Shown: positions 1 to 64,000 of the stretch, one piece after another
How the letters are laid out: each line of letters opens with the position of its first letter
Numbering within the stretch: the first letter of the stretch is position 1
Source: an uncultured Clostridium sp.
GTDB taxonomy: Bacteria > Bacillota_I > Bacilli_A > RF39 > UBA660
Direction: 5' to 3'
Assembly: GCA_947427095.1 (NCBI GenBank)
Contig: CANEGO010000001.1
Location: 131,428-195,427 of the forward strand
Length of the DNA: 64,000 nt
Position numbers and translations under genes: made by a program
Notes under the pieces: model-generated
The model's input: the letters and a program-made list of their open reading frames with translations, nothing else
Told to the model about the DNA's origin: nothing
The model's database searches: none

Positions 1-47
1 TCCTTTACTAACTCTTTATTTTCTCTTATTAATTTAATATCTATCAT
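1..47 (-). CDS. serS: Seryl-tRNA synthetase N-terminus (partial; the gene continues beyond the window start)
   Basis: Reverse-strand ATG at 45-47 is preceded by a GGAG RBS. Translation MIDIKLIRENKELVK matches the conserved SerS N-terminus (MLDxKxIREN...). Only about 15 codons lie in the window. Confidence 0.45.
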   Translation of the reverse strand, partial: MIDIKLIRENKELVK

Positions 48-50
48 ATT

Positions 51-323
51 TTATTTCTCCTTTTTTAAAACCTTTGATTCTATTTCTTGTTCTTGAAACC
101 TATAAGGCTGTTCAATCTCCGGATATTTTTCATGATCAACTTCCGATAAAAACATATCTAGAGGTCTTACATAGGTCTTACAATCATCATATAAAGCTTT
201 ATATAATACTAATTCTTCTTTTGTTTCCGAGTGTAGTACAACATCCAAAACCAAATATAAATCCCCTTTAAAATGTCTGTAAATACTATTTAACTTTATC
301 TTTCTCATCTTTAATTCCTCCAT
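51..323 (-). CDS. DUF1653 family protein
   Basis: 90 aa. The YRHFKG..Y.V......HSET.EE.V.Y motif is typical of DUF1653 small proteins. Confidence 0.55.
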
Positions 324-732
324 TATTTTTAATTATATACATATTAGCATATTTATATTTTCCACCCTGGCTAAATATATAATGCTTTGGTATTGCTACT
401 CTTTGTTCAAATATCGCTCCTGCGCCAACTGCCGTTTTAATTGATGCAACATTATCAGGTAAAATCGATATATATAAATCCTCGTAATCGAGTTTAAATA
501 TGTTTTTTGCTAATATCTTAAGCGCCTTCTTAGCATAATTTTTGCCTCGATATTCATCAAAAACCATATATTCGACATTTCCGGTTGATGCATTCAACTC
601 GTGAAAAAATTTAATATATCCTACAACTTCAAGGGTATCATTAATAATAATCTCAAACAATTCTTCCTCACCCTCATGCCAAGGTGGCATAACAAGTGAT
701 ATTTCCTCATCTTTTCCTAGTACGTATCCCAT
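286..732 (-). CDS. GNAT family N-acetyltransferase
   Basis: 148 aa. The acetyl-CoA binding region ([15 protein letters not shown]) resembles RimJ/RimL-like GNAT folds. Confidence 0.65.
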
Positions 733-974
733 TTCATCACCTTTAGATATAAAAAGAACAAGCTAAATGCTGGAGTGATATTAACCACGGTGCCATCTCA
801 GCTTATTCTTAATTAGTATAACGGTACTTACCGCGAATGTTTTCATTCGTCTCAAAAGTAGATTCACTAAATAATTAATGTTATCTCACACCAAGCGATA
901 ACTCTCTTTAAATAATAGTTTTAGCTACTAGTCTTTCTCATCAATTTAAATATACCTATATATTATAATATTTA

Positions 975-1943
975 TTAATTATTGTCAATTTCATTTGTTA
1001 TTTCATCATGTTTTAATCCAGTACTTTTTTCAATTATATCAATAGATACGCCAGAGGCTAATAAATTTTTAGCAATTTCAGTTTGTTTAGTTCTTTTTCC
1101 TCTCTCAATTCCTTGTTCAATCCCTTGTTCGATTCCTTGTTTAATACCTTTTTCAATTCCCTTTTCAAATCCTTCAGTTGCTGCATGAGCTCTTATTCTA
1201 TCTCTTATAAACTTTTCTTGTTCTTCTACATCATAAATACCTTGTAGTTCTTCTTCTCTTGAAACTCTACTTATCTTTTCAGCCACTTTTTCCATCTCCT
1301 TACAACCTTTACTTGTTTTTGTAAGTTCTTCCTCATCATCTAGTGTCATTAATAACAATTCTTTTTCGAACTTATTTAACTTGTTATTATTATAATACAT
1401 TTTATTTATTCTTTTCAAGTTTATGTGGTATATTTCCACATCTGTATTATATACATAATCACTTCTAATAAGTCCTCTTTCTTCATCCATCATTCTAAAT
1501 TTTATCACTATTCTTTCATCAAATCTTTCAAAATCATCAAAATTTATCTGAATTAGTTTTTTCTGTTTTATATATTTATCTCCTTTACTTACTAATCCAT
1601 CTTTTATTTTATCTATATACCTATCATTCTTTTCAAACAATCCATTATAATAGTTTTTATTCATCTCTAAATTTATTATGTTTTCTTTTACTTCAATTAT
1701 TAAGTCAGTTGCTTTTTTCTTTTCGTTTTTTTCATCCTTCTTTAATTCAGTATTTTTAAATACTATATTGCCTTTTAAGTACTCTTTTTTTATTCCTGTT
1801 ATTCCGTTTATCAAATCAATTAAATACCCTTCCGATTCTTTATCCTGTAACACACTTTTAAATACTACGTCATACGTCATTGGTATTACCTTATTTTTTT
1901 CTTCAACCATGTATTTTTTCTCCCTTCCTTTGCATATTAACAT
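975..1943 (-). CDS. Rpn family recombination-promoting nuclease / putative transposase (PD-(D/E)XK)
   Basis: 322 aa. Its architecture and the C-terminal EKGIEKGIKQGIEQGIEQGIERG tandem repeat are typical of Rpn/YhgA-like (Transposase_31) proteins. Confidence 0.65.
   Translation of the reverse strand: MLICKGREKKYMVEEKNKVIPMTYDVVFKSVLQDKESEGYLIDLINGITGIKKEYLKGNIVFKNTELKKDEKNEKKKATDLIIEVKENIINLEMNKNYYNGLFEKNDRYIDKIKDGLVSKGDKYIKQKKLIQINFDDFERFDERIVIKFRMMDEERGLIRSDYVYNTDVEIYHINLKRINKMYYNNNKLNKFEKELLLMTLDDEEELTKTSKGCKEMEKVAEKISRVSREEELQGIYDVEEQEKFIRDRIRAHAATEGFEKGIEKGIKQGIEQGIEQGIERGKRTKQTEIAKNLLASGVSIDIIEKSTGLKHDEITNEIDNN
1105..1176. repeat. Tandem approximately 12-bp repeats inside the rpn-like gene (encoding the GIEQ/GIEK repeats)
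   Basis: Units tcaattccttgt / tcaatcccttgt / tcgattccttgt / ttaatacctttt / tcaattccctt are directly visible in tandem. Confidence 0.6.
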
Positions 1944-2081
1944 TTCAATTTTTCATTATCAAATTACAAAAATGGATTAATTGCACATAAAAAGACTAAA
2001 AAAAAGACATTTCACTTTAAAAAAAATGTCTTTTTAGTATTGTTTTTTTACTAAAAAAGAGAATTAGTAAAATTTCATTTT

Positions 2082-2795
2082 TTACAAATTAACATTATGA
2101 TATACTTTTTGAACATCTTCAACTTCGTCTAGCATGTTAAGTAATTTATCAAAGTTTTCCTTATCCTCGCCTACCAAGTTTACCATTTCATTAGGAAGCA
2201 TTGTTACTTCGTCCACTAAAAATTCAGCATCATTTTTACTAGATGTAATAGCATCCTTTATTTTAAATAAATCTGCAGGATCGCCATAAATGCTTACATT
2301 CCCATTTTCTTCTTCGATTTCTTTAGCATCCACTTCACCCATTAAAAGAGCCTCTAAAGCTTCATCCTCATTCATATCTTTTACAACAACAACAGATAAA
2401 TGTTCATACATATGAGACACACAACCTGAAACACCCATTTTACCTTTTGACTTAGTAAAAGCATTTCTAACCATGCTTACCGTACGATTAACATTATCAG
2501 TTAAACAATCAACCATAACGGTTGCACCACCTGATGCAAATCCTTCATAACGAACGGAAGTATAACTTTCATCAACCCCACTGTTTACCTTATCTATTGC
2601 CCTTTTAATAACGTCTGCCGGAACTTGTTCCTTTTTAGCCTTTTCAATTAAATGTCTTAAACTTAAATTACCATTTGGATCAGTACCGCCCTGCTTTGCA
2701 ACTTGATATATTTCCTTTGCATAACTAGAATAAACCTTAGCCTTAGCAGCTCCCGTTTTCGCCTTGCTAGCTGCTATATTTGGAAATCTTCCCAT
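2082..2795 (-). CDS. yebC: YebC/PmpR family DNA-binding transcriptional regulator
   Basis: 237 aa. The N-terminus MGRFPNIAASKAKTGAAKAKVYSSYAKEIYQVAKQGG and its length are characteristic of the YebC/TACO1 family. Confidence 0.85.
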   Translation of the reverse strand: MGRFPNIAASKAKTGAAKAKVYSSYAKEIYQVAKQGGTDPNGNLSLRHLIEKAKKEQVPADVIKRAIDKVNSGVDESYTSVRYEGFASGGATVMVDCLTDNVNRTVSMVRNAFTKSKGKMGVSGCVSHMYEHLSVVVVKDMNEDEALEALLMGEVDAKEIEEENGNVSIYGDPADLFKIKDAITSSKNDAEFLVDEVTMLPNEMVNLVGEDKENFDKLLNMLDEVEDVQKVYHNVNL

Positions 2796-2904
2796 TTTAT
2801 CACCTCTTTATACACGCTTATTATCATACTTTATTTTATAATATTTTTCAAGCTTTTATGTTTTATGTATAAAAAAAGGATAATGCGCTAATAACCTAAA
2901 CAGG

Positions 2905-3375
2905 GTGATTAAAATGATTAAAATAATAGAAAAAGATTTATTAGAAGACCAATTCATAATAAAACCATTTACAAAAAATATTAGCTTAAATGAGACCATT
3001 TATTTTTCAAAAGATAACATATATTATTTTGGCAATTATAAAAAAGATGCAATTACGAAAATTAAAAACAAACTAATTAAAAATAAAAAAAGAATTATTA
3101 AGGCCGTTGAAAACGGCGTTAAATTTATCGTTTGTGGAAATAGTATCGATATGTTTAATAACACGTTCAATCACAGAGGGTTTAATTTATTTACTAGCTA
3201 TAATCCTAATAATTTCAAAAGAAAAATAAAAGGAATAAAAATAAAACAAAAATACAAGCATAATAAAATTAAAAAAGTAGATAGCATTAAAGAAGTAATA
3301 CCTAGTGAAAATTTTTTATATAAAAATTTTCTATGCATAAGAAACAAAAAAATTATAGAAAAAAAGCTTCTATAA
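2905..3375 (+). CDS. Hypothetical lysine-rich protein
   Basis: 156-aa ORF with an AGGGTGA RBS. Composition is AT-rich and lysine-rich, and no domain is recognised. Confidence 0.3.
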   Translation: MIKMIKIIEKDLLEDQFIIKPFTKNISLNETIYFSKDNIYYFGNYKKDAITKIKNKLIKNKKRIIKAVENGVKFIVCGNSIDMFNNTFNHRGFNLFTSYNPNNFKRKIKGIKIKQKYKHNKIKKVDSIKEVIPSENFLYKNFLCIRNKKIIEKKLL

Positions 3376-3383
3376 TTTTTATT

Positions 3384-4088
3384 CTAATTTGTTTTTTGTT
3401 TCCAATTAAAGCTATAAGAAACATCAGATGTTACTAAAAAGTCTTTTCCACGATCATTATAATCAAAAACGTTTCCTACAAATAGAAAATAAACAGACTG
3501 TTCGGGTTTAACAATTATATTTCCTGTTGAGTCATCAAAAACTTCAGCTAAATCTTCATCAGTAGTTGCTAATGTTCCATCAGCTTTTTCAACTCCTAAC
3601 GGAGCAAAAGAATATATGTTAATGTAACCCCCAATTTGACTATTTATATCATGACACTCATCAGCTTCTTCTATCTGTCCATTAGTCTGATCAATCTGCA
3701 TATTTGGTCCACCATCAATACAAGCTTTTCCAGAAGCAGTTATACCATCAGACATATTTAAAACGGCATCCATCGTCCCGGCATTGGTCATTTTAACCGT
3801 AAAATAACGTCTTGCTCCTGGATAATCAAAATCAACATTAAGAGAAACCGTATTATCAACTACTGTACAACTATCATTTTTATATCCACCTTCGGGATCC
3901 AATCCATTTTCCGATAAAGAACCAAATACTGGGTTAAATCCTGTACTACATGTCGCCGTAATATCAAATTCACCCTTAGCGGTAGCAGTACCATTTATGG
4001 TTATGGTATCTGAAAATATTGCATAACCTACCATCATGGTTACTGCAAGAGCTAGCACTCCTATTATTATTCCTTTTTTCTTATTCAT
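3384..4088 (-). CDS. Secreted protein with a SipW-cognate-class signal peptide (TasA/camelysin-like)
   Basis: The N-terminus MNKKKGIIIGVLALAVTMMVGYAIFSDT resembles the TasA/CalY-type signal region (AAFND-like motif). The mature part is Thr/Asn/Asp-rich. An AGGAG RBS is present. Confidence 0.45.
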   Translation of the reverse strand: MNKKKGIIIGVLALAVTMMVGYAIFSDTITINGTATAKGEFDITATCSTGFNPVFGSLSENGLDPEGGYKNDSCTVVDNTVSLNVDFDYPGARRYFTVKMTNAGTMDAVLNMSDGITASGKACIDGGPNMQIDQTNGQIEEADECHDINSQIGGYINIYSFAPLGVEKADGTLATTDEDLAEVFDDSTGNIIVKPEQSVYFLFVGNVFDYNDRGKDFLVTSDVSYSFNWKQKTN

Positions 4089-4119
4089 ACTTTTACTCCT
4101 ATCTTCCTATTATTTCTTG

Positions 4120-4152
4120 TTTATAATATCATATACCCCCCCCCGGTCAATA
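4120..4152 (-). promoter_or_regulatory. Candidate sigma-A-type promoter with a G9 homopolymer in the -35/-10 spacer
   Basis: Minus strand reads TTGACC-GGGGGGGGG-TATATGA-TATTAT. The -35 is TTGACC and the -10 is an extended TG-n-TATTAT with a 16-nt spacer. The poly-C on the plus strand is at 4136-4144, about 50 nt upstream of the start codon. Confidence 0.5.
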
Positions 4153-4184
4153 TTTTTAAAAAAATGTGTAAAAAAAAAGTATTT

Positions 4185-4772
4185 CTACTTTGTAATTTGC
4201 AACTTAAATGGAGATTTAAAATTAGTATCTGTTTTTTCTTTATACTCAAAAAGCATATTAAGTAAAAAGTATAAAACTAAAATTAAAATAACTATCTCTA
4301 ATACATTTATAACATTTTTTAATACTGGACTAATACCAGACTTCTTATCCTTTTGATAAGAACCACAAGATTTACAATAAGTATCAGTATCAAATATTTT
4401 TTCTCCGCAACAAGAACAATATTTATTACCAGTTAATACAATCTGTTTTATAACAGTTTTTTCTTTAACTTTAGTTTGAGCTACTTCTTGTTTTTGGTTA
4501 AGTTCATAGTTATCAAACTCAAATGGTTCATAGTCCTTTAGAGTTATAGCTTCCTTAGAAACGTTATTTAAAGAAAGAGAAAGTAAAACCTTAATAAGAA
4601 AATATAAAACAAAACCACCAATAGAAATGTATAGATAAATCCTTAAGTTAGATAAAATTTGAAGCATTGTTACCGAATTATTAATAACACGATAATTAAA
4701 CACGTTTATTAAGTATATTATCGCAGCACTTATTCCAATGCCAAGAGGAACAAACGTAAGCATTTTCTTCAA
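4185..4772 (-). CDS. Membrane protein with a zinc-ribbon (CxxC...CxxC) domain
   Basis: 195 aa. The CSCCGEKIFDTDTYCKSCGSY zinc ribbon is flanked by transmembrane segments. Confidence 0.45.
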   Translation of the reverse strand: MKKMLTFVPLGIGISAAIIYLINVFNYRVINNSVTMLQILSNLRIYLYISIGGFVLYFLIKVLLSLSLNNVSKEAITLKDYEPFEFDNYELNQKQEVAQTKVKEKTVIKQIVLTGNKYCSCCGEKIFDTDTYCKSCGSYQKDKKSGISPVLKNVINVLEIVILILVLYFLLNMLFEYKEKTDTNFKSPFKLQITK

Positions 4773-4854
4773 GGCTGAACACCTCCCTTAAAAAGTCCTT
4801 TTTAAATGTCTCTATTATAATCATTTTATGAAAAAAAGCAAGTTATTATTAAAC

Positions 4855-6438
4855 TTACTCTCTGTTTAAATATTCATCATAAGTGCACATTTTATCAACG
4901 TACTTACCATCTTCCTTAAATTCAATTATACGATTTGCAACACTATTTATAAGCTCATAATCATAAGAAGAAAATAAACATACACCCCTAAAGGTTTTCA
5001 TTCCTTTATTAAGAGATGTAATTGATTCTATATCCAAGTGATTAGTAGGCTCATCTAGTATTATAACGTTAGCTTTTTTTAACATCATACGAGAAAACAT
5101 CAATCTTACTTTTTCACCGCCAGAAAGTACTCCTACCTTTTTTAAAGCTTCCTCTCCAGAAAATAGCATTCTACCCAAAAATCCTCTTAAAAACGCTTCT
5201 TCTTGTTCCTTAGAATAAGGCCTTAAAAAATCTACTAAATTAACATCTTCTTTAAAATAATCATCATGATCCTTAGGAAAGTATGAATACGAAACGGTTG
5301 TTCCCCACTTAATCGTTCCACAGTCTGGCTCTAATTCTCCAGTTATAATTTTGAAAAGCGTAGTTTTAGCAAGTTCGTTTTTTCCAACAAAAGCTACTTT
5401 ATCGGTATTATTTATGGTTAAGTTTAAGTTTTTTAAAACTACTTCTCCACCAATCGTTTTACTAACACCTTTAAGTTCTAAAACATCACGGCCTAAGTCT
5501 CTATCAATATCAAAATTAATGTATGGATATTTTCTTGATGATGCTACCATATCATCAAGTTCTATTTTTTCTAAGAGTTTCTTTCTTGATGTAGCTTGTT
5601 TAGATTTAGATGCATTCGCACTAAACCTTCTAATAAATTCTTGTAACTCTTTTATCTTATCTTCTTTCTTTTTATTAGAATCCCTCATTTGCTTTTGAAT
5701 AAGTTCGCTTGATTCTAACCAGAAATCATAATTACCAACGTACATTTTAATCTTACCATAATCAATATCAAGTGTATGAGTACATACCTTATTTAAAAAG
5801 TGTCTATCATGCGAAACAACAATTACCGTGTTTTTAAAATCTAGCAAGAAGTTCTCAAGCCATATCTTGGCACTTATATCAAGATAGTTGGTTGGTTCAT
5901 CTAAAATTAATATGTCTGGGTTGCCAAATAAAGCTTGTGCAAGCAAAACCTTAACCTTATCTTCACCAGATAAGTTTTCCATTTTATCACTATAATATGC
6001 TCTATCAAGACCAATACCAGAAAGAAGAATCTCTGCATCAGCCTCAGCTTGCCATCCATCCATCTCAGCAAACTCTGCTTCTAATTCCCCTACTCTTAAC
6101 CCATCCTCATCATTAAAATCGGGTTTAGAATATATTTCTTCCTTTTCTTTCATTATGTTATAAAGTCTTTGATTTCCCATGATTACGGTTTCAACAACAC
6201 CCTTATCATCATAAGCATTATGATCTTGTTTTAGCACTGACATCCTATCATTGTCTGTTAAGATAACTTCTCCCGTTGTAGAATCAATTTCTTTTGACAG
6301 TACCTTTAAAAAAGTAGACTTTCCTGCTCCATTAGCACCAATTACCCCGTAACAATTACCAGCGGTAAACTTTAGATTCACGTCCTTGAATAAAGTTCTT
6401 TTTCCAAAAGTTAAACTAAGGTTATTTACTTGAAGCAT
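4855..6438 (-). CDS. ABC-F family ATP-binding cassette protein (two tandem ABC domains, translation-factor type)
   Basis: 527 aa with two Walker A motifs (GANGAGKST; the second is in the C-terminal half) and an inter-domain linker. Uup/EttA/YdiF-like. Confidence 0.85.
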   Translation of the reverse strand: MLQVNNLSLTFGKRTLFKDVNLKFTAGNCYGVIGANGAGKSTFLKVLSKEIDSTTGEVILTDNDRMSVLKQDHNAYDDKGVVETVIMGNQRLYNIMKEKEEIYSKPDFNDEDGLRVGELEAEFAEMDGWQAEADAEILLSGIGLDRAYYSDKMENLSGEDKVKVLLAQALFGNPDILILDEPTNYLDISAKIWLENFLLDFKNTVIVVSHDRHFLNKVCTHTLDIDYGKIKMYVGNYDFWLESSELIQKQMRDSNKKKEDKIKELQEFIRRFSANASKSKQATSRKKLLEKIELDDMVASSRKYPYINFDIDRDLGRDVLELKGVSKTIGGEVVLKNLNLTINNTDKVAFVGKNELAKTTLFKIITGELEPDCGTIKWGTTVSYSYFPKDHDDYFKEDVNLVDFLRPYSKEQEEAFLRGFLGRMLFSGEEALKKVGVLSGGEKVRLMFSRMMLKKANVIILDEPTNHLDIESITSLNKGMKTFRGVCLFSSYDYELINSVANRIIEFKEDGKYVDKMCTYDEYLNRE

Positions 6439-6522
6439 AAAATCACGTCCTTTTCTTATATAAGTTTACTAAAGAAAATAGTAAAAAGCAAGTAAGTAAA
6501 AAAATAGCTTTTAAAGGCTATT

Positions 6523-6846
6523 TTAATCATTATAATAATGAAGCGTTAATACCACATCTTTTCTATCTTTTTCTGATGATGAAAAACCATTTGGATCAAT
6601 ATATCTTTTAGATTGTAAAGAAGGTTTATCACCATTTAGTTTAATTAAACTTGGTTTGCGTTGTCCTTTATTACTACTAAGTAATGAAGCAATTACTTTT
6701 TCATCTTTTATTAAAACTAAATCACATAATAATCTTCTAATATAAAAATCTTTTAATTCCAAATTTGTGGGTAATCTATCCATAATATATTTATCCCTTC
6801 TTGTAAGCCTTATCATTAGACATGAATAGTTTTTCCATATCAACAT
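6523..6846 (-). CDS. Hypothetical protein (possibly the downstream half of a frameshifted gene)
   Basis: 107-aa ORF that overlaps the 6791-7015 ORF by 56 nt in a different frame. Confidence 0.3.
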   Translation of the reverse strand: MLIWKNYSCLMIRLTRRDKYIMDRLPTNLELKDFYIRRLLCDLVLIKDEKVIASLLSSNKGQRKPSLIKLNGDKPSLQSKRYIDPNGFSSSEKDRKDVVLTLHYYND

Positions 6847-7015
6847 ATGTCATTCTAGGTTTGATAACATAAGATTTTTCTAACTTAAGCAAAAAATCCT
6901 TTGTCAAAAGAAATGGTTTTAAATTTACAGTTTCATCTATTTTTTGTTCTTCATAAGATTTTAAAACCTTATTATATTTAGTTAACGTATCAGTCTCAAC
7001 AGCTTTTACTCTCAT
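6791..7015 (-). CDS. Hypothetical protein (possibly the upstream half of a frameshifted gene)
   Basis: 74-aa ORF that overlaps the next ORF. Confidence 0.3.
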   Translation of the reverse strand: MRVKAVETDTLTKYNKVLKSYEEQKIDETVNLKPFLLTKDFLLKLEKSYVIKPRMTYVDMEKLFMSNDKAYKKG

Positions 7016-7103
7016 AATTTATTGTGTTCCTTTCTTGAAATCATATTATAGCATAAAACAAAAGAAAAACAACCAACTATAATTAAATGAAGTAATTAAA
7101 GGT

Positions 7104-9134
7104 CTAAGAAAGAATTTTTGGAGCATTATAAATTATTAGTTCATGTTGGCACCTAGTAGCTACAACATAAAATAGATATCTTTCGTCTTTAGTATATTTA
7201 TTATCTTTATCAGTATAAGAAATCACCGAATCAAATTCTAAACCTTTCGCGAGGTAACTTGGAACAATTACTAAGTTTTTATTAAACTCTTTATCACTAT
7301 CTTCCATTAGACTTATACCTTCTATTTTATCTTTTAATTTATCATATAATTTTATTGCTTCATCTTTACTTTTAGTAATTATCGCAAGTGATGCATATTT
7401 TTCTTTTAAAGCGTTTATATCATTTTCTATTGCGTTCATATCATCTCTAAATTTAACTGGTACGTTATTTTCTCTTCTAATCGCACTAACGTACTTTAAA
7501 CCAAGTATTTTATTAGTGTATGCTATTATTTCACCAGAGGAACGATAAGTTTTATTTAGTTCAACGTACTTGCTATTTTCGTTTAATATATCTGTTAAAA
7601 CTTCTAAAGTATCATACTTTATATATGGATTAATCGTTTGGTTAACATCTCCTAGTATCGTAAATGATGCTTTTTTAAATATCTTACTTAGTATTATATA
7701 TTGCATTTCATTATAATCTTGCGCTTCATCAACAACTATTTGCCTAATTAAGTTACTGTATGGAAAACCATTTAATAATCCTTTTAAATATATAAAGCAT
7801 AATGCATCTTCATAATTAATTTCTTTTGTGTTAAGTTTTACTGTTTCTTCTTTACCATAAGCATTTATAAATGCTTTGCTTTTATATAAATCTTCATATA
7901 TTTTCTTAAAATCAGGTTTTATATTAAGCCTTTCTTTAATTTGTTTCATAAAGCTTCTTTTTCCTTTACCATAGCTAATTCCAGTTTTATCACATAAGTG
8001 TTCAGCCATTTTTTCTATTCTTTCAAATAGTGGTAATCTATCAAACTTATCTTTTAATAAATTATTTAAGTATTTCTTTTCTATAGTTTCTATCTTAAGT
8101 TCTATATCATCTGTTATTAAAATATTTTGCTTTATTTCTTTTGCATAATTATCTATTACATCTATCATCTTTTTAGATAATTTAAACTTAACAAATTCTG
8201 GTTTATTTTCTTTTCTATCGTAAAACCTTTCAATAAAATCAGTAAAAGTTTCTACCCTTTTAAATTCCTTAGCATAACTTATGGCAAAATCATGAAAAGT
8301 AGTTTCCCCAGTGTTTTCTTCTCCAAGCTCTGGAAGTACGTTTGATATATATTCTGAAAATACATTATTAGGTGAAAAAATAAGTACGTTAGATGATTTT
8401 AAATTCTTTATTTTATATAGCAAGAACGCTATTCTATGAAGTGCTACCGACGTTTTACCAGAGCCAGCAATTCCTTGAACTATTAAATGTTTATTTGATA
8501 TGTTTCTTATTATATCGTTTTGTTCCGATTGTATGGTGTTAACAATATTTTTCATTTTATCAGAGGATTTTTCTGATAATACTTCCTGAAGGCATTCATC
8601 AACTACGTTTAAATCATTATCAAACACTCTTAACAATTTATTATTTTCTATCTTATATTGCCTTCTAAGTGACATATACCCCTTTATTTCTCCATCAGGT
8701 GCCTCATACTTACAAGGTCCTACTGGATAATCATAAAACAAACTAGCAATTGGACTTCGCCAGTCATAAACAAAATAATGTAAATCTTTTTCTACGTTAG
8801 TTAAACCTATATAAACTTTTTTTACAGCTTCATCATCTTCTTTAAAATCAACTCTTCCAAAGTATGGTGAATACTGCACTTTTAAAAGCTTTTTATAACA
8901 CTCCATTTTCATAAGCATAAAGCCTGCTTCAAGTTCTGATGACATAAGACCGGTTTGCATTTCAACTTTATCTATGCTTCCTTTATCTTCCCACAAAACC
9001 TTTCTAAACTCAGTTAATTTACTTTCTTCAACGTGAATTTCTTTTCCCAAAACATCTATTTGATTAGATATTTCCTTTGATGCATTTCGTAAGTAGCCAT
9101 TTTCTTCCTTTAACTCTTTTTCGGTTAAAGCCAT
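7104..9134 (-). CDS. helD: HelD-like UvrD-family helicase (RNA polymerase recycling / DNA helicase IV-like)
   Basis: 676 aa. Walker A motif QGIAGSGKTSVALHRIAFLL. The long N-terminal domain before the helicase core is typical of HelD. Confidence 0.7.
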   Translation of the reverse strand: MALTEKELKEENGYLRNASKEISNQIDVLGKEIHVEESKLTEFRKVLWEDKGSIDKVEMQTGLMSSELEAGFMLMKMECYKKLLKVQYSPYFGRVDFKEDDEAVKKVYIGLTNVEKDLHYFVYDWRSPIASLFYDYPVGPCKYEAPDGEIKGYMSLRRQYKIENNKLLRVFDNDLNVVDECLQEVLSEKSSDKMKNIVNTIQSEQNDIIRNISNKHLIVQGIAGSGKTSVALHRIAFLLYKIKNLKSSNVLIFSPNNVFSEYISNVLPELGEENTGETTFHDFAISYAKEFKRVETFTDFIERFYDRKENKPEFVKFKLSKKMIDVIDNYAKEIKQNILITDDIELKIETIEKKYLNNLLKDKFDRLPLFERIEKMAEHLCDKTGISYGKGKRSFMKQIKERLNIKPDFKKIYEDLYKSKAFINAYGKEETVKLNTKEINYEDALCFIYLKGLLNGFPYSNLIRQIVVDEAQDYNEMQYIILSKIFKKASFTILGDVNQTINPYIKYDTLEVLTDILNENSKYVELNKTYRSSGEIIAYTNKILGLKYVSAIRRENNVPVKFRDDMNAIENDINALKEKYASLAIITKSKDEAIKLYDKLKDKIEGISLMEDSDKEFNKNLVIVPSYLAKGLEFDSVISYTDKDNKYTKDERYLFYVVATRCQHELIIYNAPKILS

Positions 9135-9159
9135 GATGTATCACTTCCTTTCTAACAAC

Positions 9160-9190
9160 GCAAAAAACCACATATTACTATGTGGTGGGT
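9160..9190 (-). terminator. Intrinsic terminator downstream of 9345-9713
   Basis: The minus strand has a ccacat-atgtgg hairpin followed by a T run. Confidence 0.4.
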
Positions 9191-9344
9191 ATATATATTT
9201 ACCCAATTTTTGCAAAAACGTCATCTTAATTATATATCATATTAAAATAAATGCAATATAAAAACTTACAATTATCTATCTTTTTTTACATTTTCTTTTA
9301 CTACGTATCCTGCTGTTTTTGTCGAACAATAAAAATACGGAACA

Positions 9345-9713
9345 TTATTTTTTTGTTCCATACTTTATTTCTAAATATTTTTTCTTTTGAGTAATATATT
9401 CTTCAGTAAATATAATTTTAATTTCTTCATTTGTTAAAGGTTCAACTCTTTTAATCTGACAATATTTTTCTTGTTCTTCTACTGATAATTCTTTATTTAA
9501 ATCAGTATATTCTCTAGCGAATAATTTACCTTGAAAACAATTTAAATAAATAACTAAATCGGAATAATTAAAATTATCTGGATTATTGCCAACATACTTT
9601 GGTTTTACTAGATCGAAATATTTCTCATCAACGCCAATCGCTATTATTAAATAAATATTTTTTTCTATTAAATTCTTTCCTTTAAAATGCTTATAAAATC
9701 TACTAACTTCCAT
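9345..9713 (-). CDS. DUF1653-like protein
   Basis: 122 aa. The FYKHFKGKNL motif resembles DUF1653; this would be a second copy in the window. Confidence 0.4.
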   Translation of the reverse strand: MEVSRFYKHFKGKNLIEKNIYLIIAIGVDEKYFDLVKPKYVGNNPDNFNYSDLVIYLNCFQGKLFAREYTDLNKELSVEEQEKYCQIKRVEPLTNEEIKIIFTEEYITQKKKYLEIKYGTKK

Positions 9714-9744
9714 AATTTCACCTATGTTTTAATTATACTATATA

Positions 9745-10275
9745 TTAATTGATTTTACTATTATTTATTTTTACACACCTACCAGGTACCCCGACTATGG
9801 TAACGTTTTTTAAAACATCTTTTAAGACAACTGCTCCTGCACCTATTTTAGAATTATCTCCAACAGTTATATTACCAAGTACTTTAGCACCAGCACCAAT
9901 TAAAACATTGTTTCCTATCGTAGGATGTCTTTTTTTAGTTTTTTCATTACCTGTTCCACCAAGTGTTACCCCATGAAACATTGTAACATTATCACCTATT
10001 ATTGCAGTTTCTCCAATTACAACGCCCGTTCCGTGATCAATAAAAAGACCCTTTCCAATAGTTGCTCCAGGATGAATTTCAATACCAGTTCTTCTTTTTG
10101 CAAATTCAGATATTAATCTTGCTATAAAAAACATTCTATGATTATAAAAAAATTTAGACATTTTATGATAGATTTGTACCCTAAAAGATGGATATAAAAA
10201 TACCTCCAAAATACTTTTTATTGCAGGATCACCTTTTTTTATAGTTTGTATTTGTTCTTTAATAAATTTAAACAT
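9745..10275 (-). CDS. cysE: Serine O-acetyltransferase
   Basis: 176 aa. Left-handed beta-helix hexapeptide repeats ([41 protein letters not shown]...) and a CysE-typical N-terminal helical region. Confidence 0.8.
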
Positions 10276-10326
10276 ATATATTCACCAGTTTATATTATGA
10301 AAAAAAACACCTTTAGTTAAGTGCTT

Positions 10327-11250
10327 TTAGACTATTTTCCTTGCTATATAAGGAACTTCTTCTCTTGGTTCTTTTCCTTCAATTAAAATTCTTTTACATT
10401 TATCATAAGCATATTTTATTAAATTAGGATCTATTGAAATTCTATCTAGATACCTACCATAATATCTTTCTTCACAAAAAGCTAATACTCCCATTAATGA
10501 TATTTCCTCATATAATAAGATTAAAGCATCATCAAATTCAGCATGTTGATTTATTAAAACAGAAACAAAGTCTTGATTAAACATAGATTTACATAATCCA
10601 AATATGTTCTTTTCATCATTTTTTAAAAATAAAGTTTTTGATAAAAGATCAACTAATTCTTCACCAATACCATAATAATCGAATGAACTATAATAATTAA
10701 TTTCTTGTGTATTATAATTTCTACAGTAACGTTTATAGCTTAATTTTTCATTATATTTTCTAGCCACCATTAATGTTGATGTATATTCACATAATACTTC
10801 ATCTATTAATAATAATCCAAATTTATAATAAGTATATGGATTATTGATGTCTTGTAAATATGTAGTATTATATCCATAAGAATATGAACTAACAGAAGAA
10901 GAAAAATTATTTTCAACATAATTTTTAAATATATCAAATTTATTAGGATAATTTTTGTTAAATAATTCTTTATGAATACTATTACAAGTATGAGAAAACT
11001 CATGGAACAAAACTAAGCTAAGTTTTCTTTCATTATTAAAAAGACTCAGGTTTATATATAAATTATTATCCTGCACTTTTGCATCACCAGCTAAATTACT
11101 ATCTATAAATACTTTTAAATTAATTAACTTAGTTTTAAATAAATTTGCTTGAGTACTATTAAATAATCCTAATTCTAAACCATATTTAATATATTCTAAT
11201 ATATATTTTTCAATTTTTTTATTATAATTAATTTGCATTATATCCCCCAT
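10327..11250 (-). CDS. Hypothetical protein with an HExxH motif (putative metallopeptidase-like)
   Basis: 307 aa. HEFSH motif. Asn/Tyr-rich. Confidence 0.35.
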   Translation of the reverse strand: MGDIMQINYNKKIEKYILEYIKYGLELGLFNSTQANLFKTKLINLKVFIDSNLAGDAKVQDNNLYINLSLFNNERKLSLVLFHEFSHTCNSIHKELFNKNYPNKFDIFKNYVENNFSSSVSSYSYGYNTTYLQDINNPYTYYKFGLLLIDEVLCEYTSTLMVARKYNEKLSYKRYCRNYNTQEINYYSSFDYYGIGEELVDLLSKTLFLKNDEKNIFGLCKSMFNQDFVSVLINQHAEFDDALILLYEEISLMGVLAFCEERYYGRYLDRISIDPNLIKYAYDKCKRILIEGKEPREEVPYIARKIV

Positions 11251-11259
11251 TAATTAATA

Positions 11260-12519
11260 TTAATTCAAAAACTTTGTTTTATTTAGTTCTTTATTTTCTT
11301 TAGCTTGATTATCAAAATCAACATAAACTTTTTCACACCACTCATTAAACTTTATATTTTTTAATTCTTCTAAACTATATAAATATGTGCAACTAATGTC
11401 AAAATAATCAAAACTATTTCCTTTTATATTTAACTTGTCAAAATCTGGATAAGCATTTATTTTTATTTTATTACCATCAATCCATAAAGTATAATAAAAG
11501 TCCAAATTATTTATACCCAAAGTATAACCATCACTATTAATTATAAATTTACCAAGATCAGATTCAGTTATGTTAACTTTATACTTGTTTTCAAATATCT
11601 CATCAATTATTTCTCTAGCCTTATAAAAATTATCTAGATAACTTTCAGAATAAAATTCTTTTAACTCACCATATTTACTATCTTCATCTATTTGTCTATC
11701 ATAATTATCAGTAATTTTAGATACAAAAGTATCTTTATATTCAGAAAAAACCATAGCATCTAATATTGATACTAATTCAATTGCTTTTTGTATTGATGTG
11801 TATTTAGATAATTCTTTAATAAGTTCAAATGTGTTCCCGTTAGTATATAAATCAAATACTTTTTCTATTCCTAATATTAATGCTAAATCATTTACAATAA
11901 CACATTTTTCAAAATATCCATAATCATCATTAAATAAAGATACTGCACCTTCATTAAAACCATATCCAAACATCAGGGTAGATAATCCTGTAGTAGCAAG
12001 ACCATTTTTAGTTATAGCATGTAAATTTTCATGAGATACTGTAAAATTATCTTCTAAAGAGTATACAGAATATCTATTAGTATAAGAATTATAACTACCA
12101 CTCCACCAACCAATTTTTTTTGCAAGTGTACTCATTAATTTAATATCTATTGTTTGAGCAGAAGTACACATGTTAATAATTGATTCCTCATCCATAAATT
12201 CAGCGTACTTATTTAAAACATTTTCTTCAAACGAATCTATTATAATTACCTTTTCCTCATCAGATAAGTTTTTATTCTTATTTATACTATCTTCAAATAA
12301 CTTTTTAATCATTTCTATATTATTTAAATCCAAGCTTGAATCAGACGATATTGCATTCCCAACTGAAATTTTTTTACTATAAAATTTAATATTTGGAATT
12401 AATGTTAATGCTAATACACCTGATAATATCCCCGCTAATATTCTTTTTGCACAATTATTTTTAGTACCTTTTTTATTCATATAATAAAACCCCTTTTTTA
12501 TAGCCATATATATTAACAA
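11260..12519 (-). CDS. Hypothetical membrane-anchored or secreted protein with an HExxH motif
   Basis: 419 aa. N-terminal signal/TM segment (ILAGILSGVLALTLIP). HENLH motif. Confidence 0.35.
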   Translation of the reverse strand: MLIYMAIKKGFYYMNKKGTKNNCAKRILAGILSGVLALTLIPNIKFYSKKISVGNAISSDSSLDLNNIEMIKKLFEDSINKNKNLSDEEKVIIIDSFEENVLNKYAEFMDEESIINMCTSAQTIDIKLMSTLAKKIGWWSGSYNSYTNRYSVYSLEDNFTVSHENLHAITKNGLATTGLSTLMFGYGFNEGAVSLFNDDYGYFEKCVIVNDLALILGIEKVFDLYTNGNTFELIKELSKYTSIQKAIELVSILDAMVFSEYKDTFVSKITDNYDRQIDEDSKYGELKEFYSESYLDNFYKAREIIDEIFENKYKVNITESDLGKFIINSDGYTLGINNLDFYYTLWIDGNKIKINAYPDFDKLNIKGNSFDYFDISCTYLYSLEELKNIKFNEWCEKVYVDFDNQAKENKELNKTKFLN

Positions 12520-12605
12520 AAAATATATATTTTGTCAAACATATGTACTATAAATAAAAATCACGATTTCTCGTGATTTCATTATTTATATAATTAATTG
12601 CCCTT

Positions 12606-13673
12606 TTAGTATTTTAATTCTCCCATCCTTGATGTTGGAACAAAACCAGCATCTGCATTTATTACATCTGGTATTCTGTTTACTATGCTAGCACATGTAA
12701 GTTCTACGGTTGCTGGCTTTTCAATTACAAGCGTTGTATCAGGTTCACCATAAACAGTCCACTCGTTTCTATCAAACTCGTCTTTGTTATACACCTTACC
12801 AATGCACTCTGTTTCCAAAGTTATTCCTTCTTTAGTTTTTGTTGTAACAACCGCACTCATACCAGTTGCCATGTCAGCTTTAACCGTCATGCCTAAAGTA
12901 CTTGATTCTATGTCATAACTATTAAATTGTGGCACGCATTTTTGAGTTTGACTAATAACCGTAAGTCCTAGCTTATCACAAAGCCATCCATTTACATTCC
13001 ACATATAAGATGGCGCATACTTTCCGCTTTCAATTAATTTTTGTCTTTCTTCGTCAGATATTTCATCCGCTGATGCAATTTCTGTTTCAAATTCTTCTTT
13101 AGTAAGTCCTGCTCCATGTGCTTTAGCAAGTGCAATACCATAATCTTCCACGTTATAAGAAGAGCTTCCCTTTATTTTGGTAATATTATGACTAGCACCT
13201 ACTAAAGTAGTAATTAAATTACCCCAAAACGCATCCTGATAACCACTACCAGTAATCGTACAATCATTTTCTTTTGCAAGCTTATCAATTTCTTTTGTTA
13301 AGTTAGGATTAGAATTCATTGGATAAAACGCTTCTTCACAAGTAGTTATTGCGTTAACTCCACATTTAGCGCAAATAAGTAGTGCATCTTTAACATCATC
13401 AAGTAAACTCATCGTCGTAACTATCGCACAATCTGGTTTTAATTCAGTTAATAAACCTTCTACATTTTTAACATCATTTATAATAACGCCTAGTTTTTCA
13501 CACCCTATTATTTCACCAATATCTTTTCCTATAACATCCGGATTAACATCTACCGCTCCAACAATTTTACCACCATTTTCTATTACGTAACGCATGGTGT
13601 AGACACTCATTTTTCCACAGCCATATTGAAATATTTTTAAATCTTTCATATCATTTATCCCTTTCTTAATCAT
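12606..13673 (-). CDS. NAD(P)-dependent amine dehydrogenase family protein (DapB-like fold; 2,4-diaminopentanoate dehydrogenase-like)
   Basis: 355 aa. N-terminal Rossmann motif (KIFQYGCGKMS...GGKIVGAVD) and a length matching the Ord/amine dehydrogenase family. A terminator hairpin lies at about 12565-12586. Confidence 0.45.
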   Translation of the reverse strand: MIKKGINDMKDLKIFQYGCGKMSVYTMRYVIENGGKIVGAVDVNPDVIGKDIGEIIGCEKLGVIINDVKNVEGLLTELKPDCAIVTTMSLLDDVKDALLICAKCGVNAITTCEEAFYPMNSNPNLTKEIDKLAKENDCTITGSGYQDAFWGNLITTLVGASHNITKIKGSSSYNVEDYGIALAKAHGAGLTKEEFETEIASADEISDEERQKLIESGKYAPSYMWNVNGWLCDKLGLTVISQTQKCVPQFNSYDIESSTLGMTVKADMATGMSAVVTTKTKEGITLETECIGKVYNKDEFDRNEWTVYGEPDTTLVIEKPATVELTCASIVNRIPDVINADAGFVPTSRMGELKY

Positions 13674-13744
13674 ATTATAACATTCATATTTGAGGAATTT
13701 ATCAAAATAAAGGAAAAAGTTACGGTTTAAACCATAACTTTACG

Positions 13745-15037
13745 TTAATAAGAATATGTATCACTAGCGTTAGAATCATTCATAAAAAACATTGCTAATA
13801 ATTCTTCGATGCTCATCGTTGTTGCATCTTTAACATCAAAATCAAGTAATTTATATCCTTCCTGATTTTTTAAATTTATAAGTATTTGATTTAAAGCATC
13901 AGAGGTAAGCTCTTCTGAGTTAATTGGGTTGTTTACATCTTTTAAATCTATTTTTTTATTATACACATACTCATACTTCATATTAAATGCCATAGTTATT
14001 CCACCACTTTTAACACTTATAACATATCCATCTTTATTTTCAGTCGATTGCTTTATTTCTACCGTAACATCATCAGAAATAATCTTTACTTTAATTAAAT
14101 CTTTGTTCCACATACTAGTATATAATTTAATCTTTAATGTTTTAAAATCTTCATAACTTGCATTTTCATTTAAAGAAGCTTTAACCTGATCCTTATCTTC
14201 ACCAGCAATACTAGCATAAGCATTAATAAAATCATCATTTGCAAGTAAACGCTTAGTAATGTAATCTTCCATCTCTTTTGCATTTTTTTCATTCAAAATA
14301 AGTGTTGATACCCTTGCCTTAACTTTCTTATTATTAAGCATAATTGTTTCTTTACCACTTTCAAAATAATTATTTTGAAGCGAATCATTAAAAGCGTCTA
14401 CAAAGGAACTTAAAACAGTTTTTGTACTTTTAACATCAACTTTATTAAAAACATCTTCAAAATCACTTTCTTCTGCCATTATTGGCCTATCATATAAGTT
14501 ATTAAGCATTATGTAAAACTCTTTATCATATTGAAAATAAGCATTAACAAACTCTTTGTCATTATAATTTGTTACAAAGTTATAAAGAACTGTTTTTTTA
14601 TTATAGTCGACTCCGCCGGCTAGCTTAATTTCAAATTTATTAAATATATCTTCGAACTGCTTGCTCCCGGTTCCTTTAACTAATGGTGATAGAGAAAGTG
14701 ATAAATAAATTGAATCATAATCACCTTTAATTTCGGACAAAGAAGCTTTATAGCTTTCATTAACAACCTGTTTAAAAACGTTTTTAGGCGAAAACCTTGA
14801 TAAAACAAATGTTAATGCAGCACCTAAAACAAATAAAACAGAAAAAGTTATACAAAGTGAAATAATAAGTCTTTTTTTTGATTTTTTATTAGTGTTTTCA
14901 TGTTTTTGATTCTTTAATTCTTCTATGTCTTCTTTTTCATAAAATTCTAGTTTTTGATTACTATTTAATTCCTTTCCACAATTAGCACAAAATTTAGCGT
15001 TATCTAAATTATCAGCACCACAAAAAACACATTTCAT
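13745..15037 (-). CDS. Zinc-ribbon plus single-TM protein with a large extracytoplasmic domain
   Basis: 430 aa. N-terminal MKCVFCGADNLDNAKFCANCGKEL, then a TM segment. Confidence 0.45.
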   Translation of the reverse strand: MKCVFCGADNLDNAKFCANCGKELNSNQKLEFYEKEDIEELKNQKHENTNKKSKKRLIISLCITFSVLFVLGAALTFVLSRFSPKNVFKQVVNESYKASLSEIKGDYDSIYLSLSLSPLVKGTGSKQFEDIFNKFEIKLAGGVDYNKKTVLYNFVTNYNDKEFVNAYFQYDKEFYIMLNNLYDRPIMAEESDFEDVFNKVDVKSTKTVLSSFVDAFNDSLQNNYFESGKETIMLNNKKVKARVSTLILNEKNAKEMEDYITKRLLANDDFINAYASIAGEDKDQVKASLNENASYEDFKTLKIKLYTSMWNKDLIKVKIISDDVTVEIKQSTENKDGYVISVKSGGITMAFNMKYEYVYNKKIDLKDVNNPINSEELTSDALNQILINLKNQEGYKLLDFDVKDATTMSIEELLAMFFMNDSNASDTYSY

Positions 15038-15155
15038 ATTAATCCTCCTATCTTATATGTTAATTATAACATATGAACTAGAAATTATGACATAATATGA
15101 CACAAATTTTACAAAAGTATCTATTTAATATATAATAAAACCAAGGTGAAATAAA

Positions 15156-15887
15156 ATGAGCAACAGTATGAACTATTATGAGTTACTTGGCATAAAAAAT
15201 GATGCTACTGAAGCAGAAATTAAAATTGCATATAAAAGTCAAATGAAAAAATGGCACCCAGACTTAAATAAGAGCGATGAAGCAGTTTCGATGTCATCTA
15301 AAATAAACGAGGCTAAAGAGGTTTTATTAGATATTGAAAAAAGAAAAGATTATGACGAATACTTATCAAGAAAAGAAACCGAAAGTTATAACAGATATAC
15401 TCAAAGAAAAGCAAATAGTACTCAAGAACAAACAAATAATACTAACGATTCCATGGTAACAAAGTGGGAATACTTAAGAGATTGGCTTAAATTTAGCACT
15501 TATAAACCGATAATAAAGATAATTGGAACAATAGGAGTATTATTTGAAAGCCTATTATGTTTAATAATCAAACTAATTTTAATATTATTAGCATTTATCT
15601 GTAACATGGGAAGCTACATGATAAGAAACTTATTTAATTATTTATCTCCGGTTATTGGAATTATGGCATTTTTATTAGTAGCACAATTTTTAACCAATGG
15701 TTTAAAAGAAGTAATAAAACAAAATAAGGAAATTTTAAGAGGGATTATAATACTCTTGTTAGTTTATCTTTCAAGCTTTATTTTACCATTACTATCAAAC
15801 CTAATTTTATCACCAAAAGTATTTAATGTTTTATATAATAAAATAGACATAAACTTATTTAAAAAGTGTGTTGGTTATAAAGATTAA
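15156..15887 (+). CDS. J-domain (DnaJ-like) membrane protein
   Basis: N-terminal J domain (YYELLGIKNDATEAEIKIAYKSQMKKWHPDLNK with the HPD motif). C-terminal hydrophobic segments. Confidence 0.7.
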   Translation: MSNSMNYYELLGIKNDATEAEIKIAYKSQMKKWHPDLNKSDEAVSMSSKINEAKEVLLDIEKRKDYDEYLSRKETESYNRYTQRKANSTQEQTNNTNDSMVTKWEYLRDWLKFSTYKPIIKIIGTIGVLFESLLCLIIKLILILLAFICNMGSYMIRNLFNYLSPVIGIMAFLLVAQFLTNGLKEVIKQNKEILRGIIILLLVYLSSFILPLLSNLILSPKVFNVLYNKIDINLFKKCVGYKD

Positions 15888-15920
15888 TAGACATAGTTTA
15901 AATTATTCTAATAAATGCAT

Positions 15921-15945
15921 AAAAAAACTTCCCTCGAAGGAAGTC
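15921..15945 (-). terminator. Terminator hairpin downstream of tRNA-Ser (possibly bidirectional)
   Basis: acttcc-ctcgaa-ggaagt hairpin flanked by an A run on the plus strand (U run on the minus strand). Confidence 0.45.
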
Positions 15946-15956
15946 ATTATTCATAA

Positions 15957-16047
15957 TGGCGGAGTGAGAGGGATTTGAACCCTCGCGCCAGTTGCCCAGC
16001 CTACACCCTTAGCAGGGGCGCCTCTTCAGCCTCTTGAGTATCACTCC
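15957..16047 (-). tRNA. tRNA-Ser (anticodon GCT)
   Basis: The reverse complement folds as a class II tRNA. Acceptor stem GGAGTGA/TCACTCC with an encoded CCA. Anticodon loop CUGCUAA. Long variable arm. T-loop GGTTCAAATCC. Confidence 0.85.
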
Positions 16048-16107
16048 AGCTGATAAAATAATTTTACACTATTAAAAAAAATAGGTCAAGTATTAAACAA
16101 AATTTAC

Positions 16108-17019
16108 CTATTTTTTTTCATTTTTTAACTTATAACTTTTTTCCATCACCTTAGTAAAGTTCTTTTTGTTATTTTTATTATTAAAATTATGGATTTCATT
16201 TATTTTATCCGGTGGAAGAATATTATATCCTAGATAACCACTTACTATTTTTTGTAATAAAGTTATATTACTAACAGAAAAAGAAATCGTACTAATTAAA
16301 TCTTCTTCAATCATTGATATTATATCGATATCAAACTCATCATAAAGCAAATTATTGGATAACAAATATTTCTTATACACATAAAATGATTCTATCATTT
16401 CTAAAATAACGTACTTATAAGCATCAAAATCTTTTCTTTCTAAATTAATCAAGTCTTCCACACCAATTTGAACCGTAGTATTAAAGGCATCGTTATCATT
16501 CTGTCTTTTCCTTTCATGATACTCCTCTAAAACAGACATAGCATCATATCTGTTCAAATAAGAAAATGCATCAATTAAAAAGCATGGAAAAAATTTCATC
16601 AGATAACTTTTATCCTCAATCGAGCGTTCAACAAGATTTCTTTTATAATAAACATCAGAATCATAGAAATAATTTACATCTTCTAAAAAGCTCTTAAAGA
16701 TATTTATTGTCAAACGATCCTTAAGTTCCCCGATATTAGAAAAACTTTTTAAATATAAAATATTTTTTAATAAATCCTTATCTTCTGGATACATTGTTAA
16801 ACTTAATTTAGTTACTAAATAAGTCGACTCAAACACCAAGCCCAATATATAATCATATATTCCAGAACCGTTCTTTATATTATCATATAAGTTATAAAAT
16901 AAATCTATGTATTCATAGTTTTTATCCTCTTTCGATATTTCAAATATAAGATTACTAAGATATTTTCTTATTTCATCATTATAATTTACTACTTTCATTC
17001 CAAACTCCCTAACATTCAA
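16108..17019 (-). CDS. Hypothetical protein
   Basis: 303-aa ORF with no recognisable domain. Confidence 0.35.
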   Translation of the reverse strand: MNVREFGMKVVNYNDEIRKYLSNLIFEISKEDKNYEYIDLFYNLYDNIKNGSGIYDYILGLVFESTYLVTKLSLTMYPEDKDLLKNILYLKSFSNIGELKDRLTINIFKSFLEDVNYFYDSDVYYKRNLVERSIEDKSYLMKFFPCFLIDAFSYLNRYDAMSVLEEYHERKRQNDNDAFNTTVQIGVEDLINLERKDFDAYKYVILEMIESFYVYKKYLLSNNLLYDEFDIDIISMIEEDLISTISFSVSNITLLQKIVSGYLGYNILPPDKINEIHNFNNKNNKKNFTKVMEKSYKLKNEKK

Positions 17020-17089
17020 TTATATATTAACACACAATTAGTATATTTTTCAATTATTTGATAATAATATTAAGGAAAGGAAGAATAAA

Positions 17090-17245
17090 ATGAAAAATAA
17101 AGATAAGAAAAAAGGTTGTAAAGATTGTAACTGTAATGAAGTTATAGAAAAGAAAGTTAAAACCATGGAAAATGGCAAAGAATATTACGAGGAAGTAGAA
17201 AAAAAAGAAGTAGACGAAAATCAGGAACAAGATAGTAATGAATAA
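17090..17245 (+). CDS. Small acidic Cys-containing protein (51 aa), not in the ORF track
   Basis: An AAGGAAAGGAAG RBS lies 7 nt upstream of the ATG. Translation: MKNKDKKKGCKDCNCNEVIEKKVKTMENGKEYYEEVEKKEVDENQEQDSNE. A terminator hairpin (agagccaaaatggctct plus T run) follows at 17246-17268. Confidence 0.4.
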   Translation: MKNKDKKKGCKDCNCNEVIEKKVKTMENGKEYYEEVEKKEVDENQEQDSNE

Positions 17246-17264
17246 AGAGCCAAAATGGCTCTTT

Positions 17265-18482
17265 TTATCTATGTCTTAATTTACCTTTCATACCCTTAGT
17301 ACCTTTTGTACCATCAAACGTTGATAAAATATTTGATTCAAAGATAGTTGTCTTCTTTAATTTTTTCTTAAAACGCTTAACAGCGATATTAATCATATCG
17401 TCTAATAATTCATCATATTCCTTGTTTAAAGGCATCCATAAATAAAATGATAAACATCCTGGAATAGTATTAAGTTCATTAATATAATATTTTTTAGCTT
17501 TTTTATCATATAAATAATCTATTCTAACTACACCTGATGCACCTAATGCTCTAAATGCTTTTTTAGAAGTTTCAGAAATATCCTTAGCTAACTTTTCTGG
17601 AATATCAGCAGGTATTACACGATCAGCAGAAACCATTCCTTTAGATGCTCCGCTAAACTTTTTAGCAGCACCCTTTTTAGCTCCACTACCAATATATTTA
17701 TCATTAAATGATAATATCTCGTCTTTACCCATAACTTGCTCTATGCTAGACGTTTCCATGTAACTATTAGATCCTAATACGCTACAGTTAAGCTCAGTCA
17801 TGTTACCGATTACTTCTTCTACTAAGATTTTATCATCATATTTAGTAGCTTCTATAATTGCTTCTTTTAAAGCCTCTTCATCTTTAGCAACACTAATTCC
17901 AATGCTGCTACCTTGTCTTGCTGGTTTAACAATTAAAGGATAACCAATTTTTTTGGCATCTGCTAAAATTTTAGCTTCATCTTCAAAATATTCATTATCA
18001 TAAAACCACATATACTTAGTAACAGGAATATTTTCAGCTTCCAATATTTGTTTTTGGAATACCTTATCTTGTCCTACCGTACATCCATAAATATCACTAC
18101 CGGTATATGGAACACCAAAAGTTTCAAGCATTCCTTGAATGTTACCATCTTCCATGTTATATCCATGAACACAAGGAACAACAATATCAACCGTTGCAAT
18201 AGTTTTCTTAAATAAACCATTTTTATTTTGTAAAACTAATGCTCCATCTTTGTTATAGCACACTACGTTTTTACAATAACGTTTTAAAAGTTCTGGTTCC
18301 TTATAAACATCCATTTCTTTTAAAGGTGCTCCTGTATACATATCGTTTTCCTTTGTTAAATACATAGGAATAACCTCATACTTATCAGTATTTAAAAATC
18401 CCATTGCTTGAACAGCGGTTATTATACTAACTTCATGTTCCGTTGTTTTTCCACCATATAAAACTCCAACTCTTATTTTCAT
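17265..18482 (-). CDS. ddl: D-alanine--D-alanine ligase
   Basis: 405 aa. The N-terminus MKIRVGVLYGGKTTEHEVSIITA and the ATP-grasp core are typical Ddl. There is a C-terminal extension of about 40 aa. Confidence 0.85.
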   Translation of the reverse strand: MKIRVGVLYGGKTTEHEVSIITAVQAMGFLNTDKYEVIPMYLTKENDMYTGAPLKEMDVYKEPELLKRYCKNVVCYNKDGALVLQNKNGLFKKTIATVDIVVPCVHGYNMEDGNIQGMLETFGVPYTGSDIYGCTVGQDKVFQKQILEAENIPVTKYMWFYDNEYFEDEAKILADAKKIGYPLIVKPARQGSSIGISVAKDEEALKEAIIEATKYDDKILVEEVIGNMTELNCSVLGSNSYMETSSIEQVMGKDEILSFNDKYIGSGAKKGAAKKFSGASKGMVSADRVIPADIPEKLAKDISETSKKAFRALGASGVVRIDYLYDKKAKKYYINELNTIPGCLSFYLWMPLNKEYDELLDDMINIAVKRFKKKLKKTTIFESNILSTFDGTKGTKGMKGKLRHR

Positions 18483-18496
18483 ACTTTAATCAACTC

Positions 18497-20098
18497 CTAT
18501 TCGTTATATATATCAGGTAAATCATTTTCTATTAAGCAATAACTTTCTTTACCATTAGATAAACTCTTAACAAGGTTAAAAGCTTCTTTCGTGCTTTTTA
18601 CAACATATATGTTCTTATCGTTAAACTTAACTTCTTTTAAACCATCTTTAATTGGTTTAGTTATTTTTTCTCCAACTAAAATTACTACGTCACAAGAATC
18701 TTTCATGTACGTTCCAAACTTTTTATTAAGTTCGTATGACTTATCACCAAGCTCTACCATACCTGGCGTCATAACTATTCTTAACCCTGGCATATCTTTT
18801 AAGACCTCAAGAGCCATCTTAGATCCAACCGGATTAGAATTATAAGAATCATCTATGTAAGTTATGTTTCCGACAGGTCTTAGTTCTAGTCTATGTTCTA
18901 CGCTTCGAGCGCCAAGTACCGCTTTTTTCATTTGATCAACAGTTAGTCCAAACTCTTTAGATAAAGCAAGTGATGCTAATATGTTATATATGTTATTATA
19001 ACCTAATAATCTAGTTGTAAACTCATACTTAGTTTTATCTCCTTTAAAGATAACGTTAAACGTTGTACCTTTGTTAGATGTTTTAATGTCAAGAGCACGA
19101 ACATCTACGTCTTTATTATCAATACCAATCCAAATAATTTTACAATTATTTTTAAGTTTATAATTAACCTGAAGTTCATCATCACCATTTAAAACTCCAA
19201 TACCATCACTTGGAAGACTTTCGATAAGTTCAAACTTACCTTTTTGGATATTTTCTTGGGAACCAAATATTTCGATATGAGCAGTACCTATCTTTGTTAA
19301 AATACCATATTTAGGTTTAACTAAATCACATAAATCTTTTATTTCACCTACTTTGTAGGCACCCATTTCCGCGATTAATATATCATCAAACTTATCTAAA
19401 TGGTTATTAACCGTTATGATAAGTCCATATGGTGTATTAAAGTTTTTAGGACTAGGAAGTGCGCTATACTTAACGTTTAATATATCACTTAATATGTTTT
19501 TACTACTTGTCTTACCATAACTACCAGTAATACCAATTACCTTTAAATTATTCATCCCCTTTAACTTGTTAACAGCTTTTGTCTTATATGATAAGTAAAC
19601 CATTTTTTCAGCTGGTTTATTTATTATAACCACCAACATAATAACAAAGTTTAAAAGCATATCATATATAAATAAACATAAATATATGATGTTTACGTTT
19701 TTAACGAAATATAAACCTACGCATACTAATAAAAATAAAATTACGTTAGTAAAAATAAGTCTTTTTACCCTTGCGGTAACCTTTAGCTTAATCTTTGTAT
19801 CAGCGTTTTTATTTTCTTTCATTTTTATCAAAAGAATGATTAGACATACTATAAAGAAATACACGCTTGTTATAAAGCTAGTTTCCAACTTAAATATTAT
19901 TAACACTAAATAAGTAATTAAAACTACCAAAGAACATTTAAGTGGCGTTTTAAAAGATTTCATATCTTTTAAGGTCCATTTTAAAAACCTATGATCGTCA
20001 TTATATAAATTTTGCTGCGCCATATGAAGTGCTTTTTTCAAATCATAAATAAGTAAAACTATAAATGGTATTAAACTAATATAAAACATTATATACAC
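18497..20098 (-). CDS. murF: UDP-N-acetylmuramoyl-tripeptide--D-alanyl-D-alanine ligase with an N-terminal polytopic membrane region
   Basis: 533 aa. P-loop GITGSYGKTS at about residue 190, and the MurF signature IDDSYNSNP near the C-terminus. The first 180 or so residues are hydrophobic TM helices instead of the canonical N-terminal domain. Confidence 0.75.
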   Translation of the reverse strand: MYIMFYISLIPFIVLLIYDLKKALHMAQQNLYNDDHRFLKWTLKDMKSFKTPLKCSLVVLITYLVLIIFKLETSFITSVYFFIVCLIILLIKMKENKNADTKIKLKVTARVKRLIFTNVILFLLVCVGLYFVKNVNIIYLCLFIYDMLLNFVIMLVVIINKPAEKMVYLSYKTKAVNKLKGMNNLKVIGITGSYGKTSSKNILSDILNVKYSALPSPKNFNTPYGLIITVNNHLDKFDDILIAEMGAYKVGEIKDLCDLVKPKYGILTKIGTAHIEIFGSQENIQKGKFELIESLPSDGIGVLNGDDELQVNYKLKNNCKIIWIGIDNKDVDVRALDIKTSNKGTTFNVIFKGDKTKYEFTTRLLGYNNIYNILASLALSKEFGLTVDQMKKAVLGARSVEHRLELRPVGNITYIDDSYNSNPVGSKMALEVLKDMPGLRIVMTPGMVELGDKSYELNKKFGTYMKDSCDVVILVGEKITKPIKDGLKEVKFNDKNIYVVKSTKEAFNLVKSLSNGKESYCLIENDLPDIYNE

Positions 20099-20102
20099 TT
20101 CC

Positions 20103-20834
20103 TCACTTTATAAAATTTCCTATTATATTTATTGTTTGCCCTAATCTTTCTAAGTATGCATAGTGTGTGCAACCTTCATAAAGAATAAGACCACAATCAG
20201 GTATTAACCTTTCGTATTCTTTAGTATCTTCCTCTGGCACTTCACTATCCATATCACCATAAATTAAGATTACTGGTGCTTTTATCTTTCTAGCATCCTC
20301 TGATAAATCCTCGTTAACCGTTTTAACTAAGACATCTTTCATAACTGGACTAGCCGCTTTATAATCACGGGATCCAATATGATTTTTTGCCCAACCTTCT
20401 AAATTCTTAATTCCAGGAACAGTCTTCATAAACTTAAGTATTTTAGTTTTTAGTCCTTTTTTATCATGCCCTCTAAGCGCCGGAGATAAAAGAATAACTT
20501 TTTTAACCTTGTTTCTAGAAGCAAACTTAACAGATACTCTTCCACCAAACGAATGTCCAACAAGGATTGGTTCTTTAACATCTAATTTTTTTAATAGTTC
20601 TTCAATCAACACGGTATAATCATTAACGTCCATTACGCTTTCTGGTTCAGGAGAGAGTCCAAAGCCCGGGAAATCAACAGCAATAATACGATAATCTTTC
20701 TTAAAAGGTTCTCCTAGCATTTGCATCATCTCTATTTTTTGTCCCCAACCATGAAGCAAAATTATTGCATTTTTTTTCTTATTTCCATAGTCTAAATAAT
20801 TTATATAAAGTCCGTTTATGTTCAAGTTAATCAC
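20103..20834 (-). CDS. Alpha/beta hydrolase
   Basis: 243 aa. GHSFGG nucleophile elbow and an HGWG oxyanion-type motif. Confidence 0.7.
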   Translation of the reverse strand: MINLNINGLYINYLDYGNKKKNAIILLHGWGQKIEMMQMLGEPFKKDYRIIAVDFPGFGLSPEPESVMDVNDYTVLIEELLKKLDVKEPILVGHSFGGRVSVKFASRNKVKKVILLSPALRGHDKKGLKTKILKFMKTVPGIKNLEGWAKNHIGSRDYKAASPVMKDVLVKTVNEDLSEDARKIKAPVILIYGDMDSEVPEEDTKEYERLIPDCGLILYEGCTHYAYLERLGQTINIIGNFIK

Positions 20835-20910
20835 CTATTTCTATTATGGATAAATCTTCTTTACATATTATAACATTTTTATCATACAAAATAAAACAAA
20901 ATAAGCATAA

Positions 20911-21456
20911 TTACTTATTTTGTTTACTATTTATATACTTTTTATATTGTCTTTTACTTAACAGGCATTTTTTTACACCATCAGTTATATCTATCTGCCT
21001 ATCAGCATCATAATAGGTTATAACATCATCATTTTCACTTACTATTCTTTTATCATCTGGTCCTTTAATAGTAACAATAACATTGTTGTTCAAGTCCTCT
21101 ATTTGATCAACATCAATATGTTCTTCTTCACCAGTAATATCAAAATAAATACCTTTTTCATTTAAATAATCACATAATTCATTTAATTTTTTTGTGCTAG
21201 AAGACTTTCTGGCCAAATCATAAATACCAAGAAATATTTCTCCCCATGCAGCAACTCTAACTAAATAATGTACTATATTTATTATCTTATTATCGAAAAC
21301 GCCAAAATAAAATTTAACTAAACCTATACCAACATCACTTGCCCATAAGCTCCAAAACAATTTATTATTTTCTAAATTATTCAAACCAGCAACATTAGCA
21401 TAATTCTTAGTTAAAATACTTTTATTAAAATGTTTATATAACATATATTTTCTCAC
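20911..21456 (-). CDS. Hypothetical protein (paralog of 21527-22054)
   Basis: 181 aa. Its C-terminus KRQYKKYINSKQNK resembles the neighbour's KRQRKKYINSK. The upstream region is duplicated. Confidence 0.4.
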   Translation of the reverse strand: MRKYMLYKHFNKSILTKNYANVAGLNNLENNKLFWSLWASDVGIGLVKFYFGVFDNKIINIVHYLVRVAAWGEIFLGIYDLARKSSSTKKLNELCDYLNEKGIYFDITGEEEHIDVDQIEDLNNNVIVTIKGPDDKRIVSENDDVITYYDADRQIDITDGVKKCLLSKRQYKKYINSKQNK

Positions 21457-21526
21457 CTAAAACACTCCTTTTTCATTTGAATATGTATTATTTTAACATA
21501 TACTCACTTCGTCAAGTTTTTTATTA

Positions 21527-22054
21527 TTATTTACTATTTATATACTTTTTTCTTTGCCTTTTTGTAAGCGTAACATCATTTATTATATCTGTTACATCAA
21601 TAAAATTATCTTGATCTATAAAGACTGTTTCAATATCAGACATCTTAGTAATAACTCCTTTACCTAAAAGTAAGTTTGTTGTTTTAACATCATCACCCAC
21701 TTGTTCTTTAATTAAAAAAGCATGTAACAAATCCTCTTTTGTTATGTCTATATTAATATCATTTAATCTTTTAACTATTTCATCAAGTTTTTTTCTTGAA
21801 CTTACTACGTTTTTCATATCATTAATTCCATAAAAAGCTTGACTTGTCATAATACCCACAAGTCCAATTCTTAATATATTAGCAAATAAATTATCCTCGA
21901 AGTTAAAAATTTGTTGAGCACCAGTAAGTGTCCAATAAGATAAAATTGATGCCCAATTAATTTTTGGATTTTGACTATGATTCTCAAAATTAGCATAATC
22001 AACAATTCTTCCTAATCTATCCATTCCATTTTCGTATAATTTATATTTTTTCAT
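21527..22054 (-). CDS. Hypothetical protein (paralog of 20911-21456)
   Basis: 175 aa. Shared C-terminal motif and shared upstream region. Confidence 0.4.
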   Translation of the reverse strand: MKKYKLYENGMDRLGRIVDYANFENHSQNPKINWASILSYWTLTGAQQIFNFEDNLFANILRIGLVGIMTSQAFYGINDMKNVVSSRKKLDEIVKRLNDINIDITKEDLLHAFLIKEQVGDDVKTTNLLLGKGVITKMSDIETVFIDQDNFIDVTDIINDVTLTKRQRKKYINSK

Positions 22055-22087
22055 TCAAATTTTCCCCCTTTTTCATTTGAATGTGCA

Positions 22088-22118
22088 TTATTTTAACATA
22101 TAACCCCCCCCCGTCAAG
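22088..22118 (-). promoter_or_regulatory. Candidate promoter with a G9 homopolymer in the spacer
   Basis: Minus strand reads TTGACG-GGGGGGGG-TTATATGT-TAAAAT (extended TGn -10). The poly-C on the plus strand is at 22104-22112, about 50 nt upstream of the 21527-22054 start. Confidence 0.5.
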
Positions 22119-22143
22119 TTTTTTTGACATGTGGAAAAACACA

Positions 22144-22176
22144 AATAAAGTGCACATTAATTGTGCACTTTATTTT
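22144..22176. terminator. Perfect palindromic hairpin (aaagtgcaca-ttaa-ttgtgcactt)
   Basis: A 10-bp stem flanked by A and T runs, lying between leuS and the paralog pair. Confidence 0.45.
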
Positions 22177-22302
22177 AGAAAGTAGTATTTTAATTACGCT
22201 TATAATTTTTTTGTGTTTTTTTCATAAACTTCTCAGCTTTTTTATTGTTTTAATATACAAAATAACCACATATCATTAAATACAAGAGAATTTAAAATTC
22301 AA

Positions 22303-22328
22303 CTAAAAAAAGTTCATTTCTGAACTTT
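22303..22328 (-). terminator. leuS intrinsic terminator
   Basis: aaagttca-tttc-tgaacttt hairpin immediately after the leuS stop, with a U run on the minus strand. Confidence 0.55.
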
Positions 22329-22329
22329 T

Positions 22330-24744
22330 TTACTTTACTACTACGTTTACTATTTTATTTTTAATTACAATTACCTTAACTACTTCTTTTCCTTCAGTAT
22401 GTCTTTTAACGTTTTCGCAAGATAACGCTTTTTCTTTGATCACATCTTCAGAATCATCTACTGATATAGTAATCGTTCCTCTTAATTTACCATTTACTTG
22501 AACTGCTATATCAAATTCAGTTTGAACAAGTTTCGCTTCATCATACACTGGCCATGCTTCGTAAGCAATCGTACCTTCATGTCCTAGCATGCTCCATAAC
22601 TCTTCGGTAATATGGGGACATATTGGATTTAACATTTTAACAAGACCCTCCATATATTCCTTAGGAATAACGCTTTCTTTATACATAGCATTAACAAGTA
22701 CCATTAAGTGACTTATTGCTGTATTAAATGATAATTTTTCATAATCATTTGTAACGTTCTTAACCGTTTCATGATAAAGTCTTTCTAAGTTTTTGTTTTC
22801 TTTAATTTCTTTTTGTTCTTCAGTATATAATCTCCATACTCTATCCAAGAACTTCTTAGCACCTTCAACGCCTGACGTACTCCATGGTTTAGAAGCTTCT
22901 AATGGCCCCATAAACATTTCGTATAATCTTAATGTATCAGCACCATATTTTTCTACTATGTCGCTTGGATTAACAACGAATTCTGGGAAACGTTTGCCCA
23001 TCTTTATTCCGTTTTCACCCAATATCATGCCTTGATGAACTAATTTTTTAAATGGTTCTTTAACTGGAGATAATCCTTTGTCATAAAGGTAATTATTCCA
23101 TATCCTAGAATACATTAAGTGTCCAACAGCATGTTCTGGTCCACCAATATATAAATCAACTGGCATCCAATGTTTTAACAATTCTTGGTTAGCGAACTCG
23201 TGTGTATTATGAGGGTCAATGTATCTTAAGAAATACCAACTAGATCCTGCAGAACCTGGCATCGTTGACGTTTCACGGATTCCTTTTTTACCATCTTTTT
23301 CATAAGTTTTCCACTCTTTAGCGTTTTCTAAAGGTGCTTTACCATTATGACCTTTATAGTCTTCTAACTCTGGTAATACAAGTGGTAATTCATCATCAGG
23401 AAGTAAATAATCTGTACCATCTTCCATGTGAACAACCGGTACTGGTTCTCCCCAATATCTTTGCCTTGCAAATATCCATTCTCTAAATCTATAATTAGTT
23501 GTTTTTCTTGCAACACCCATTTTTATTAATTTATCAGTGATAGCTTCTTTTGCTTCTTCTACCGTTAAACCAGTAAACTCTTCAGAATTAATAAGTTTAC
23601 ATCCTTTACCTAAGTAATCTCCCTTTTCAAAAGCAGCTTTGCTTACATCTCTTCCATCAATTACCTGAATCATTGGAATTTTATGTTCTATAGCATATTC
23701 ATAATCTCTTTGGTCGTGAGATGGAACAGCCATAACAGCACCAGTACCATAATTTCCTAAAACAAAGTCTCCTAGGTATACTGGTACTTTTCTACCATTA
23801 ACTGGATTTATCGCTTCTATTCCTTTAAGCACGCAACCTGATTTACCTTTATTAAGTTCGGTTCTATCCATATCGGATTTCTTAAGTGTTTCGTCAATAT
23901 ACTTTTGTGCTTCTTCTTTATTTTCTACCCTTGGCATTAATTCTTTAATTAACTGTCCATCTGGTGCGATAACCATGAACGTAATACCATAAATGGTTTC
24001 TATACAAGTTGTATAAATAGAGAACTTACCTCCACCTACTACGTCAAAGTCTACTTCAACACCGGTTGATTTACCTATCCAGTTTCTTTGCATCTCTTTA
24101 GTGGATGCTGGCCAGTCTATTTCATTTAAACCTTCTAAAAGTCTTTCCGCAAAACGAGGCTGATCAATACATAGTTGCTTCATGTTTCGTCTTACAACCG
24201 GATATCCACCACGTTCTGATTTACCGTCAATTACTTCGTCGTTAGATAAAACGGTTCCTAACTCTTCACACCAGTTAACTGGCATATCAATGTATTTTGC
24301 ATAACCATCTTTATATAATTGTTTAAATATCCATTGTGTCCATTTATAGTATGATGGATCTGATGTTGATATTACTCTATCCCAATCATAATCGAAACCT
24401 AGTTCTTTAAGCTGATTAGTAAAATATTGTATATTTTTCTCAGTAAACCCACTTGGGTGATTACCAGTTTGAACCGCATATTGTTCCGCTGGAAGACCAA
24501 ACGAATCATATCCCATTGGATGTAAAACGTTATACCCTTGCATCCTTTTCATACGTGATACAATGTCAGTTGCCGTATAACCTTCAGGATGTCCTGCATG
24601 TAAACCTACTCCTGATGGATAAGGAAACATATCAAGTGCGTAAAACTTCGGCTTCGAAAAGTCCCAAACGTCAGTTTTAAACGTTTTATTATCTTCCCAA
24701 TACCGTTGCCATTTCTTTTCTATTTCTTTAAAATTATATTCCAT
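22330..24744 (-). CDS. leuS: Leucyl-tRNA synthetase
   Basis: 804 aa. HAGH-type HIGH motif (HAGHPEGYTATD), a KMSKS region and an editing domain. The N-terminus is typical (MEYNFKEIEKKWQRYWEDNKTFK). Confidence 0.95.
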   Translation of the reverse strand: MEYNFKEIEKKWQRYWEDNKTFKTDVWDFSKPKFYALDMFPYPSGVGLHAGHPEGYTATDIVSRMKRMQGYNVLHPMGYDSFGLPAEQYAVQTGNHPSGFTEKNIQYFTNQLKELGFDYDWDRVISTSDPSYYKWTQWIFKQLYKDGYAKYIDMPVNWCEELGTVLSNDEVIDGKSERGGYPVVRRNMKQLCIDQPRFAERLLEGLNEIDWPASTKEMQRNWIGKSTGVEVDFDVVGGGKFSIYTTCIETIYGITFMVIAPDGQLIKELMPRVENKEEAQKYIDETLKKSDMDRTELNKGKSGCVLKGIEAINPVNGRKVPVYLGDFVLGNYGTGAVMAVPSHDQRDYEYAIEHKIPMIQVIDGRDVSKAAFEKGDYLGKGCKLINSEEFTGLTVEEAKEAITDKLIKMGVARKTTNYRFREWIFARQRYWGEPVPVVHMEDGTDYLLPDDELPLVLPELEDYKGHNGKAPLENAKEWKTYEKDGKKGIRETSTMPGSAGSSWYFLRYIDPHNTHEFANQELLKHWMPVDLYIGGPEHAVGHLMYSRIWNNYLYDKGLSPVKEPFKKLVHQGMILGENGIKMGKRFPEFVVNPSDIVEKYGADTLRLYEMFMGPLEASKPWSTSGVEGAKKFLDRVWRLYTEEQKEIKENKNLERLYHETVKNVTNDYEKLSFNTAISHLMVLVNAMYKESVIPKEYMEGLVKMLNPICPHITEELWSMLGHEGTIAYEAWPVYDEAKLVQTEFDIAVQVNGKLRGTITISVDDSEDVIKEKALSCENVKRHTEGKEVVKVIVIKNKIVNVVVK

Positions 24745-24746
24745 AA

Positions 24747-25100
24747 TTATTCACACTCCTTTTTATAATACATCGCAACTAAATGATACACTCCCGCAAA
24801 TAAAGGGAATATTAAAATAAATGATACCAAAAGTCTTACGTAAACATTATCAATAACTCTAGTTATAGTAAACATAAACGCAACAATAAAAGAATCTGAT
24901 AACATAAGCGTTTTAAAAACTCTTTTGTATCCTAATCTTACTATGTCTAAATTATACCTTAATACTAGATATTTTATGTTTACAGGAGATTTTTTTCTAT
25001 CATATTTTTTAAGCTTTCTATATGAAAATAAATAATATCCCAAATAAACTATCAAAAAAATAACAATGAATTCTAACACAATCTTAGCAACTTCTACCAT
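24747..25100 (-). CDS. Small polytopic membrane protein (start revised to the internal Met behind the T-box terminator)
   Basis: The track ORF 24747-25166 overlaps the T-box terminator. An AGGAGG RBS sits 7 nt upstream of the Met at 25100 (MVEVAKIV...). Hydrophobic, 117 aa. Confidence 0.45.
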   Translation of the reverse strand: MVEVAKIVLEFIVIFLIVYLGYYLFSYRKLKKYDRKKSPVNIKYLVLRYNLDIVRLGYKRVFKTLMLSDSFIVAFMFTITRVIDNVYVRLLVSFILIFPLFAGVYHLVAMYYKKECE

Positions 25101-25111
25101 AATTCCTCCTG

Positions 25112-25385
25112 TTAAATAAAAAAAGTTCATCCTAAATAAAGGATGAACTTTCGTCCACGGTACCACCTTAATTTATACATAATTTATGTATACACTTAAT
25201 AATCCATAACGAGATAAACCGTACTATATTACTATTATTTCACATAATAACTCCGAAGCTAGTTCACTTAGTACGCTTTGTTTATTCCCACCAAACATAA
25301 ACTCTCTTTAAAAGCATATCTAACTTAATACTCTTCATCAACGTTTTAATACTTATAGTATATTATTTTAATTAATAAAAATCAA
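25112..25385 (-). promoter_or_regulatory. T-box riboswitch leader controlling the membrane protein-leuS operon (probable Leu specifier)
   Basis: The minus strand contains an AGAGAG stem I element and a candidate specifier CUA-A. It also has the T-box sequence AAGGUGGUACCGUGGACGAAAG overlapping a terminator hairpin (aaagttcatcc-tttattt-aggatgaacttt) followed by a U7 run. Confidence 0.6.
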
Positions 25386-25411
25386 GTAAAAAAGAAACCT
25401 TAATTGGTTTC

Positions 25412-26095
25412 TTAACTAAAAATTAGCGATATTACGTATAATACGATACTTAGTATTACAGATGTTAATACTATTGTATAAACAGACTTAGAATCATTTA
25501 AACCAATTACTTCTTTAACTCCTAAAACAAAGTTAGTAATAGTAAATAATGAAACTAAAGCGATAACTAGTACAACTATTACTGGCGAGATCAAAACACC
25601 AATAATACTAACTAATATTCCAGTTAAGCTAAAGATTGCTAAAGAAGTAAGTAAATTAAACGAACCTTTATAACCAACTTCTGCCTTAAATATTTTACCT
25701 GCTACTAAATAAAGAATTAAAGCTTGCAAATAATAAACGCCAATTACCAAGATAGTAGTTATGATGAATATTTTAAAATATGGAATTTCAAAGTACGCAC
25801 CAGACATTAACGAACTTAATCCACCATAAAGGTTTCCCATTGTTTCTTTCGTAAGAAGCATCGCGAATAATCCACTAATTATTCCTATTATAACAATGAT
25901 TACATTGGCTAAAGCAAAGTTTTCTTCCTTTATAAAATTTTTCATTGCATCAACTGGTTTTGTAAACATTCCCTTAAAAAGTTCAAGCGCTTTACCAAAA
26001 CACCGTTTAATATCAAAACTATTATTATTTAATTTACAATTACAAGTTTCTCCTTCATTTAATTTACGTCCACAATTTGAACAATATTTTGCCAT
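25412..26095 (-). CDS. Zinc-ribbon plus Yip1-like polytopic membrane protein
   Basis: 227 aa. N-terminal MAKYCSNCGRKLNEGETCNC, then five TM helices. Confidence 0.45.
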   Translation of the reverse strand: MAKYCSNCGRKLNEGETCNCKLNNNSFDIKRCFGKALELFKGMFTKPVDAMKNFIKEENFALANVIIVIIGIISGLFAMLLTKETMGNLYGGLSSLMSGAYFEIPYFKIFIITTILVIGVYYLQALILYLVAGKIFKAEVGYKGSFNLLTSLAIFSLTGILVSIIGVLISPVIVVLVIALVSLFTITNFVLGVKEVIGLNDSKSVYTIVLTSVILSIVLYVISLIFS

Positions 26096-26108
26096 TTTTA
26101 AATTCCTC

Positions 26109-27299
26109 CTAATAAAAATAATATTTTAAATTATCAAAATCAACTAGTTTATACCCTTTATCATAAGAGTATTCCATGCTTGAATAATATTTTCCACTAC
26201 TTTCGCTAGTTTTTGTTTCGTCAAAAAACTCATAAGTTGTCTTATAATCATAATTGTATGAGAAAGAAACTTTTAAATTACCATCATCGCTAAATTTTAA
26301 ATCGCTTAAAGTAACATTTTTAATGGTAATCTCAGTAAGGTAAGAGCGATCGTTTATATCTTCTTTAAACTCATCATAAGATTTTTGTAAACTAGTTAAA
26401 TTATCATCTTCTAAAGAAATCAAAGTTTTAACTTCATCAAACATCTTATTTTCTCTAGCAACATTATAAATAGTTTGCAAATTTTTTAAAGTAATATCTT
26501 CTATTTCTTTTTTTACCACTTTAGAAATTTTATTAACATCAATTTCTAAAGTTGTGCTTCTAGAATAAGAGTTTGGTGTTATTGAAGTATCTATTTTAAT
26601 CCCAAATGGATAAATAACTTTTACTGGGTAATTTAAATTAAATAATTCAGGTAAAACATAAACATCAAATTCATCAGTTGATTTACTTTTACTCATGTAT
26701 TTATCTAACTTTATTCCAGCAACTTCTACCTCAGATCCCTTAATAACCTTAATTTGATAATCCCGAATAGTTTCTAACTCTGGATTACTAATCTTCCAAT
26801 TATTAAAAAACAATATTTTATTTTTCTTATCTTTTATAAGCTTAATTGATACTGTGTCGTTTTTAGAATCATTTGTCACGTAATTAATCATTACAACGGC
26901 TGATAAATTATCCGCGCTAATAGTATCACTAATTACACTATAATTAACAACTTTATTTTTAGTATCTTTATCTTTTTTTGTTTCATTTAACTTTTTAAAC
27001 ACTTTTTTACTAGTAAAGTTTTTATCTTCAACATCAAAATACTGATAAAGCGTATCATAGTTATTACTTAGTGTTGCTTCAAAGTATTTAACCGCCAATC
27101 GTTTTGGTTTACACAAAGCACTTCCTATAACAAAAAACGCAATAATTAAGATAATAAAAAGCCCTGAAATGCCAATAATAATCTTATTTTTTTTATTTAA
27201 TGGTTTTCTTTTATCTGGTTGCTTTTTTAAAATACTTCCACACTCTTCACAATACTTAGCCCCATCTTTAGCTTTTGCACCACACTTCTCGCAATACAT
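26109..27299 (-). CDS. Zinc-ribbon plus single-TM protein with an extracytoplasmic domain
   Basis: 396 aa. N-terminal MYCEKCGAKAKDGAKYCEECG, then a TM segment. Confidence 0.45.
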   Translation of the reverse strand: MYCEKCGAKAKDGAKYCEECGSILKKQPDKRKPLNKKNKIIIGISGLFIILIIAFFVIGSALCKPKRLAVKYFEATLSNNYDTLYQYFDVEDKNFTSKKVFKKLNETKKDKDTKNKVVNYSVISDTISADNLSAVVMINYVTNDSKNDTVSIKLIKDKKNKILFFNNWKISNPELETIRDYQIKVIKGSEVEVAGIKLDKYMSKSKSTDEFDVYVLPELFNLNYPVKVIYPFGIKIDTSITPNSYSRSTTLEIDVNKISKVVKKEIEDITLKNLQTIYNVARENKMFDEVKTLISLEDDNLTSLQKSYDEFKEDINDRSYLTEITIKNVTLSDLKFSDDGNLKVSFSYNYDYKTTYEFFDETKTSESSGKYYSSMEYSYDKGYKLVDFDNLKYYFY

Positions 27300-27575
27300 A
27301 TCTATACCTCCTTAATTTAAGGATATATAAAATAAAAATTAAAGTCAATTAAAAAATGCCATAATAAGCATTTTTTACATACGTCAAAAACATTTTATTT
27401 CATTATGTCTTTAAGAGGAATAGCCATTTCTTTTAGTTTTTAAAAAAACTTACCAGAATTCAAATCACCCAACCACATAATATACTGAATTATAAACAAT
27501 ACCAAGGATAATTTTATTAATGCTTAGTTTTTCTTACTTTTACATTTAAAGTATTTACTGATATACTATTTTTAG

Positions 27576-29039
27576 GTGATAAAGATGGAATTTAAGTATA
27601 GCTTAGACAATAAAAGATACCATACTCTTAATTATGACTTAGTAAAAAGATTTAATACCAGAGTATTTAAAGTTAGTTTAAACGGAGGTTTTTCTTGTCC
27701 TAACTTCAAAAATGGTAGTGGTTGTATTTTTTGCTCTGCTAAAGGATCAGGTGATTTTGCAGGCAATAAAGAAGATGATTTACTAACTCAGTTTAATAGT
27801 GTTAAATCTAAATTAAATAATAAGTGGCCTGATACTAAGTACATTGCTTATTTTCAAGCCAACACTAACACTTACGCACCTGTAAGTGTATTAAAAAAGA
27901 AGTTTGAAGAAGTACTTACCTTTCCTAACGTTGTCGGCATTAACATTGGAACAAGACCAGATGCTATAACTGATGAATGCTTAGAATACTTAAAAGATTT
28001 AAATAAAAGAACTTTTTTAACAATAGAACTTGGCCTTCAAAGTATGCATGATAATACTTTAAATTTAATAAATAGAGGACATAATTTAAATTGTTTTGAT
28101 AAGTGCGTAAAACTATTAAAAGAAAATAATATAAACGTTGTTGTTCACATTATAAACGGACTACCAGGTGAAACATTTAGCATGATGATAGATACGGTTA
28201 GGCATTTAAATAAATTAAAAATAGATGGGATTAAAATCCATATGCTTCACGTACTTAAAAATACCAAACTTGAAGAATACTATAAAACAAAACCATTTCA
28301 TTTGCTAACTAAAGAAGAATACGTAAACGTAGTATGCAACCAAATAGAAGAGTTAAATGAGGATATTGTTATACACCGACTTACTGGCGATGGTGCTAAA
28401 GATGATTTGATAGCACCAGATTGGACACTTAAAAAAGTATGTGTTTTAAATGACATTGATAAAGAATTAAAAAAACGTGAAACATACCAAGGATTTAATA
28501 AAAGTATTTTAAACAGGGTAAATTTAATATATAAAAAATTTATAAAGCCCAGGGATATCGTAGTTGATGCAACCTGTGGTAATGGCAATGACACCCTTAG
28601 CCTATCTAGATTAGCAAAAAAAGTATTTGCCTTTGATATTCAAAAAGAAGCTATAGAAAATACTAGGAAACTGTTTATAAGTAATAACGTTAATAACGTT
28701 ACATTAATAAATAGTTCTCATGAATTTATGGATAAACTTTTAAATGATTATAAAAATAAAATAAGTTTGGTGTTATTTAATTTAGGTTATTTACCTAACG
28801 GAAATAAAGACATAACTACAAAAGCTAACACAACTTTAAATGCTATTAAAAGTTCATTTAAGCTATTAAATAAAAAAGGAATAATACTTGTTGTTTGTTA
28901 TCCTCATGAAGAAGGTAAAAAAGAGTCTAAAGAAATAATTAATTATTTAGGTACTAATAAAATAAACTATAAAATATATAAAAACACAGATAACATAAAT
29001 GCCCCTTTCTTAATAGAAATAAAAAATAATTCGGTTTAA
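27576..29039 (+). CDS. Fusion of a TIGR01212-type radical SAM protein (YtqA/MnmL-like) and a class I SAM-dependent methyltransferase (YtqB/MnmM-like)
   Basis: 487 aa. The N-terminal half is FKVSLNGGFSCPNFKNGSGCIFCSAKGSGDFAG (TIGR01212-like). The C-terminal half is DIVVDATCGNGNDTLSLS...FAFDIQKEAIENT (YtqB-type putative rRNA/tRNA methylase fold). Confidence 0.6.
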   Translation: MIKMEFKYSLDNKRYHTLNYDLVKRFNTRVFKVSLNGGFSCPNFKNGSGCIFCSAKGSGDFAGNKEDDLLTQFNSVKSKLNNKWPDTKYIAYFQANTNTYAPVSVLKKKFEEVLTFPNVVGINIGTRPDAITDECLEYLKDLNKRTFLTIELGLQSMHDNTLNLINRGHNLNCFDKCVKLLKENNINVVVHIINGLPGETFSMMIDTVRHLNKLKIDGIKIHMLHVLKNTKLEEYYKTKPFHLLTKEEYVNVVCNQIEELNEDIVIHRLTGDGAKDDLIAPDWTLKKVCVLNDIDKELKKRETYQGFNKSILNRVNLIYKKFIKPRDIVVDATCGNGNDTLSLSRLAKKVFAFDIQKEAIENTRKLFISNNVNNVTLINSSHEFMDKLLNDYKNKISLVLFNLGYLPNGNKDITTKANTTLNAIKSSFKLLNKKGIILVVCYPHEEGKKESKEIINYLGTNKINYKIYKNTDNINAPFLIEIKNNSV

Positions 29040-29047
29040 AACCCGAA

Positions 29048-30133
29048 TTATTTTATTATGTATGGATCATCAAGTTTTCCAGAACCAGCGTTAGTAATAA
29101 CCTTATTAGATAAGTAAATTACTGGATTTATTTTTCTCTCATTACTAGCATATGATTCATCTATCGTAGTATAAATGAACATAACTTTATAAGTGTTTTC
29201 CGAAGAAGAATTTAAAGTCCAAGTATATATATCATCAGATGCCAAATAATTTCTATTCACACATTCCCTACTACTTAAATTAACACACGCAGTATCCAAA
29301 CTTGCATTTTGATAATCACTAGCATTAAGTAATGAAACCTTCTCATTTTCTTTTATAAGCGAACATTCTTTTTCAGTACTAAATGCGTCAGTTATCATAT
29401 ATTTACCTACACAAATATTTTTCGATACCATTTTTGCTTTACTTTCTTTTGTAAAGGTTTCGTCATAATAAGTATTAAGTGTTTTACGAATATCAGTAAG
29501 TAAATAATTAGAAGTGTTACCGGAATTATCTTCACTTTCTGAGTTATACTTAGTATCCCAAGCGTAGCCATCAATTGTATACTTAGCTAAAACTAGTTTT
29601 ATATCACCTGCTTCATCTATTTTAACTATTCGCCATAATAAATCATTGAAAGAAACATAATTATCTACGTCCTCTCCTTTGTATACATAACTACCCCCAA
29701 CAGTATAAACTCCATTTCCTAATTCATCTGTTTTTGTATTTTTAATCTTATTCGATAAGTATTCTGGTTCATAATTACCTTTGCAAGTTAAGAATGGAAC
29801 ATATGAATAATCATTTTCGATTTTAGTAACTTCAACATACCCAGAACAACTATTTGCATTATCTTTGGGATCCGTAACTTCTTTTAATAATTCAGCTTCC
29901 ACGAGAGAAGAAATGGTAACTTTAACAGTTCCGCCTTCTTCTTTAGGCAAAATATCTTTTCTATTTTCATAATAAGATTTTGCGGCACTAACCATTTTAT
30001 TTTCTATTGCCTCATAACTATTTCCATTCCCACCAGAACAAGCTGATATAACAATTAACAAAATTATAACAACGATGGTACCACCTAAAAAGTAATAAGA
30101 CTTATCTTTGATAAAACTCCATAAATTTTTCAT
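29048..30133 (-). CDS. Hypothetical membrane-anchored extracellular protein
   Basis: 361 aa. N-terminal TM or lipobox-like segment (LLIVISACSGG). Confidence 0.35.
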   Translation of the reverse strand: MKNLWSFIKDKSYYFLGGTIVVIILLIVISACSGGNGNSYEAIENKMVSAAKSYYENRKDILPKEEGGTVKVTISSLVEAELLKEVTDPKDNANSCSGYVEVTKIENDYSYVPFLTCKGNYEPEYLSNKIKNTKTDELGNGVYTVGGSYVYKGEDVDNYVSFNDLLWRIVKIDEAGDIKLVLAKYTIDGYAWDTKYNSESEDNSGNTSNYLLTDIRKTLNTYYDETFTKESKAKMVSKNICVGKYMITDAFSTEKECSLIKENEKVSLLNASDYQNASLDTACVNLSSRECVNRNYLASDDIYTWTLNSSSENTYKVMFIYTTIDESYASNERKINPVIYLSNKVITNAGSGKLDDPYIIK

Positions 30134-30195
30134 TTTTTACACCTCATCTGCTAAATAAATTATAACTATTTTTAAGATAAAAGTAAACCATATAT

Positions 30196-30618
30196 TTACC
30201 AAGTTTTATAAACAACATTTTTAGAAGATAAATATTTTTCTATTTCATCACGGTAAGCAATAAAATAAACACCGGTTATTTTAAAACCAGTCGCAATATA
30301 ATTAGTCTCGAATTCCAAATCATTGAAAGTATAAATATCATCTATACATTTTTTAAATTCAGAACAGGAAACAATTATTTCGTCACCATTAACATCTAAT
30401 TTAGATACGTAGTATTCCCCGTCATAAGCATCAAATAAAGTTTTTAAATCTTTACTATTTATTCCGTTTTCATAATTTATCTTAACCATCACAACTCCAT
30501 CTTTTTTCAAATCTTCATAAGATAATACATCCGCTGTTTTTGGCGATAACATTAATATAAAATAAACAACTAGTAAACACAATAAAAAAAGACACCTCTT
30601 CATAATATTAATCACCAT
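30196..30618 (-). CDS. Hypothetical small secreted protein
   Basis: 140 aa with an N-terminal signal/TM segment. Confidence 0.35.
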   Translation of the reverse strand: MVINIMKRCLFLLCLLVVYFILMLSPKTADVLSYEDLKKDGVVMVKINYENGINSKDLKTLFDAYDGEYYVSKLDVNGDEIIVSCSEFKKCIDDIYTFNDLEFETNYIATGFKITGVYFIAYRDEIEKYLSSKNVVYKTW

Positions 30619-30656
30619 TATTATTATGAAAACAATGTCTTTTTTAATTCAAACTA

Positions 30657-31964
30657 TTACATTTTTTTTGAGCTTTCTTCTGTTAAAACATTTGGAATTT
30701 CATCGACCTTAGTAGCTCCCTTTATAATAACATTTTTTCTTTTTCCATCAGGAGCAATTCTATCACCAATATTATATAACGTTTCTGAAGCCTTTTCTCT
30801 TACAGAAACACCATAATCAGATACACGATTAGCAAAATCATTTATCTTACTTGCAGCGTTTTCTTTCGCTTCCTCAAACGATTCGTTAAGATCTTTCTTA
30901 AACTCTCTATATTCTGTTTTAACCTCAGTTGCTGTTTTTGAAGCACTTTCTTTTATTCTTCTACTAGTGTTAACAAAAGCCTCTTTAATAATAGCATTAA
31001 TCTCTTTACTAGGTTTAACTAACTGTTTTAATAAAGACAATCTTCTTTTTGCAGAATTATAAATTGCTCTTACAAGCGCATTATCACTACTAGCAATCTT
31101 ATCAAAAATATTTTCCTTTTTCACAACTTTCAAAGTTGAAAGACCATCATTATCTAATATTTCTAATTCAAGGTTATTAAAGGTTTTAGCCGAAAGAACT
31201 TTTGACTTTATTTTCTGATAAACATTTTTTGGCATAGTAGCAGCAATCGCAGAATTAGCCGCTAACTTAGAAACTAAACGAGGATCAACTTCAATTCTAT
31301 CTATGTTTAAAGATTCATCTTTTCCCACTCTTTTTATTAGTTTTTGTTCATTTATTCCAATGCTATTTGATACTTGTTTAAATAAAGAATCTCTTTTTTG
31401 AACCTTTTGATTTTCTAAATCTGCTTGACGTTTTTTTAGACTTTCTAACTCTTCATCAATCGATTTGCTGGTTTTATCATCAGAAAAAACAACATCATCT
31501 GCCTTATTAGAGTTTTCTATAACCCCTTGTTTAATTAATGATTCTTCAATTTTTTTATAAACTTGTAAATATTTATCGCTTCCGGTTTTTGTATGAATTG
31601 CATTTTCAACCCTAGCATAGGTATATAAATCATTTTTAACATTTTCATTACATACTTTTAGTATGGTATCTAACAACTTTTCATCACTTACAATATCATC
31701 AAAAGAAGATTTAATTATATCCTTGGTAAGATAGTTAGAAAGATTATTTTGATAAAAATCTATCCATCCTTTTTGTTCATTAATAAAATTAAATCCATGA
31801 TCATTCATGTACTCATAAAAAGCATAAATAGTAGTAAATAAATCTTTATCTCTCTTTCCTACTACTTCTTGACCTAATAAGTGACTAACGTTATTCGGTT
31901 CCTTCCATTCCCCCTCTAGGGAATCTAGCTTAGTTTTTATACGCTCATATAATTCTTTATTCAT
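30657..31964 (-). CDS. Hypothetical protein
   Basis: 435 aa, predicted helical, no recognised domain. Confidence 0.35.
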   Translation of the reverse strand: MNKELYERIKTKLDSLEGEWKEPNNVSHLLGQEVVGKRDKDLFTTIYAFYEYMNDHGFNFINEQKGWIDFYQNNLSNYLTKDIIKSSFDDIVSDEKLLDTILKVCNENVKNDLYTYARVENAIHTKTGSDKYLQVYKKIEESLIKQGVIENSNKADDVVFSDDKTSKSIDEELESLKKRQADLENQKVQKRDSLFKQVSNSIGINEQKLIKRVGKDESLNIDRIEVDPRLVSKLAANSAIAATMPKNVYQKIKSKVLSAKTFNNLELEILDNDGLSTLKVVKKENIFDKIASSDNALVRAIYNSAKRRLSLLKQLVKPSKEINAIIKEAFVNTSRRIKESASKTATEVKTEYREFKKDLNESFEEAKENAASKINDFANRVSDYGVSVREKASETLYNIGDRIAPDGKRKNVIIKGATKVDEIPNVLTEESSKKM

Positions 31965-31976
31965 AATAATCTCCTA

Positions 31977-32228
31977 TTATTCTGATAATTCTTTAATTGC
32001 CTTTTGAACTAAATCCCAATCTTCTTTTTCGGTAATTGAATCTAAAATGTAACTTCCTTCTTCTTCCTTAATAATCGATGCATAAATATCAACATTTTCA
32101 GCCTTTTCATCAAAGGTATATAAAAGAAAACTCTTTTCATCATTTGGCTTCTTTAAAATAGTAATAACCTTTAAATCCATTTCCTTTCCTTCTGGGGTAG
32201 TTATTTTTATAGTTTCAAAGTCTTGCAT
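31977..32228 (-). CDS. DUF1292 family protein
   Basis: 83 aa, acidic. The pattern resembles DUF1292 (YrzB-like). Confidence 0.5.
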   Translation of the reverse strand: MQDFETIKITTPEGKEMDLKVITILKKPNDEKSFLLYTFDEKAENVDIYASIIKEEEGSYILDSITEKEDWDLVQKAIKELSE

Positions 32229-32337
32229 TATTAATCCTCCTTATTCTCTATTTATAATTATAATAAATTTTTATCTATTTTACAAGAAAAAAGCATAATT
32301 ATCATATATTTTTCCTTTGCTTTACTTAATATTTTAA

Positions 32338-32362
32338 CAAAAAAGAGGAGCCATAGGGCTCC
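32338..32362 (-). terminator. glmS intrinsic terminator
   Basis: ggagccctatggctcc hairpin plus a U run on the minus strand, downstream of the glmS stop. Confidence 0.5.
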
Positions 32363-32480
32363 AAGGGGGTTTTGGTTGTACCCTCAAACTATATCGTAAG
32401 GGTACCTTGCGTGATATCATCACGCTATTATAATAATAAAGATTTTTAAGCGAATTGTCAATAATTTTTAGTATAATTTT

Positions 32481-34292
32481 TTACTCAACCGTAACTGACT
32501 TAGCTAAATTTTTAGGTTTATCAATGTTACAATTCTTTATTTTAGCCACCTCATAGGCTATCATTTGAAGTGGAATTATGGTAAGAAGTGATTGAAATAA
32601 CTTATGGGTACGTGGAATTATAAGTCTTTCATCATACAAACGGCTTTTTTCATCATTTAGTCTATTAGTTATGTATAAAACATTTGCCCCTCTTGACTTT
32701 ACCTCAATTATGTTACTTATCGTTTTAGGAGCTATTAAATCATCCGTCACTATCCCAATTACTGGTGTTCCTTCTTCTATTAGTGATATAGTACCATGTT
32801 TTAATTCTCCTGCTGCATACGCTTCACTATGAGTGTAGGATATCTCTTTTAATTTCAAAGACCCCTCTTGAGCTAAAGCATAATCTACTTTCCTACCAAT
32901 AAAGAATATATCATTATGGCAAGAGAGCCTCTCGGCTATTTTTCTATATCTTTCATCGTTACTAAGTAGTTCTTCCATTTGACTTGGTAAACTCCTTACA
33001 CTATTTAAAATTTCCTTCATCTCTTGACTGGAAATTAAATTCTTTTTATAAGAAAGGTTAAGTGCTATTAACGATAGCATAGCGACTTGCGCAGAATAAG
33101 CCTTAGTTGTTGCAACAGCAATCTCCTTTCCGGCTTCGGTATAAAGAACCATATCAGCTTCTCTTGCAATTGAACTACCTTTAGCATTAATTATTCCCAA
33201 GGTATCATTTCCATTATCTTTAGCTAATTTTAAAGCCCCTAAAGTATCAGCGGTTTCACCTGATTGTGATATTACTATAACTAGTTCATCTTTATTTAAA
33301 AACGGTTTGCTATACCTAAACTCACTTGCGGTTTCAACATCAGTCTTAACGTTACCATACTCCTCTAACATTTGTTTTCCAACTAGCGCAGCATGAGTAG
33401 CACTACCACAAGCCACTATTCTTACCTTGTTATACTTAGTAAAATCCGGCATCTTAGAAACCAATCCATCAAAATCAGTATTGACATATGGATTAACTGT
33501 TTTCTTAAACACATCAGGTTGTTCATGAATCTCTTTTAACATATAATGTGGATAACCTTTTTTATCCATTAGATCAGCATCAAATTCAAACTTCTGAACT
33601 TTAAATTCTTTTTCCTTTCCATTATTATAAACGTTTATTTTATTTTGGGTTATAACCCCGTAATCCCCATCATCTAACGCAATATAGTTGTCAGTTTTAT
33701 CTAAAACTGCTGGAACATCAGAAGCAATAAAGTTTTCCTCTCGTCCAACACCTATAATTAGTGGACTTTTATTTTTTGCAACGTATAGTTTATCCTTTTC
33801 ATCATCACATATAAGACCAATCGCATAAGAACCTATTACTACCGCACCAGCTTTTCTTATTACATTTAAAACGTTTTTATCTTTTTTATAAAGATAATCT
33901 AAAAGAGCACATAAAACCTCAGTATCAGTATCAGATTTAAATGAATAACCCTTTTTTTCCAAATCGGCTCTAAGAGATGCATAATTTTCAATTATTCCAT
34001 TATGTACAATCGTAAAACTACCAACATGATGAGGATGAGAATTTTCCTTTCTTGCCTCTCCATGGGTTGCCCATCTGGTATGACCAATTCCAATATTCGA
34101 ATCATTAGAAAAATTAATGATATTTTTCAAATTTTCTAATTTACCATTTTCTTTAAATATTTTAATAGAGCCGTTATGAACATAAGCTATTCCAGCCGAA
34201 TCATAACCCCTATATTCCAATTTTTCTAAACCGTCAATTAAAACACGTACACAATTGTCCTTCTTGCCTACGTAACCAACTATTCCACACAT
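32481..34292 (-). CDS. glmS: Glutamine--fructose-6-phosphate aminotransferase
   Basis: 603 aa. N-terminal MCGIVGYVG (Ntn Cys) followed by two SIS domains. Confidence 0.95.
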   Translation of the reverse strand: MCGIVGYVGKKDNCVRVLIDGLEKLEYRGYDSAGIAYVHNGSIKIFKENGKLENLKNIINFSNDSNIGIGHTRWATHGEARKENSHPHHVGSFTIVHNGIIENYASLRADLEKKGYSFKSDTDTEVLCALLDYLYKKDKNVLNVIRKAGAVVIGSYAIGLICDDEKDKLYVAKNKSPLIIGVGREENFIASDVPAVLDKTDNYIALDDGDYGVITQNKINVYNNGKEKEFKVQKFEFDADLMDKKGYPHYMLKEIHEQPDVFKKTVNPYVNTDFDGLVSKMPDFTKYNKVRIVACGSATHAALVGKQMLEEYGNVKTDVETASEFRYSKPFLNKDELVIVISQSGETADTLGALKLAKDNGNDTLGIINAKGSSIAREADMVLYTEAGKEIAVATTKAYSAQVAMLSLIALNLSYKKNLISSQEMKEILNSVRSLPSQMEELLSNDERYRKIAERLSCHNDIFFIGRKVDYALAQEGSLKLKEISYTHSEAYAAGELKHGTISLIEEGTPVIGIVTDDLIAPKTISNIIEVKSRGANVLYITNRLNDEKSRLYDERLIIPRTHKLFQSLLTIIPLQMIAYEVAKIKNCNIDKPKNLAKSVTVE

Positions 34293-34299
34293 ATTATTA

Positions 34300-34470
34300 A
34301 ATTCTCCTTTTTAATGCATAATAAAAATAACTGTGTGAAATACTCCTCTGTTATAATCTTTATTTTATATTTTAAAAGTATTTCTTACGAGTAACAAACC
34401 CGCCTGAGTATCCGCCGAACATTTCGATAACCCAGAACCTCGTCACCCATTTAAGGGTCTGGCGCTAGAA
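34300..34470 (-). ncRNA. glmS ribozyme (GlcN6P-responsive) in the glmS 5' UTR
   Basis: The minus strand carries the ribozyme motifs: cleavage-site A-GCGCCAGA, GACGAGG, UUAUCGAAA and UUCGGCGGAU, in the canonical order upstream of glmS. Confidence 0.7.
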
Positions 34471-34567
34471 TAAAAAGTAATCCTCCAAGTACTTTTTTAT
34501 CTTTATGCATTATATTATACGAAAAAAAGAAAGTTTGTGCAACCTTCTTTTGGACCGTAACTTTTCA

Positions 34568-35437
34568 TTACATACTTTTTTTAGCTGCTATCACATCTTC
34601 AAATAACGTAAGTTTTAATCCTAACTTATCATAATCAGTATAATAATTAGTTTGTATTAAACCATCTTCTTGTAAATGTTCTTTAAGACAATTAGCTAGT
34701 AAATCTTCAAATTTTAAATTATCAACATAATCAATTATGTTTGATAAAAATATACTTGAAAACTTTTCACTAGACTTTATTTTGCTTGGCAAACTAAAAA
34801 TATCAGCTTCTAGAAATTTAAGCTTTTTAAAATGCAAGGCTTTTTCTTGTAAATCGTAATAAGTATCTTCATCATAATAAGAAGTATTAAAAGATATAAT
34901 ATCAAAGCCACTAGGGTAAAAATTATATTCAGTTAATCCATCTTTAATAACTTCATCCCAAAAATATTTATCTTCTGGCAAAAGGGCTTTTCTTACCTTG
35001 TTATATAATCTTTCATTTTTTAAGTTAACCATTAGTGGCACGACTTGAAAGTATATTAAAAATTCTTCATATGAAAGAGTTTTAATGCCAGCTAATTTAA
35101 GCATGCAAAAATATTTAGTTAACCTATTTATATCAAATAAAGTTATGTCTGTTGCTCCAGCAAGTATTGAGTGAAGCATATGATCACCAGAAGATGCAAC
35201 TGTAAGAACAGCACCATCATAGTTAAAATTCTTATAATACTGATTTATTTGTTCATTATTAAATGGATATACCCTGCCATACTTATTAAAAGTATTATTT
35301 TTATTATATGGATCATACCCGTATTTTGAAACTCTTTTTGCACCTTTTATATCTCTTTCAACTAATTTAACATTCATTAAATAAAACCCCTTCTTCAAAT
35401 TAGGTATTATAATATCATAGTCTTTATTCTTAGTCAA
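34568..35437 (-). CDS. Hypothetical protein
   Basis: 289-aa ORF, possibly a Rossmann-like fold. Confidence 0.35.
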   Translation of the reverse strand: MTKNKDYDIIIPNLKKGFYLMNVKLVERDIKGAKRVSKYGYDPYNKNNTFNKYGRVYPFNNEQINQYYKNFNYDGAVLTVASSGDHMLHSILAGATDITLFDINRLTKYFCMLKLAGIKTLSYEEFLIYFQVVPLMVNLKNERLYNKVRKALLPEDKYFWDEVIKDGLTEYNFYPSGFDIISFNTSYYDEDTYYDLQEKALHFKKLKFLEADIFSLPSKIKSSEKFSSIFLSNIIDYVDNLKFEDLLANCLKEHLQEDGLIQTNYYTDYDKLGLKLTLFEDVIAAKKSM

Positions 35438-35599
35438 TTATTTTAAATATTATCAATTCAATCTGTTTTTACCGGATAAATCAAGATAATTTTCATTAGA
35501 AACTATCGAACTTTTGGTTCTATCTTGGTTCAATCCGAACAAATTCCCAGTTTATATTTCTACAAAATTTTTGATATTCCTTTTATCTCGCTTTGATTT

Positions 35600-36280
35600 T
35601 TATTTCTGCTTTAGAAAGTATGAGATATCCGGGGTTATTTCCTTTTCATTTAAAATATTATTCAAAAATTCACTCATATTACAACCAAATCGAGGTTGTT
35701 GATATTCATATATTCTTAAACAGTTTAATATATCATTATTAATCTCATTTCCACATTCCATATTAAAATCTATATGTTTTTTAGTTTGATAATTAATACA
35801 TTCTTCATAAGAATCGAATTTGTGAATACCTCTGTTTTTATAATCCGAATGCTCAAACCAACACCATTTACCATCATTATCTTTGTATACTAAATAAGTA
35901 TGCGTTATATAATTATTATCGTAATCCAATAAGAACCATATAAATATAGTTTTAAATTCATAATTATTTTTTTTAAACCAATCTCTTTCTAATTCTACTT
36001 GATCCCAGCAATGCCCATAACAATAATTTAATAATCTATTTGGACTTGATAATTTCCATTTTGTTCGGCAAGCCCTTTGAAATTCACTAGAACTATCTTG
36101 GTTCCAGGGAGAATAAATATTCCCATCATCAGTAAAACCATATTTAATATTATTTTTCATAAAAAGTAATAATTCTTCTGGGCTTTTAATTCTTTCATAC
36201 TCTAATATTCTTTTATGATTCATATTATAATGCTCCTTAATTTTATTATTAATAGACAATAACTTATTTAAAATACTCAT
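35600..36280 (-). CDS. Hypothetical Cys/His/Trp-rich protein
   Basis: 226-aa ORF. Confidence 0.35.
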   Translation of the reverse strand: MSILNKLLSINNKIKEHYNMNHKRILEYERIKSPEELLLFMKNNIKYGFTDDGNIYSPWNQDSSSEFQRACRTKWKLSSPNRLLNYCYGHCWDQVELERDWFKKNNYEFKTIFIWFLLDYDNNYITHTYLVYKDNDGKWCWFEHSDYKNRGIHKFDSYEECINYQTKKHIDFNMECGNEINNDILNCLRIYEYQQPRFGCNMSEFLNNILNEKEITPDISYFLKQK

Positions 36281-38186
36281 CTACATCATATCTTACCTTA
36301 ACAAGTAAGTCATAATCACGTCTTACGTCCGACAACCTAAATGATAAAGCACCACTTTGACGATTCCCAAATAAGTCACCTTGACCTCTTAACTTAAAGT
36401 CTGCCTCACTTATTTTGTAACCATCAGTAGTCTCTTCCATTATCTTTAATCTTTCTTTATCCTTATCACTAATTAAATAACAGTATGATTGCAAGTCATT
36501 TCTACCAACTCTACCCCTTAGCTGGTGCAAAGTAGAAAGCCCAAATCTATCAGCATCAAAGATAACCATAACGGTTGCATTAGAAACATCTACCCCTACT
36601 TCAACAACGGTAGTAGAAATAAGAATGTTTATTTTACCCTCAAGATAATCATTCATTACCTTATCTTTTTCCTCGTAAGTCATCTTTCCATGTAAGATTT
36701 CCACAGTATAATTTTTAAAAGCAAGTTCAAACTTATGTTTTAAATCAAAAACATTGGTGTAATCAGTTTCCTCGTTTTCCTCTATCATTGGTGCGATAAC
36801 ATACGCTTGATTACCATTTTTTAAAGCACCATATATACCTTCTAAAACATCTTTTAATTCATCTGTTTTTTTGACGCTAGTAATAACTGGTAATCTTCCT
36901 TTTGGCTTTTGTTTAATACTAGATACGTCAGTATCACCATAAATAGTTAGAGCATAAGTCCTAGGTATTGGCGTTGCACTCATCATTAAAACATCAGGTG
37001 CATCTGACTTATTTTTTAAAGCAAGTCTTTGATTAACACCAAACCTATGTTGTTCATCCGTTATAACAAGTCCAAGATTATTCCAAGTTACTTTATCACT
37101 AATAAGCGCATGAGTACCAACAAGTAAATCTATCTTTTTACGTTCTAGTTTTTCATATACTTCCTTTTTTTCTTTTAAAGTCATCTTACCAGTTAAAAGA
37201 CCTATTTTAAAATCAGTATCCTTAAATAATTTACTTGCATTTTCAAAATGCTGAATAGCAAGTATTTCGGTAGGTGCCATAAGGGCACTTTGATAACCTG
37301 CGGTAAAAGAAGCATATGCTAAAACAAATGCTACTATCGTTTTACCAGATCCAACATCACCTTGAAGCAACCTATTCATCTTAACGTCACTTTTTAAATC
37401 ACTTATCATTTCGTCTATAACCTTTTTTTGATCACCAGTTAATTCAAACGGAAGGTTATTAATAAAGTCATTAACTAAAGTTTCATTTACGCTTTTAATA
37501 AACAAATCATTGTGCACTTCGTTCTTTTTCTTAAGCTCCCTTACCTTTTTCATATAAGTAAATATCTCTTCGTACTTTAAGGTCTTTAAAGCCGTCTTTA
37601 ACTTTTTTTCATCTACTGGATTATGAACTACCTTAACTGCTTCTTCTTCATCCATAAACCCATACTTATCTTTTAACGCTTTTGGTATGTTATTTGAAGC
37701 ACCACTTACACTTATAGCGTTATTAATAAAGTTCTTCATCTGCTTAGAAGTTATTCCTTTACATAAATGATAAACCGGAATTATTTCTAAACCATTAGGT
37801 AACGCTTTAAGTAAAATATTACTTGCTGTTAAAGTCTCATTTTTTGGATTATACTTTCCAATTACCGTGACAACACTGCCCGGTTTAATGTTATTTTTTA
37901 AAAAGGCACGATTAAAAATCGTAACCTTAATTATCTTATTTTGAACGTTACATCTAAAGGTTAGTCTATTCATTCGTCCTTTAAAAAAGTTTACCACCGG
38001 GCTTGATTCAACAATACCGTCACTTACGAAATTATTATAAAATCTTTCATCATTAATATCTCTTCTTACAAGCACATCAAAACGGTATGGATAGTTTCTT
38101 ATTAAATCTTCCACACTATATATGCCTAAGTTATTTAAAAGTCCAAGTGACTTTGAACCGATACCAGTTAAATCTTTAAGTCCCAT
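36264..38186 (-). CDS. recG: ATP-dependent DNA helicase RecG
   Basis: 640 aa. Walker A motif GDVGSGKTIVAFVLAYAS, a DEQH box and a wedge domain in the N-terminus. Confidence 0.9.
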   Translation of the reverse strand: MGLKDLTGIGSKSLGLLNNLGIYSVEDLIRNYPYRFDVLVRRDINDERFYNNFVSDGIVESSPVVNFFKGRMNRLTFRCNVQNKIIKVTIFNRAFLKNNIKPGSVVTVIGKYNPKNETLTASNILLKALPNGLEIIPVYHLCKGITSKQMKNFINNAISVSGASNNIPKALKDKYGFMDEEEAVKVVHNPVDEKKLKTALKTLKYEEIFTYMKKVRELKKKNEVHNDLFIKSVNETLVNDFINNLPFELTGDQKKVIDEMISDLKSDVKMNRLLQGDVGSGKTIVAFVLAYASFTAGYQSALMAPTEILAIQHFENASKLFKDTDFKIGLLTGKMTLKEKKEVYEKLERKKIDLLVGTHALISDKVTWNNLGLVITDEQHRFGVNQRLALKNKSDAPDVLMMSATPIPRTYALTIYGDTDVSSIKQKPKGRLPVITSVKKTDELKDVLEGIYGALKNGNQAYVIAPMIEENEETDYTNVFDLKHKFELAFKNYTVEILHGKMTYEEKDKVMNDYLEGKINILISTTVVEVGVDVSNATVMVIFDADRFGLSTLHQLRGRVGRNDLQSYCYLISDKDKERLKIMEETTDGYKISEADFKLRGQGDLFGNRQSGALSFRLSDVRRDYDLLVKVRYDVDEYFK

Positions 38187-38279
38187 AAGCGTACCTTCCT
38201 AACATATAAAACAATTATAACAAACGATTGTTTGCAAATCAATTAAGCTTTAATTTTTTTTAAAAAATTATTCAAAAAA

Positions 38280-38445
38280 GGTTGACTTTTGCACGAGTTT
38301 CGATTAGTATAAATGGCACCAGCTGGAGGAAACGAAAGCTGGCCGCTAGTATCACAACTAGCCAACCCCTTTTTATTCTTTTTGAGATTGCATGGGAAAC
38401 CGTGTAATCTCCTTTTTTTGTAATTTTTTTCCTAGTTATGGGCAA
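38280..38445 (+). promoter_or_regulatory. Structured leader or sRNA candidate ending in an intrinsic terminator ahead of the gerA operon
   Basis: A TTGACT...TATAAA promoter-like site is followed by two hairpins (ccagctgg...agctgg and gctag...ctagc) and a terminator (gagattgcatgggaaaccgtgtaatctc plus T7) about 30 nt before the gerAA RBS. Confidence 0.3.
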
Positions 38446-38468
38446 CACTATAAAAAAAGAGGGATAAT

Positions 38469-39917
38469 ATGACAATAGGAAAAGACAGAAAAAAAATCAT
38501 TAAAGAAATGAAAAAGAAAACTGGCCAGGCTCCAGATGTTACATATAAAGATTTTCCAATCGGGAAAAAGATGATTACCTTTGTTTACGCTAACAGCGTA
38601 AGTGATGCATCGAGCATAAACGATTTTATTTTAAGAAGGCTAGATGAAGAAGGAAACGAATTAGAAGAAAAAGATATCTTTAACTACGTTAAAAATTACG
38701 TTCCAAATAACAGTTCAAAAGAAATAACAACCCTTGAAGATGCTTTATATTATCTTTTTAACGGATTTACCCTTGTCTTATTTGATGACGAAAACAAAAT
38801 AATAGTTTTTGAAAACAAAGCTAACAGAAATAGTAGTATTGGGAAAAGTGAAAACGAAAAAAGCCTTAAAGGTCCAACCGATGCCTTTACCGAAAACTAT
38901 GAAAACAACACGGGAATGATAAGAAGAAGACTTCGTAGTGAAAACTTATGGTTTAAAGAATGCGTTGTTGGTAGGGAAAGCAAAACCAGGGTTGCACTCT
39001 TTTACATGAACGGAATATGTGATGAAAAATTGGTTGATGACATTTATAAAAAAATAGAAAAAATAGATATAGAATACGTTGGTAACGCAAACTATATCCT
39101 TGATGCGATAAGTAATCCTAACCGTGCAATATTTCCAACTAACCTTGCAACCGAAAGACCTGACTTAGTAAGTCAAATGCTTCTTCAAGGAAGGGTTTGC
39201 CTAATGGTTGAAAACTCAAACGAAGTAATAATCTTACCTTGCACGTTCATTGACTTTTTTAAAAATCCTGATGATTATTACGAAAAAGGATTAAACGTCT
39301 TCGGAAGTAGAGTTGTTAGAATAATCGCAATGATCCTTGCCCTACTTACCCCTGCAATTTACATTTCTCTTATGGCGTATAACCTAGAAGCCATACCAAG
39401 TGGTCTTTTAATTAACTTTTCAATTCAAAGAGATGGCGTCCCCTTTTCTACCGTGTTTGAAATACTGGTCATGAGTTTTATGTTTCAAATCTTAAGAGAA
39501 AGCGACATGCGTTTTCCTGGTAAAGGAGGAAGCTCAATATCAATCGTTGGTGCTTTAGTACTTGGTCAAGCAGCGGTTGAAGCAGGAATAGTATCGCCTA
39601 TTACCATCATAATAGTTGGTATTGCATCAGTTGCATCGCTCGCCTTTTCATCAATCGAGCTTATCAACTCAATTAGATGGTGGCAATTAATATTAATCTT
39701 GCTTGCCTCACTTTTTGGTTTTATTGGCGTTATGTTTGGATGCATCATAATGGTTACCGTACTGGTAAGTCAAAGATCATGTGGTAAGCCTTATTTAGCA
39801 CCATTTGAACCATTTAATAAAAAGGATCAAGATGATGCAATCCTAGTAAAAAAGGAAGCTAAACTACACCCTAATAACATATATAACAAGGAGGACGAAG
39901 ATGAAGAACGTTTTTAA
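38469..39917 (+). CDS. Spore germination protein, GerA family A subunit
   Basis: 482 aa. Conserved NTGMIRRRL motif and a C-terminal polytopic membrane domain. Confidence 0.85.
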   Translation: MTIGKDRKKIIKEMKKKTGQAPDVTYKDFPIGKKMITFVYANSVSDASSINDFILRRLDEEGNELEEKDIFNYVKNYVPNNSSKEITTLEDALYYLFNGFTLVLFDDENKIIVFENKANRNSSIGKSENEKSLKGPTDAFTENYENNTGMIRRRLRSENLWFKECVVGRESKTRVALFYMNGICDEKLVDDIYKKIEKIDIEYVGNANYILDAISNPNRAIFPTNLATERPDLVSQMLLQGRVCLMVENSNEVIILPCTFIDFFKNPDDYYEKGLNVFGSRVVRIIAMILALLTPAIYISLMAYNLEAIPSGLLINFSIQRDGVPFSTVFEILVMSFMFQILRESDMRFPGKGGSSISIVGALVLGQAAVEAGIVSPITIIIVGIASVASLAFSSIELINSIRWWQLILILLASLFGFIGVMFGCIIMVTVLVSQRSCGKPYLAPFEPFNKKDQDDAILVKKEAKLHPNNIYNKEDEDEERF

Positions 39918-41103
39918 AACATTAATCCTATTAATTACTTTATTTTCTCTTTCTGGTTGTTTTAATTATAAGGAAATTAATGAATACGCAATCGTATCAG
40001 GAATCTCAATTGATAAAAAAGAAGACAATCCTTCAAAGTACGAAGTCGGAATACAAATAATGAATGCTAAAAAAGATGAGGAATCAGATAACAGTTTAAT
40101 TACCATTTATAAATCAGATGGTGATACAATCTACGAAGCCTTTGAAAAGATAATGCTTGATTCTCCTAAAGAACTATACTTAGGCCATAACGAGGTTGTG
40201 GTTATTGGAGAAGATTTATTAAAGGAGAAGAATCCGCTTAATTATTTAGATTATTTTTTAAGGGACTCACAGGTTGAAAAAGACTCCCTTGTCATGGTCG
40301 CTAAAGATGATAAAGCATATGACGTATTAAAAATAATTACTCCACTTGAAACTATTCCGTCTAGGAACTTAAAATCCACCCTTTCCATTGCAGATAACTT
40401 TAGTGGCTCTTTAACACTTGTTACAATTGATGAGTTTATCTCGGATTTATCACTCGAAGGAGAAGAAGCAATCATTCCTTCCATCATGATCAAAGGAGAT
40501 GTTAAAGATGGAGAAAAAATGGAAAACATCGCGGAAAGTGATCCTAAAGCAAAACTAAAATTTGGAACCCTTGGATATTTCAAGGATAGCAAGTTTAAAG
40601 GATACTTAACTAGTGATGAATCAACTGGCTATAACTTTTTAGCAGGAGAACCTAACCAAACTTACGTAAACGTTAAATGCAGCAATAAAAACTACGCTAG
40701 CATAAGGGTTACTGATTCAAAAATAAAAGAAGACTTATCCTTTAAAGATAAAAAACCGCTTGTTAGTATAAACGTAAAAGTTAACGCGGACTTACTTGAG
40801 TATAATTGTGATGCGGACTTTATCAAAAGTGAAAAATACATAAAAGAATTAGAAAAAAAAGCTGCTTCTAAAATAAAAAGTCTAATGAATAAAGCAACCA
40901 ATAAACTTTACAAAGAGGAAAAATCGGACGTTTTAAAGTATGGTTCTAAGTTCTATGGTAAAAAGTATAAAGAAATGAAAGAATTAGGATATAAAAAATC
41001 CGAAATAGTAAATGATGTTTCATTTAACCTTAAAACCGAAGTTAACATTAACTCTACTAACCTATCAATTAAATCCGTAAGGGAGGGCATTAATCATGAA
41101 TGA
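39901..41103 (+). CDS. Spore germination lipoprotein, Ger(x)C family
   Basis: 400 aa. Lipobox LSGC at the N-terminus. Overlaps gerAA by 17 nt. Confidence 0.8.
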   Translation: MKNVFKTLILLITLFSLSGCFNYKEINEYAIVSGISIDKKEDNPSKYEVGIQIMNAKKDEESDNSLITIYKSDGDTIYEAFEKIMLDSPKELYLGHNEVVVIGEDLLKEKNPLNYLDYFLRDSQVEKDSLVMVAKDDKAYDVLKIITPLETIPSRNLKSTLSIADNFSGSLTLVTIDEFISDLSLEGEEAIIPSIMIKGDVKDGEKMENIAESDPKAKLKFGTLGYFKDSKFKGYLTSDESTGYNFLAGEPNQTYVNVKCSNKNYASIRVTDSKIKEDLSFKDKKPLVSINVKVNADLLEYNCDADFIKSEKYIKELEKKAASKIKSLMNKATNKLYKEEKSDVLKYGSKFYGKKYKEMKELGYKKSEIVNDVSFNLKTEVNINSTNLSIKSVREGINHE

Positions 41104-42196
41104 TAAAGTATCAAGAATTCAAATAGGAATGTTTTTATCTCTTATATGTTGTAGCTTGTTTTTAGGAATTAGCGATATTATTATTCTTAGAAAATCAGGA
41201 AACGAAGTTTTAATATCAATGCTACTTGGGGTGGTTTTGGGGTTGATACCAGTTTTAATGTATTTAAAAATTAATTCAAGTATGCCTCGTCTTAACATAT
41301 ATGAAAAAAACGTTAAGTTATTTGGTAAGGTTTTAGGAAATATTTTAAACGTGCTAATAATTTTAATATACATGATTATGCTAACCATGGCGATAAGGGC
41401 AATCGTAATATTCGTAACAAGTAAATATCTTAGGGATACACCGTTTAGTTTGGTTGGATTGCTTGTTATAACAACATGTTTAATACTTTGTTTCAAAGGG
41501 CTTGAAACACTTGCTAGAACGGCTCAAATCGCCTTTTTCTCAAGCATTATATTCATGATTGTAATAGAAGTTTTTCTAGCTAAATATATTGAAATTGGAA
41601 ACATATTACCGATTATTAATAACGCTAACTTCTTTAGCATTTTAGATGGAGCACTTTACTTTGCGGCATCATGCGCACTTCTTACCATGTTACTACTTAC
41701 AATTAGTAAATCAAAGGTTAAAAAACCAGAGAAGTATAATAGAACCGTAATTATATTTTATTTATACACCGCTTTATCACTTACCTTCGTAATGTTTTTT
41801 ATCGTATCTTGTTTTGGGTATGAAATGGCGGCATTATTTAGGTATCCAGAGTACATCTTACTTAAGAAAATAGGAATATCATCTTCTGAGCTTCACTTAG
41901 AAAACTTACTTGCTTTTAGATGGGTATTTTACATGATAGCACTTGCTAACGTATCTACGTTTGGTATTATAAACGGTGTTAAGAACTTTAGTCAAAACGT
42001 AAAATTAAATAAAGTAATAGTTATTATAATATCAATAATTTGTATATTTGCGGGTAAATTCTTATTCGGAAATATTCCGCATTCAATAATAACGGTTAAG
42101 AATCTTTACATGCCACTTATTGCTCTTCCTATGTTTATTATATTATTAATTTTATTTATAAGATGTTTATTCATACCAAAAGAAAAGGACCTATGA
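41096..42196 (+). CDS. Spore germination protein, GerAB family permease
   Basis: 366 aa, about 10 TM helices. N-terminus MNDKVSRIQIGMFLS is typical of GerB. Overlaps the upstream gene by 8 nt. Confidence 0.75.
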   Translation: MNDKVSRIQIGMFLSLICCSLFLGISDIIILRKSGNEVLISMLLGVVLGLIPVLMYLKINSSMPRLNIYEKNVKLFGKVLGNILNVLIILIYMIMLTMAIRAIVIFVTSKYLRDTPFSLVGLLVITTCLILCFKGLETLARTAQIAFFSSIIFMIVIEVFLAKYIEIGNILPIINNANFFSILDGALYFAASCALLTMLLLTISKSKVKKPEKYNRTVIIFYLYTALSLTFVMFFIVSCFGYEMAALFRYPEYILLKKIGISSSELHLENLLAFRWVFYMIALANVSTFGIINGVKNFSQNVKLNKVIVIIISIICIFAGKFLFGNIPHSIITVKNLYMPLIALPMFIILLILFIRCLFIPKEKDL

Positions 42197-42205
42197 AGGT
42201 TCTTT

Positions 42206-42655
42206 TTAAATCGTTATGTATTTTTCTATTAATCCACACCCTATTTTTCTACCAAAATTGGCCTGATTTTCAGCATTATCGGTTGCCTCGTGAATTATAA
42301 CTAATTTATTTTCAATATCATATACTTTAAATCGTGTGGTATAAAATTTTAAATATGCATATCCATTATTAGAAAAAAGTGGTGGCATATCTCCCGCATG
42401 ATAAGGATGTTTCTCTAAGGTCGGATTATAATGTCCTCCTACGTTTGCAAAAACTCCATTTACCGTATTACAATTCTGCCCATCATGAACATGAATTGGA
42501 AATATTTGATAGTTTCTCCCAACAGGAAGTCCATTTACTTCTATTTCAACCATTGTTCCATCTTTATATGGATAAAAATATGCTATTCCTTTTAAATTAG
42601 GACTACTTATATCTCCTTTTATGTTAGCAACTGCATACATGTTAGACCCATTCAA
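42206..42655 (-). CDS. sodC: Cu/Zn superoxide dismutase family protein
   Basis: 149 aa. Metal ligand pattern HVHD...GGHYNP...HPYHAGDMP...IHE and a C-terminal GRKIGCGLI. Confidence 0.6.
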   Translation of the reverse strand: MNGSNMYAVANIKGDISSPNLKGIAYFYPYKDGTMVEIEVNGLPVGRNYQIFPIHVHDGQNCNTVNGVFANVGGHYNPTLEKHPYHAGDMPPLFSNNGYAYLKFYTTRFKVYDIENKLVIIHEATDNAENQANFGRKIGCGLIEKYITI

Positions 42656-42709
42656 TTCAAATCACCTAATTAAGTATATTCAAAAATATAATCAATATAA
42701 GTTTTTTTA

Positions 42710-43675
42710 TTATTTTTTTAATGTTAAACATGGATTTTTTAATGGTTTTTTTTGAAAATCCAAAACAAATTCTGACTCGTAATTTAACTGATTATCTTCA
42801 CCATCTAAAAAGTTTTTATAATCTTTACTAGAATACTTTGTTTCAAAAGAAAAATCATTAGTTTGTTCATAATACAGTCCGTTTCTATATGATAATGCAA
42901 AACCATCCATATAATCTTTTAACGTGACATCATCTAATTTTATCCATCCGTCTTTTAAAAGCTTTTGTGCAACTTTTATTCGTGAATCATTCATTATCAT
43001 AAATGCGCCGGATAAACACCCACTTAATTTTGGGATACCTATTCTTTGTAAAATACATCTATTTAACTGAAAAAACTGCGCATAAGTACAATCTATTAAA
43101 TACTCTTTCCCGTCTATTTGGACAATAACAGCATAATGTTGCTTAATACCATTGCACAAAATGGGCTTTGTTGTAAAACCTGGAAACAAAGCTATTTTTT
43201 TACAATTTATCCCTATTTCCCTACACAGACTTTCTATATAATTGCTAACTGGCAAACATTGCCCTACCATGTTAAATTTATCTAAAGATAAATTTAATTG
43301 ATGATTAGCTTTAGAGCATATAAAATTCCTTGCATTATTAGTAATATAGCTTAAAATATCTTCAGGATTTTTTCCACAAACAAATAAATTATCATCTGGA
43401 TTATAATTTGCTTTAATATCTATAACATATTCATTTGATAATAATCTTTCACACTTAAGAACTAAGCTTGTTATGGCAAAATAATTTTTCCCAAAGTTTT
43501 CATCTTTACTATATAACTCAAACGATATATCTTTTACATATTGATATAATTGTTCAATGCTCTTTATCTTAGAATCAGTATTGCTAAGGTTTAACATATA
43601 AGTATAATATTTTTTTATTTCTTGACAATATTCACCATAATAATCATTTGCTTTTTTTGCTTGTTCTAACGTCAT
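42710..43675 (-). CDS. Hypothetical protein (possible Cys-His-Asp papain/transglutaminase-like fold)
   Basis: 321 aa. Candidate catalytic triad in GQCLPVSNY ... HYAVIVQIDGKEYLIDCT. Confidence 0.3.
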   Translation of the reverse strand: MTLEQAKKANDYYGEYCQEIKKYYTYMLNLSNTDSKIKSIEQLYQYVKDISFELYSKDENFGKNYFAITSLVLKCERLLSNEYVIDIKANYNPDDNLFVCGKNPEDILSYITNNARNFICSKANHQLNLSLDKFNMVGQCLPVSNYIESLCREIGINCKKIALFPGFTTKPILCNGIKQHYAVIVQIDGKEYLIDCTYAQFFQLNRCILQRIGIPKLSGCLSGAFMIMNDSRIKVAQKLLKDGWIKLDDVTLKDYMDGFALSYRNGLYYEQTNDFSFETKYSSKDYKNFLDGEDNQLNYESEFVLDFQKKPLKNPCLTLKK

Positions 43676-43947
43676 AAAACCCCTCTTTTAATGACAAATA
43701 CTATATATTATTAAGATAAAAAAGTCAATATTTGAAGAATTTTCTTAAATATGTTTTAGTCTCAAAGTAATTATCATCACCAGATAAAGAAAAATTCATA
43801 TTATTTATTTCTAAATATGTTTAAAACTCTTTATAAGAAAATTTAATTGTAATCCTTTTATTATTTTAAAACAATAAAGAACTTGTCGTACTGCTGCTTC
43901 TTTAAATTAGTTAATAATTTTATCTTCTTTCTAAATTTAAATAACAA

Positions 43948-43980
43948 AAACACTAATCCAAATTTGGATTAGTGTTTTAT
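43948..43980. terminator. Orphan hairpin terminator in a divergent intergenic region
   Basis: aacactaatcca-aat-ttggattagtgtt hairpin (12-bp stem) with a T run. Confidence 0.4.
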
Positions 43981-44212
43981 TCTTAACTCGAAGAGTTCGA
44001 GCAAATTTCACTATGGAGCCTTAACGATACACGTATGCGAAAAATTATACTCCCAAGATTGATTAAATCAACTGATAATTAAATTATAGCAGATATTCCA
44101 ATTATTTCAAGTGGGAGTATGGAAAAAAATGCCTAAATATGTTATTATTATAGTAGATTTGTATCATTAAAATTATGATACTTTTTATTTTAGAAAAATT
44201 AAGGAGGATGTT

Positions 44213-45025
44213 ATGGAAACAGTAAATGGATATTTAACTTCAATACAATCAGATTTATATGTAAATGGTACAGAAAAAGATAGTATTAAGACATCTATAG
44301 ATGCAATATGTACTAGACTAGGTTATTACTTTGGAAATTCAGAACATAATATTCATAAAATTATTAAGAAAGATATCTTTGGTTCTTATAGTAGAGACAC
44401 TATGCTTTCAAGAAAGTACGATGAAGATTCGGATATTGACTTAATGATTATTTTTGAAGATGCTAATGAATATACACCGCAAACTTGCTTAAATTGGCTA
44501 AAAGAATTTGCTGATTATTGGTATCCAAATTCATTAGTAAAACAATCTTTACCAACAATAGTTATTGAATTACAAAATATAAAATTTGAATTAGTACCAG
44601 CATATAAAAATGATTATAACAATTTATATATAGCAAAAGACAGTTCAAATTGGCAATATACTAATCCTAAAGATTTAAACGATAGGATGGTTAAATTAAA
44701 TTCAAATACTAATTTTGAATTTAAAAGAATGATAAGAACAATCAAATATTGGAATGTTAAAAAGAATTATAGAAGATATAAATCATATTTTTTAGAAAAA
44801 TATTTAACAGAAAAGTTTGAAACTTCTTATATACATTGTAAAAATCAATTTGATTATTTAGATTGGGCTTTCTATCATTTAGGACATTATGATGCCAATG
44901 ATGACTATATAAGTAGTAGAATAAAATCTGCTCAGTCAAATATTACGGATGCTCAAAATTATGAAAAAAATTGCGACTATGATTCTGCAGTGAAATGTAT
45001 AAAAAAAATAATTCCAGAGACATAA
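44213..45025 (+). CDS. Pol-beta-superfamily nucleotidyltransferase, SMODS-like (candidate second-messenger synthase)
   Basis: 270 aa. Strong AAGGAGG RBS. Active-site pattern GSYSRDT...DEDSDIDL (GS-x10-DxD) plus a downstream acidic residue. Confidence 0.45.
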   Translation: METVNGYLTSIQSDLYVNGTEKDSIKTSIDAICTRLGYYFGNSEHNIHKIIKKDIFGSYSRDTMLSRKYDEDSDIDLMIIFEDANEYTPQTCLNWLKEFADYWYPNSLVKQSLPTIVIELQNIKFELVPAYKNDYNNLYIAKDSSNWQYTNPKDLNDRMVKLNSNTNFEFKRMIRTIKYWNVKKNYRRYKSYFLEKYLTEKFETSYIHCKNQFDYLDWAFYHLGHYDANDDYISSRIKSAQSNITDAQNYEKNCDYDSAVKCIKKIIPET

Positions 45026-45035
45026 GAGGTATTGT

Positions 45036-45812
45036 ATGGAAAATGAAAGAAAAGATGAAGTTCAAGAACTTTACGATAGATGCAATAGAATTTCAAAGTA
45101 TGCAGATTGGTTGTTTTTAATTAATATAGTGATTTCATTTATATTAATATTTGATTTTAAATATAGAGATATACTTATTATTATAAGTTTAATATTAACT
45201 ATTATATATGTTGTATTAGTAAATATAAATGAAATCTATTTTAATAATCTAGCAGAAAATGAAAGAAGGAAATCCCTTTTAAAAGAGTCTTTTGATGTTA
45301 ATACTACTTTAAGAGAAACAAATAAGTATTACAATAATGAAGCTGAACCATCTATTAAAAAACTTGGTCTAAATTGTTATGAAAGTGCTTTTTTTACAAA
45401 AAGAGTAGTAGATAAAATGCTTCCCAGAAATATTATTAAAATTGTTATATTTACTATAATATATATTGTTTTAATGATGAAATTAGAAAATATGGATTTA
45501 TTATTAGTAATTACACAAACATTATTTTCGGCTGAAATTATATTTTCATTTATAAAATTATGTTATTATAAATTCCAATTAGATAAAGTTTGTAACGAAT
45601 TTCAAAATATATTTCTTATAATAGGCTTAAAAAATAAGGATGTGAATGTTTTAATTTTAGATGCTACTATGGATTATGAATGCTTAAAAAACTACTGCAA
45701 GATTTCAACGTCAAGTAAAATATTTTTTGACAATAACAAGAAATGGTCAAAAGATTGGCAAAAATTGTTAAGTAAAATTAGGAAAAAATCGGAGAGGGAT
45801 AATAATGAATAA
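45036..45812 (+). CDS. Four-TM membrane protein (S-4TM-like candidate effector)
   Basis: 258 aa. Four predicted TM helices (WLFLINIVISFILIF, ILIIISLILTIIYVVLV, IIKIVIFTIIYIVLMM, LLLVITQTLFSAEIIFSFI). It lies 10 nt downstream of the NTase. Confidence 0.45.
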   Translation: MENERKDEVQELYDRCNRISKYADWLFLINIVISFILIFDFKYRDILIIISLILTIIYVVLVNINEIYFNNLAENERRKSLLKESFDVNTTLRETNKYYNNEAEPSIKKLGLNCYESAFFTKRVVDKMLPRNIIKIVIFTIIYIVLMMKLENMDLLLVITQTLFSAEIIFSFIKLCYYKFQLDKVCNEFQNIFLIIGLKNKDVNVLILDATMDYECLKNYCKISTSSKIFFDNNKKWSKDWQKLLSKIRKKSERDNNE

Positions 45813-46434
45813 AAAAATTGAAAATGCTATAAAATACTATAAGTTATGTACTAAACTAAAAGATACAATTAGGACAGGTCCTATTGTTTGGAATGCCAAA
45901 AGAGAAAGAATCGAAAGTGTTGCAGAACACATATATGGAGTTCAAATGTTAGCATTAGCTATTTATTATCAATTTGGATACAAATTAGATATTATGAAAG
46001 TTATTTATATGTTAGCAATCCATGAACTAGAAGAAATAGAAATTGGTGATTTAGCATTTTTTGAAACTACAAGAGAAGAAAAACTCGTTAAAGGCAAGGA
46101 AGCAACAGATTATATACTAAAAGATTTTCTTGGAAAAGATGAAATATCGGCATTATTAGATGAGTATAATGAAAGAACTACAGAAGAATCTAAATTTGCT
46201 TATAATTGTGATAAATTAGAATGTGATATTCAAATGAAACTGTATGATCAAGAAGGATGTTTTGATTTAAATAATCAGCCTAATAACCCAATCCTCAATA
46301 ATCCTAGTGTTAAAAAAGTATTGGATAGTGAAAAAAGCATATCTAATGCCTGGATTGAATTTGATAGAAGCAAGTATGAAGATGATAAAAACTTTATTGA
46401 AATTGTTGACTATTTAAAAGAAAAAGAAATATAA
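45805..46434 (+). CDS. HD-domain phosphohydrolase (YfbR-like 5'-deoxynucleotidase family)
   Basis: 209 aa. HD motif ESVAEHIYGVQMLALAI...AIHELEEIEIGD. Overlaps the upstream gene by 8 nt. Confidence 0.55.
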   Translation: MNKKIENAIKYYKLCTKLKDTIRTGPIVWNAKRERIESVAEHIYGVQMLALAIYYQFGYKLDIMKVIYMLAIHELEEIEIGDLAFFETTREEKLVKGKEATDYILKDFLGKDEISALLDEYNERTTEESKFAYNCDKLECDIQMKLYDQEGCFDLNNQPNNPILNNPSVKKVLDSEKSISNAWIEFDRSKYEDDKNFIEIVDYLKEKEI

Positions 46435-46451
46435 ATTAGGAGGCTAAAATT

Positions 46452-47258
46452 ATGCAAAAATTAATTATGTTAGGAACAGGACACGGCTTTGTCTATAATT
46501 GTTATAATACCTGCTTTCTGTTGCAAAATGATAATGAATACTTTTTAGTTGATACTGGAGGCAGTGCTCATATAGTACAGAATCTTGAAAAATTAAATAT
46601 AAGTTTAAATAAAATACATAACATTTTTATTTCCCATAGCCATACAGATCATATTTTAGGATTATTTTGGCTATTAAAACGAATAACTGGAATGGTTCGT
46701 TCTAAGAAGTATGATGGAAATTTAAATGTTTATTGTAATGATGAAGTAGCAAATGCTATTAAAAATATTTATCCTTATTTATTTCCAGATGTTTATGGTG
46801 AAGTGATAGATAAATATTTAAATATAGTAGTTTTAAATAATAATGAAACAAGGAAAATTACTAATAGAGAATATACTTTTTTTGATGTAATGGCAAGTAA
46901 AAATAAATTATATGGATTTGAAACAATTCTTGATAATAATAAAAAATTAGTATTTCTTGGTGATGAAACTTGTAATCCGTTGTTGTATGATAGAATCAAA
47001 AATAGTGATTATGTAATGCATGAGGCGTTTTGCTTGGATAGTGAGCAAGATATATTTAAACCTTACGAAAAAAAGCATTCAACTGTGAAATCAGTATGTG
47101 AGAATTTTACAAACTTAAATATTAGAAATTTAATTTTATATCATACAGAAGATACACATTTAGAAAACAGAAAAGGATTATATATAAAAGAGGCTCAAGA
47201 ATATTTTAATGGTAATGTTATAGTACCAAATGATTTAGAAATAATCGACTTAGATTAA
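46452..47258 (+). CDS. MBL-fold metallo-hydrolase
   Basis: 268 aa. HSHTDH (HxHxDH) motif and an MLGTGHG N-terminus. Confidence 0.7.
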   Translation: MQKLIMLGTGHGFVYNCYNTCFLLQNDNEYFLVDTGGSAHIVQNLEKLNISLNKIHNIFISHSHTDHILGLFWLLKRITGMVRSKKYDGNLNVYCNDEVANAIKNIYPYLFPDVYGEVIDKYLNIVVLNNNETRKITNREYTFFDVMASKNKLYGFETILDNNKKLVFLGDETCNPLLYDRIKNSDYVMHEAFCLDSEQDIFKPYEKKHSTVKSVCENFTNLNIRNLILYHTEDTHLENRKGLYIKEAQEYFNGNVIVPNDLEIIDLD

Positions 47259-47273
47259 GGAGATGTTTAAAAT

Positions 47274-48035
47274 ATGGATTCAAACAATAAAGTTAATAAT
47301 TATGATAAGTTTGCTGAAAAAAGACATTATGAGGTTAAAAATGGAATGAAAAAGTCATTAAGATTTGTAGAAAAACCTATGATGACATCAATGCTACCAA
47401 ATTTAGAAGGCAAAAGAATTCTTATGTTAGGATGTGGCACTGCCGAAGAAAGTGAGTTATTAAGTAGATATAATCCTAAAAAGATAACTGGAATTGATAT
47501 ATCAGAAAAATCTATTCAAGTTGCTAAAGAAAGTTATCCAAATTGTGATTTTTATGTTGGTGATATGTTAAGCCTTCCATTTAAAGATAATGAATTTGAC
47601 TTTATTTTTAGTAGTTTAGCAATTAGTCATGTTGAAGATAAAAACAAAGTCTTTAAAGAATTATATAGAGTTTTGGATAATGAAGGACAATTATTATTTT
47701 CAGTTGGTCATCCAATGAGATTTGCTACTGAAAAAATTGATTATAATGATACTTCATATCATGTTATTGGATTTGAGGCTGGTAATGATGGTAATCATAT
47801 ATTAGGAAATTATATGTCTCATACAAAGCAGGTAAATTATTTTAAAGATAATGAAGTATTAGAAGAATTCATTGCTCCACCATCATATTTTTTTGAGGCA
47901 CTTATGAAAAATAATTTTGTAGTTGAGAACTTTAAAGAATCTAGATGTATTGATGAATGTAAAGAAGTAGATGAAGCCTATTACAATAGATTTCACGAAC
48001 TACCACAATTTATGGCATTTTTGGCAAAAAAATAA
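47274..48035 (+). CDS. Class I SAM-dependent methyltransferase (type 11)
   Basis: 253 aa. SAM-binding motif I ILMLGCGTAEES and motif post-I GIDISE. Confidence 0.7.
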   Translation: MDSNNKVNNYDKFAEKRHYEVKNGMKKSLRFVEKPMMTSMLPNLEGKRILMLGCGTAEESELLSRYNPKKITGIDISEKSIQVAKESYPNCDFYVGDMLSLPFKDNEFDFIFSSLAISHVEDKNKVFKELYRVLDNEGQLLFSVGHPMRFATEKIDYNDTSYHVIGFEAGNDGNHILGNYMSHTKQVNYFKDNEVLEEFIAPPSYFFEALMKNNFVVENFKESRCIDECKEVDEAYYNRFHELPQFMAFLAKK

Positions 48036-48050
48036 AAGACAATGGCTAGG

Positions 48051-49355
48051 TTACCAATTCCTAGAATTGTCTTTTTCTTTTTGCATATCCTTATCAAAAT
48101 TATTAAGATTATTTTGTATAGATTCAGATTGTTTTCTAATTTCTTTACAGTAATTATCTAATTTGCGAAGTTCTTTGATTTTGGGTTGAATAGAATTTAT
48201 TTCAGCAAGTATATCTGATTTTTTATCTTCAGTTTTTACTCTGTGATATCGTTTCCAAAGATTTTCTCTTTTACCCATAAGGTTTTGATATTCTTCATAA
48301 TTATTTTTAGCAAATGCCTCCAAATCCTCTTTAGTTTCAATTTTATTGGCTACCATAAATCTTGTTTGTTCTGAAAATGAATCTAACTTTTTTATTTCTT
48401 TTCTTATAGAATAGGATAGATATTGTTTTGGGTATTTTTTTGGAAAGACTCCTAGAAGATAGCAATAGTATAAATATAAGCCATAGATACCTTTGTAATG
48501 ATTATTAGTCTTTGATAAATATTCTTGAAAAATAGACTTTTGAGATATAGATTTAAAAATAATTTGTTTTGAATAATATAATCGTTCATTAATTCTATTT
48601 TTTGAATAATCACTACCAAATACTTTTTCAATTCTAACTTTATCATAACCATCTCTATAAATAGTTATTATGCCATTACGAGAATAACATTTATAACCTA
48701 TCTGTTTCATTCTATCCATAACTTGTGTTAGTGTAACAGAATAATTAATAATGCTATCTAAATCATCTTTTAGGACTTTGTAATAATCGTTATCAATCAC
48801 TTTATGATTATAAGTGTTTTTATAACCAACATCCTCATTTAAAACAGAGAGTCCATATTCAGCACATAGTGAATCAGAAATGTGTCTTAGCTTGGCTAAG
48901 TTAGTTCTATTGTTATTATACTTTTTGCCAGTCTTGAATGAAACAGAGTTGACTATGAAATGATTGTGAATATGATTTGTATTCTGATGAGTAGCAACAA
49001 CCACTTCATAATCTTTAAACATTTCTTCTACAAACTTAACTCCAATTTCGTGAGCAACATCAGCTGTAACTTCTCCTTCCTTAAAAGATTGGTATCCATG
49101 ATATGCTAGAACCCCATCATTCTTACGATAATAATCTTTTGTATCTTTCATATCATCATAGGGATTATCATCATTACAATTTAAACAACTTACGTAACAG
49201 ATTTTTTCTTTTTTAAAATCATAATCTTTTTTACCTTCTAAAAAATCGTAATCAACTTTACCATAATCTTTATTGGTAGTCTTTTCTGGATTGATGATAT
49301 AATTTATAGATTGTTTTAAATTATTTTTAATACTCCATATAGATGTTGTCGCCAT
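48051..49355 (-). CDS. Mobilization relaxase (MobA/VirD2-type relaxase domain)
   Basis: 434 aa. Histidine triad motif HQNTNHIHNHFIVN and a C-terminal coiled-coil-like region. Confidence 0.6.
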   Translation of the reverse strand: MATTSIWSIKNNLKQSINYIINPEKTTNKDYGKVDYDFLEGKKDYDFKKEKICYVSCLNCNDDNPYDDMKDTKDYYRKNDGVLAYHGYQSFKEGEVTADVAHEIGVKFVEEMFKDYEVVVATHQNTNHIHNHFIVNSVSFKTGKKYNNNRTNLAKLRHISDSLCAEYGLSVLNEDVGYKNTYNHKVIDNDYYKVLKDDLDSIINYSVTLTQVMDRMKQIGYKCYSRNGIITIYRDGYDKVRIEKVFGSDYSKNRINERLYYSKQIIFKSISQKSIFQEYLSKTNNHYKGIYGLYLYYCYLLGVFPKKYPKQYLSYSIRKEIKKLDSFSEQTRFMVANKIETKEDLEAFAKNNYEEYQNLMGKRENLWKRYHRVKTEDKKSDILAEINSIQPKIKELRKLDNYCKEIRKQSESIQNNLNNFDKDMQKEKDNSRNW

Positions 49356-49421
49356 AATTAAGGTTTAGCCTTTCTTTTTTAGTGGTGGGAGTACCAGCAC
49401 GTTGCTCGCTTATAGACAACA

Positions 49422-49775
49422 TCATACATATACCAACTCTTTTAAGATAATTTCTTCTGCACAGTCTTTATAATTATTCATCAATTCCACCCATTCAATT
49501 TGATTATTTGCTTTACTTTTTTCAGTTAGTTTTTCATCATTTTTAATATAATTATCCATTAAAATTTTAAGTCTATCTTCACATTCATTACTGACTGAAA
49601 CAAGATGATTTGTTAATTCATCTTGCATAAGAAGGGTCGTATATAGACCTTTATTATGCTCTTTTAGATAATTTAATCTCAAATATCCATACTTGTTAAT
49701 TCTTTCATAATTTTGATTTTTTATAGTTAGATTTGGTAATAAATAATCTCCAACTTTTGTATAATTTAATTTCAT
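49422..49775 (-). CDS. TnpV-like small protein
   Basis: 117 aa. Its size and its position next to the large serine recombinase match TnpV of Tn4451/Tn4453-type elements. This is recalled from family knowledge and has not been searched. Confidence 0.4.
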   Translation of the reverse strand: MKLNYTKVGDYLLPNLTIKNQNYERINKYGYLRLNYLKEHNKGLYTTLLMQDELTNHLVSVSNECEDRLKILMDNYIKNDEKLTEKSKANNQIEWVELMNNYKDCAEEIILKELVYV

Positions 49776-49778
49776 TTT

Positions 49779-51924
<2,146 letters not shown>

Positions 51925-52005
51925 TCACATAACAAGGACACCTAGAATATATTGATTTTTACACGACAAAATAAATCAATATAGTGGGAGTATGTAACTC
52001 ACCAA

Positions 52006-52278
52006 TTAATGCCTTGCTATGTACTCTGATAATTCAGACAATGGGATTTTCTTTTTTAGATTCCCTATGTAAAAATGTTTCTGCTCATTGAAGAATAAGT
52101 ATAACTTATTATCAATAATCACTTTGTGTGGTTCCACATATGCGATATTCGTGTGTTCCACAATTCGTAAATAACCCTCTATGATTTTATAGGAGAGGTT
52201 ATTAAATTTGCAAGACCAATTAATTTTGTCTTTGAGTTCATCGCTCATATTGATTTTCTTTTTTACAATTTTAATCAT
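52006..52278 (-). CDS. Hypothetical protein
   Basis: 90-aa ORF lying between the Tn-like element and the partial tRNA-Gly copy. Confidence 0.35.
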   Translation of the reverse strand: MIKIVKKKINMSDELKDKINWSCKFNNLSYKIIEGYLRIVEHTNIAYVEPHKVIIDNKLYLFFNEQKHFYIGNLKKKIPLSELSEYIARH

Positions 52279-52385
52279 ACCACATCACACCTTTCTTGAC
52301 TAGACCTTTTTAGTCGACAAAAAAATCAATCATATTTCAGATTGATTTAATCATTAACGTCACTTGGTGCGACGATTTTACCTTT

Positions 52386-52429
52386 TGGAGCAAGTGATGG
52401 GAATCGAACCCACGTCTCAGCCTTGGCAA
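52386..52429 (-). repeat. 44-bp direct repeat identical to the 3' end of tRNA-Gly (island att repeat, partial tRNA)
   Basis: Positions 52386-52429 are identical to 56208-56251 (tggagcaagtgatgggaatcgaacccacgtctcagccttggcaa). Confidence 0.75.
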
Positions 52430-52558
52430 TTTAAAAAAATATGCATTAGAAACAGCGCTTTTTTGCTGATATTTTAATGAAGTTTAACTAATTTTAATCG
52501 TTTTAAAAAGGGCTTAAATTTAAAGAAAATTCAGAAAAATTAAAATAAATTTAACAAT

Positions 52559-52582
52559 TTGGCACGATTTTGGCACGATTTT
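52559..52582 (+). repeat. Tandem TTGGCACGATTTT-GGCACGATTTT repeat (left end of the island)
   Basis: Directly visible. A degenerate third copy TTGGTGCGACGATTTT lies at 52365-52380. Confidence 0.6.
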
Positions 52583-52748
52583 AATTTTAGGGTGAATTTA
52601 CCATGTGTAACAATTAAGTTACAGCTTACAAACTTTGTTTTCTTTTTAAAAACATTATATATGAATTATTGTTAAATTTTCATGGGAGTATATAAATAAT
52701 TTGAAAATTATTATATAATTTAATTAGTTTGTTTGTCGGAGGTGCTGT

Positions 52749-54440
52749 ATGAATATCATAGATAAACTTGAACAAGAAAAAATACATGTTGGTATAAGAT
52801 ACTATGGATTAGAAGACTTATCTACAGGAATAATAGTTAAAAGTTTATTAGATGGTAAAAATACTATATTAGATAACTATAAAACTAATAGTATCACAAC
52901 AATTGAAGATTATATTGATTATATTTTTCTAGATTTTATTATGAAATTTGAAGAAGTTATTCCATATGTTAAAGAGGAAAAGAGAGATGAATTCGGAGAA
53001 TTTATAGCAAACTGCAAAGTTATTTATAAAGAATATTCAATTGGTAATGTAGTTAAATACATTCAAAAAGATTATAAAAACATTTATCAATATACTGATA
53101 AAAATGAAAGTACTTATATAGCATTTGATTTAAAGAATTATACTTCTGAATTTGTTGCTGATCATTTTAATTGTTTTAATGATGATATTATGAATTATAT
53201 AATAAATGAGGAAACATATGATGTTATTGATTGTTTTAGAAAATGGCAGAAATATTTTATAAGAAAACCTGAGCAATTAATTGAGCTATTGAATGAAAAA
53301 AATATTAATAAAGTATTTTTCATGAGAGTTCAAGAAATTATTGATATAATTGATTCTTTAAAAAATAATAATAAATTTGATAAAATAGTATCAGATGCTG
53401 TAGAAATTATTTATAAAATATTAGAAACGCAGTATTTTAATCCAAACGGAGATCAGAAAATATGGCAGAGTTTCTATATGTTAAATGATTGTCTACCATT
53501 ATTTAAAAAAATGAAATCAACTTATGCCTATAGCTTAGAACAAGAATTAGAAAAACAAGAAAACTTATTTAATGAGAATTTAGTGAAAAATGGCCATAAA
53601 CAAACTATAAAGTTTGATTTAAAACCTTTTAAAGATTTCTTTGAAGATAACACAAAACCTTGGGAAGTTAGAATAGTATTTTTAACACATTCAAAGGATG
53701 AGGACGGAAAAATTGTTAGTTTTCTTGAACAAGGTGTAAAATGTGATACAAAAGCACTAACAGATGAATTGGTCAGAAAAAATCCTGGCACAGATGATTA
53801 TTTTACAAGTTGGAGATTAAGAAACTTAAGTTATTATTCATTTGAAATCAAATCAAGATTTATGACTTTAATGAATTCTAGTAATAATATTAGTGAATAT
53901 CTATCTGACATTTATGGTGAATTAAAATATATCTGCGATAATCTTAATACAAGTATGGAGATTGAATCATTAGATGAAAATATGGAGATGTTATCTCAGT
54001 TTTTAACTGATTTGTTTATAAATTATTCTAAAGATTCAGACAAATATAAAATTTCTATAAAAAACTTAATTTATGGGTGTTCTATGTTTTTATGTGGCTT
54101 TATTGAAAAAATATTAAGAATTATTTATAAAAACAGTATGAAGGATATATCTTATATTCCTGATTCAAGTATAACGTTGGGTAACTTGTTAGTTGAAAAT
54201 GATAATAATACTGAGATTTTAATTAATATATTGGGAATAGAACAAATAAAATGTCTTAGGTATTACTTGCATAAAATAGATTATTATAATGTTGTTGGGC
54301 AAAATATTAGAAATAATCTTGCACATATAAATGGTAAAACAATGAAAAACTTAAATTATGATTTGATATTAGAATTACTTTCCTATTTTACGTCTATTCT
54401 TAATAGTTGTGTTTTATACTATCAAGGGAAAAACAAATAA
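52749..54440 (+). CDS. Hypothetical 563-aa protein with a C-terminal HEPN-like Rx4H motif (Abi-like?)
   Basis: A GGAGGTG RBS is present. The C-terminus carries NIRNNLAHINGK (R-x4-H), as seen in Abi_2/HEPN families. The rest is unrecognised. Confidence 0.35.
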   Translation: MNIIDKLEQEKIHVGIRYYGLEDLSTGIIVKSLLDGKNTILDNYKTNSITTIEDYIDYIFLDFIMKFEEVIPYVKEEKRDEFGEFIANCKVIYKEYSIGNVVKYIQKDYKNIYQYTDKNESTYIAFDLKNYTSEFVADHFNCFNDDIMNYIINEETYDVIDCFRKWQKYFIRKPEQLIELLNEKNINKVFFMRVQEIIDIIDSLKNNNKFDKIVSDAVEIIYKILETQYFNPNGDQKIWQSFYMLNDCLPLFKKMKSTYAYSLEQELEKQENLFNENLVKNGHKQTIKFDLKPFKDFFEDNTKPWEVRIVFLTHSKDEDGKIVSFLEQGVKCDTKALTDELVRKNPGTDDYFTSWRLRNLSYYSFEIKSRFMTLMNSSNNISEYLSDIYGELKYICDNLNTSMEIESLDENMEMLSQFLTDLFINYSKDSDKYKISIKNLIYGCSMFLCGFIEKILRIIYKNSMKDISYIPDSSITLGNLLVENDNNTEILINILGIEQIKCLRYYLHKIDYYNVVGQNIRNNLAHINGKTMKNLNYDLILELLSYFTSILNSCVLYYQGKNK

Positions 54441-54522
54441 CTTTATTAATTATATTAAGTTTTTAATTAATTTTTATGTATAATTATTATTAAAATAATT
54501 TATTGGTAAAAGGAGTATAAGA

Positions 54523-55572
54523 ATGAATGAGATTAATATGGTTTGGTTAACTCTTAATAGAAATTGTAATTTAAGGTGTAAATGGTGTTATGCAAAAGGA
54601 GAAAAGTTTGATTTTAATCTTAAAATGGATTTTGGTTTAGCTCAAGAGCTTATTGATTTTATTAATGATTTAGGAGTTAAAGAGGTTGCTCTAATCGGTG
54701 GAGAACCAACTTGTTATAGTGAACTTAAGAAGTTAATTTCTTATATAAAATCAAAAGATATAAAAGTTTGTTTAATAACAAATGGTCTTATTTTTAGCGA
54801 TAAATCTTATTTACAAGAATTAGAAAATTTAGGTGTTGATAGTGTCAACTTTTCTATGAAGGGTTGGTCAAAAGAAAGTTACATCGTTAATACTGGTGTA
54901 GATGCTTTTGATAAAACATTAGAAGCATTAAAAAATATATCTAATTCAAATATCAATAGCATGGTTTCTTTTGTAATCAGTTATGAAAATATTGATTATC
55001 TTTTAAAAGTTGTTGAAATTACTTCAGAATGTGGAATAAAAAACTTTTACTTCTCATTTGAAAACGACTTTTCTGTGCTTGACGGTGAAATAAAAAAATA
55101 TGATGTGAATGAAATTTCTAAAATTGTTAAAGTTTTTTCTGAAAATTATGAAGAGTTAAATAGATTAACAAGGGAAAATTTTACATTACACCAATCACTT
55201 CCTCTTTGTGTTTGGAATAAGGATATAATAGAGAAAATGAGAAATAAAACCCAAATTCAAACATCTTGTATATTACTACAAAGGAGTGGACTAGTTTTTG
55301 ATACAAATGGATTTTTAATACCGTGTAATTCTATACACCAAGTCAAACTTGGTAAGTTTAAAAAAGATTTTAAAGATAAAAAAACATTTTACTCATTCTG
55401 GAATTCAAATCAGATGAATAAAATATATAATAAGTTTTGTTCTTTACCAAGTAAAACATGTAATAAGTGCAAAGATGAGTCTGTTTGTGGAGGAGGATGT
55501 CTTTCGAATTGGTATAATTATGAATTTAATGATTTATTAAATGAAAATATAATAAAAAATAATGTAAATTAA
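54523..55572 (+). CDS. Radical SAM/SPASM-domain peptide maturase
   Basis: 349 aa. CxxxCxxC cluster CNLRCKWC at the N-terminus and a C-terminal Cys-rich SPASM region (CNKCKDESVCGGGC). Confidence 0.8.
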   Translation: MNEINMVWLTLNRNCNLRCKWCYAKGEKFDFNLKMDFGLAQELIDFINDLGVKEVALIGGEPTCYSELKKLISYIKSKDIKVCLITNGLIFSDKSYLQELENLGVDSVNFSMKGWSKESYIVNTGVDAFDKTLEALKNISNSNINSMVSFVISYENIDYLLKVVEITSECGIKNFYFSFENDFSVLDGEIKKYDVNEISKIVKVFSENYEELNRLTRENFTLHQSLPLCVWNKDIIEKMRNKTQIQTSCILLQRSGLVFDTNGFLIPCNSIHQVKLGKFKKDFKDKKTFYSFWNSNQMNKIYNKFCSLPSKTCNKCKDESVCGGGCLSNWYNYEFNDLLNENIIKNNVN

Positions 55573-55641
55573 TTTTTAAGTTGTAAATTGACAGGTTAAA
55601 AAAATTAATATATTATAGTTAAAAGAAGAGGTGAATATCTT

Positions 55642-55881
55642 ATGGAAATTAATGGTGCATTACAAAAATTAAAAAAGAACGGAAGCTTACCTAAGAAGCC
55701 TTTTAGAAGTATTGGAAGTCATATCAAACTGGCTACTATAGGACCGTGTTCGGCATGTGGTGCTTGTTTCCGTGATAATGATGATGTGATTAAAAAAAGT
55801 ATAAATGACAGTTCATTTCAAAAAAGTAATAAGTTTAAACGTTGCGTTTCTGGTCCATGCTCAGCATGTGGTGCTTGCTAA
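55642..55881 (+). CDS. Cys-rich precursor peptide with a duplicated GPCSACGAC core (candidate RiPP precursor)
   Basis: 79 aa with an AGAGGTG RBS. It contains ...ATIGPCSACGACFRDNDD... and a C-terminal ...VSGPCSACGAC. It sits immediately downstream of the rSAM/SPASM gene. Confidence 0.6.
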   Translation: MEINGALQKLKKNGSLPKKPFRSIGSHIKLATIGPCSACGACFRDNDDVIKKSINDSSFQKSNKFKRCVSGPCSACGAC

Positions 55882-56093
55882 TTTAATAATAAATATTTTT
55901 AGAAAAAATATAATTTTGTAAAAAAGATAATTAAAAATTGTAAAATTTGTTTAATTATCTTTTTTAATTTGTTTAAAGCTCTAACCCTGGTTTCAGCCAT
56001 AAAATTTTAATTATATTTATATTAATTTCAACGAGTTTTAAACAAAAGTATAATAGATTATGATTAAAAAATATTAATCTATAGTTTATTATT

Positions 56094-56118
56094 TTGGCAC
56101 GATTTTTGGCACGATTTT
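56094..56118 (+). repeat. Tandem TTGGCACGATTTTT-GGCACGATTTT repeat (right end of the island)
   Basis: Directly visible. Same unit and orientation as 52559-52582. Confidence 0.6.
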
Positions 56119-56173
56119 CATTTTTGAGTAAAAAAAGGCTATTTTTTGATATTTTTGAACTTTTTAAAATATG

Positions 56174-56200
56174 AAAAAACCCTTATTTTATAAGGGTTTA
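56174..56200 (-). terminator. Terminator downstream of the tRNA-Cys/tRNA-Gly pair
   Basis: aaaccctta-tttta-taagggttt hairpin plus a U run on the minus strand, immediately 3' of tRNA-Gly. Confidence 0.5.
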
Positions 56201-56207
56201 TTTGCTA

Positions 56208-56282
56208 TGGAGCAAGTGATGGGAATCGAACCCACGTCTCAGCCTTGGCAAGGCCGCGTACTAGCCGTTGTACTACACCTGC
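56208..56282 (-). tRNA. tRNA-Gly (anticodon GCC)
   Basis: The reverse complement GCAGGTGTAGTACAACGGCTAGTACGCGGCCTTGCCAAGGCTGAGACGTGGGTTCGATTCCCATCACTTGCTCCA folds as a cloverleaf with anticodon loop UUGCCAA and an encoded CCA. Confidence 0.85.
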
Positions 56283-56286
56283 AAAA

Positions 56287-56361
56287 TGGAGGGGCCAGCC
56301 GGACTTGAACCGGCGATCGTGGAGTTGCAGTCCAATGCCTTACCAACTTGGCTATAGCCCC
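56287..56361 (-). tRNA. tRNA-Cys (anticodon GCA)
   Basis: The reverse complement GGGGCTATAGCCAAGTTGGTAAGGCATTGGACTGCAACTCCA...GGTTCAAGTCCGGCTGGCCCCTCCA folds as a cloverleaf with anticodon loop CUGCAAC. Confidence 0.85.
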
Positions 56362-56442
56362 GTGTAAAGAAATTATAACATAACTGATAAATAAATATCA
56401 AGTGTTATTCCCTATATTTTATGCAAATAAAATTCTAATTAT

Positions 56443-56877
56443 TTATTTTATTCCATATTTATCTACTATAGCCTTAAGAAGCTTTCTAATTAAATAATAA
56501 GTTATTAACAAAAATACAATAAGAACTAATAGTGGCAAGAAAAAATCAATTAAAGTAAACACAAATAATAAACTAAAAATAATTATTAAAACAATTATTC
56601 CCACAGTAATATAACTACTTGTTTCCCACCCTTTATGTTCTTTTGCTTCAGGTTCATCTGAAATATTTAGTATAACTAATAAACATAATAATATTATTAT
56701 CGCAATACTATATATAATTATGGTTTTAGATTCTCTTAAATCAAATAATAAAGAATAAAAACCACCATTTATTAAATATGTTATGGTAAGTAAGGTGCCA
56801 ACAATAATACAGAAAATCTTTAGCATTTTATTGCTTTTATTTAAGAATTCTTGTTCTTTATCTCTTCTTTTCTTCAT
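56443..56877 (-). CDS. Hypothetical polytopic membrane protein
   Basis: 144 aa with four hydrophobic helices. Confidence 0.4.
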   Translation of the reverse strand: MKKRRDKEQEFLNKSNKMLKIFCIIVGTLLTITYLINGGFYSLLFDLRESKTIIIYSIAIIILLCLLVILNISDEPEAKEHKGWETSSYITVGIIVLIIIFSLLFVFTLIDFFLPLLVLIVFLLITYYLIRKLLKAIVDKYGIK

Positions 56878-56937
56878 TGGAATCCACCTCGCAAAACAAT
56901 TATATAATGAAACTTATTTTTTGTAAATAAAAGAGTT

Positions 56938-57387
56938 CTATTTAGAACCCTTACTATTTTTCAAATATTTTAATTTTTCATCCACTAAATATTTAGATAA
57001 CGCATCTTCTATTTTAGAAAGAGACCGTTTATCTAAACAACCAATAGTAAAATGTTCTTTTACGGTATCTATTTCTACTACACCAAATAAAATGTTTGTT
57101 CTAATTTCAAAATCATTTAACATATCTGGCGTAATAGAGGTATAAAAATACCTTCCAAAACTTCTTTTTCTACCTAGTAACATTCTTTTGTTAGTAAAAA
57201 CAATGATAGTGGTATAAAAAGGCATGGTCCAGTTGGTATCCTTTTGACCCGCAAATGTAAATAACACAACCTCATCATCATTTATATGTTGATCAACGAC
57301 CTTAGCGTGTCTTTTCACGTTCCAAGCGATTGTTTTAGGATACTTTCTCAAAAAATCTTTACAACTGTTATATACTTTATTAACCAT
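56938..57387 (-). CDS. Bacterial PH-domain-containing protein (YokE/GRAM-like)
   Basis: 149 aa. Pattern VVLFTFAGQ...IVFTNKRMLL is typical of the bacterial PH (bPH) fold. Confidence 0.4.
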   Translation of the reverse strand: MVNKVYNSCKDFLRKYPKTIAWNVKRHAKVVDQHINDDEVVLFTFAGQKDTNWTMPFYTTIIVFTNKRMLLGRKRSFGRYFYTSITPDMLNDFEIRTNILFGVVEIDTVKEHFTIGCLDKRSLSKIEDALSKYLVDEKLKYLKNSKGSK

Positions 57388-57389
57388 TA

Positions 57390-57974
57390 CTATTCACCAT
57401 ATCCGTTAGCTTTAAAAAATGACTTTATTCTGCTAAGTTCAACATACCCGTTATTTTCTGCTATAACTTCTCCATTTTGAACAATAAGTACTAGTGGTGT
57501 CCCCCACTCCTCACTATTTAAATAAGCTAAAGAAGAACTAAACGTTGTCCAATCTTCACTTGAAAATTTATCGGTATCAACATAATTTATCGTTAAGTCC
57601 ATATCATCCATTGCTTCTTTTAAAATAGGACTAAATTTTTCACAAAAAGTACACGTTGGTCTAGCAACTAAAATTATACTTTTTTCTTCCTTTTTAATAA
57701 TATCAAGATATTCACTTAAAGTAAGCTCATTAAATCCAGCAGTTTCAAGAGTTATGGTCTCATTTGTTTTAGGGCTATCCTTTTTTACATAAGAAACACC
57801 AACCGAAGCTGCTATAATAATTACGATAGCTAAAGCAACACCAGTTATTTTTAACGTTTTCTTAACTAAACTTTCAGCATGTTTATCTTTAACTTCTATT
57901 ATTGTTGTTATTATAGAACAAACCATCGTTATCAATAACATAATAGCAATAATCACTAATAAAAAATTCGTCAT
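57390..57974 (-). CDS. Membrane-anchored thioredoxin-family thiol-disulfide oxidoreductase
   Basis: 194 aa. N-terminal TM anchor and a CxxC active site (RPTCTFCEKF). Confidence 0.65.
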   Translation of the reverse strand: MTNFLLVIIAIMLLITMVCSIITTIIEVKDKHAESLVKKTLKITGVALAIVIIIAASVGVSYVKKDSPKTNETITLETAGFNELTLSEYLDIIKKEEKSIILVARPTCTFCEKFSPILKEAMDDMDLTINYVDTDKFSSEDWTTFSSSLAYLNSEEWGTPLVLIVQNGEVIAENNGYVELSRIKSFFKANGYGE

Positions 57975-58026
57975 AATATCCCTCCCATGTACCTTATTAT
58001 ACTACAAAAAAAGAGGAATTTAAACA

Positions 58027-59133
58027 TTATAATTCCCCTTTTTTCTTTTTCTCAAGCATAGAAAGAATTTTTTTCTTACCGTTTTTAAGTTCTGAAACAG
58101 AACCACTAGTATTTAAAGTATTAATTATATCGGATGCATACTCAGAGCAATCAATCTGTTTATACCATGACATTTTAAGAGCTTCTGGATCTACATAAGT
58201 TAAATTAGTCGAGTATAGGCTGTCAAACAAACCCTTTTCAAAAGCTTCATTGAATCCGTCTAACCCGTTAGTAAACATAGAAAACGTTGATATTAAAAAT
58301 ACTTTTTCAGCCCCTCTTGTCTTTAAATCTTCAGCAACTTCTAACATCGAACTTCCTGATGCAATCATATCATCTACAACTATAGCAATTTTACCATTTA
58401 AATCACTACCTAAGTAATTATGTGCAACAATAGGATTCTTTCCATCAACTACTTTACTATAGTCTCTTCTTTTATGAAACATCCCGACATCTGCTCCAAA
58501 CATATTTGCATAAAACTTAGCCCTGTCAAAAGCACCTCCATCTGGACTTATAAACTTAACGTTATTCTGATCAAATTCTTCATTTTTAATAAATTCTTTT
58601 AAAATTGTATTGGTAGGATAAAAATTTTCAAAGGATATGCTAGTAGGTACTGCATTTTGTATATTGGGATCGTGAACATCAAAAGTAACGATAGTGTTTA
58701 CTCCTAAATTTTGCAATTCCTGAAGAGCAAGCGCACAGTCTAAAGACTCCCTTCCTTTGCGTCGATGTTGTCTTGATGAGTAAAGCATAGGCATCACAAC
58801 GGTTATTCTATCAGCTTGACCACGAACTGCTGAAATAACCCTTTTTATGTCTTGATAATGATCGTCTGGACTCTTATGATTATAATAACCAAACATTTTA
58901 TAAGTTTCACTATGGTTACCTATATCTGATAAAATATACAAATCTTTATCTCTAACAGTATCATTTATAACTACTTTACCCTCTCCATTATTAAATCTAA
59001 TGACATCAGTTGGAATAATAAAGCTATCTTTTTTACTTCTTCTTGACATCAAATTGTTATTAATGCTTTCTCCAAATTCTTTACAGTTTTCCATAACTAT
59101 AAGACCTAGTTCGTCTTGAAATTTACTACTCAT
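58027..59133 (-). CDS. Ribose-phosphate diphosphokinase (PRPP synthetase) family protein
   Basis: 368 aa. PRPP-binding motif VVDDMIASGSSM and a divalent-cation/ATP region. The N-terminus is divergent. Confidence 0.55.
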   Translation of the reverse strand: MSSKFQDELGLIVMENCKEFGESINNNLMSRRSKKDSFIIPTDVIRFNNGEGKVVINDTVRDKDLYILSDIGNHSETYKMFGYYNHKSPDDHYQDIKRVISAVRGQADRITVVMPMLYSSRQHRRKGRESLDCALALQELQNLGVNTIVTFDVHDPNIQNAVPTSISFENFYPTNTILKEFIKNEEFDQNNVKFISPDGGAFDRAKFYANMFGADVGMFHKRRDYSKVVDGKNPIVAHNYLGSDLNGKIAIVVDDMIASGSSMLEVAEDLKTRGAEKVFLISTFSMFTNGLDGFNEAFEKGLFDSLYSTNLTYVDPEALKMSWYKQIDCSEYASDIINTLNTSGSVSELKNGKKKILSMLEKKKKGEL

Positions 59134-59316
59134 AAATACCTCCCTAAAAATATAAAAAAACTAGCGCGTAGAACGTGTTAGTTTTTTCGTTAAAAATAGC
59201 GTAAAGAAGCCTTACTAGATAAAAAATAATCAAAAAAGTAATTTAATGAATGTTCTTTTATCATAATTTACCTCTTACACTCTAAGTATAACAAAAAATA
59301 CTAAATAAGTTAACCA

Positions 59317-59895
59317 TTAATTAGTATTTTTATTAAATTCTTCATTTTGTTTTTTATTTTTATTTATTAATTTTTCATATCTTTCTTCTTCACTAAATAT
59401 ACAACCACAATATTTTTGCATATAAAGTCCTATTTCTCTGGCTCTATTTTGACCTTCTTTAAAACCTGGTCTAAAATCCTTATATAAAAAATTAACATTA
59501 TACTTTTTAGATAACATCTCACCAGTTTTCTTAAGTAATTCATGGTTTTGATAGGGACTAATTAATAAAGTAGTAGAAAAAGCATCAAAACCATGTTCTT
59601 TTGCATATTTAGCAGTCTTTTCTAATCTGCATAAATAACAGTAGCCACATCTATTATCTAACTTATCTACAGTGTTTTTGCAAAATTCTCTTAATCCATA
59701 GTAATCATCTATTATTAAGGGAATTCTTAATTCTTCATCATACTTTTTTAAGCATTCTAACCTTGCTTCGTATTCCTTATACGGATGAATATTAGGATTA
59801 TACCAATAACTAGTTATATCAATATTTTCTTTTTTTAATTCTTCTAAACAATATACACTACAAGGTGCACAACATGTATGTAATAATAATTTCAT
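59317..59895 (-). CDS. queH: Epoxyqueuosine reductase QueH (DUF208)
   Basis: 192 aa. N-terminal LLHTCCAPCS and a YWYNPNIHPYKEY motif. Confidence 0.8.
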   Translation of the reverse strand: MKLLLHTCCAPCSVYCLEELKKENIDITSYWYNPNIHPYKEYEARLECLKKYDEELRIPLIIDDYYGLREFCKNTVDKLDNRCGYCYLCRLEKTAKYAKEHGFDAFSTTLLISPYQNHELLKKTGEMLSKKYNVNFLYKDFRPGFKEGQNRAREIGLYMQKYCGCIFSEEERYEKLINKNKKQNEEFNKNTN

Positions 59896-59903
59896 TCAAC
59901 ACA

Positions 59904-60491
59904 CTACTTTCTATACATCTTATCATTTAATAAATTCCCTAAAAAATCATAAATAGGTAAATTAATATCATACTGTAATAATATTTGAGAAACTTTTTCT
60001 AATAAACCTTCCTTTTGGGGAATTATTATTCCCTTAAAATAATCGGTTGGAATCTTATCTTTTACCATAACTTCAGTATAATCGAAATCATTTCTTTGAG
60101 AGGTTAAATCTTCTTCTACCTTTCTGTCAATTAAAAAGATTATTTCATTTAAATCAATTGGATATTGTTTAATTTTTTTTGATAATAATTTATCCTTTAG
60201 TGTATAAATGGTAGGGTCAAATAAAGAAACAAATATTTCCTTTGTCATTCTTATGTTACCAGCAAATTTGCCAGTTACCATAATACCTAATCGCTTTAAG
60301 CTATCTTTAGAATATAAACCACCTTGTTTAATAATATTATTAAACTTCCACAACGTTTGTGGAAGTTGCAAATCATCTACTTTACCTATTCCATGTGTAA
60401 AAACATCATTATCAATTAGGATATTATATAATTCTTCAGTCATATCATAATCACCAGAAAATATATTATCATAAAAATCAAATGTTATCAA
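59904..60491 (-). CDS. Hypothetical protein
   Basis: 195-aa ORF. Confidence 0.35.
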   Translation of the reverse strand: MITFDFYDNIFSGDYDMTEELYNILIDNDVFTHGIGKVDDLQLPQTLWKFNNIIKQGGLYSKDSLKRLGIMVTGKFAGNIRMTKEIFVSLFDPTIYTLKDKLLSKKIKQYPIDLNEIIFLIDRKVEEDLTSQRNDFDYTEVMVKDKIPTDYFKGIIIPQKEGLLEKVSQILLQYDINLPIYDFLGNLLNDKMYRK

Positions 60492-63107
60492 TCATACACT
60501 AAAGGTTTTACTATGTTTTTTTGTAGTAAATTTTCTTATCATATCTACTGGTACAACGCTAAACGCAAAAACAAGCATAATAATAAATTCTTTTAATGTT
60601 AGGGGAACCGTTCTAAATAAAGTTCCACCATAATAAATCATCAACATTTGAACAACTGATATAAAAGCAATTACAATAATAAACATTTTATTTTTTAAAA
60701 GGTGCGCTAAAATATTTATTCTTGAAGTATGGGCGTTAAAACAGTTAAATATACCAGCAAAAATAAAAAGTCCAAAAAACGCCGTCATAAAAGATTCATA
60801 ACTATTAAAAAAGTTTTTTATAAATGGTAATTTTAAAAATAATATACAAAGGATTGTTGTATAAAGACCGGTTATGATAATTTCATTTAGCATGTAATTA
60901 TTCATTATGCTTTCTTCTTTTTTCTTTGGCTTTTCTTCCATGTACTCTTTAAGCGGTGGTTCAAAAGCAAAGGCAAGTCCAGCTAATGTATCCATAACCA
61001 TGTTAATCCATAGCATCTGAATTACAGTAACGGGAGTATCAACACCAATAAACGGACCTATTATCGAAATACTTAAGGCACATAAGTTAACCGTTAGTTG
61101 AAATATAATAAATTTTCTTATACTTTTAAATATAGTTCTACCAAATAAAATAGCTTTACTTATAGATAAAAAATTATTATCTAATATTACTATATCACTA
61201 GCTTCTTTTGATACTTCACTACCCGATCCCATTGCAAAACCCACGTCCGCTCTTTTTAAGGCTGGAGCATCGTTTACGCCGTCACCAGTCATTCCAACGA
61301 CAAGGTTCATCTCCTTTGATATTCTAACTAACCTTGATTTATCTTGTGGTAAACTACGAGCTACAACTTTTAGATTAGGGATAACTTTTTTCACCTCTAA
61401 ATCAGTCATATTATTAAGTTCATCAGATGTTAAAATAATATCATCATTATTATTTTCCATTATTCCTATTTCTTTTGCAACCGATATTGCGGTATCTTTA
61501 TTATCACCAGTTATCATAATTGTCTGTACTCCAGCACTTTTAGTCATTTTAAGTCCTTCTATTGCTTCTTTTCTTACCTCATCTTTTATTATCAAGACTC
61601 CTACTAAAGTAAGTTCTTTAAAATCCTTTTCATTTTTATTATTACTTGTTGCAACAGCAATAACCCTAGAACCACTTTTTGTGTAATTATCAATTTGGTT
61701 TTGAAGGTTTTCCTTTTTATTAAATGGTAATTTAACTGCATCACTATTATAGTAGTAACTACAATTAGGTATTATTTTCTCTGGCGCCCCTTTGATTAAG
61801 TTTCTTGCTTTTTTATCATCTAAAACAGTTATCATATATTTATTTTTACTATCAAATGGAATTGTTTTCAATTTTTTCAAGTCACTGAAATCACATGGCT
61901 TAAAAAATTCTAATAAGCATCTATCTGTTATATTACCTCCTATGGCCTTTTTTCCATCATAAGATGACATATTATTAATAATCATAGATATTCTAAGTAA
62001 GTTATAAAAGTTAGTGCCTTTTTGTTTTATTTCTTCCTCATTTTTATAATTATGCAAAGAACCATCAATTACGTTTGTAACAGTTAATTTTCCGGTTGTT
62101 AAAGTTCCCGTTTTATCGCTAAATAAAATGTTTAAACTTCCAGCAGTTTCAATGCCAACTAACTTTCTTACCAAAACATTATCTTTTAGCATCCTTCTCA
62201 TGTTAGAGGATAAAACAAGCGTTATCATCATAGGAAGTCCTTCTGGAACTGAAACAATAATTATAGTAACACTAATCGTTAATGCGTAAATAACATGTTC
62301 CATCATAATTGGAAAGTTAGTAATGGTTTCGATTATTTTACTTAATACGAAGCCATTATCAACGATAACAACTGAAAAAAGATACGAAATAGAGGCTAAA
62401 AAAGCACCTATGTAACCAAATGTACTAATTATTTTAGCAAGGTTTCTTAGTCTTATTTTAAGGGGACTATCACCAGTTTTTTCCTTAAGCTCGCTGGCAA
62501 TCTTTCCATAGAATGTATTTTCTCCGACCATGTTTACTTTCATTATTCCAGTACCAGAACAAACAACAGTTCCTCTAAAAAGTTTATTTTTAGCAGTTAA
62601 GTTTGTCCCTTTAAGCATCTCTTTTCGTATTTCTTTTGATTCCCCATTAAGAGAGGATTCATCTACTGATACTTCTCCTTTTATTAAAATACCATCAGCA
62701 GGCACTTTATCTCCATATTGTAATATAACCAAATCATCTTTTACAACTTCATCTACCGAGATTTCTCTTACTTTTTTGTCTCTTTTAACACGACATTTTA
62801 TTTTGGATGATTCTTCTTGCAGCCTTTTAAAAGCTTTTTCGGAACCATATTCAGAAATGGTAGAAATAAATGATGCTAAAAATATTGCAATTAATATACC
62901 TAGTGTTTCAAACCAATCAAAATCTCTAAATAAAAATACTATTTTTATAGCAAGTGCTATTAAAAGTATCTTAATAATTGGATCACCTAATGACTCTAAT
63001 AAAAGTGCAAAAAAGCTATTTGTCTTGCCTTTTTTTATTTCGTTTGTACCATATTTTTTTCTTGATTGAATAACTTCTTCTTTATTTAAACCATTATAAT
63101 TGTTCAT
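60492..63107 (-). CDS. P-type cation-transporting ATPase, Ca2+ (type IIA/IIB)
   Basis: 871 aa. Phosphorylation motif DKTGTLT, hinge motif MTGDGVNDAPALK (GDGxND) and 8-10 TM helices. Confidence 0.85.
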   Translation of the reverse strand: MNNYNGLNKEEVIQSRKKYGTNEIKKGKTNSFFALLLESLGDPIIKILLIALAIKIVFLFRDFDWFETLGILIAIFLASFISTISEYGSEKAFKRLQEESSKIKCRVKRDKKVREISVDEVVKDDLVILQYGDKVPADGILIKGEVSVDESSLNGESKEIRKEMLKGTNLTAKNKLFRGTVVCSGTGIMKVNMVGENTFYGKIASELKEKTGDSPLKIRLRNLAKIISTFGYIGAFLASISYLFSVVIVDNGFVLSKIIETITNFPIMMEHVIYALTISVTIIIVSVPEGLPMMITLVLSSNMRRMLKDNVLVRKLVGIETAGSLNILFSDKTGTLTTGKLTVTNVIDGSLHNYKNEEEIKQKGTNFYNLLRISMIINNMSSYDGKKAIGGNITDRCLLEFFKPCDFSDLKKLKTIPFDSKNKYMITVLDDKKARNLIKGAPEKIIPNCSYYYNSDAVKLPFNKKENLQNQIDNYTKSGSRVIAVATSNNKNEKDFKELTLVGVLIIKDEVRKEAIEGLKMTKSAGVQTIMITGDNKDTAISVAKEIGIMENNNDDIILTSDELNNMTDLEVKKVIPNLKVVARSLPQDKSRLVRISKEMNLVVGMTGDGVNDAPALKRADVGFAMGSGSEVSKEASDIVILDNNFLSISKAILFGRTIFKSIRKFIIFQLTVNLCALSISIIGPFIGVDTPVTVIQMLWINMVMDTLAGLAFAFEPPLKEYMEEKPKKKEESIMNNYMLNEIIITGLYTTILCILFLKLPFIKNFFNSYESFMTAFFGLFIFAGIFNCFNAHTSRINILAHLLKNKMFIIVIAFISVVQMLMIYYGGTLFRTVPLTLKEFIIMLVFAFSVVPVDMIRKFTTKKHSKTFSV

Positions 63108-63217
63108 GATTCCTCCTTAGTAAATGTTACTTACCAAAACAAGGAAATATCACCCATTTCAAACGACAAAACATTTACTTTTTTTTAATTTGTAGTATAA
63201 TAAGCAAAAAAAAGGAA

Positions 63218-63901
63218 ATGTTGTATATGACATATGAAAGATTGGCATTAGAAATACTATTAATAAACGAAATAAAACATCAGTTTAACGCACCTATAAT
63301 TACTGATGATATGGCAATAAAAAAATCTAATGATTTTTACAAAAGTATTTTTAATGATAAACTAAAAAACATAGATGATAAAATAGATTATGTGGCAGAT
63401 AAAAACTTAACTTCTTATGAAGGCTTTTGCAAACCTACGGGCTTTAGCCCCAAAGGTATAAGTAAAGTTACTATTATTCTTCCAAAGGAAGAAAGTGTTA
63501 AAAAGATAGTTACAATAAGCCATGAAAAAGCTCATGCATATCATATGTTATCAAACACCAAAACCTCAGAATTAATTTCGTCATTTTTAGACATATTAAA
63601 CAGTTTAATGCTTGATAAAGAGTTTCCTGGAATAAAAATAGATAATATAAATTACAAAATTAGAGAGGCTAAAAAAGTAGCTAGCTTATATTTGAAACAT
63701 AAGCAAAAATATAATATTAAAAAACAAGAAGATTATATGAAAGATTTTGCCATGGCAATTTTTTTGGTAAAAAAATATTTATCAGAAGATAAAAGCGAAA
63801 TAACTGAAATGATAATTAAAAACTTATTAGGAAAAGAAAGTCTTCCAATTTATAAAGACGAAATAGAAGTATCAAAGATAATAGAGTTTATTAGAAATTA
63901 A
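63218..63901 (+). CDS. Hypothetical protein with an HExxH motif
   Basis: 227 aa. HEKAH motif. Confidence 0.35.
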   Translation: MLYMTYERLALEILLINEIKHQFNAPIITDDMAIKKSNDFYKSIFNDKLKNIDDKIDYVADKNLTSYEGFCKPTGFSPKGISKVTIILPKEESVKKIVTISHEKAHAYHMLSNTKTSELISSFLDILNSLMLDKEFPGIKIDNINYKIREAKKVASLYLKHKQKYNIKKQEDYMKDFAMAIFLVKKYLSEDKSEITEMIIKNLLGKESLPIYKDEIEVSKIIEFIRN

Positions 63902-64000
63902 TAAACTCTTTTTTGTTTCACAAAATGTGTTTTTATCATAGACTACTATGAAAACCAAATCATGAAAGTGAAGTGAAAGTTTGGAAACCACATTAAATAA

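Follow-up and report, generated by a model that had tools for sequence, protein, structure and literature searches.

A putative two-gene RiPP-type cassette on a tRNA-Gly island pairs a SPASM-type radical SAM enzyme with a Cys-dense peptide carrying a duplicated core

Several described systems join a radical SAM/SPASM maturase to a peptide in which short Cys motifs recur, as seen here, i.e. PapB with freyrasin and the CXXX-repeat ranthipeptides, and the sactisynthases, such as SkfB, AlbA and StsB, form Cys-to-alpha-carbon thioethers on the small residues Gly, Ala and Ser. SCIFF cassettes lack an exporter, the role of the SCIFF peptides is unknown and CteB carries an N-terminal RRE domain; anSME has no RRE domain and eight auxiliary-cluster Cys residues. 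The SCIFF/CteB systems are two-gene cassettes of anaerobic Firmicutes, consisting of a radical SAM/SPASM enzyme and a Cys-rich peptide (PMC10114670). Known acceptors of radical SAM thioether enzymes are Asp in the Cys-Asp links of PapB, Asn in the Cys-Asn links of NxxcB and the alpha carbons of sactipeptides, and both SbtM and anSME act on Cys in peptides (PMC11002830, PMC10114670).

Here, we analysed a locus within a stretch of DNA of 64,000 nucleotides (the window), for which a sequence-only reading had proposed a maturase-precursor pair of RiPP type, i.e. a 349-aa radical SAM enzyme with an N-terminal CX3CX2C motif and a Cys-rich C-terminal region, followed by a 79-aa peptide with a leader of about 33 residues and two copies of GPCSACGAC, a repeat unit placed outside the named families, in an island without a dedicated protease or exporter. 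Both ORFs and both repeat copies were recovered (Table 1), and each of these points agrees with the evidence given below. Our data suggest that the two genes very likely encode a genuine enzyme-substrate pair and that the peptide is likely to undergo a Cys-directed modification. Judged from sequence comparisons, they probably form a functional two-gene cassette of RiPP type, which represents a widespread unnamed family of RRE-less SPASM-type enzymes with Cys-dense peptides. A thioether as the specific modification, which the sequence-only reading had suggested from the enzyme architecture, is putative, i.e. plausible but short of probable.

Table 1. Features of the cassette and its island, with positions in the window
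Feature	Position	Strand	Basis
Genomic island, 3.8 kb, no integrase; 563-aa gene, radical SAM gene and peptide gene	52430..56207		44-nt repeats, empty sites
Left direct repeat, displaced copy of the 3' 44 nt of tRNA-Gly	52386..52429		Repeat and tRNA search
Right direct repeat, within intact tRNA-Gly(GCC) gene (56208-56282, minus strand)	56208..56251		Repeat and tRNA search
563-aa all-helical protein, island co-cargo, not a conserved cassette partner	52749..54440	+	Relatives' loci and model
Radical SAM enzyme, presumed peptide maturase, 349 aa, SPASM-type C-terminal domain	54523..55572	+	ORF and domain searches
Sigma-70-like promoter TTGACA-17-TATTAT, dedicated to the peptide gene	55588..55616	+	Consensus match only
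Ribosome-binding site GAAGAGGTG, GAGG ending 10 nt 5' of ATG	55625..55633	+	Sequence reading
Precursor peptide gene, 79 aa	55642..55881	+	ORF, core-copy comparison, homologous peptides in relatives
Core copy 1, GPCSACGAC, internal, residues 34-42	55741..55767	+	Aligns with C-terminal core of 43-48-aa single-core precursors
Core copy 2, GPCSACGAC, residues 71-79, stop codon immediately after	55852..55878	+	Sequence
Terminator-like AT-rich hairpin, then U-run	55919..55966	+	RNA fold

The enzyme belongs to the radical SAM superfamily, matching the Pfam family Radical_SAM (PF04055) with 85 bits against a threshold of 29.5 and carrying the cluster motif C15-x3-C19-x2-C22, in which all three Cys residues are invariant in an alignment of 44 homologues. 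For the C-terminal region, we applied the SPASM motif as CX9-15GX4C ... CX2CX5CX3C ... C, binding two auxiliary clusters (Pfam PF13186). Seven Cys residues of this region (C229, C249, C268, C313, C316, C322 and C326) are invariant in the same 44 homologues and are arranged as CX13GX4C (C249-C268) and CX2CX5CX3C (C313-C326); the last Cys of the canonical motif is absent, with the upstream C229 conserved instead, and PF13186 scored 15.2 bits, i.e. under its cut-off of 21.5. The AlphaFold model (pLDDT 92) superposes on the SPASM/twitch enzymes BlsE, SuiB and anSME over ~350 columns in Foldseek, which also matched SkfB, and the predicted fold is SPASM-type. By this modelled fold, the enzyme would be as near to anSME, which converts Cys to formylglycine, and to BlsE as to thioether synthases; by sequence, the nearest solved proteins are the thioether-forming SkfB and CteB, followed by Tes (a lipid synthase), SuiB and PqqE. 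The enzyme lacks an RRE leader-binding domain, with no PqqD or RRE match and the radical SAM motif already at residue 15, and neither the ORF list nor Pfam revealed a separate RRE gene within the island.

The translated peptide (MEINGALQKLKKNGSLPKKPFRSIGSHIKLATIGPCSACGACFRDNDDVIKKSINDSSFQKSNKFKRCVSGPCSACGAC) consists of a leader (residues 1-33), core 1, a linker (residues 43-70) and core 2, and its seven Cys residues comprise three per core and Cys68 of the linker. The two core copies differ at five positions, all of them synonymous third-codon differences, with no non-synonymous one; the probability of five random substitutions all being synonymous was ~3e-4 in a simulation, which shows that the gene is under purifying selection. 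Between the stop codon of the enzyme and the ATG of the peptide, 69 nt apart, lies the top-scoring sigma-70-like site (11 of 12) of the 52.3-56.3 kb region, and the hairpin downstream of the gene has a dG of -14 kcal/mol (z -3.66 versus shuffles). Because the core copies differ only synonymously, and because the ORF has expression signals of its own (promoter-like site, ribosome-binding site, terminator-like hairpin), we regard the peptide gene as real. A sequence search with the 79-aa peptide returned itself as the only match, and its homologues came from the genomic neighbours of the enzyme. No NCBIfam or Pfam family matched it, and NCBIfam, Pfam and PADLOC scans of the peptide together with seven related peptides gave nothing above a family cut-off.

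At family level, the enzyme groups with none of the sactisynthases, PapB, the SCIFF maturases, the ACGX system or anSME, with scores far under the cut-offs. No named family of NCBIfam or PADLOC scored it above cut-off, and no member of its family reached an NCBIfam cut-off, including those of the sactipeptide, PapB, ACGX and SkfB models; viperin matches were rejected as generic matches to the radical SAM core. Weak matches along the full length were obtained for the PapB, ACGX system, ScmE/F and GeoRSP maturases (profiles of 325-358 positions, aligned near end to end). A full-text literature search found no published description of the enzyme-peptide family, which has no HMM and is not named in any database.

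With PapB, the alignment of window enzyme residues 5-329 to positions 3-319 of 330 spans nearly the whole profile, and many relatives of the enzyme resemble the PapB system in having Cys-Asp-rich cores. However, the PapB model requires 340 bits and the enzyme reaches only 64 (best of the 44 relatives, E 6e-22), and the window core differs in lacking an Asp acceptor, in its C-x-x-C instead of C-x3-D spacing and in having a different leader. The SCIFF/CteB (thermocellin) cassettes of Clostridia have the same two-gene make-up, and among solved sequences CteB ranks second (76 bits), although its match covers the radical SAM core only (residues 5-167); the match begins at residue 97 of CteB, fitting an N-terminal extension that is missing from the window enzyme. 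The window peptide gave no match to the SCIFF model of NCBIfam, and the window cassette is strain-specific island cargo rather than a core-genome gene. Assignment to the ranthipeptide maturases (PapB, CteB/SCIFF, NxxcB) thus fails on an HMM score below cut-off, the absence of a SCIFF-type precursor and the absence of an acceptor, i.e. GPCSACGAC has none of the Asp, Glu, Asn or Thr residues that are the acceptors of known ranthipeptides and that the more distant relatives often possess. Therefore, a side-chain thioether of the PapB, CteB or NxxcB type is not directly transferable to this core.

The ACGX-repeat system (TIGR04340), which to our knowledge is itself uncharacterised, also aligns end to end (residues 11-324 to positions 9-318 of 341), and the A-C-G repeats of its peptides are reminiscent of the window ...ACGAC and of the (ACG)n peptides that occur in Lachnospiraceae relatives. 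Yet the enzyme reaches 51 bits where the cut-off is 400, a score that no family member surpasses, and no NCBIfam peptide model matched the window peptide or the (ACG)n peptides.

The chemistry that best fits the window core, by analogy, would be that of the sactisynthases, i.e. thioethers from Cys to alpha carbons. SkfB is the best solved sequence match of the enzyme (78 bits) and StsB the second-best NCBIfam match, but the scores are 57.9 bits against a cut-off of 300 for the SkfB model and 82.7 against 625 for StsB, and these sactisynthase matches (58-83 bits versus 300-625) cover the radical SAM core only, starting ~95-110 residues into SkfB and the StsB profile. Moreover, the enzyme has neither the N-terminal extension nor the RRE domain typical of sactisynthases, and, compared with sactipeptides, the core is far shorter and neither a transporter nor an immunity gene is present. 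It therefore falls short of a sactipeptide maturase in both the family HMM cut-off and the N-terminal RRE.

In size, the enzyme is similar to anSME, which is among its best structural matches (TM ~0.68), and seven auxiliary-cluster Cys are conserved in the window family versus eight in anSME. The likeness is one of fold only, and no anSME model is among the NCBIfam matches listed for the enzyme. No sulfatase was found in the island or the scanned flanking genes, none recurs among the conserved neighbours of 60 loci, and the sulfatase motif C-x-P/A-x-R is absent. With no sulfatase among the genes scanned, we rejected a reading of the enzyme as anSME, and a grouping with anSME, named by the sequence-only reading as something that would undercut the pair, was not found.

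Relatives of the enzyme make up a family of ~660 clusters at 50 % identity, hosted by gut Firmicutes (human and animal) and by Patescibacteria (candidate phyla radiation, CPR). The cultured strain Pumilibacter muris CLA-AA-M08 (locus L025) also encodes a family member, and SRR10090058 is an example of a carrier sample. At 90 of the 108 loci with full flanks, a Cys-dense small ORF (3 Cys in 12 aa) adjoins the enzyme on the same strand; under a stricter cut-off (at least 4 Cys in 20 aa), such an ORF is present at 103 of 140 loci, compared with ~0.11 per locus expected by chance. This adjacency shows that enzyme and peptide are co-inherited throughout the family. Conserved adjacency is thus joined by a conserved leader, a variable core and expression signals, i.e. 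the properties of a RiPP precursor-maturase pair.

The closest relatives of the enzyme (50-68 % identity) have peptides that share both the leader and the C-terminal core with the window peptide. In this nearest clade, the leader reads M-x-I-E-x-A-L-x-x-L-K-K-x-G-x-L-P, and the core, which as a rule ends the peptide, reads G-x-P-C-x-A-C-G-A-C. Duplicated-core peptides are also found at two further loci (L061, L082), the first core is degenerate at a third (L031), and loci L246-L251 encode single-core peptides of 43-48 aa ending in GAPCGACGAC; at the C-terminus, C-x-ACGAC is retained by each of the four members of the clade with duplicated cores and by every single-core relative. The alignment shows the window peptide to be the usual single-core precursor to which a linker and a second core are added. 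Cassettes of the duplicated-core clade consist strictly of two genes, located in differing chromosomal contexts, and none is accompanied by an exporter, protease or immunity gene. At L031, the cassette is located after the suf Fe-S assembly operon. Patescibacteria loci have an extra gene for an HExxH protein resembling a leader peptidase, and single-core loci one for a membrane protein (DUF4760). Between close Cys residues across the whole family, Asp accounts for 33 %, Gly for 13 %, Asn for 10 %, Ala for 6 % and Ser for 5 % of residues, and these are established acceptors among radical SAM enzymes that form thioethers. CDCDC cores occur in relatives, and cores of relatives are metallothionein-like.

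The cassette is cargo of an island that was inserted at the 3' end of a tRNA-Gly gene and is absent from other conspecific strains. The direct repeats bounding it are perfect over 44 nt and derived from the tRNA, and three conspecific contigs (L257, L256 and L262) have empty sites with flanks that are ~99.3 % identical. Neither the ORF list nor Pfam revealed a recombinase or integrase within the island, and the serine recombinase at 50008-51879 belongs to a neighbouring transposon. This transposon carries a CBASS anti-phage system. A phage or plasmid origin was rejected, given that IMG/VR contained a single true family member (L166), that the island DNA had no match in PLSDB and that no plasmid-borne protein exceeded ~27 % identity, or ~22 % for full-length matches.

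No protease or exporter gene was found in the island, and the sequence-only reading had considered the neighbouring 563-aa protein as a possible processing partner. This part did not hold. The 563-aa gene is absent beside the cassette at every related locus, and its homologues, found at one conjugative-element locus and at a second locus amid regulators and proteins of unknown function, have no radical SAM gene nearby. The protein contains an invariant RNxxAH motif, and its model is all-helical with no protease-like match. It is therefore unrelated cargo, and a role as processing enzyme was rejected.

Following the thioether proposal, the enzyme would bind the leader helix directly and cleave SAM to a 5'-deoxyadenosyl radical, which would take a hydrogen from a core residue, in the nearest clade most plausibly from the alpha carbon of Gly, Ala or Ser. 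Assisted by the auxiliary Fe-S clusters, a Cys sulfur would then capture the carbon radical, so that each core could acquire as many as three thioether rings and each precursor as many as six. Neither a protease nor an exporter gene is a conserved companion of the cassette in this clade, and the product may therefore serve within the cell, a role also suspected for SCIFF peptides, or general host functions may trim and export it.

A different Cys-directed radical reaction on the same genuine pair, i.e. formation of a thio-oxazole (SbtM/TrsS) or formylglycine (anSME) or an undescribed S/C crosslink, appears somewhat unlikely. Besides Cys, the core is made up of Gly, Pro, Ser and Ala alone, and therefore Cys itself may be the modified residue, for which SbtM and anSME provide precedents on peptides; moreover, the fold resembles those of anSME and BlsE no less than that of SkfB, and a weak match to the TrsS selenoprotein model (59 bits) stands beside those to the thioether families. 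However, the cut-offs of anSME and TrsS are not reached, selenocysteine machinery is as absent from the neighbourhood as a sulfatase or its C-x-P/A-x-R motif, and most relatives have cores rich in Asp and Asn, reminiscent of known thioether acceptors.

C-x-x-C-G-A-C, as in CSACGAC, is the classic spacing of ferredoxin [4Fe-4S] cluster binding, and therefore the conservation of the Cys residues could reflect metal binding instead of crosslinking. It is tempting to speculate, although we consider it unlikely, that an RRE-less SPASM enzyme turns this ferredoxin-like tail (CDCDC in relatives) into a new intracellular product other than an ordinary sacti- or ranthipeptide, which could be a tiny sulfur cage with several bridges, a metal or Fe-S site borne by the peptide, or a cofactor. 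If so, exporter-less two-gene cassettes of this kind would be distributed from gut Firmicutes to Patescibacteria, with mobile islands carrying part of them. The narrower proposal of a peptide that binds a metal or Fe-S cluster within the cell, or that is the precursor of a cofactor, with the enzyme building or tailoring the site and no antimicrobial being secreted, is distinctly improbable. While the ferredoxin spacing, the metallothionein-like cores of relatives, the position after the suf operon at L031 and the varied contexts of two-gene cassettes without exporter, protease or immunity gene would all suit it, a leader with a variable core is typical of modified peptides, and both the leader-peptidase-like HExxH protein of Patescibacteria and the DUF4760 membrane protein of single-core loci argue against it. 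We also know of no experimental precedent for a radical SAM enzyme building a metal or Fe-S site on a peptide.

Finally, a small ORF that is merely a chance frame next to an enzyme acting on a non-peptide substrate or a distant protein is strongly disfavoured and very improbable: the peptide has no database family beyond its self-match and the best HMM scores of the enzyme are for the non-peptide MoaA and NirJ-type models, but these are 89 and 79 bits against NCBIfam cut-offs of 325 and 515, and the solely synonymous core differences, the expression signals of the ORF (promoter-like site and hairpin), the homologous peptides adjoining homologous enzymes in unrelated genomic contexts and a family-wide adjacency far over chance all speak against it.

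Returning to the RiPP-type pair, its location on a strain-specific island beside a CBASS-carrying transposon suggests an accessory rather than a housekeeping function, and a role of the cassette in competition, signalling or defence is speculative. The two-gene make-up renders it an easy co-expression target for new crosslink chemistry and constrained mini-peptides, and the duplicated core offers a natural test of one leader directing the modification of two cores. The cores are unusually small, with eight or nine residues and three Cys, and, if the proposed pairing is true, substrate recognition by enzymes without an RRE domain would be unusual as well. If the pair works as proposed, these ~660 clusters would represent a new radical SAM family that modifies peptides.

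The two open reading frames proposed in the sequence-only reading, i.e. a 349-aa radical SAM enzyme and a 79-aa peptide with two GPCSACGAC copies, the second of them C-terminal, were confirmed from the sequence, and their core interpretation as a maturase and its precursor peptide is supported. The pair is genuine: it carries dedicated expression signals, is maintained by selection, is inherited together and is mobile. Systems in which a radical SAM/SPASM enzyme modifies a ribosomally made, Cys-rich peptide are already known; the enzyme family, leader and cores lie outside the coverage of NCBIfam release 20, Pfam and PADLOC, and full-text literature searches returned no description of any of them.

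Features of the radical SAM cassette, its island and the neighbouring transposon (window positions)
Feature	Position	Strand	Details
Tn4451-like mobilisable transposon	44020-52385		absent from conspecific contigs L256 and L262
CBASS cyclase (transposon cargo)	44213-45025
4TM effector (transposon cargo)	45036-45812
MobA-type relaxase (transposon)	48051-49355	-
TnpV (transposon)	49422-49775	-
Large serine recombinase (transposon)	50008-51879	-
Perfect 44-nt direct repeat	52386-52429 and 56208-56251		3' part of tRNA-Gly(GCC)
563-aa all-helical protein	52749-54440		invariant N-x-R-N-x-x-A-H motif, residues 519-526
Radical SAM enzyme gene, 349 aa	54523-55572	+	C15-x3-C19-x2-C22
Sigma-70-like site TTGACA-17-TATTAT	55588-55616	+	consensus match, best of 52.3-56.3 kb; in gap 3' of enzyme gene
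Ribosome-binding site GAGG		+	10 nt 5' of peptide ATG; read from sequence
Peptide gene, 79 aa	55642-55881	+	69 nt past enzyme gene
Core copy 1, GPCSACGAC	55741-55767	+	residues 34-42
Core copy 2, GPCSACGAC	55852-55878	+	residues 71-79; stop codon immediately after
Terminator-like hairpin	55919-55966	+	dG -14 kcal/mol, z -3.7
Intact tRNA-Gly(GCC) gene	56208-56282	-

The enzyme reaches 85 bits against the Pfam Radical_SAM model and 15.2 bits against SPASM, below the cut-off of 21.5. Across 44 aligned homologues, the three radical SAM Cys as well as C229, C249, C268, C313, C316, C322 and C326 are invariant, and the C-terminal layout (CX13GX4C and CX2CX5CX3C) reads as the SPASM pattern, minus the usual last Cys and plus a conserved upstream one. 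The AlphaFold model (pLDDT 92.1) superposes on BlsE, SuiB and anSME over around 350 columns (TM around 0.68) and on SkfB over around 290. The closest solved proteins by sequence are SkfB (78 bits), CteB (76), Tes, SuiB (68, full length), PqqE and MoaA. Since the radical SAM motif begins at residue 15, the enzyme lacks an N-terminal RRE (leader-binding) domain, and no separate RRE protein is encoded in the island. Its scores are far below the NCBIfam cut-offs for MoaA (89 vs 325), StsB (83 vs 625), PapB (64 vs 340), SkfB (58 vs 300) and the ACGX system (51 vs 400); none of the 44 relatives comes near any model cut-off (best E-value 1e-29), and the homologues are annotated at source just as 'radical SAM protein'.

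We propose that the enzyme would bind the leader helix directly and that a 5'-deoxyadenosyl radical would take hydrogen from the core, the resulting carbon radical being trapped by a Cys sulfur, with help from the auxiliary clusters, to yield thioether rings; two cores would allow up to six rings per precursor. The core residues available as acceptors in the window clade are limited to Gly, Ala, Ser and Pro, which makes an alpha-carbon (sactionine-type) link more plausible there than side-chain links of the PapB, CteB and NxxcB type (PMC11002830, PMC10114670), and in Asp/Asn-rich relatives either link would be possible. As no conserved protease or exporter was found in the clade of the window peptide, the product may be intracellular or rely on host functions. 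Alternatively, the enzyme may perform a different Cys chemistry, such as thiooxazole, formylglycine or something new, considering that its fold resembles anSME and BlsE as much as thioether synthases and that it has no family-level match.

The pairing of enzyme and Cys-rich peptide recurs across the family. A word-indexed search returned around 72 close homologues, and an exhaustive profile search returned 662 representatives of 50 %-identity clusters (E ≤1e-30) among 1.84 billion; 80 genome, 80 metagenome and several exact-match loci were fetched. A same-strand adjoining ORF with at least four Cys in 20 residues was present at 103 of the 140 loci having a full-length homologue, against a chance expectation of around 0.11 per locus estimated from the remainder of the same loci, and the threshold of three Cys in 12 residues was reached at 90 of the 108 loci with full flanks. 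Relatedness to the window enzyme parallels the core type. At 62–68 % identity (L061, L082 and L031), a 72–78-aa peptide with the leader MxIExAL..L.KNG.LP and a C-terminal G(P/S).C.ACGAC lies 3' of the enzyme, with two cores in L061 and L082 and a degenerate first core in L031. At 50–56 % (L246–L251), a 43–48-aa peptide, M.IEKALELLKK.G.LP.EEY.SINS....GAPCGACGAC-stop, lies upstream of the enzyme. At lower identities the peptides have (ACG)n repeats in Lachnospiraceae (42–50 %), CDCDCNC-type runs in other Firmicutes (≤43 %) and LYKG...ICDCCGDGDDCCGFN in Patescibacteria (CPR; around 30 %).

When all neighbouring ORFs of 60 loci were clustered, no gene besides the enzyme was common to the whole family. 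The earlier suggestion that the 563-aa neighbour could be a processing partner is not supported. That protein has 35 homologues, none with an annotated domain, which were seen at a conjugative-element locus and at one other, where regulator and DUF genes surround them; its motif resembles the HEPN RNase motif, an assignment that is unconfirmed since the motif region of the model is of low confidence. Some branches have partners of their own. The single-core loci L246–L251 (e.g. L251, 2367–4050) are three-gene units with a DUF4760 membrane protein gene upstream, followed by the peptide and the enzyme, and several have ParA/ParB genes or a transposase-type HTH gene close by; DUF4760, a domain of unknown function, gave no PADLOC match. 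At 13 loci (including L029, L034, L036, L037 and L041), nearly all from Patescibacteria or unclassified MAGs, the peptide gene is followed by a gene for a protein of around 195 aa with an HExxH motif; although its M78/M76 matches are weak, this protein is probably a leader peptidase confined to the branch. In L018 and L019 (both 7034–8128), the Cys-rich CNCDCDC segment that usually makes up a small peptide instead begins a 364-aa protein with BspA-type leucine-rich repeats, which suggests that a family enzyme may be able to modify a full-size protein. Each of the three closest relatives consists of the two cassette genes alone, and their chromosomal settings differ: after the suf operon (L031), next to a divergent gene judged ttcA-like by eye and with an apparent htrA-type serine protease gene 0.6 kb away (L061), or, in the closest relative at 68 % identity (L082, 4150–7329), starting 65 nt past spoVAC-spoVAD-spoVAEB on the same strand, which hints at forespore expression. 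The bareness of the cassettes, together with a ferredoxin-like CxxCGAC spacing, also hints at a metal- or Fe-S-binding role for the peptide, a less probable reading.

The peptide alignment shows the window peptide to be an ordinary single-core precursor extended by a linker and another core. Both cores are preceded by an S-I-(N/G) motif (residues 23–25 and 53–55), which recurs as HSINS in the leaders of single-core peptides; this stretch was probably part of the duplicated unit. At the DNA level the core copies show five differences, all at third codon positions and all synonymous, the probability of an unchanged peptide after five random substitutions being around 3e-4 (200 000 simulations). 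Therefore, selection on the protein keeps both core copies, and the duplication is not recent. That the peptide ORF is spurious is effectively excluded.

The window belongs to the chromosome of an uncultured, spore-forming gut member of Bacilli with low GC (around 27 %), and has genes for LeuRS, GlmS, RecG, a GerA-type germination operon and PRPP synthetase; its QueH shares a 90 %-identity cluster with that of Clostridium sp. CAG:594. Conspecific contigs from other samples (L255, L256, L257 and L262), with flanks around 99.3 % identical, were compared. The tRNA-Gly abuts window position 44019 in L256 and L262, where 44020–56207 is missing entirely, and 52385 in L257, which has the transposon and lacks the 3.8-kb island; L255 has a different insert next to the tRNA-Gly. 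The 3' end of tRNA-Gly(GCC) is a hot spot for integration: including the window, four arrangements occur at 56208–56361, namely an empty site, the transposon alone, the transposon with the island, and another insert. The transposon is bounded by TGGAGC (44014–44019 and 52386–52391) and carries further cargo, i.e. HD, metallo-beta-lactamase and SAM-methyltransferase genes. Given the differing arrangements, 52430–56207 is an island that was acquired on its own and encodes no integrase; it resembles a cis-mobilisable element. A tandem TTTGGCACGATTTT motif lies near both island ends in direct orientation (52559–52582 and 56093–56118), where a recombinase provided in trans may bind. One contig contained the exact enzyme sequence and two that of the peptide, versus 27 with the adjacent PRPP synthetase, so the cassette is strain-specific. 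The gene between the P-type ATPase and queH (59904–60491) also varies among conspecific strains (comparison with L255–L262), encoding 195 aa with a weak DarT-like match in the window and an unrelated 701–783-aa protein in others.

The cultured isolate Pumilibacter muris CLA-AA-M08 (L025) harbours a family member at 35 % identity with a CDCDC-type peptide, and could serve as an experimental model.
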